DNA from: Candidatus Altiarchaeota archaeon
GTDB lineage: Archaea > Altiarchaeota > Altiarchaeia > IMC4 > SCGC-AAA252-I15
Direction of reading: 5' to 3'
Assembly (NCBI GenBank): GCA_043804895.1
Contig: JAZDIN010000006.1
Location: 1 to 28,655, forward strand
DNA length: 28,655 bases
Below, piece by piece: positions 1-28,655 of this stretch; position 1 is the stretch's first letter, and every line of letters starts with the position of its first letter. The notes under the pieces were generated by a model, which saw only the letters and a list, made by a program, of their open reading frames with translations, did not search any database and was not told where the DNA came from. A program made the position numbers and the translations under genes.

Positions 1-954
1 CACGGCACAAACCCAGCCACAGCAGCATACTGCGGATACGAGGTCATCACAATAAAATCCGACGAACGAGGAGACCTAGACTTGGACGACCTCAGAGAAC
101 ACATGAACGATGACGTAGCAGGACTCATGCTCACAAACCCGAACACACTCGGCCTGTTCGACAAGAACATATGCAGGATAACCGAGATAGTCCACGGGAA
201 AGGCGGCCTCGTCTACTACGACGGAGCTAACATGAACGCAATAATGGGGAAGGCGAGACCAGGCGACATGGGATACGACATAATACACATAAACCTCCAC
301 AAGACATTCGCAACACCACACGGCGGAGGGGGACCAGGCTCAGGACCAGTGGGAGTAGTCAAGGAGCTGGAACCATACCTGCCCGTGCCGAAGATCGTTG
401 AAAAGAAAGGCACATACAGCCTCGACTACAACAAGCCAAAGTCAATAGGGAAGGTGAAGGCATTCTACGGCAACTTCAACGTCATGGTAAAAGCTTACAC
501 ATACATCAAGGCCCTGGGCGCCGAAGGCCTCAGGGACGCCTCAGAGCAGGCAGTGTTGAACGCCAACTATCTGATGAAAAAACTGAAAGACTACTACGAC
601 CTACCTTACGAGCGAACGTGCATGTACGAGTTCGTCCTATCCGGGAGAAGACAGGCCCACAAGAACGGAGTACACACGCTCGACATTGCCAAGAGGCTAC
701 TCGACTATGGATTCCACGCGCCAACCATATACTTCCCCCTCATAGTCGAAGAGGCCATAATGATAGAGCCGACCGAGACCGAGAACAAGGCCACCTTGGA
801 CGAGTTCGCAGAGACTATGATAAAGATAGCCAAGGAATGTGAAGATGCCCCTGAAACAGTCAAAAAGGCCCCCCAGAACACCCCCGTGAAGAGGCTCGAC
901 AACACCCTAGCCGCAAGACAACCAATCTTACAGTGGAACCAGAAAAGACAGTAG
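1..954 (+). CDS. gcvPB: Glycine dehydrogenase (decarboxylating) subunit 2, glycine cleavage P protein beta (5'-truncated by window edge)
   Basis: Frame is open from base 1 (HGTNPATA...). Motifs [20 protein letters not shown]-lysine motif [34 protein letters not shown] and MIEPTETE. Confidence 0.97.
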
Positions 955-988
955 AGTGCTTTTATCCTCGTACTGCGGAGATTCTAAT

Positions 989-1879
989 ATGAGTGAGCAG
1001 AAGGAACCCGGTGAGGGAAAGAAGGAACAACCGCTCATCGTAGAGCAGCTGTCCCTGTTTGAGGGAGTTCAAACAAAACGCTTCTCTAAGGAGGATGCTA
1101 AAAAGGCGATTCATGACCTTGATAAACCAGAGTTCTTAGTAGGGAAATTGAGTTATGGTGAAAGGTTAACGCGTCTTCTCAAAAATGCTGGTGAGGAGAA
1201 TATAGATGAGGTCCTCAAGCACATTGAGAAGTCATCCAAAAAAGACTTAACGCTGGCGATAGTACTCCAAACACTAGACTATGCGGCATTGCGAGGGCAC
1301 CTGGAGGGAACCCTTGAGGCATTGGCTGAAGGAAGTGAGTCAGGCGGCGAACAAAATCTCCGCCTGAGGGATATGAAAGGGCTGATAGAGCATGGAATCG
1401 TCTATGATAAGGAAACAAGAACGTGGGGGGAGAGAGAGCTGATATTCCAAAAACGCTACCTTAAGGGGGAGACAGGACTCGACGAGGAGGAGAAAGTAAA
1501 AGACAAAGCAGTAAATATCACCCCACTACTATTTGTTGAAGAGCCGTACAAGACATGGTTAGCTAGGAACAAGAAACAGCTGATATCCGGCTCAGGCTAC
1601 CCCCCATACCTGGAGGACGAAGACTTGTCTAAAAAGGATGACACACGGAACGCAAAGGATACTGTTGATGGGATGGAAGGTCGTAAGGATTTAGTGATTG
1701 AAGAACTCCGTGGAATGGGAGTAAATACCGTAAGGATTACGGGAGGGGAGATAGACATAGGAGATGGTAGGGTAAAACTAAGCCAGCTTCAGGCGATGTA
1801 TATCACCAGTGCTGAGAGGGCTATAGTGAAGGAGAGGGCAGATTACCGCAAGCATAAGCGCATGTTAGACATGATATAA
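989..1879 (+). CDS. Hypothetical protein (charged, soluble)
   Basis: Long ORF filling the gcvPB-lipA gap. ATG 989 lies ~24 nt after TTTTAT (960-965) and is preferred over GTG 956. No family recognised. Confidence 0.75.
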   Translation: MSEQKEPGEGKKEQPLIVEQLSLFEGVQTKRFSKEDAKKAIHDLDKPEFLVGKLSYGERLTRLLKNAGEENIDEVLKHIEKSSKKDLTLAIVLQTLDYAALRGHLEGTLEALAEGSESGGEQNLRLRDMKGLIEHGIVYDKETRTWGERELIFQKRYLKGETGLDEEEKVKDKAVNITPLLFVEEPYKTWLARNKKQLISGSGYPPYLEDEDLSKKDDTRNAKDTVDGMEGRKDLVIEELRGMGVNTVRITGGEIDIGDGRVKLSQLQAMYITSAERAIVKERADYRKHKRMLDMI

Positions 1880-1903
1880 GCATGCCCTTCTATATCCTGT
1901 TCA

Positions 1904-2740
1904 ATGTTCCCTCGCAAACCAGACTGGCTTAAGGCTTCCTTAGGAGGGGAGGGTGAGTTCTCGCATGTTAAAAACACTCTCAGATTCCACGGCCTCCACA
2001 CCGTCTGTGAGGAGGCTAAATGCCCGAATAAAGGCGTGTGTTGGGGTGAGGGTACTGCGACGTTCATGATACTCGGCGACACCTGCACCAGGAATTGTTC
2101 ATTCTGCGCTGTGAGTTCAGGTGCGCACGGGAAAGCGGTGGACCCTGACGAGCCGATGAATCTTGCCGAGGCGGTTAAAAAACTGAGACTGAGGTATGTA
2201 GTCATCACCTCCGTAGACCGCGACGACCTCCCAGATAAAGGCGCGGGCCACTATGCGGAATGCATCCAGGCTGTGAAAAAGACGGGGGCGAAAGTCGAAG
2301 TGCTGATACCAGACTACACTGGGGAGGAACTCAGGACCGTCGTCGCAGCCGGCCCGGACGTTGTGGCGCACAATATTGAAATTGTGGAAAGGTTGCAGAA
2401 TCTGAGAGATAGGAGGGCGTCGTATGAAAGCAGCCTGGAGACGCTCAGGCAGGCGAAGGAGAGTGACAGTAGAATAAAGACGAAGTCGTCGATAATGCTA
2501 GGCCTCGGCGAGAAGGATGGTGAGATCCTGGCTGCGTTGGACGACCTCAGGAATGTCGACTGCGACATCCTCGTCCTCGGCCAGTATCTGCAGCCCACGA
2601 GGAAACAGACGCCAGTGGTTGAATATATTAAACCTGAGAAGTTCAAGGAGTATGGGAAGGCTGCGAAAGCGAATGGTTTCATAAAGGTGGTGGCGGAGCC
2701 TCTTGCAAGGACAAGCTATAAGGCAGCTGGGATAGGATGA
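1904..2740 (+). CDS. lipA: Lipoyl synthase (radical SAM)
   Basis: KPDWLK, auxiliary cluster motif CEEAKCPNKGVC (CX4CX5C), radical SAM CTRNCSFC, ITSVDRDDL, GQYLQP, C-terminal RTSY. Confidence 0.97.
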   Translation: MFPRKPDWLKASLGGEGEFSHVKNTLRFHGLHTVCEEAKCPNKGVCWGEGTATFMILGDTCTRNCSFCAVSSGAHGKAVDPDEPMNLAEAVKKLRLRYVVITSVDRDDLPDKGAGHYAECIQAVKKTGAKVEVLIPDYTGEELRTVVAAGPDVVAHNIEIVERLQNLRDRRASYESSLETLRQAKESDSRIKTKSSIMLGLGEKDGEILAALDDLRNVDCDILVLGQYLQPTRKQTPVVEYIKPEKFKEYGKAAKANGFIKVVAEPLARTSYKAAGIG

Positions 2741-3348
2741 AATTGAAGGCCATACTGTTCGACATGGATGGGACGATAGTGGATTCGATTCCAGCATGGC
2801 ATAGGACGTTCAACCAGGTGAGGGGACACACCGGCCAGCCGGGGATAACATATGATGAGTTCTGCAATGGCGTCTTAGGCGAGTCGACTTCTGAGGATGT
2901 GAGAAGGTTCTTCCCGATGCTTAGTGAGGACGAACTGGTGAGGCTCTATGACAGGTTCTTCCCGCAGAATATGGAGGGCGTACGCCTTTTCCCAGACAGC
3001 CTGAGGATACTTGATTATCTTGAATCAAAAGGCATCCTTAAAGGCATCGTCACAAACACACCAAGAAATCTTATGGACCTGACGTTGAAGACTGTTGGGC
3101 TGGAAGACCGCTTCGACGTAGCTTTGGGGGGGGACGACGTTTCAGTAGGGAAGCCTGACCCTGAGATTGTCAGAAAAGCCTGCCAAATGTTAGGATTGGG
3201 GACTGATGAGACGCTGATGGTCGGCGACACAGAGGCTGACATGGGGGCAGGCCGTAACGCAGGATGCAAGACCGTTGGCATAAAAATGAGAGGAGACTGG
3301 AGGGTAGAATCACTCGGCGAACTCACTGAACTTTTAAGTAGACTATAG
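2737..3348 (+). CDS. HAD-superfamily hydrolase (phosphoglycolate phosphatase/PpaX-like)
   Basis: Motif I FDMDGTIVDS, motif II VTN, KPDP, motif IV VGDTEAD. ATGA overlap with the lipA stop. Confidence 0.92.
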   Translation: MKLKAILFDMDGTIVDSIPAWHRTFNQVRGHTGQPGITYDEFCNGVLGESTSEDVRRFFPMLSEDELVRLYDRFFPQNMEGVRLFPDSLRILDYLESKGILKGIVTNTPRNLMDLTLKTVGLEDRFDVALGGDDVSVGKPDPEIVRKACQMLGLGTDETLMVGDTEADMGAGRNAGCKTVGIKMRGDWRVESLGELTELLSRL

Positions 3349-3376
3349 TTTTATATCCCGATGAAGAATTGATATC

Positions 3377-3874
3377 ATGCGTGGGATGGTTTTGTTTGCA
3401 CTGGTTGCTGTCGTGCTATTCGCAGGCTGCGAGGTAAAACAGCAGCCTGTGAAGCCGGTGGCTTGTACGACGGAGGCTAAGGTTTGCCCGGACGGGAGCA
3501 CAGTTGGCAGGGTTGGGCCGGACTGTGAGTTCCAACGATGCCCTCCCCAGGCTATGCGGAACCTTGTTGTTTCAACTGAGAAGCCACTCTACCACAGTAA
3601 CGAGAAGATGTGGTTCAATATGACGGTGGAATCGGAAACTGGGGGGTTAGCAGAGATTTGGGTTCACGGCATAATGGCGAGGAATGTGGAGAGGCTCAGG
3701 ATAAGGGAGAATTACACGCTAGAGGCAGGCCTTAACCATATCAAGGTCAGGTATACTATGCCGTCCTGCACAGGCTGCGCAGGGATTGATCCAGGCAACT
3801 ACACCGTCACCGCAGAGTTGACGATGGCAGACAAGACGCTGATAGGGAACACGACGGTTGGGGTACAGCAGTAG
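3377..3874 (+). CDS. Secreted lipoprotein with small Cys-rich module and Ig-like domain
   Basis: Signal peptide with lipobox LFAGC, then ACTTEAKVCPDGSTVGRVGPDCEFQRCP, then a beta-rich domain with CTGC. TATA-like TTTTATAT at 3349-3356. Confidence 0.85.
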   Translation: MRGMVLFALVAVVLFAGCEVKQQPVKPVACTTEAKVCPDGSTVGRVGPDCEFQRCPPQAMRNLVVSTEKPLYHSNEKMWFNMTVESETGGLAEIWVHGIMARNVERLRIRENYTLEAGLNHIKVRYTMPSCTGCAGIDPGNYTVTAELTMADKTLIGNTTVGVQQ

Positions 3875-3875
3875 C

Positions 3876-4082
3876 TTATTGGAATCTTATTTTCACAATA
3901 GCTTGGAGGTATGCGAGTGCCACCACTACCCAGCCGATTATCTGATACGGCCATTTAGTGTAGAAGACGACCATGAATCCTACGAAGAATAGGCCTAGTC
4001 CGAGCGGAGTGCAAAGCGGACACCCTTGGACTGCGCACACCTTAGGCGTCTTGATTACCGTGGGTTTACTCTTCTGAGGCAC
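3876..4082 (-). CDS. Small membrane protein (2 TM) with CxxxxCPLC motif
   Basis: CAVQGCPLC followed by two hydrophobic segments. Start is GTG 4082 (after GGTGA) or TTG 4112. Confidence 0.65.
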   Translation of the reverse strand: MPQKSKPTVIKTPKVCAVQGCPLCTPLGLGLFFVGFMVVFYTKWPYQIIGWVVVALAYLQAIVKIRFQ

Positions 4083-4203
4083 TTTCACCGTCGTCGGAGC
4101 TGTCGCCGTCAAGGCCTCCAGTTATTTTCTCAACACCCTTCGCCGTTATTGCGACCGCCGTTATGCCGGCGACCACATCCCAGGGACCGCCCGAAAAGCC
4201 CAT
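4066..4203 (-). CDS. Small 45-aa protein (hydrophobic N-half, acidic tail), below ORF-track cutoff
   Basis: Read manually: MGFSGGPWDVVAGITAVAITAKGVEKITGGLDGDSSDDGESASEE*. Minus-strand TTTAATA (4233-4227) lies ~24 nt upstream of the ATG. Confidence 0.5.
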   Translation of the reverse strand: MGFSGGPWDVVAGITAVAITAKGVEKITGGLDGDSSDDGESASEE

Positions 4204-4242
4204 ATATAAGTATCATGTGGCGTAAGTATTAAAGGCGATTTT

Positions 4243-4509
4243 ATGATGGGTAAGTTTGTCATGAAGGTTCCGGGTGGTAAGCTCCTGAAGGTCGCTGTCC
4301 AACATGACAGCGAGAAGATAGTGAAGATAAAGTTGTGCGGGGACTTTTTCATGCACCCTGAGGATGCGCTTGAGAGTTTGGAGGGTAAGCTTATTGGCGC
4401 CAGGTTAAGCCAGGTGAGGGGGATAGTAGCTGACGAACTGGCTGACGTTAGGCTCTACGGCGTTGATGTGAATTCCATCGTGAAAGCCATATGGGGGGCA
4501 GTGGGATGA
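4243..4509 (+). CDS. lplB: Lipoate-protein ligase accessory subunit (stand-alone LplA C-terminal domain, LplB)
   Basis: KVPGGKLLKV...IKLCGDFFMHPEDALESLEGKLIG motif. ATGA overlap with the catalytic subunit. Confidence 0.88.
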   Translation: MMGKFVMKVPGGKLLKVAVQHDSEKIVKIKLCGDFFMHPEDALESLEGKLIGARLSQVRGIVADELADVRLYGVDVNSIVKAIWGAVG

Positions 4510-5258
4510 GATGCAGGTTCATCGACACAGGAGAGCACACGGCATACTGGAACATGGGGTTGGACGAGGGTATCATGCAGCACATAAGTGAGGGTAGGAG
4601 TCCGACAACACTAAGGTTCTACAGGTGGAGGCCGGCTGCCGTGTCTGTCGGGTATTTCCAAAGCCTCCGCGAGGAGGTCGACGTTGACGCGTGCTACCTA
4701 AACAAAGTCGATGTCGTTAGGAGGGTTACAGGAGGCGGGGCAGTCTACCATGATAAGGAGCTGACATACAGTTTCATCGCAAGGGAGGATGCAGTCCCTG
4801 ACGACATATTGGAATCGTACAGGATGGTGTGCTCCGGCCTGATTGAGGGTTTCATGTTGCTTGGCATAAAGGCCGAGTTCGTGCCGTTGAACGACATAGT
4901 CGTGGGCGGCAAAAAAGTCAGCGGGAACGCGCAGACGAGGCGGATGGGGTGCGTGCTACAGCATGGGACCGTCCTATTGGACGTTGATGTGGACAGGATG
5001 TTCTCACTCCTTAGGGTGCCGAGCGAGAAGTTGAGGGGGAAGCTGATAGCGGACGTAAAGGAGAGGGTAACGTCAGTCAAAGGTGTTTTAAGGAAGGATG
5101 TTTCGTACGATATTGCGGCTGAAGCCTTCAAGAAGGGGTTCACGAAGGCGTTGAAGCTTAAGTTGGTGGACGGTGCCCCGAGTGAAAGCGAGATTGGGCT
5201 CGCCCACGAACTTGACTGCTGCAAGTATTCTACAATGGAGTGGAACGACAAAAGATGA
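4506..5258 (+). CDS. lplA: Lipoate-protein ligase A catalytic subunit
   Basis: NMGLDE, LRFYRW, SVGYFQ, VRRVTGGGAVYHD, NDIVVGGKKVSGNAQ, LQHGT. Start ATG 4506 overlaps the lplB stop. Confidence 0.93.
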   Translation: MRCRFIDTGEHTAYWNMGLDEGIMQHISEGRSPTTLRFYRWRPAAVSVGYFQSLREEVDVDACYLNKVDVVRRVTGGGAVYHDKELTYSFIAREDAVPDDILESYRMVCSGLIEGFMLLGIKAEFVPLNDIVVGGKKVSGNAQTRRMGCVLQHGTVLLDVDVDRMFSLLRVPSEKLRGKLIADVKERVTSVKGVLRKDVSYDIAAEAFKKGFTKALKLKLVDGAPSESEIGLAHELDCCKYSTMEWNDKR

Positions 5259-6577
5259 GACATGACGCCGTCGTGATTGGGGGAGGGCCTGGCGGCTACG
5301 AGTGTGCACTTTGGATGTCGAAGCTCGGCGGAAGCGCAATCGTCGTCGAGAGGGGAGAACTCGGAGGCGTCTGCACGAATAGGGGGTGCATCCCGACGAA
5401 AGCGTTGGTTGCAAGCTGCGAAGCCTATGAGACTGTCAGGCGTGCCCAAGAATTCGGAATTTCGGTTCAATCATCTGGCGTAGATTCCGAAACTGTTTTC
5501 AAACGTAGGGACAGAATCGCGTTGACCATGCGCAAGGGTGTTGAGAAGCTCCTGTCCGACGCGAAAGTCGAGGTCGTCAAAGGAGAGGCTAAGATCAAGT
5601 CCAGCACTGAGGTTGAAGTTGCTGGGAGGGTCATACAGGCTAAGAACATCGTGGTAGCCACCGGGTCTGAGCCTCTTGGGCTGCCTGGCATAGGATTAGA
5701 CCACGAGTATGTGATTTCAGGTGATGATGCGGCGACATCGTCAAAGCTTCCGAAGAACATTGTAGTCATAGGAGGCGGGTTCATAGGGTGCGAGTACGCT
5801 TCATTATATAGTAAATTAGGCAGCAATGTCACGTTAGTCGAGGCTTTACCCAGGATACTCCCAACTGAGGATGAGGATGTCTCGGATACCCTACACAAGA
5901 TTCTTTCCAAGGAGATGAGGGTATTAACAGGAGTGAAAGTAGAGTCGGTTGACATGGAGGGGAAGAGTGTTAAAGTCGCAGGCGAGGACATACCAGCAGA
6001 CCTTGTACTCCTTGCCGTGGGTAGGATGCCTATTATCCCAGAAGGGGCGAATGGCATTGGAGTGGTTCACAATAAAGATGGTATAACAGTAGATTCTAGG
6101 ATGAGGACGAACGTTAGGAGCGTTTACGCCATAGGCGATGTTACATCCAATCTGAAGCTCGCCCACACAGCCTACGCAGGCGCTGAAGCCGCGGCTAAGA
6201 ATATCATGGGCCAGGATTTTGAGGTTGACTTTTCTGTCGTGCCGTGGTGCGTGTTCACAACGCCCGAGGTAGCCAGGGTTGGTGTGACTGAAAAACAGGC
6301 AGGAGATAAGGCGAAGATAGGGATTGCAGACTACATGGCCAACGGCAAAGCCAGGTGCATGGGGGAGCGCAGTGGATTCTGCAAGGTCATAGCAGATTCC
6401 AAAACCGACGCTATAATCGGAGTGCACATCCTCGGAGCCCACGCATCAAGCCTCATAGGAGAGGCCGCACTGGCTGTGAAGGAGAGACTCACCACAGAAC
6501 AGGTAGCTCAGACTATACACCCCCACCCAACATTGAATGAGCTCATCAAAGAAGCCTGCGAGAAGGCAGCGGAGTAG
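5255..6577 (+). CDS. lpdA: Dihydrolipoyl dehydrogenase (L protein/E3)
   Basis: GGGPGG FAD motif, redox disulfide GGVCTNRGCIPTK, GGGFIGCE NAD motif, AIGD, HPHPTLNE. ATGA overlap with lplA. Confidence 0.95.
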   Translation: MRHDAVVIGGGPGGYECALWMSKLGGSAIVVERGELGGVCTNRGCIPTKALVASCEAYETVRRAQEFGISVQSSGVDSETVFKRRDRIALTMRKGVEKLLSDAKVEVVKGEAKIKSSTEVEVAGRVIQAKNIVVATGSEPLGLPGIGLDHEYVISGDDAATSSKLPKNIVVIGGGFIGCEYASLYSKLGSNVTLVEALPRILPTEDEDVSDTLHKILSKEMRVLTGVKVESVDMEGKSVKVAGEDIPADLVLLAVGRMPIIPEGANGIGVVHNKDGITVDSRMRTNVRSVYAIGDVTSNLKLAHTAYAGAEAAAKNIMGQDFEVDFSVVPWCVFTTPEVARVGVTEKQAGDKAKIGIADYMANGKARCMGERSGFCKVIADSKTDAIIGVHILGAHASSLIGEAALAVKERLTTEQVAQTIHPHPTLNELIKEACEKAAE

Positions 6578-6579
6578 AC

Positions 6580-7110
6580 TTATTTTTCGACGTTGCCCCA
6601 GAGTCTCCCAGAGCTTTGATAGGTGTTAGCCCCGGTTCTCGTGTCATTGTATGTGAGGACAATATGAGCCTCGAATCTTTTGCCAGATTCACCCATCCAG
6701 TTGCTGTTCGTAATCTCCAGCACCGCTGACTCGCCCGGGACTATAACGCACTCGCTACCAGGCGCTGACGGACCACATACCGGTGTGCTTCGGACTGTCA
6801 GGCAGTATGTTAAATACGGGTCGCATTCGGATGATTCCTTCTCTACCCTGACTGAAGCCTTCAAGAGGGTTACATTGGCTCCGACAGTGTTAAGGAGACT
6901 AACTTGTAATCGCCCGTTCTCGTTGAGTATGAACTCATTACCCTGGACCGTGAGACCCCAGAAGCCGAAGTTTCCTGGCTCGACTCGCTCCCCCAGGTTG
7001 AAGAGGCCCCACTGCCACATGACCACCATTATGACGAGTATAACCAAGAGCACCCACCCGTAGGTCATGAGGAACTCTAGCGAACCCTGCCCACGCTTAG
7101 AGGTTGCCAT
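6580..7110 (-). CDS. Archaeal type IV pilin-like protein (class III signal peptide)
   Basis: N-terminus KRG|QGSLEFLMTYGW plus hydrophobic helix (Q+1, E+5). Beta-rich C-domain with 4 Cys and N-glycosylation sequons. Confidence 0.88.
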   Translation of the reverse strand: MATSKRGQGSLEFLMTYGWVLLVILVIMVVMWQWGLFNLGERVEPGNFGFWGLTVQGNEFILNENGRLQVSLLNTVGANVTLLKASVRVEKESSECDPYLTYCLTVRSTPVCGPSAPGSECVIVPGESAVLEITNSNWMGESGKRFEAHIVLTYNDTRTGANTYQSSGRLWGNVEK

Positions 7111-7112
7111 TG

Positions 7113-7263
7113 TTATAGATTAGCCGGCTCAGAATATATAGCGAATGACATAAGTTGTTGAACTTTGGCTTGTTGGAAATCAGCCGAATTTATATGTCAT
7201 TCGATATATTCGATAGCAAATGTACATTGTCAAAAGTTCAGATACATTTGCTATCGTCTATAA
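7113..7263. ncRNA. Candidate structured RNA or cis-element: two long hairpins joined by a loop-loop pseudoknot
   Basis: Perfect inverted repeats 7142-7152/7193-7203 (11 bp) and 7211-7224/7243-7256 (14 bp). Cross-pairing 7159-7166/7233-7240 (8 bp). Outer pair 7113-7119/7257-7263. G.U pairs favour the + strand. Whether it is transcribed is unknown. Confidence 0.5.
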
Positions 7264-7273
7264 GAGTTGGCGT

Positions 7274-7849
7274 TTATTCGCCCAACCTTTCAGTGACGAT
7301 ATCTTTCAGTTGCCTGAACTCCTCTTCCTCTGGGTTTTGTTCTATTGCCTTCAGGCATGCTTCAAGGCTATCCTCGAAGCGCTCCTGGAAGAGGAGTATC
7401 CTTGACTTCCAGAACCACCCCCACCCTGACTTCTCACCCAGGCTTATAGACTTCTCGTATGAGTGTAAGGCGTCTTCAACCCTCCCTAACTCATCTTCCA
7501 TGAGGGCCTTACTAAGCCAGAAGTCTGGGTTGTGCATTTTCAGTTTGACAGCCTTTATGTAACATAAGAGGGCTTCCTTGTACATACTCTGCACCTGCAG
7601 AAGCTCCCCTTTCCTGAAATAAGCCCAAGCTGACTTAGGGTTCAGTTCGAGAGCGCGCTCAAAACAAGAAGCAGCCTCATCGTACCTGCCAAGGCGCGTC
7701 AGCGACCAGCCCAGGAGGACGTGTACCATGGGATCGTCTGGGTAACGTTGCTCATAATCTGAGATTAGCTTAAGCATAGCGTCTTCGCTTCCGGTTAGCT
7801 TGCTCATCGCCAGAAGACGGCTCATCAGCTCGTCAGAGGGTCCGGCCAT
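7274..7849 (-). CDS. Tetratricopeptide repeat protein
   Basis: Repeated TPR units, e.g. LGRYDEAASCFERALELNPKSAWAYFRKG, LGRVEDALHSYEKSISL, ERFEDSLEACLKAIEQNPE. Confidence 0.92.
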   Translation of the reverse strand: MAGPSDELMSRLLAMSKLTGSEDAMLKLISDYEQRYPDDPMVHVLLGWSLTRLGRYDEAASCFERALELNPKSAWAYFRKGELLQVQSMYKEALLCYIKAVKLKMHNPDFWLSKALMEDELGRVEDALHSYEKSISLGEKSGWGWFWKSRILLFQERFEDSLEACLKAIEQNPEEEEFRQLKDIVTERLGE

Positions 7850-7868
7850 AGTATAATAGATTACCCTG

Positions 7869-8390
7869 CTATTTTAAAGAGCGCACCGCAGCCAAGGCTA
7901 GTTTGGTCATCTCCTTCACGTTGAACCTTCCAGTGTTTATCACAAGGTCGTATGCGCTCAGGTCAGCCAGGTCTATCTTGTAGTATTTCATATAGCGGCG
8001 GCGTTCACTTTCATCGCGGGTTAGGATGTCCTCCCTAGCCTCAGTCTCCGATGCGTACTTTTCCCCCCTCTTGAGGGTCCTCTCAGCCCGGATATCAGCC
8101 GGTGCGACAAGCCATATGCTGAGGTCGGGTTTCAGGAAATATCTTGAGAGTCTCCCGTCAACTATGCAATTTCCTTTTGCGAGTTTGCGCTGCCTGCCGT
8201 CAATCTGCCTGTCGACTTCGGGATGCCGTTCAGCGTACTTTGAGAAATCCACCAACGTCATACACTTCTCGGAAGCCATCTCCCGCATGACCTTGCCTGC
8301 TGATATGTGCTTATAGGACAGCCGTTGCGCTAAAGCCTTCGCGAGGGTCGACTTGCCGGATGCCGCCTGCCCTCCGACAGTGATTATCAT
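7869..8390 (-). CDS. cmk: Archaeal cytidylate kinase
   Basis: P-loop GQAASGKST, ISAGKVMREMA, DRQID, VDGRL, RDESERRRY..YY, YDLVINT. Conserved position after rpl34e. Confidence 0.9.
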   Translation of the reverse strand: MIITVGGQAASGKSTLAKALAQRLSYKHISAGKVMREMASEKCMTLVDFSKYAERHPEVDRQIDGRQRKLAKGNCIVDGRLSRYFLKPDLSIWLVAPADIRAERTLKRGEKYASETEAREDILTRDESERRRYMKYYKIDLADLSAYDLVINTGRFNVKEMTKLALAAVRSLK

Positions 8391-8395
8391 CTTCG

Positions 8396-8890
8396 TTAGG
8401 TTTTAGACTTGATCTTCGCTTTTCCTTGCTTTTTCTTGGCAGGCTTAGCATGAGCCTTCAGTTGCGCAGCCTTCTTGACCTTGGTCCTCGGCTTCTCCTT
8501 AGGAGTTTTTTTAGTTATATGCCCTGAGGATACCTTGCCCCACCAGTCCCTCGGAAGGAACTTCTCGATTGTGAAATCCCTCTCGATGTCGAGGCTGGCG
8601 TACTCCGGCCCAGAGTGCTTGGCTTCCATCCTAGTGACGTACCTGACTAGGTCGTCAAGGCAGTTCGGGCACAATACGCCGCCATAGGAGCGGTCCGGTA
8701 TCCTCTGGCTTTTCGAAATGCTTTTCATCCAGGTGGGTGAGCCTGAGGCGACTCCACCCAGTTGGCTCTTACACCGCCCGCAGGTTACGTGACCTGCTTT
8801 CTCCTGGCGGAAGTGCGTTACCGTCCTTGCCCCGGGCGTTCTGATTTTGACCTTCTTCCTAGACCTTGTCCTCATGCTTCTTTTGACCAT
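8396..8890 (-). CDS. rpl34e: 50S ribosomal protein L34e with C-terminal extension
   Basis: RTPG, CGRC...LGGV, KSQRIPDRSYGGVLCPNC zinc-ribbon signature. Located in the adk-DUF106-L34e-cmk context. Confidence 0.93.
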   Translation of the reverse strand: MVKRSMRTRSRKKVKIRTPGARTVTHFRQEKAGHVTCGRCKSQLGGVASGSPTWMKSISKSQRIPDRSYGGVLCPNCLDDLVRYVTRMEAKHSGPEYASLDIERDFTIEKFLPRDWWGKVSSGHITKKTPKEKPRTKVKKAAQLKAHAKPAKKKQGKAKIKSKT

Positions 8891-8902
8891 CTTAAATCCT
8901 CC

Positions 8903-9664
8903 TCATGTAGTGCCTAATATTTTGTTGAATATCATACCCGTTATGAAGCTGCATGCGAAGTACCACCAGAACCAACCGTGTTCCATGCCGAATATTGTTG
9001 CGACAGTGGTGGAGCCTACGCTACCGTATAGTATAGAATATCTTGCTTTATTACCGTTAACCTGGACCTGCGTCTTGCTCAGTTTCAGGACAGCGTCTTC
9101 AGAGGCTTCGGTGCGAACGAAACTGCCGTTGTGCAGGTAATACTCGAGAGCCAACGGCGTAGGTATGAATTCCGTCATCTGGCCTTCAGAAGTCAACGTG
9201 ACGTTCAACTCCCCTGAGACCCCAGGTTCGATGATGCTCCAATTCCAAACGAGGGTATCACCTATTTGGTTGCCGTTAGGGCTTAAGTCAATTGAGTTGA
9301 ATGTGACCCCCCCAGGAAGTTGGTCTGTGACTGTAACATTGTAAGCGTAACCTAACGTCCCATACGCGCCACTCATCCACTGGAACACTAGGATGAATGG
9401 GATGAGGGTGAACAGCATCGGCTTGAAACCCTGATGCATCTGCTCCATGCTCACGTTCAGCATCTCCTGCTGGTGCTTCTGCATCGCCTTCACATCCTTC
9501 CTCTTCTGCGCCTCCTTAATCTGCTCCCTATGGTGCTTGACCTTCTCCTTATGCCCCTTCAGCTTCTCCTTGTCCAACACCACATGGCGGACTAGTGAGC
9601 TGACAAGCGTCAAGCCTGCCGAAACCAAGGCTATCATGTAGCCAGCCGACGTCAGTTCAAGCAC
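8903..9664 (-). CDS. EMC3/TMCO1 (DUF106, Ylp1-like) Oxa1-superfamily membrane insertase with inserted Ig-like domain
   Basis: TM1, cytoplasmic coiled coil, FKPMLFTLIPFILVFQWM (TM2), GWFWWYFACS (TM3). Conserved position between adk and rpl34e. Confidence 0.9.
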   Translation of the reverse strand: MLELTSAGYMIALVSAGLTLVSSLVRHVVLDKEKLKGHKEKVKHHREQIKEAQKRKDVKAMQKHQQEMLNVSMEQMHQGFKPMLFTLIPFILVFQWMSGAYGTLGYAYNVTVTDQLPGGVTFNSIDLSPNGNQIGDTLVWNWSIIEPGVSGELNVTLTSEGQMTEFIPTPLALEYYLHNGSFVRTEASEDAVLKLSKTQVQVNGNKARYSILYGSVGSTTVATIFGMEHGWFWWYFACSFITGMIFNKILGTT

Positions 9665-10244
9665 TTAAGACCCCCAAAAGTTGCTCTGCAGCCTGAGGCA
9701 GCGTGCCCTCCGGCTTCCAGATTATCTTTATAGGCGTGCCAGTAAACACCGAATACGCCATCGCAATGCTCCTGTTAACGCTCTGATGCCTCTCGATACC
9801 CTCGAGGTTGTCAACCTCACGCCTTCGGAAATCCCCACCAAGGTCCTTCTTACGGAACTTGTTTATGTCCTCCGGCCTACTCTCCAAAACGACAATCACG
9901 TCAGGCTTGAGTATCCTCAGCACCCACTCAGGCATCCCTGGGATGAAGCCCTTAGGAGTTTCTATCGAAGCGTGCGTGTCAAGTATTATCCCCTTCCGGT
10001 CAGCCAGCTTCCTAATCTCAGTCGCGGCCTTCTTCTGGATGTCATGCTGCTTCTCTATTGGCAGCTTCCTCATCTCATCGCGGTGCTTCACAAGACCGGC
10101 TGATTCTGCCGATTTGAGCATCATGTCGCCGAAGTTCACCATCTCATAATCCACCTTCACTCCTTTCTCATGCGCCTGCTGGAAGGCAGTCTTGACGACA
10201 GTGGACTTGCCCACACCCGGAACGCCAGTCATAACAACCAACAT
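9657..10244 (-). CDS. adkA: Archaeal adenylate kinase
   Basis: GVPGVGKST, VNFGDMM, HRDEMRKL, ILDTHASIETPKGFIPGMPEWV. SD-like GAGGTG upstream. Confidence 0.95.
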   Translation of the reverse strand: MLVVMTGVPGVGKSTVVKTAFQQAHEKGVKVDYEMVNFGDMMLKSAESAGLVKHRDEMRKLPIEKQHDIQKKAATEIRKLADRKGIILDTHASIETPKGFIPGMPEWVLRILKPDVIVVLESRPEDINKFRKKDLGGDFRRREVDNLEGIERHQSVNRSIAMAYSVFTGTPIKIIWKPEGTLPQAAEQLLGVLSA

Positions 10245-10383
10245 AGTGAAACACCTCAGATAACGTCAAAGAGGACCAAGGTATATGGAATACGAAAATA
10301 AAAGCCAGAAATCCAATCAAGGTAGCTCGCTAAAACAGGAGAATAGAAGGGATTTAAACTCATAATGCGGGATTGGTAACACA

Positions 10384-11211
10384 ATGGAAGCCCAGAAGCC
10401 TGTGTTCACATTAAACGACGACCTGGTTTTGAGACTGAAGAGTATTCAGTACATGTTAATCGCAGGGGAGTTGGAGGCTGAAACTTCATCCATAATGCAC
10501 GACCTCTGGAGGAAAAACCGCAACTTTGAGCCCCGGTGGAAGGATTTGAAGGATGAAAAGTGGTATGGGAAAGCAGAGGCAGCGATAAGGGAGGGAAAAA
10601 GCAACTACAAACGAGTTGAGGGGAGGAAATCCCCGTACCAGATGGACATCGCAGGAACCGATTTCCGTGAACTGCCACCGCACCTGCAGGAGAAGAGCAT
10701 ATTAGCGGCTAGGAAGGCCCTGCCGTTAGTCCATTACGCCTACAACTGGTGCCTGGATAATGGCACGGCTCTGTCTAAGGAACAGGGGATACAGGACACG
10801 CTAGCATCCCACTTGCATAGGCTATGGATTAGAGCAAACAGAGAGAACGTGGTAAAATACCTGACAGGGGGAGACAATGAGAATAAACTCAGGGCAGTAA
10901 TTGAGGCCCTCCCGTATGAAACCTACAAGGCCGTACAGGATGCTAAGTCATTGGATGACGTGAGGAGCATATTGGAGGGCGTCGATGCAGCAGATGTTGC
11001 GGGACTATTAAAGCTCGATGTAGAAACAGTTAGAAAAACCGTCTTAGGAATCCCTGAGTTAATTGGGAAAGTGAAGTCAGACGAAAAACCAGTAAGTTAC
11101 TTAAAGCATGAAACAGGCTACAACATGAATGCTGACTTAGGTGTAGTGAGGGCAGCAGTACAAGCATACGACAAGTTCTATGGGGAGAACATGCTCATGA
11201 TACCAGAATAG
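10384..11211 (+). CDS. Hypothetical protein with two RyR-domain-like repeats
   Basis: SSIMHDLWR...FRELPPHLQEKS and LASHLHRLW...NADLGVVRAA resemble the RyR repeat pattern. TTTAAA at 10353-10358 upstream. Confidence 0.7.
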   Translation: MEAQKPVFTLNDDLVLRLKSIQYMLIAGELEAETSSIMHDLWRKNRNFEPRWKDLKDEKWYGKAEAAIREGKSNYKRVEGRKSPYQMDIAGTDFRELPPHLQEKSILAARKALPLVHYAYNWCLDNGTALSKEQGIQDTLASHLHRLWIRANRENVVKYLTGGDNENKLRAVIEALPYETYKAVQDAKSLDDVRSILEGVDAADVAGLLKLDVETVRKTVLGIPELIGKVKSDEKPVSYLKHETGYNMNADLGVVRAAVQAYDKFYGENMLMIPE

Positions 11212-11214
11212 CTG

Positions 11215-11220
11215 TTTTTT
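11215..11220 (+). terminator. Possible oligo-T archaeal terminator
   Basis: T6 tract starting 4 nt after the stop at 11211. Confidence 0.3.
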
Positions 11221-11254
11221 AAACCAGACACCCTTATATCTCTTGGTGTATTAA

Positions 11255-11422
11255 ATGCCACCATTGAAGAAAATAAAAAGCGAGGGACTGGCCGGCGGAG
11301 CAGGCCTCATAAGGTACTTTGACGTTGATGAAGGCGGGCCTAAAGTGGACCCTAAAATGCTCCTCGGGATTGTTGGAGCAGTCATAATATTGGAGCTGCT
11401 GTCGAAGGTAATATTATCCTAG
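11255..11422 (+). CDS. secG: Preprotein translocase subunit Sec61beta (not in ORF track)
   Basis: Read manually, 55 aa: MPPLKKIKSEGLAGGAGLIRYFDVDEGGPKVDPKMLLGIVGAVIILELLSKVILS. Has the AGLIRYFD...KVDP signature and one C-terminal TM. Alternative start TTG 11264. Confidence 0.92.
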   Translation: MPPLKKIKSEGLAGGAGLIRYFDVDEGGPKVDPKMLLGIVGAVIILELLSKVILS

Positions 11423-11432
11423 GTCAGATGTG

Positions 11433-11849
11433 ATGAAACAGAGAGAGTATATCACATGTCTGTGTCTCCTGTCCATTGCAGTATTATGCGGCTGCCTGGC
11501 AGAAGAGTCCAAAACCCAGGCTACGGCGACCACTATAGCAACGACGACTTCCACTAGTACGGTACCCACATCTTCAACAACTACATCAACCACGGCCACA
11601 TCAACGTCAACCAGCGCATCAACGACGCTTTTCAAGGTCGCATGCTCTGTTAACAAGGACTGCGGGGAGGCATTCGACGACCTCATCTGCGACCAAGGCA
11701 GCGTCTACGCCAACACCATAACCCCCATATGCCAGAGCCCGAACACCCCATACGCGAAATGCATCACCATAAATAGGATATCACGCTCCCCAGTACAGGT
11801 ATGCCCTGAAAGCAAATGCCAAAACGGAAAATGCGAACACGACGAATAG
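11433..11849 (+). CDS. Lipoprotein with Thr/Ser-rich stalk and 8-Cys C-terminal domain
   Basis: Lipobox LCGC, ~40-aa T/S tract, then a domain with 8 Cys (CSVNKDCG...CPESKCQNGKC). Confidence 0.82.
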   Translation: MKQREYITCLCLLSIAVLCGCLAEESKTQATATTIATTTSTSTVPTSSTTTSTTATSTSTSASTTLFKVACSVNKDCGEAFDDLICDQGSVYANTITPICQSPNTPYAKCITINRISRSPVQVCPESKCQNGKCEHDE

Positions 11850-11853
11850 AATC

Positions 11854-13191
11854 TTAATCCATGTACTCGTTCAGGAATTTCAGCCAGCCCGGGTCTTTGA
11901 GCCGGAATACTGCCTCGTCTTCGAGGACCTCTGCTTCGCCGAGTTCCCTCAGGTTTTTGCCGAATCCTTTCTTGTCTGAGATTATATCAGGCATGATGTC
12001 GGCAACTACACGGTACTTCCTCTTAGTATCCACCACCCACCTGCCGTCCTTCACGTAAGGCCTGTCGTCCTTGTATTTTTGGGTGAAACGCTCCTGGTTG
12101 ACAGCGTCCTGTGTGATTGGAGGGCCTTTGTGGTGGACTAGCTCTGGGAGGGACCACACCTGAAACTCGAAGAGTATGACGGAGGCGTCTTCTTCATTAG
12201 TCCAGAAGGAGCTTCTGAACACCTTGAATTCTAAGCCCTCAAGCTCTGATGACACGTGCTTTGCAGTCTTCCTAAGCTGGGAGTATAGTGTGTTGACGTT
12301 TATTTTCTTGTGCTTGAATAGGAACGCTATGAACTTGGACTTGCGCGACTTTAACGCATCCTTCAGCTGGCTTTCACCCCTCATCTTCTTCTCCTTCGGG
12401 AAGAAGTAGTCCTCGGAGGGGGTTCGGATGAACTCGTCTGATTTTACGATGAACTTGGACAGGCACTCAGGTGACACCGCAGCCGCTACGTTCCGGTTCC
12501 GGTCAACCGGGTCGACGACTATGAGGCACGTGTTCGTGAAGAACTTTGGGAGGGCGTCATGGTCATCCCAGAGGCTTTCCACGTCTATGACTTCCGGGAT
12601 TTTCCAGCTTCTTGCCGCCTCAAGGGATTTTATGAACGAACCGTATCTGATGACGATGAGTTCAACAAGGTATCCGGAAAACCCCTCCACCTTAGCCTCA
12701 GCACCGTATACGCCTATGCCACGCATGAACTGCTTCAGAAGCCTTATCTCGCTGTTTAGCCGGTTCCCATCTAGCTTAGATTTCACATAGGTTGTGTGGT
12801 GCGGCGTCCTATCGACTGAGGACATGACCTTCGCGTCCAAGTAGCATGGCACAATCTCGATTTCATGCTCGCCCAACATCCCCTTCACATACGGGTGCTC
12901 GGCATAGTCTATCTCGTATTCAACGCCAAGCTTTTGGAACACTTCCTTGCCTATGCGGAGACCCTCTTTTTCGAGGTTATCGCGGCTCACATCCTGGGGG
13001 AATTGCATGAAGACATCTATGTCCTTGTTGTTGGCCAGGTCCGTGTCTTTCGCAAGGGAACCGACGAGTATCGGCTTCACATGGTATTCTTCCAGCATAT
13101 TGAATATCCTTTCGACTATCCTCATCTCATCCTCGTGCTCCTTTGCCGTGGGGGTTATCCTTTTTGCAATCTCCTCCAGGTTCACTGCCAC
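11854..13191 (-). CDS. cca: Archaeal (class I) CCA tRNA nucleotidyltransferase
   Basis: GSLAKDTDL...DIDVF, YAEHPYV, EIVPCY, SSVDRTPHHT, GVYGAEAKVEGFSGYLVEL, VDPVDRNRNVAAA, HKGPP. Confidence 0.96.
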   Translation of the reverse strand: MAVNLEEIAKRITPTAKEHEDEMRIVERIFNMLEEYHVKPILVGSLAKDTDLANNKDIDVFMQFPQDVSRDNLEKEGLRIGKEVFQKLGVEYEIDYAEHPYVKGMLGEHEIEIVPCYLDAKVMSSVDRTPHHTTYVKSKLDGNRLNSEIRLLKQFMRGIGVYGAEAKVEGFSGYLVELIVIRYGSFIKSLEAARSWKIPEVIDVESLWDDHDALPKFFTNTCLIVVDPVDRNRNVAAAVSPECLSKFIVKSDEFIRTPSEDYFFPKEKKMRGESQLKDALKSRKSKFIAFLFKHKKINVNTLYSQLRKTAKHVSSELEGLEFKVFRSSFWTNEEDASVILFEFQVWSLPELVHHKGPPITQDAVNQERFTQKYKDDRPYVKDGRWVVDTKRKYRVVADIMPDIISDKKGFGKNLRELGEAEVLEDEAVFRLKDPGWLKFLNEYMD

Positions 13192-14192
13192 ACCCCCTCG
13201 ATTCTCGTCTTACATTTTGTGCATCCGCCATCCTTTACCTTGTTTGACGTTACCGAGAATCCATGGCGTTCGAGAAGCAGTTCACCACACTTAGGACAGT
13301 AGGTGTTCTCGTACCTGCCGTGGGGGACATTACCTGCGTACACGTACTTGAGGCCAGCATCCTTTCCGATTTTCACCGCGCCCTCTATTGCCTTCACGTC
13401 TGTCGCTGGTAGGTTGGTGAGCTCGAAGTCGGGGTGGAACCTTGACACATGCCATGGGACGAAATCACCGAGTTCGGTACTTATGAACTTGGCAATCTCT
13501 TTCAACTCGTCCTTCCCGTCGTTGAGTGAAGGTATTATGAGGGTCGTCACCTCCACCCACACTCCCTTTTTCACCAGCATCTTCAACGTCCTGAGCACAG
13601 GCTCAAGCATTGCTCCGCAGACTTCACGGTAGAACTTGTCTGAGAAGCTCTTCAAGTCCACGTTGTCTGCGTGCAGGTAGGGTGATATCAACTCAACTGC
13701 ATCCTCGGTCATGTAACCGTTGCTTACGAACACGTTCTTGAGGCCCTTGTCGACTGCAATCTTCGCAGTGTCGAGAGCATACTCCATGTAGACTGTCGGC
13801 TCCGTGTAAGTGTATGATACTGAGGAGCAACCTGACGCCAGCGCCCCTTCGACTATCGCCTCTGGTGAGACTTCCTCCCCGACTATCTTCCCGCCCTTCT
13901 TGCACATCTGGCTTATCTGCCAGTTCTGGCAATGCCGGCATTTGAGGTTACAGCCCACCGTAGCCACAGAGTATGACATCGACCCAGGCTGGAAGTGGTA
14001 GAGAGGCTTCTTCTCAATCGGGTCAACGTGGAGCGCGCAAGGTAGGCCGTATGTGAGGGCGTACAGTCTCCCCCCCTGGTTTTCCCTTATACCACAGATG
14101 CCGCGGCGGCCGTCTGCGATAGTACAGTGATGTGGACAAAGCCGGCACTTGACAGCTCCATCCACTTTATCATAAAGGAGGGCCTCGAACAT
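13182..14192 (-). CDS. amrS: AmmeMemoRadiSam system radical SAM enzyme (PflA-like)
   Basis: CRLCPHHC...GICGIREN, DPIEKKPLYHFQPG, GCNLKCRHCQNWQISQ, YTYTEP, DLKSF, YVYAGNV, TYCPKC. Confidence 0.93.
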   Translation of the reverse strand: MFEALLYDKVDGAVKCRLCPHHCTIADGRRGICGIRENQGGRLYALTYGLPCALHVDPIEKKPLYHFQPGSMSYSVATVGCNLKCRHCQNWQISQMCKKGGKIVGEEVSPEAIVEGALASGCSSVSYTYTEPTVYMEYALDTAKIAVDKGLKNVFVSNGYMTEDAVELISPYLHADNVDLKSFSDKFYREVCGAMLEPVLRTLKMLVKKGVWVEVTTLIIPSLNDGKDELKEIAKFISTELGDFVPWHVSRFHPDFELTNLPATDVKAIEGAVKIGKDAGLKYVYAGNVPHGRYENTYCPKCGELLLERHGFSVTSNKVKDGGCTKCKTRIEGVWQ

Positions 14193-14255
14193 CAGATAAG
14201 ATATGGTACCAGTATATTATATCGTATTTATTGGCGTATCTGTTGATATTTTCCG

Positions 14256-14756
14256 ATGCAGTATGTGAAGATTCCTGCGGAGCGTGTGAGCGTCCTCATA
14301 GGCAGCCAAGGGTCCACCAAAACACTGGTTGAGGGGAGGACGAAGTGCAGCATTAGCATAGCGGATGGTGAGGTGACGGTCGAAGGCGAGCCGCTTGAAG
14401 AATGGGTCGGGAAGGACGTAGTGCATGCGATAGGCCGCGGATTCAACCCTGAGAAGGCTTTGATGCTCTTGAAGGACGGTTTTGTTCTGGATTTCGTCGA
14501 GATAGGCGATTTCGCGGACACACCGAATTCGAGGGAGCGTCTGAAAGGCAGGATAATCGGGGAGAGCGGCAGGACGAGGAAGTTCATCGAAAGGACGACC
14601 GGAGCGATGGTGTGCGTGTACGGGAAGACCGTCGGATTCATCGGCAGCTTTGATTCTGTTGCGTTGGCTAAGGAGGCCACTGGCCGGCTGCTCACAGGCA
14701 GCAGACACGCCAGCGTGTACCGTTTCCTTGAGAAGGAGAAGGGCAGGAGATATTAG
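14256..14756 (+). CDS. KH-domain RNA-processing protein (archaeal Dim2/Pno1)
   Basis: IPAERVSVLIGSQG, AIGRGFNPEKA, RLKGRIIGESG, VYGKTV, G.RH..VY. Usual position before top6B. Confidence 0.92.
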   Translation: MQYVKIPAERVSVLIGSQGSTKTLVEGRTKCSISIADGEVTVEGEPLEEWVGKDVVHAIGRGFNPEKALMLLKDGFVLDFVEIGDFADTPNSRERLKGRIIGESGRTRKFIERTTGAMVCVYGKTVGFIGSFDSVALAKEATGRLLTGSRHASVYRFLEKEKGRRY

Positions 14757-14818
14757 TTTATAACGGCGGAAACTTAATAGATACAAACGATTTGTTTTTC
14801 CATTCATGGTTGATATTG

Positions 14819-16480
14819 ATGGCTGAGAAGGAAGATGACGATATAAAGGAGCGGTCTGCTGACGATCTGTTCAAGGACTTCAAGGAGGTTTCCATAACGG
14901 AGTTCTTCCGCAAGAACAAAGCCCACCTAGGCTATTCCGGGAAGGTGCGTTCGCTCACGACCATCGTCCACGAGCTCGTAACCAACGCCCTAGACGCCTG
15001 CGAGGAGGCTGGGATACTGCCTGACGTCGAGATCACGCTCAAACAGGTTGGGGAGGAGCACTACAGCTTCACATGCCGCGACAACGGCCCCGGAATCCCT
15101 GAAAAGCACATCTCAGGGGTCTTCGGCAAGATGCTCGCTGGGACGAAGTTCCACAGGAATGTGCAACTTAGAGGCCAACAGGGAATCGGCGTAGCTGGAG
15201 TCACGTTGTACAGTCAGATGACGACCGGCAAGCCGATGAGAATCGTGACCAGCACAGGGGATGGGAAGGTTAACGACATTAAGCTGATGGTCGACGTCAC
15301 CAAGAACGCGGCTGACATAATCGAGAGCAACGTGATAAGCCAGAAGTGGAGGGGTACTGAGATTCACGGCGAAGTCAAGGGTGTGCTGTTCAACTTGGGG
15401 GAGAGGAGCCCGTACGAGTACATCAGGAGGACTGCAATAGCGAACCCGCATGCGAAGGTAATATTCACAGACCCGGAGGGTAGGAAGAGCATTTTCGATA
15501 GGACGAGCAAACAGGTGCCTACGCCCCCGAAGGAGATGAAGCCGCACCCGAAGGGGATGGACACCGACGAGCTTCTGAACAGGGGGAAGCGTTCGGTCGC
15601 AAGGAGGGTGTCAAGCTTCCTTGAGACTGAATTCGCAAGGGTCAGCAACGCCAAGGTTGATGAGATACAAGGTAAGGTCAACTTCGACCTGAAGAAGAAC
15701 CCGCGCAAGCTCACATGGGCCGAGGCTGAGGAGATAACCAAGGCCTTTAACACCATAGATTTTATGGCGCCGCCGATTGAGGGTCTGAGGCCCATAGGGG
15801 AGAAACAGATAGAGAATGCCGTCTTGAAGATATTGAAGCCAGAGTTCTCCTCAGTTTTGACCAGGAGCCCAACAGTCTACGGCGGGGGTGTGCCATTCCA
15901 GGTGGAGGTTGCCATAGCGTTCGGAGGAAACTCTGGGAGGAACGCCACAGGAGAGGCAGGGGAGGAGAGCAAAGTCGAGGTCATGAGATTCGCTAACAGG
16001 ACTCCGCTCCTTTTTGACGCAGGCGCGTGTGCGATAAACCAGGCAGTGCAGAGCGTCGACTGGAAGCGCTATGACATTAAGGACTTCGAGAGCACCCCTG
16101 TCACAATTTTCGTCAACCTCGTTTCCATGTACGTTCCGTACACTTCGGCTGGCAAACAGAGCGTCAGCGCGGAGGAGGAGATCGTGAAGGAGATTAGAAT
16201 GGCGCTGATGGACGTTGGACGTAGATTCCAGCGCTACCACAGCAGGATGCGCAGGGACATTGAGAGGGAGGCGCGGATGAACGCGCTCATGAAATACAGC
16301 GCCGAACTCGCGGCTGCCGTCGCTAAGCTGACTGGGAAGGATGAGAAGAAGCTCGCAAGGGAGCTTCAGACGCTCATAACGAAGAAACTGAAGCTGGAAC
16401 TTAAGGCCGAGAAGGAGGAGGACGCAGGGGAGGAGGAACCTGAGCTGAAGATCAAAGGCTCTGAATCGGAGGAATCATGA
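14819..16480 (+). CDS. top6B: DNA topoisomerase VI subunit B
   Basis: EFFRKNKAHLGY, GHKL motifs ELVTNALDA, DNGPGI, RGQQGIG, RFANRTPLL, VPYTSAGKQ. ATG 14819 preferred over TTG 14792. Confidence 0.97.
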   Translation: MAEKEDDDIKERSADDLFKDFKEVSITEFFRKNKAHLGYSGKVRSLTTIVHELVTNALDACEEAGILPDVEITLKQVGEEHYSFTCRDNGPGIPEKHISGVFGKMLAGTKFHRNVQLRGQQGIGVAGVTLYSQMTTGKPMRIVTSTGDGKVNDIKLMVDVTKNAADIIESNVISQKWRGTEIHGEVKGVLFNLGERSPYEYIRRTAIANPHAKVIFTDPEGRKSIFDRTSKQVPTPPKEMKPHPKGMDTDELLNRGKRSVARRVSSFLETEFARVSNAKVDEIQGKVNFDLKKNPRKLTWAEAEEITKAFNTIDFMAPPIEGLRPIGEKQIENAVLKILKPEFSSVLTRSPTVYGGGVPFQVEVAIAFGGNSGRNATGEAGEESKVEVMRFANRTPLLFDAGACAINQAVQSVDWKRYDIKDFESTPVTIFVNLVSMYVPYTSAGKQSVSAEEEIVKEIRMALMDVGRRFQRYHSRMRRDIEREARMNALMKYSAELAAAVAKLTGKDEKKLARELQTLITKKLKLELKAEKEEDAGEEEPELKIKGSESEES

Positions 16481-17562
16481 TGACTAAGAAGAAGGAGGTT
16501 ATGTCCAAGCTCGTGGACCTGGGTGGCGATATAGCCGCTTCGATAGAGAAGGACAAGGTCCCGAAGATGCAAGTCCCCTTGAGGAGTCTCAGCAATATCA
16601 AGTTCGACAAGCAAAGCAACCTCTTGAGGATGGGTAACAAGACTTCAACGAGGAATTTCATGAACGTCGCCCACACCAAGAAGTTCATGCAAACCATGCT
16701 GATAGCGTCGAAATGTCATGAGCTCGTCGACCGCGACAAGACCGCCAGCATCAGGGAACTATATTACCAGCTGAAACACACCATCGCAGGCACGAAGGAG
16801 AACACATTCGAAGGCCAGGACGAGAGCGACCCTCTGATAGTCGACCTGGAGACTATGCTAGCAGTGCTGAGGGAGGAATTGCACCTTAAGGCAGACGACA
16901 AGGGAACTATAATAGGTAACATCGTGATTGAGGATTCCGGCGACTTCATAGACTGCAGCAAACTCGGCAGAAGCGGACTATCAATACCATCCATCGTCGA
17001 ACAGTACAAGTTCCATGAGGTGGACGCCAAATACTGCCTTGTCATAGAAACCGGCGCCATGTTCGACCGCCTGGTTGAGGAAAAGTACCCGCAGAAGAAC
17101 GGCTGCATCATGGTCTCCACGAAAGGGCAAGCTGCGAGGGGATGTCGCAGGCTCCTGAACAGGATAAACAAGGAGCTGAAGATGCCAATGATAATGTTCA
17201 CAGACGGAGACCCGTGGGGGTATTATATTTATTCAGTAGTGAAGGCAGGCTCGATGGCACTGGCGCACGAGAGCGAGAGGCTTGGGACGCCAAAGAGCAG
17301 GTTCGTGGGGATGACCATGAGTGACGTGGAGAAGTATGGACTCCACAAGGTCACAGAGGAGCTTAAGGACGTTGATAAGAAGAGGATAAGCGAGCTCCTC
17401 CAGTACCCGTGGTTCCAGACCAAGGAATGGCGCCATGAGCTGAAACTGATGGAGGAGAAGGGCGTGAGGATAGAACAACAGGCGCTAGCCTCCAAGAGCC
17501 TGGAGTTCGTTGCAGAAGAGTATCTGCCAGAGAAGATTGAGAAGGGGGAACTATTACCCTAG
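16477..17562 (+). CDS. top6A: DNA topoisomerase VI subunit A
   Basis: Catalytic SIRELYY, QDESD, Toprim IETGAMF and FTDGDPWG, EQQALA. Confidence 0.97.
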   Translation: MMTKKKEVMSKLVDLGGDIAASIEKDKVPKMQVPLRSLSNIKFDKQSNLLRMGNKTSTRNFMNVAHTKKFMQTMLIASKCHELVDRDKTASIRELYYQLKHTIAGTKENTFEGQDESDPLIVDLETMLAVLREELHLKADDKGTIIGNIVIEDSGDFIDCSKLGRSGLSIPSIVEQYKFHEVDAKYCLVIETGAMFDRLVEEKYPQKNGCIMVSTKGQAARGCRRLLNRINKELKMPMIMFTDGDPWGYYIYSVVKAGSMALAHESERLGTPKSRFVGMTMSDVEKYGLHKVTEELKDVDKKRISELLQYPWFQTKEWRHELKLMEEKGVRIEQQALASKSLEFVAEEYLPEKIEKGELLP

Positions 17563-17565
17563 AAG

Positions 17566-18537
17566 ATGAGTGAAAAAGACGGCGAAATCGACGTGAAACT
17601 GGACGGCGAATTGACCGCAAGACACCTTCTCGCGCTAATCCTGGAGGTTAACGCCATAAAGGCTAGCGAAGCCGCCAGGAAGATGCAGGTCAGCTATGAG
17701 AAGATCCTGGAGTGGGGCTGCGAACTCAGGAAAGAAGGCCTAATCGAGATGGACGACTCGCTCGGCGACACGTCCTTCAAGATAACCAAACAGGGCATAA
17801 AGAAGCTAAGGAACGTGGAGGCGCAGTGGCTCGCCCAGGAGACCGCATGTGAGGGGGTGGAGAAGAAACCGAAAGGGGACACTAGAAGGGCCATGAAGCT
17901 CAGGCTCGAAAGGGTGAAGGGTAAAATTTCTCTTTTCTCAAAAAACACCAGCGAACTCCTTACTGAATTGTGGGAGGACATTATACTCTTAGCCTCTGTA
18001 CTTCTGTCGCTCAAACTGTTGACTGATTTCGTTGACATGCCTAACGAGCAGGCGCTCAATTTCCTCCTCGGCTCGATCCTCATATCCCTCGCACTGCTCC
18101 TGTACCACCAATACAAGAAATCCCTGAAGACCGCCAAGTTCGTCGGGTTCATGGAGTGGGTGCTGGACATGGCGAAGACGAGGAGGAGGCCGATAGCACT
18201 CGTCGTGGTCGCCATCTTCATGATATACTCCGTGGGGATGCTGATACTCAACCCAGAAAACATGGCGCCCTACCTGATTTTAACCATTCTTGTCGCATCC
18301 ACTGTTAACATGATATACTCCCAGACCGCCAACACAGTGTCTGACGTTTTTAAATTCTACGTCGGAGTACTAATCATAACCTCAGGCCTTCTGATGATAG
18401 CAGGTATGATAAGCGTCACAGGGATACTTTTCGGCAGCAGCATGTGGGTAATAGACGCTGGCTTCGGCCTCGGACTCCTAGTCATAGCCTACCTGAACGA
18501 GAAGAGCCTTGGAGTGGCCTTGTTGATTCCAAAGTGA
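17566..18537 (+). CDS. Membrane protein with N-terminal winged-helix domain and ~6 TM helices
   Basis: LLALILEVNAIKASEAARKMQVSYEKILEWGCELRKEGLIE...FKITKQG (wHTH-like), followed by multiple hydrophobic segments. Confidence 0.78.
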   Translation: MSEKDGEIDVKLDGELTARHLLALILEVNAIKASEAARKMQVSYEKILEWGCELRKEGLIEMDDSLGDTSFKITKQGIKKLRNVEAQWLAQETACEGVEKKPKGDTRRAMKLRLERVKGKISLFSKNTSELLTELWEDIILLASVLLSLKLLTDFVDMPNEQALNFLLGSILISLALLLYHQYKKSLKTAKFVGFMEWVLDMAKTRRRPIALVVVAIFMIYSVGMLILNPENMAPYLILTILVASTVNMIYSQTANTVSDVFKFYVGVLIITSGLLMIAGMISVTGILFGSSMWVIDAGFGLGLLVIAYLNEKSLGVALLIPK

Positions 18538-18543
18538 GGGTAG

Positions 18544-19173
18544 TCATCCCGTCAGGAGACCGCCTATCGAGTCTAATATCTTCTTCGCAGCCTCCTTCTT
18601 GGGCATGCGAGGCAGGCATTTTACGCCATCACATAGTATGTAAGCTTCAGTCTCATGGCAGCCGAAGACGTTCCTGCTGACGTCGTTCAGTATGACCATG
18701 TCAGCGCATGGCATGAGCTTCTTCGCCTCACCCACCATCTCATCAACGCTCCCGCCGTACTCCGCCTTGAAAGCCACAATCTTGAGATCAGGGAAACACT
18801 TCCTAGCCTCGACTATCAGCTTCCTCGTTGGCTTAAGCTTCAACGTCAGCTTACCGCCGGAGCGTATCTTTCCGCCCACCTTTTTGAATGGAGTATAATC
18901 AGCCAAAGCTGCTGCTGAAATGAGGATGTCATAGCCGTTGCCAAGTTCTGCGAGAGTCCTCTCAGTCATCTCCTCTGACGAGACGACAGGGATGACCCGG
19001 ACACCATACATGGTAGGTAGGCTGGTCGGTCCGAGGACGAGAGTCACCTCAAATCCCCTCCGGTAGGCCTCCTCAGCCAAAGCCAACCCCATCAAACCGG
19101 TGCTCTCATTGGAGATGAACCTTATGTCGTCGATGTACTCCCTGGTGGGGCCGGCAGTTATCAGGACACGCAT
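18544..19173 (-). CDS. coaB: Phosphopantothenate-cysteine ligase (stand-alone CoaB/DFP domain)
   Basis: VLITAGPTREYIDDIRFISNESTGLMG, AAALADY, VAFKAE, ILNDV. No CoaC flavoprotein domain. Confidence 0.9.
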   Translation of the reverse strand: MRVLITAGPTREYIDDIRFISNESTGLMGLALAEEAYRRGFEVTLVLGPTSLPTMYGVRVIPVVSSEEMTERTLAELGNGYDILISAAALADYTPFKKVGGKIRSGGKLTLKLKPTRKLIVEARKCFPDLKIVAFKAEYGGSVDEMVGEAKKLMPCADMVILNDVSRNVFGCHETEAYILCDGVKCLPRMPKKEAAKKILDSIGGLLTG

Positions 19174-19213
19174 GCTCAGATATTAATAAGTAATCTCGTA
19201 TAAGAGTTGAAAT

Positions 19214-19414
19214 ATGGTAGTGAAGGAGAAAGTAGCCGGTTTTGACGTGGCAGCCGACTGCCCGAAGAACATGCTCAACGGACCATGCGGCGGAGTCCAA
19301 AACGGCATGTGCGAGGTGGGCGGACCGTGCGTGTGGGTTAAGGTTTATTCAAAACTGGTTTCTGAGGGGAAGCTCGACGATTTCACGAAGGTACGGATGC
19401 CGGGTATAATATGA
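19214..19414 (+). CDS. metV: Minimal MetV-like Cys-rich protein (MTHFR C-terminal-domain family)
   Basis: CPKNMLNGPCGGVQNGMCEV...CVW..VY motif. ATGA overlap with metF. Confidence 0.8.
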   Translation: MVVKEKVAGFDVAADCPKNMLNGPCGGVQNGMCEVGGPCVWVKVYSKLVSEGKLDDFTKVRMPGII

Positions 19415-20295
19415 GCGGACTGTCAGAATCCATCGGTAGGAAGTTCACTGTGACGACGGAAGTCAAGCCCCCGAGGGGGCCGGACACCACGAAATTCATT
19501 GGAGAGGTGAATGTTATAAAAGGCTTGAAGAATGTCACGGCAGTGAATGTCATAGACAGCCCAAGCGCGAGGCTGTTCATGAGCTCCCTTGGCGCGAGCA
19601 TAATGTTGAAGCAGAAAGGGATTGAGCCAATATTCCAGATGGTGTGCAGAGACAGGAACATGCTCGCCCTCGAATCAGACATAATCAGCGCCGCAGCCTT
19701 CGGGATAGAGAACATCCTGGCTTTAACTGGAGACCACCCCCAAAGAGGAGCAAGCGACCACCCGAACGCAAAACCTGTGTACGACCTCGACGCAACGTCG
19801 CTGATTAGGACGATTATGATGATGAACGAGGGAAAGACGCCACTCGGTGTCGAATTGAATGCGAGGACTGGATTCTACGTCGGCGGCGCAATATCACCTT
19901 CAGTGAGGCCGGTGGAGCCTGAGGTCCTGAAGGTTAAGCGGAAAACTGAGGCAGGCGCGAAGTTCTTCCAGACGCAGGTTGTCTTTGACACGACAGTGCT
20001 TGAGGAGTTCATGCTGAAAGCAGACAAGCTCGTCGGAGACATAAGACCGAAGGTGATAGTCGGAGTAATACCCCTAGCCTCAGAGAAGATGATAACATTC
20101 CTCAACAAACTGCCAGGGATTAAAGTGCCAGAGGACACAGCCAAGAGAGTCATCAACTCAGAAGACCAGCAAGCTGAAGGAATCTTAATAGCCCTTGAGA
20201 TAATTGATGGGATAAAGTCGCTAGGCCTCGGCGGAGTCCACATAATGCCAGTCGGAAGGACAGAGACGCTTGAGAGGATAGTGGAGCGGATTTAG
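19411..20295 (+). CDS. metF: Methylenetetrahydrofolate reductase
   Basis: TEVKPPRG, EPIFQMVCRDRN, NILALTGDHP, AGAKFFQTQVVFD, GVHIM. Confidence 0.93.
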   Translation: MSGLSESIGRKFTVTTEVKPPRGPDTTKFIGEVNVIKGLKNVTAVNVIDSPSARLFMSSLGASIMLKQKGIEPIFQMVCRDRNMLALESDIISAAAFGIENILALTGDHPQRGASDHPNAKPVYDLDATSLIRTIMMMNEGKTPLGVELNARTGFYVGGAISPSVRPVEPEVLKVKRKTEAGAKFFQTQVVFDTTVLEEFMLKADKLVGDIRPKVIVGVIPLASEKMITFLNKLPGIKVPEDTAKRVINSEDQQAEGILIALEIIDGIKSLGLGGVHIMPVGRTETLERIVERI

Positions 20296-20305
20296 ACGGG
20301 AGAGA

Positions 20306-21202
20306 CTACCTGTATTTTCCTGCAAAACAATGGCCTTGTATGATATCGTCAGTTATTTTCTCGCAGATGCTTTTATCCCCAGTTAGTTTGACCACATTCA
20401 GCAAACACCAGTCGCTACTATACCCGCTTTCTATTTTGTCACAGTGTTCAGGCCTTGTTGAATAGTCCCTGTAGCAGGTGTCCCGGTAAATAGCCCAGAG
20501 ATGATGTTCGCACATTTCGATTTCAAAACGGCCATATGCTTTTTTAAGCATCAATACGTCATTTACACAAAAGTAGTTCCATGTCATGTATTCTTTCTCG
20601 GAGATGTAATCACAATATGAGAAATTATTGTTTACACTAGCAAGCCCCCAGTAACAGTTTATCTTGAGCTGTAATTGCTCTTTGTCCTGTTTTGCTCTTT
20701 CCCCAAGCTCAGTGCAGACAGAGAAGTTGTTTACCGAGACACTATAATACTTGGCACAGCTCCCCACAGAGGACTTCGGTACATCCAAACACGCCTGTAT
20801 TGAGCCCTTCTTAATCACATACCTTGCGTAGCATCTGCCTATCCCGTCACTGTCGGGGTAATACCTTGACCTGCAGTCTGGAACACACCTACCACTGGTA
20901 TCACAGACCTGCTCAAGTTCCTCTTCTCCCACATCACCCCATGCCGCAGTAGAATTTATTAATTGCGCCCCCGTATTTGACATTTGCTCGGCAGCGGGTA
21001 CTGGAGTAGGTAATCTGGCATCAGGACCGCCGCCAAATGTGCTGAGTAATCCAAAATCAGTGGGTAGCATGTTTGTTGCACCCACTAACGCAAGGACTGA
21101 TAATATTGCTAGGGGAAGCATAAACCCAACAAAAAAGCCTAATAATTTCCAGGCGTCAAAATCCCCCCTTGGGGGAGGGTTTCCCTGCAAGAGTTCTGCC
21201 AT
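20306..21202 (-). CDS. Membrane-anchored Cys-rich repeat surface protein
   Basis: N-terminal TM. 16 Cys with recurring C-x13-C units (CYARYVIKKGSIQAC, CAKYYSVSVNNFSVC, CYWGLASVNNNFSYC, CLLNVVKLTGDKSIC). Confidence 0.8.
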   Translation of the reverse strand: MAELLQGNPPPRGDFDAWKLLGFFVGFMLPLAILSVLALVGATNMLPTDFGLLSTFGGGPDARLPTPVPAAEQMSNTGAQLINSTAAWGDVGEEELEQVCDTSGRCVPDCRSRYYPDSDGIGRCYARYVIKKGSIQACLDVPKSSVGSCAKYYSVSVNNFSVCTELGERAKQDKEQLQLKINCYWGLASVNNNFSYCDYISEKEYMTWNYFCVNDVLMLKKAYGRFEIEMCEHHLWAIYRDTCYRDYSTRPEHCDKIESGYSSDWCLLNVVKLTGDKSICEKITDDIIQGHCFAGKYR

Positions 21203-21223
21203 GGTGTGTTTGAGAGAATGAAG

Positions 21224-21481
21224 TTACTCCGTCACCTTGTACACTACGTCGTGTGGCCTTACCCTGTCTCTCACCTTTATACCCACCTGATCGCCAGGCT
21301 TGCCCTCAGGAATCTGCGCGTGTTCCACCTGCATGGAGTCGACTATCTGCTTCAGGTCAGTCGTGTTGCCGAGGATGTGTATCCTATCCCCGACTTTCAG
21401 CGTGCCGTCTGTGATTTTCACAGCCGCGACCGATGGTTTGGCGAAGAACTGGAAGACCAGTCCGATTTTGTTCTCAGCCAT
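21224..21481 (-). CDS. Stand-alone translation-factor (EF-Tu domain II-like) beta-barrel protein
   Basis: IGLVFQFFAKPSVAAVKI..GTLKVGDRIHILG.TTDL.Q.VDSMQ...GDQVGIKV..RVRPHD.VY. Strong SD GGAGGTG upstream. Confidence 0.88.
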   Translation of the reverse strand: MAENKIGLVFQFFAKPSVAAVKITDGTLKVGDRIHILGNTTDLKQIVDSMQVEHAQIPEGKPGDQVGIKVRDRVRPHDVVYKVTE

Positions 21482-21572
21482 GACATACCACCTCCTAAAA
21501 TACTACTGTGACGTGACGTTTATATACTTGAAGGAGTAATATTTGGCATTAGGTGGTTGGCGTCATGTCAAA

Positions 21573-22607
21573 ATGAAGTTGGATTTGACGCCGGTATATC
21601 TGGCATTCGGGATTGGACTGGCCACCTACCTGGTTCTGAGGTTAAAGAAGGTCACGCCTGACGTAAAATTCAAAGACGTCAAATACGACAAGCTAAAGAA
21701 TGAGATACAGCTTCTGGTCGAGAACATAAGCGATGACAGAATATACGTCAAACCAGCCTTGAGGGTTGTAAGACTAGCCTCAGCCGACGAGTGGAGGCAA
21801 AACAAGGTTAACGCCAGCCAGATACCGATGATGATGGCATCAGCAGGCAGTGTAATAAAAGGGTATGAGCTTGTGGGGGAGTACGCGGATCCTGTGGCTG
21901 TGGAGCCTAAGATGACCGCGGTGATAAGGTATCCCGTTATGCGGGACTTCGGTCTCAAGGCATACGACAACATAAAGGTGGACTCACCGATTGGCAACGA
22001 CCCGTATAACATGAACGGCAGCGCCACCGGAACCGTCCGCATGACTTTGAACGAGCTAACCTCTGAGGAACTAGCCGATCTTTTGAGCGAGAGGGAAACC
22101 CCTGACGCTAAGAAGGCAGAGTTGACTGTTGCAAAAAGCGACTTCCCTGTGTCGGCCCTATGCTACTGCTGCGGCAAGGAGCAGATGCTACGGTGGATTG
22201 CGGGAGGGAATCACGTATGCGACGGGTGCAAGAACTACCTGGTCAACGAAGCGGCCGTGTCTGTGAACTCTATTGACGCAGGCGACATGGAGGAGGAATA
22301 CGGGCCTTCGGAGTTGAACGTGGGGATAGAGTTGATAGACACACAGCCTGTGGACTTGAAGCCAAGGCACAAAAAAATACTTAACATACTGGGTGAGGAG
22401 AACACCGCCTCAGCGAAGGAGCTCGCCAACAAGCTTGAGCGCGGACACAAGTCCGTGGCTGAGGACCTCCGCTACCTCCTGAAAAACAACCTCATAGACC
22501 GGGTTAAAATAAGCGGCAAATACAAGTACTTCTCAGTTAGGGAGTCTGAGCAGGTGATACTGCACAACCAGGACGAAGAAACATTCGGACAGCTCAAGTG
22601 GACCTAG
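21573..22607 (+). CDS. Membrane-anchored protein with Zn-ribbon and C-terminal winged-helix DNA-binding domain
   Basis: N-terminal TM, CYCCGK...VCDGC, and LKPRHKKILNIL...SAKELANKL...SVAEDLRYLLKNNLIDR (wHTH). ATG 21573 preferred over TTG 21543. Confidence 0.8.
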   Translation: MKLDLTPVYLAFGIGLATYLVLRLKKVTPDVKFKDVKYDKLKNEIQLLVENISDDRIYVKPALRVVRLASADEWRQNKVNASQIPMMMASAGSVIKGYELVGEYADPVAVEPKMTAVIRYPVMRDFGLKAYDNIKVDSPIGNDPYNMNGSATGTVRMTLNELTSEELADLLSERETPDAKKAELTVAKSDFPVSALCYCCGKEQMLRWIAGGNHVCDGCKNYLVNEAAVSVNSIDAGDMEEEYGPSELNVGIELIDTQPVDLKPRHKKILNILGEENTASAKELANKLERGHKSVAEDLRYLLKNNLIDRVKISGKYKYFSVRESEQVILHNQDEETFGQLKWT

Positions 22608-22825
22608 AGTAGTTTTCGCATCAAACTCAGACCTTTGCCTGCGAAACCCAGCTTCTTCCCGACCCCCGCCCCCACATGAAGGTGCTTCACCATTATCTTC
22701 GGCGCCTTCAGCATCTCGTCAATCTTCTTGTCAAGTTCTGGCTTCTGGAGCCGAATCAAGTCCTTGATGATCCAATCCTTGACAGACTCTATAGAATTCC
22801 TCACCTGCCCGACAACACCCATCAT
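22604..22825 (-). CDS. Small basic hypothetical protein
   Basis: 73-aa ORF whose ATG overlaps the gamma-CA stop (ATGA). Fills the gap to the convergent gene. Confidence 0.55.
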   Translation of the reverse strand: MMGVVGQVRNSIESVKDWIIKDLIRLQKPELDKKIDEMLKAPKIMVKHLHVGAGVGKKLGFAGKGLSLMRKLL

Positions 22826-23307
22826 CTTTTCTGGTGAGACTTGGCCATCGCCGCCAAGGCCTTGTATTCAAGGGCGTTCTGTTTTATGCTCTCAACCTCG
22901 TCCGAACTTAGCTTTCGAATGACTTTAGCAGGGACGCCAGCCACTAGGGAGCCATTAGGCACTATTGTCCCTTCGGTGACCACTGACGCTGCAGCCACGA
23001 CAGAGCCTGACCCTATCTTGCACCCGTTCATGAGTATCGCACCCATCCCAATGAGTACGTTATCCCCTATCTCGGCTCCGTGCACTTTAGCTCCGTGGCC
23101 TACGGTCACCCAGTCGCCTATCCTGACAGGGAACTGCTCTGGGCTGTGGATTATGCAACAGTCCTGTATGTTGCTGTATTTGCCAACTACTATCCTGCTT
23201 CGGTCCCCCCGGACGACGGCGTTATACCACACGCTGGAGTATTCTCCGAGGGACACGCTACCCACAATCCTAGCTCCATCAGCTATGAACACAGTCTCGT
23301 CAATCAT
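22822..23307 (-). CDS. Gamma-carbonic anhydrase family (left-handed beta-helix) protein
   Basis: VWYNAVVRGD, SNIQDCCIIH, VTVGHGAKVHG, LIGMGA, GVPAKVIR. Start ATG 23307 overlaps the coaD stop. Confidence 0.92.
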   Translation of the reverse strand: MIDETVFIADGARIVGSVSLGEYSSVWYNAVVRGDRSRIVVGKYSNIQDCCIIHSPEQFPVRIGDWVTVGHGAKVHGAEIGDNVLIGMGAILMNGCKIGSGSVVAAASVVTEGTIVPNGSLVAGVPAKVIRKLSSDEVESIKQNALEYKALAAMAKSHQKR

Positions 23308-23725
23308 GGCCTTCGCCTCCGCTTGAGAGCGGCCTCCCGTTTTTGTCAAGCACGAGGGGCACGACGAGGATTGTGAGTTTCGGCAGGCGCTTCTTGAACC
23401 GTATCGTGTTTATCTCCTCAGCCCGAAGCAAGGTCTCCTCGCTGGCCACGATGCAGTCTATGTCCTTGTCGATTGTAGCTATCCCGTAGCTGTCGCTGAT
23501 TTCAATAACCTTATAGGGTTTTTTGAACTGCATTATAAAGGATTCCAAAGCTTTCTTCCGTTCGACATATGACCCTACATCCCTCACCCTGAACCTGCTT
23601 GCGAACTCGTCGCTTGTGAGGCCGACCACAACCGAGTCAGCATTCTCGAATGCAGTCTTAAGGACACTCCTGTGGCCTCCGTGGAGGCCGTCGAACGTGC
23701 CGCCTACCACTATCTTCTTGAACAT
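23300..23725 (-). CDS. coaD: Archaeal phosphopantetheine adenylyltransferase
   Basis: VGGTFDGLHGGH (HxGH), VGLTSDEF, IVASEET, AEEINTIR, PLSS. Confidence 0.88.
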   Translation of the reverse strand: MFKKIVVGGTFDGLHGGHRSVLKTAFENADSVVVGLTSDEFASRFRVRDVGSYVERKKALESFIMQFKKPYKVIEISDSYGIATIDKDIDCIVASEETLLRAEEINTIRFKKRLPKLTILVVPLVLDKNGRPLSSGGEGHD

Positions 23726-23762
23726 CAATAGAATATTGCGTCGAGTAATATAAGAGCCGTCA

Positions 23763-24224
23763 TCAGACGAGTTTTATGAGGAAACCGAGACTCTCGCGGA
23801 AGAAGAGCGTCACTAGTAGTACAACCACGCCAGCTACGAATACGCCCGCAGCAATCGAGATGAACGCCGTTTTATTTTTCATGCCAAATAGGTGAGCTGC
23901 GAGGGCGCCTGCATATGCGCCTGTTCCGGGCAGGGGGACTGCCACGAAGACTCCAAGACCCAACATACCGTACTTCTCCACATACGGCCGCGCCTTCTGC
24001 CTGGTCTTTTCTATGAACCGTCCCATGAACGTCTTGTTCATCAGGTCGAAGAACCAGTCCAGGAACACGAAAGCGGGGTAGATTATCGCGCAATTGGCCG
24101 CTACAGCTACAATGGTGACCATTAGGGGGTTGAACCCTGCCTTCAGTATCCCATACGGTATGCCTCCCCGAAGCTCAATCCACGGGAGCGCACTAATCAA
24201 CGCAATGTAAAACCAGTCATCCAT
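23763..24224 (-). CDS. COG2426 putative small multidrug export membrane protein
   Basis: LPWIELRGGIPYG and FVAVPLPGTGAYAG signatures. Confidence 0.9.
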   Translation of the reverse strand: MDDWFYIALISALPWIELRGGIPYGILKAGFNPLMVTIVAVAANCAIIYPAFVFLDWFFDLMNKTFMGRFIEKTRQKARPYVEKYGMLGLGVFVAVPLPGTGAYAGALAAHLFGMKNKTAFISIAAGVFVAGVVVLLVTLFFRESLGFLIKLV

Positions 24225-24305
24225 AGAGTAGACTAATATCAATGTCGGTGGATAAATACCACGCTTTCGCCTGGTTTTTAAGCGTTTTGCCCTATATATT
24301 TCACC

Positions 24306-25427
24306 ATGTTCGACGAGACGTATTCCTACCTTGTCAGAAAGTTCGACTACAGGTTGCTTGCTGCATTGACTCCTGCAGTTGCCGCGTTGTTTGTCGTCGT
24401 GATACTATTCAACGGCCTAGAGTACGGCCTGGATTTTAAGGGCGGAATGTGGATGGACGCGCTGACAGACAACAGTATTGACGCGGGCAAGATTAATGCC
24501 ATCACCGGGGAGCTTGAGGCTGCAGGCTTGAAGGACGTGAAAGCTGACGTAGGGTTTGACGTGAACACCGGTATGAACAAACTTAACATCCAGACTACGA
24601 CCGTCCTGGAGGACAACAAGGAAGTGAAGGGCATAATAGCCAGATACGCCGGCGATTTGACAGACTACGACACCGCGACAGTGAAGCTTTCCACGAAGCC
24701 GCCTGCTGGGCTGAAGGAAAACCTTGTGAAGAGGCTGAAGTACGGGGTAGACTTAGAATATGGGGATGGCACCCTCACAGTAAGGTCGCTTGATTTGAAC
24801 AAGGAGGAACTCGACAGCGCACTATCATACTACCTTACCGAGAAGGTCGAAGTCAAGCTTGCGAAAAAGAACTTTAACATGCGCTCTGTAGGCCCCACAT
24901 TAGGTGAGACATTCAGGAGCCAGGGCTTCAAGGCACTTTTCGCCTCGTTCGTACTCATGTCGATTGTTGTGTTCTTTGCGTTCAGGGAGTTCATACCCTG
25001 CGTCGCAGTCATACAGGCAGCAGTCTGCGACATCTTAATAGCCCTGGGGGGGATGAGCCTCCTCCACATACCGCTTGAGCCAGCCTCGATAGGCGCGCTT
25101 CTGATGCTCATAGGTTACTCAGTGGACACAGATATCATGCTAACCACAAGAACCTTGAAAGACAGGTCAGCTAAGTTCGACGAGCTCGTCGATGACGCAG
25201 TGAAGACAGGATTGACTATGACAGGCACGACCCTGACTGCATTAGTGATAATATACATCATATCCGTCACACTGACGCAGATTCCGCTTTGGAGCAACAT
25301 AGCAGCAGTTCTAATAATCGGCCTATTGGCAGACATACCAGCGACATGGCTGACTAACGCGGGCATGATAAAATGGTATGTTGAGTCAGGCGGCAGGCAC
25401 ATGAAGCTGCTTCGGAGGAGAAGATGA
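24306..25427 (+). CDS. secF: Protein translocase subunit SecF
   Basis: GLDFKGG, SVGPTLG, IGALLMLIGYSVDTDIMLTTR, 6 TM. Promoter-like TTTTTAAG at 24275-24282. Confidence 0.93.
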   Translation: MFDETYSYLVRKFDYRLLAALTPAVAALFVVVILFNGLEYGLDFKGGMWMDALTDNSIDAGKINAITGELEAAGLKDVKADVGFDVNTGMNKLNIQTTTVLEDNKEVKGIIARYAGDLTDYDTATVKLSTKPPAGLKENLVKRLKYGVDLEYGDGTLTVRSLDLNKEELDSALSYYLTEKVEVKLAKKNFNMRSVGPTLGETFRSQGFKALFASFVLMSIVVFFAFREFIPCVAVIQAAVCDILIALGGMSLLHIPLEPASIGALLMLIGYSVDTDIMLTTRTLKDRSAKFDELVDDAVKTGLTMTGTTLTALVIIYIISVTLTQIPLWSNIAAVLIIGLLADIPATWLTNAGMIKWYVESGGRHMKLLRRRR

Positions 25428-27007
25428 TTAAGGCAATCTCCCATTGGAAGGTGATACTGCCTCTCGTGTGCATATTCATATCCCTGCTTTTGATATCGAA
25501 CGTGATACAACTCAACAAGAACATGGGACTGGGCTTCGGGAACGGGCTCGACTATGGGCTGGACTTCGCAGGCGGCACACAGATACAGTTGAGGCTTGAA
25601 AGCCAGGTGACTTCGGAGATAATGTCTTTGGAGAAGAACATACTCGAGAACAGGCTGAACAGCATGGGGTTGAAGGACATACCTGTGAGGCCTTGGGGCG
25701 ACCAGTACATGCTGATACAGATTGCGCAGTCCACACCCGAGGAGATCGAAAACATAGAGAACATACTGAAGCAGCAGGCCAGGTTCGAGGAGAGGATAGA
25801 GGGGGAACTAGCCATAAAGGGCGATGAGATTAAGGTCGACCTCGGACCAAGCGGCACTGAGTTGTACAAGCTTCAGGACGGCTTTTACTGGTCTGTTGCT
25901 GTAAACCATAACAAGGACGGGGCATGCCGATTCGGAAAGGTGGGCGACGGCAAGAGGGGAAGCGCAGTTGACATATTCATAGACAGGCCTGAGAACACAA
26001 CTATTGTCTTCTTTGAGGGAGACTATCAGCTCCTCAACAACCTAACAGAAACCAGCGACTCAGACAGATTCTTCTTCGGGTACACGACAATCGATGTCAT
26101 CCAGAACAGGTCAAGGATACCGGTTGTGAGCTTTTCAAACACGACGCAGACTTTAGGGCAGCTCATGAAGCTGAAGTCTGAGGGGTATTATGAAGTGATA
26201 CTTGCAGGCGACGAAGGTAGGATATCTGACGAGCTGAGGAATAGGCTAGAGGAGGAGGGATTCAAGACCAGGAGGGACGCCATAGGCAACCGTTCCTATA
26301 CCAGCTGGATTTCACAACTCATCGGCCTCCAAAGTTCACCGAGGCTGGACTTTGACACCCGCGGGGAATGCGTTTATGAGGCAAGGATTACAGGAACCTC
26401 ATCCACACTAGAGGATGCGAGGCTTGAGGTGCAAAACAACAAGGTCCTCTTGACGTCAGGGAACCTTCCCGTCAGATTGACTGTGGAGTCTAAGTCCACT
26501 ACTCCTCCGACACTCGGTAGGAAGTTCCTGCTGTACAGCCTTTACACTGGGCTTGTCGCAATCGCTGCCGTCGCATTAGTCATATACCTTAGGTATAGGA
26601 GGGCGGAGATCGTTGTGCCAGTTATGTTCACGGGGATAGGGGAGATAGTACTCATCCTCGGATTTGCAGCATTCATAAACTGGGAACTGGATTTGGCAGG
26701 AATAGCAGGTATAATTGCATCCGTCGGAACAGGAGTGAACGACCAGATCATTATAACAGACGAGACCTTGAAGAGGAGCAGACATAAGAAGGCGCTGAGC
26801 ATAGCAGAGAGGATTAAGAGGGCTTTTTCAATAGTCTTCACAGCAGCCGCGACGATTGTGGCAGCTATGATACCCCTGCTGGGAATCGGAGCTGGCATGC
26901 TCAAAGGCTTCGCATTCACTACCATAATCGGCGTCCTGATAGGGATAATCATAACAAGACCTGGCTACGCTAAGGTGATGGAGGAGATACTTAGGGGAGA
27001 GGAGTGA
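25424..27007 (+). CDS. secD: Protein translocase subunit SecD
   Basis: YGLDFAGG, ILENRLN..GLKD, LTSGNLP, PPTLG, IAGIIASVGTGVNDQIIITDE, LKGFAFTTIIG, ITRP. Confidence 0.94.
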   Translation: MIKAISHWKVILPLVCIFISLLLISNVIQLNKNMGLGFGNGLDYGLDFAGGTQIQLRLESQVTSEIMSLEKNILENRLNSMGLKDIPVRPWGDQYMLIQIAQSTPEEIENIENILKQQARFEERIEGELAIKGDEIKVDLGPSGTELYKLQDGFYWSVAVNHNKDGACRFGKVGDGKRGSAVDIFIDRPENTTIVFFEGDYQLLNNLTETSDSDRFFFGYTTIDVIQNRSRIPVVSFSNTTQTLGQLMKLKSEGYYEVILAGDEGRISDELRNRLEEEGFKTRRDAIGNRSYTSWISQLIGLQSSPRLDFDTRGECVYEARITGTSSTLEDARLEVQNNKVLLTSGNLPVRLTVESKSTTPPTLGRKFLLYSLYTGLVAIAAVALVIYLRYRRAEIVVPVMFTGIGEIVLILGFAAFINWELDLAGIAGIIASVGTGVNDQIIITDETLKRSRHKKALSIAERIKRAFSIVFTAAATIVAAMIPLLGIGAGMLKGFAFTTIIGVLIGIIITRPGYAKVMEEILRGEE

Positions 27008-27053
27008 GCCCCAAGGTTCTTAACTGTCCATTCACAATATCTCAACCGATATT

Positions 27054-27359
27054 ATGAACGAGCTTGACAGGATTAAGGCACTCGAAAAGGAGCTGGCAGC
27101 AAAGCTCGAAAAGACCAAGACAGAGAGTACTGAAAAGGTTGAGAAGGCTAAGGCTGCGAGGAGGGGGGAGTTAGATTCTGCGGTGAAGAAGGCGACTGCT
27201 GATGCTGAGAGGGTTATCAGGGAGTCCGAGGCTAAGGCTGAAGCTGAGGCTACAGACATTAGAGACAAGACTGAGAAGAGCGTATTGGAGCTCAGAGAGA
27301 GGTTCACGAAGAATTCTGATAAGGCTGCCGCACACATATTGAAGGAGTTGGGTGTTTGA
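27054..27359 (+). CDS. atpH: A/V-type ATP synthase peripheral stalk subunit H (archaeal)
   Basis: 101-aa A/E/K-rich coiled coil immediately before subunit I. Confidence 0.8.
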   Translation: MNELDRIKALEKELAAKLEKTKTESTEKVEKAKAARRGELDSAVKKATADAERVIRESEAKAEAEATDIRDKTEKSVLELRERFTKNSDKAAAHILKELGV

Positions 27360-28655
27360 ATGCTGAAGCCGGTTCGCATGTGCAGGCTGGATTGCATAAT
27401 CGCCAAGGAGATAAAAGACGATGTTATCGGCCGGCTGCGCGCCGAAGGCGTGGCACAGGTGGATGTGCTCTCCAACGAGGAGCTTGAGAAGGCTGACATT
27501 GGAAGGGACGCACCGCTTCAGAGGGCTAATGAGGTGTCAGCGCTTCTTGCGAGGGCCAGGTCAGTTATAGAGTCAATTGCCCCGTATGGAAGAGGAGTAG
27601 ATTTCCTGGAGGGAGTGCTGAATGTTAGAAGGACACAAAAGAGAGAAGTTGAAGACTGCAGCTTTGGCAGAGTGAAGGTTAAGGCTGAGAAGATTCTCGC
27701 AATAGTCGAGGACGACGTACATACCAGCATAAAGAGACTCAAGGAGGCAGGTGAAACAAAAAACAAGCTTGCTGAAACCCTAGTAAAGCTGGAGCCTGTT
27801 AAGGAACTGAAGGTACCGGTAAGTCACTTCACATCAAGCGTATTCCTGCGCTCTGTCATTGGCGTGATACCGAAGGATGGTGAAACAACGCTTGTGAGGA
27901 GTCTGGAGGAGAAATTCCACAGGGAGTGCGCCGCCACAGCCTTAGTCAGAGAAAAACACAGGATTGTGATAGCAGTCCACGTCATGAAAGAGAGGTCATG
28001 CGAGCTTGAGCAGGTTCTCAGGGTGTCTGGCTTTGAGGAGTTGAATGTCGAAGGCGACGGGACATTCATGGACGCATATTATGAGACTAAAACCCGTATT
28101 GTGAAGCTTGAGAAGGAGACTGGTAAGCTGGCTGCAAGACTCAAGGAAGTTTATGTGGATAGGAACAGCTACCTCCACGTAGTTGATGAACTTCGGAGAT
28201 TAGAGGAGGAGAGATGCACCGTGTTTAACAGGTTAGGGTCAACAGATAAGGTGTCTTACTTGAGGATGTGGGTTCCAAGAAAACGTTGCCAGGGGATCGT
28301 CGACGCTATTGAGGAGGAGGCTGGCGGACTCTCCTCTTTTGAGATAGATTGGGAGCCGCAGGACGCACCGAGTCTACTTGAGAACCCATCCATATTCAAA
28401 CCGTTTGAGATGTTCACACGCATGTATTCGATACCCAGATACAACCAGATAGACCCTACAGTCGTCACCGCGCCGACCTTCGTGATTTTCACAGGATTCA
28501 TGATAGCAGACGCAATGTACGGTCTGATTCTACTGTCAATTTCCCTGCTCATGATGAGGAGATACGGAAGATACTCTAAGGGGATATCAGACATAATGTT
28601 CATACTGTTGTGCTGCAGCATATCCACGATAATATTTGGTGTGTTGACAGGAAGC
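27360..28655 (+). CDS. atpI: A/V-type ATP synthase subunit I (3'-truncated by window edge; not in ORF track)
   Basis: Open from ATG 27360 to the window end: MLKPVRM..., MWVP, APSLLENP..FKPFEMFTRMYSIPRYNQIDPT, GFMIADAMYG. Confidence 0.95.
   Translation, partial: MLKPVRMCRLDCIIAKEIKDDVIGRLRAEGVAQVDVLSNEELEKADIGRDAPLQRANEVSALLARARSVIESIAPYGRGVDFLEGVLNVRRTQKREVEDCSFGRVKVKAEKILAIVEDDVHTSIKRLKEAGETKNKLAETLVKLEPVKELKVPVSHFTSSVFLRSVIGVIPKDGETTLVRSLEEKFHRECAATALVREKHRIVIAVHVMKERSCELEQVLRVSGFEELNVEGDGTFMDAYYETKTRIVKLEKETGKLAARLKEVYVDRNSYLHVVDELRRLEEERCTVFNRLGSTDKVSYLRMWVPRKRCQGIVDAIEEEAGGLSSFEIDWEPQDAPSLLENPSIFKPFEMFTRMYSIPRYNQIDPTVVTAPTFVIFTGFMIADAMYGLILLSISLLMMRRYGRYSKGISDIMFILLCCSISTIIFGVLTGS

Follow-up and report, generated by a model that had tools for sequence, protein, structure and literature searches.

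A gene-less twin-hairpin repeat at the TATA box of a pilin-like gene in an altiarchaeotal genome

Known gene-less elements and the repeat at this locus

TA-duplicating MITEs of the IS630/Tc1-mariner kind include the Correia/NEMIS elements of Neisseria, the RUP elements of pneumococci, SM1 of Sulfolobus and the Stowaway elements of plants. These are gene-less units of about 100–150 bp with terminal inverted repeats, which insert at TA with a 2-bp duplication and are found in many near-identical copies in intergenic regions, often touching promoters. To our knowledge, an ordinary MITE of the DDE type does not need its ends to be paired with internal return arms. In haloarchaea, a second kind of gene-less element is built from hairpins and sits beside a short fixed target, namely the PATEs, palindromic elements derived from IS200/IS605. 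We know of no IS200/IS605 or REP element that generates a 2-bp duplication, nor of any whose ends are inverted repeats. The third relevant group is made up of the REPINs and BIMEs, described together with the RAYT transposase (Bertels & Rainey 2011, PMC3116915), and the REP tags GTAG and CGTC are defined in PMC3733652.

A census of prokaryotic MITEs published in 2024 (PMC11602168) lists Candidatus Altiarchaeum hamiconexum and a Woesearchaeota genome as the densest among archaea, with peak densities of 146 and 105 MITEs per Mb, respectively; dense MITEs in this archaeal group are therefore already on record. The passages in question give no anatomy, target or family for these elements with which the repeat described below could be compared. 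Searches of the literature, which took in these passages of the census, returned no published description of this repeat family. What is new here is the exact anatomy of the element, its empty sites, the 2-bp duplication and the landing in a TATA box with apparent restoration of that box, together with the spread of the family to other archaeal lineages and the absence of the tested transposase families from a complete carrier genome.

The window, i.e. the whole stretch of DNA that was analysed, comprises 28,655 nt of contig JAZDIN010000006.1 from a Candidatus Altiarchaeota archaeon. Upstream of a pilin-like gene it contains a strongly folding segment, and the original prediction saw in it a candidate novel pseudoknotted RNA for pilin control, transcribed from the + strand with a start near 7141. 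Our analysis leads us to regard positions 7139–7260, with considerable confidence, as a copy of a non-autonomous, MITE- or REPIN-like DNA transposon rather than an RNA device controlling pilin. A miniature mobile element had been the last of the alternatives listed at the outset, and it is the one favoured by the repeat family and the empty sites. The element resembles the IS630/Tc1-mariner MITEs in size, lack of genes, terminal inverted repeats, TA insertion, intergenic and promoter-proximal location and near-identical copies. Unlike them, it has six carrier genomes, one of which is complete, that were found to lack DDE_3; a long parent with the same ends was not found in the contigs searched, and each end folds on itself by means of a covarying return arm. 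It is archaeal, gene-less, hairpin-built and located beside a short fixed target like the PATEs, but differs from them in that its ends are inverted repeats, a duplication accompanies insertion and TnpA and TnpB are absent from the genomes tested.

Anatomy, empty sites and the TATA box

The pilin-like gene encodes 176 aa on the minus strand (6580–7110), and its promoter is the target of the insertion. The ORF has no Pfam family at E ≤ 0.01; the label was chosen for an N-terminal signal of basic, Gly and hydrophobic residues that we take to be of the archaeal class III type. Its upstream neighbour, on the same strand, is a TPR-repeat gene (7274–7849; TPR_1, E 4.3e-26), the stop codon of which lies 11 nt from the flanking TA and 13 nt from the element proper. 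The order of the neighbourhood (4243–10244) is a lipoate-ligase-like ORF, dihydrolipoamide dehydrogenase (Pyr_redox_2, E 7e-64), the pilin-like and TPR genes and cytidylate kinase, followed by ribosomal-protein-like, membrane and adenylate-kinase-like ORFs; four ORFs were compared with Pfam, and the remaining neighbours were named from their translations. Two + strand ORFs, of 135 aa (7155–7562) and 61 aa (7220–7405), start within the element and run antisense to the TPR gene. In all likelihood neither is a genuine gene, and annotation pipelines could call them in error. The G+C content is 36–40% in composition windows at the element versus about 50–55% around it.

When ten copies were aligned with 50 nt of flanking DNA, similarity began and ended sharply at (T)ATAGC... 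and ...CTATA. Together with the empty sites this defines a gene-less, twin-hairpin element of 122 bp at 7139–7260, assigned to subfamily 1 and bracketed by the left (7137–7138) and right (7261–7262) copies of a duplicated target TA. Hairpin A (7139–7206) joins the left terminus of about 14 nt to an internal return arm, and its loop carries TTGAAC at 7158–7163 and a small apical stem. Hairpin B (7209–7260) pairs an internal arm with the right terminus; its loop carries the inverted motif at 7236–7241, which reads GTTCAG in the window copy and GTTCAA in most copies. Both hairpins follow from the predicted fold and from covariation. The arms of hairpin A (7136–7152 and 7193–7209) span 17 nt and are 94% complementary, with an outer 8-nt pair at 7132–7139 and 7204–7211, and those of hairpin B (7205–7224 and 7243–7262) span 20 nt at 90%, with a perfect 14-bp stem at 7211–7224 and 7243–7256 inside. 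Direct reading and the repeat search place every pairing originally listed for the two hairpins where it had been put. The proposed closure of the whole structure by 7113–7119 and 7257–7263 fared less well: the complementary sequence is there, but its left arm falls outside the repeat unit, in unique promoter DNA, and the flanks of other copies do not have it, so the pairing is put down to chance.

The palindrome foot reads (T/A)ATAGC in all copies. The two ends form a long, imperfect terminal inverted repeat: the first 30 nt are identical to the reverse complement of the last 30 nt at 19 of 30 ungapped positions in the window copy, and at 12–22 of 30 across 17 copies. Its inner motif lies at 7158–7166 on the left and 7233–7241 on the right, in each case 20–25 nt from the terminus; an exact-match test recovered it at equal offset in both ends of three of the 17 copies (C6, C10 and C4a). 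In relatives from other genomes the TTGAAC core and its inverse in the other loop keep the same offset, while the stems differ.

Covariation was assessed in an alignment (A1) of 17 of the 21 complete copies then known, which left aside three long variants of 179–180 nt and one short one of 88 nt. Double-sided changes occur in eight of ten pairs of hairpin A and in eight of 11 of hairpin B, and the proportion of paired cells is 90.3% in A and 99.5% in B; the rows are related and the counts are not probabilities. The complete structure scored better than all 500 column shuffles and every slid register. Since both stems covary between subfamilies, the hairpins matter, and we think it probable that their folded structure serves transposition.

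The direct evidence for insertion comes from closely related genomes. The gene order Lpd, pilin-like, TPR and cmk is kept in all four genomes of the same genus, and in two of them, G001 and G003, no element lies between the pilin-like gene and the TPR gene. The empty site in G001 corresponds to the left flank of the window copy, TA and the right flank at 11 of 11 bases, which identifies the insert as the 122 bp at 7139–7260 with a TA on each side. Taken by itself, the pilin site fits a duplication of either 2 bp (TA) or 4 bp (TATA). In another subfamily, however, four copies are flanked by TA...TA (three in G001 and G003, one in the host genome) and one copy in G001 by TG...TG, and the latter favours a 2-bp over a 4-bp duplication. 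TA flanks nearly every copy; insertion takes place at a TA dinucleotide, which is duplicated in the process.

At the pilin locus this target is part of a promoter. Both G001 and G003 have a TATA box on the gene strand that begins 21–22 nt upstream of the conserved start of the pilin-like gene, and the insertion point, 28 nt upstream of the ATG, falls within that box. Once the element is in place, a TATA-like run again stands at the old distance (7133–7140, minus strand). It is composed of the half of the box nearer the gene, the duplicated TA and the terminal bases of the element, so that half of it derives from the old promoter and half from the duplication and the element terminus. Judging from its sequence and position, this rebuilt run may well function as a TATA box. 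The duplicated TA and the terminal TA of the element would thereby restore a TATA-like sequence where the old one was, so that the promoter probably still works; its probable retention would in turn explain why the insertion is tolerated. The pilin-like mRNA is probably leaderless or has a short leader, and the element, which lies upstream of the conserved TATA box and splits it, is not expected inside the pilin transcript. A second locus presents the same picture: on contig C64 of the host genome an element sits 26 nt upstream of a conserved ATG, and two sister genomes have a T-rich TATA box there instead. At two further loci, C24 and C66, the spacers do not align between genomes.

Copies in the host genome and in other archaea

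Further copies were sought in the genome from which the window comes (G000; 1.58 Mb in 71 contigs, 88.7% complete) and in related genomes, as had been suggested at the start, and were found in both. Searches of the host genome at the DNA level, redone with blastn and nhmmer, returned seven other places with 89–97% identity over 123–132 nt, plus weaker or partial ones. There are at least five subfamilies, which share one architecture and differ in their stem sequences. The covariance model R1, built on alignment A1, gives 33 matches at E ≤ 0.01 on both strands, at 27 distinct places; 17 of these places are the training set and match by construction, and ten were new to the model. Copies in this genome are 88–181 bp in length. 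None of the 22 copies examined for this lies within a long ORF, and several are located between convergent gene ends, e.g. on C10, at C1:41610 and on C15. The family is thus multi-copy and gene-less and consists of short, dispersed copies, as is generic for MITEs. One contig terminates inside a repeat copy (C39:6297-6374), which makes the copy number a lower bound; the repeat family is probably behind some of the assembly breaks.

Several copies depart from the simple two-hairpin form. In the host genome, long variants of 166–181 nt have further small hairpins inserted where A and B meet, at the central TA; one or two such modules are seen at C8:2408-2586, C1:33522-33700, C59:883-1061, C25:101175-101340 and C4:54220-54313. 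Identical inserted modules are combined with A and B hairpins of different subfamilies, and because of this sharing the hairpin modules seem to nest into one another. Variants from metagenomes (L152, L178, L189, L192, L174 and L181) have additional hairpins of roughly 40–60 nt in the return arm or loop of hairpin A, which indicates that the element family tolerates insertions at several internal points. At C10:5338-5400, about 165 nt from a complete subfamily-1 copy, a hairpin A of subfamily 2 stands without a hairpin B; it is either a decayed copy or an indication that single hairpins can occur alone.

By plain DNA similarity the subfamily of the window copy is confined to its own genome, with weak partial matches in two of 40 relatives. 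The covariance model reaches further and matches seven of the 20 additional genomes searched within the taxonomic family, among them all four of the genus. In a collection of species-representative genomes, a left-end motif with 18 specified bases occurred on 37 contigs, where about 17 were expected by chance. R1 confirmed the element on 19 of these 37, all with archaeal titles (Altiarchaeota, Woesearchaeota, Iainarchaeum, Thermoplasmata, Methanosarcinales and others named simply as archaea), and on none of the nine contigs with bacterial titles. On one Woesearchaeota-titled contig (L098:3370-3400, reverse complement) the left end is cut right after TTGAAC and continues into an ORF, whose first residues look Fic/DOC-like.

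One carrier, G041, is a complete archaeal genome of 1.24 Mb, in which R1 has 49 matches that fall at about 30 places; among 20 copies retrieved from this genome, 14 are near-identical. Five copies with both flanks alike each reside at the central TA of another twin-hairpin element. This composite, an element inside the central TA of an element, appears with identical flanks in L126, L131, L132, L138 and L141, which implies that the nested unit itself was copied.

The mobilising enzyme and alternative readings

The element consists of two hairpins only, in mirror orientation, each made of a terminus of about 14 nt that starts with TAGC, the TTGAAC motif 20–25 nt inside and a return arm that pairs with the terminus. 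Such a unit would be mobilised by a trans-acting enzyme, through cut-and-paste or copy-out, and what this enzyme recognises is most likely the two hairpins together with the TTGAAC pair. At the present locus the insertion went into the TATA box, 28 nt ahead of the start codon of the pilin-like gene.

Candidates for this enzyme were sought among nine transposase and nuclease families, and none fits. Y1_Tnp (PF01797) was absent from the host genome and the complete G041, in a search that did return matches in control genomes; the TnpB zinc-ribbon (PF07282) gave nothing over the cut-off in six genomes including these two; and DDE_3 (PF13358) was missing from all six carrier genomes searched (G000, G041, G019, G001, G014 and G007). 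The mariner family (PF01359) had no match in five genomes, which says little, as that search returned no match in any control genome either. GIY-YIG (PF01541), searched in five genomes, was represented only by UvrC-like frames of 539–696 aa, present in three of them, with no match in G041 and no small GIY-YIG protein in the host genome. DDE_Tnp_1 (PF01609) was absent from the host genome; a 296-aa frame in G014 and an 86-aa remnant in G041 do match this family, and neither is bounded by element ends. No rve domain (PF00665) was present in the host genome or G041, the sole match being in G019, and no resolvase (PF00239) was detected, including in the host genome and G041.

The search for a parent element gave a similar result. 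In the host genome, terminal motifs with up to two mismatches did not enclose a gene anywhere. None of the 37 genome contigs yielded a long form with a gene between the ends; the seven without a nearby right end were searched for one, and the others were read over 190 nt. Forty-five metagenome contigs contained short forms only, plus chance hits, and no gene-bearing long form. Two hits on viral contigs proved to be one and the same sequence and are not elements. A gene between two close copies in G041, considered as the enzyme, encodes a 107-aa membrane protein and was discarded. An autonomous parent with the same ends, as expected for a classical MITE, was therefore not found in the host genome or in the genome, metagenome and viral contigs searched.

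The element fails one defining test of each of two families that it resembles: there is no DDE_3 as for an IS630 MITE, and no RAYT and the wrong tag for a REPIN. It is conceivable, though we advance this only tentatively, that it represents a family of twin-hairpin, TA-duplicating elements in several uncultivated archaeal lineages (contigs titled Altiarchaeota, Woesearchaeota, Iainarchaeum and Thermoplasmata, plus the complete genome) that home to TATA boxes and rebuild them, and whose mobilising enzyme would be of a type so far unconnected with transposition. The argument for a new kind of enzyme is that none of the nine tested families co-occurs with the element, and homing to TATA boxes could perhaps rely on DNA bent by the TATA-binding protein.

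Among the alternatives, the one that survives best brings the element closer to REPINs and PATEs. An HUH-type enzyme, or another that binds hairpins, would act on the two hairpins in their folded, single-stranded form; its gene would lie outside the element, once per genome, as does that of RAYT in relation to bacterial REP doublets, and the repeat would be a long-term, vertically inherited resident with a possible host role in termination, insulation or protein binding. The likeness to REPINs and BIMEs is considerable: an inverted doublet of two hairpins that exists only in short forms, several old subfamilies persisting side by side in one lineage and even one genome, extra modules at the central TA that recall BIME mosaics, and stems that covary around a constant TTGAAC loop motif. 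A point against our preferred reading is that the return arms covary even between distant relatives, a pattern that hints at folded single strands being under selection, or at a function for the host. Against the REPIN- or PATE-like reading stand the absence of a Y1/RAYT gene from G000 and G041 and of TnpB over the cut-off from the six genomes, as well as the true 2-bp target duplication and the terminal inverted repeat of about 30 bp, both typical of elements that move by double-strand cut-and-paste. At the termini the tag reads ATAG, whereas the REP tags are GTAG and CGTC (PMC3733652), and the hosts are archaea. On balance we consider this reading rather improbable.

A somewhat less probable alternative is that the element is a portable promoter, the ends of which supply a TATA box and an upstream element, so that copies are kept because they drive their neighbours, including the pilin-like gene. 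Both this reading and our preferred one draw on the position of copies relative to genes, which was surveyed at 26 of the 27 places in the host genome; C4:54220, in which the second half is replaced by other modules, was omitted, as were the fragment at the end of contig C39 and the solo hairpin on C10. In ten of the 26 copies, an outward ORF of 80 aa or more begins with an ATG 25–29 nt beyond the terminal TATA, the distance expected in archaea between a TATA box and a leaderless start. One copy has an outward GTG at 29 nt and four have an ATG at 32–39 nt; five have an ATG at 6–19 nt, so that any promoter of theirs would lie inside the element. One copy, C42, is counted twice, with 25 nt at one end and 6 nt at the other, and the remaining copies are beside gene ends or far from starts. 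Applied to the background in intergenic DNA, this rule is satisfied by 6.0% of 15,962 TA sites and by 10.5% of 1,309 TATA sites; ten of 26 clearly exceeds both, and its binomial tails are 1.3e-6 (TA) and 1.8e-4 (TATA), figures that are only indicative given the crude intergenic mask. The gene is faced by end A in five and by end B in five copies of the 25–29 nt class, and by A in five and B in ten once the GTG at 29 nt and the four ATGs at 32–39 nt (all B ends) are added; orientation relative to the neighbouring transcript is not fixed. Such enrichment could stem from selection for function instead of target choice and tolerance. However, at both empty-site loci the sister genomes already have a TATA box, which was consequently not brought by the element, and the several copies between convergent gene ends do not suit this explanation. 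We judge it unlikely.

Much further down in probability is the structured RNA of the original prediction, which would contain a kissing-loop pseudoknot and influence the expression of pilin as an sRNA, a riboswitch or a ribozyme. Its premise of a non-random structure holds: besides the covariation of both stems, the + strand RNA is predicted to fold at -47.5 kcal/mol (z -6.14), and none of 200 dinucleotide shuffles folded as well. Yet the minus strand folds equally well, at -43.4 kcal/mol (z -6.29, again 0/200 shuffles); an equal fold on both strands is what is expected of a DNA palindrome and reveals no strand preference. In the top strand of the element, A1 contains 12 cells of the G-U type versus five of the A-C type, a difference that would favour RNA and that comes from related rows. 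At gathering score, Rfam 15 has no match within the window, in agreement with the initial statement that no known riboswitch or ribozyme could be recognised, and a permissive search of 6900–7500 returned chance-level matches only, the best of them to a plant microRNA model, with 26 bits where the cut-off is 96.2.

The pseudoknot itself was proposed on the grounds of an 8-nt complementarity between 7159–7166 and 7233–7240, which is exact. These 8-mers occupy mirror positions and are the inner part of the long imperfect terminal inverted repeat. Across A1, 77.5% of the loop-loop cells are paired and four of nine pairs are changed on both sides. In the copy at C20:24794-24917 both loop-loop arms are altered and still match, as an RNA would require; in subfamilies 3 and 4, however, the arms are unmatched, with five to eight unpaired cells in several columns, and a kissing loop is not borne out. 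The genomic context argues in the same direction. A riboswitch or leader is expected within the 5′-UTR and conserved with its gene, whereas this is a multi-copy repeat beside unrelated genes, with either end facing them, which two sister genomes, G001 and G003, lack in the orthologous spacer although the gene itself is retained there, and which sits upstream of, and splits, the conserved TATA box. A role as an RNA regulator of pilin is, in our view, very improbable.

Finally, an assembly fold-back artefact, for which only the palindromic shape and the end of contig C39 inside a copy (as repeats often cause) could be invoked, is practically negligible considering 27 places on different contigs with unique flanks and the presence of the family in independent assemblies, including a complete genome.

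For annotation, our preferred reading of the element as a mobile DNA repeat means that strongly folding intergenic palindromes in these archaea should be put to a repeat test before an RNA gene is proposed. The family is more than another MITE in that it consists of only two covarying hairpins with a constant loop motif, in that it enters TATA boxes and, as it appears, restores them, and in that none of the tested transposase families accompanies it even in a complete genome with near-identical copies. If the more tentative reading of a TATA-homing family is true, it would be an archaeal counterpart of the REPIN–RAYT system that uses another enzyme and whose landing site is safe for promoters. 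The element thus offers a tractable case of how small archaeal genomes tolerate and spread repeats, and possibly a way to a new mobilising enzyme.
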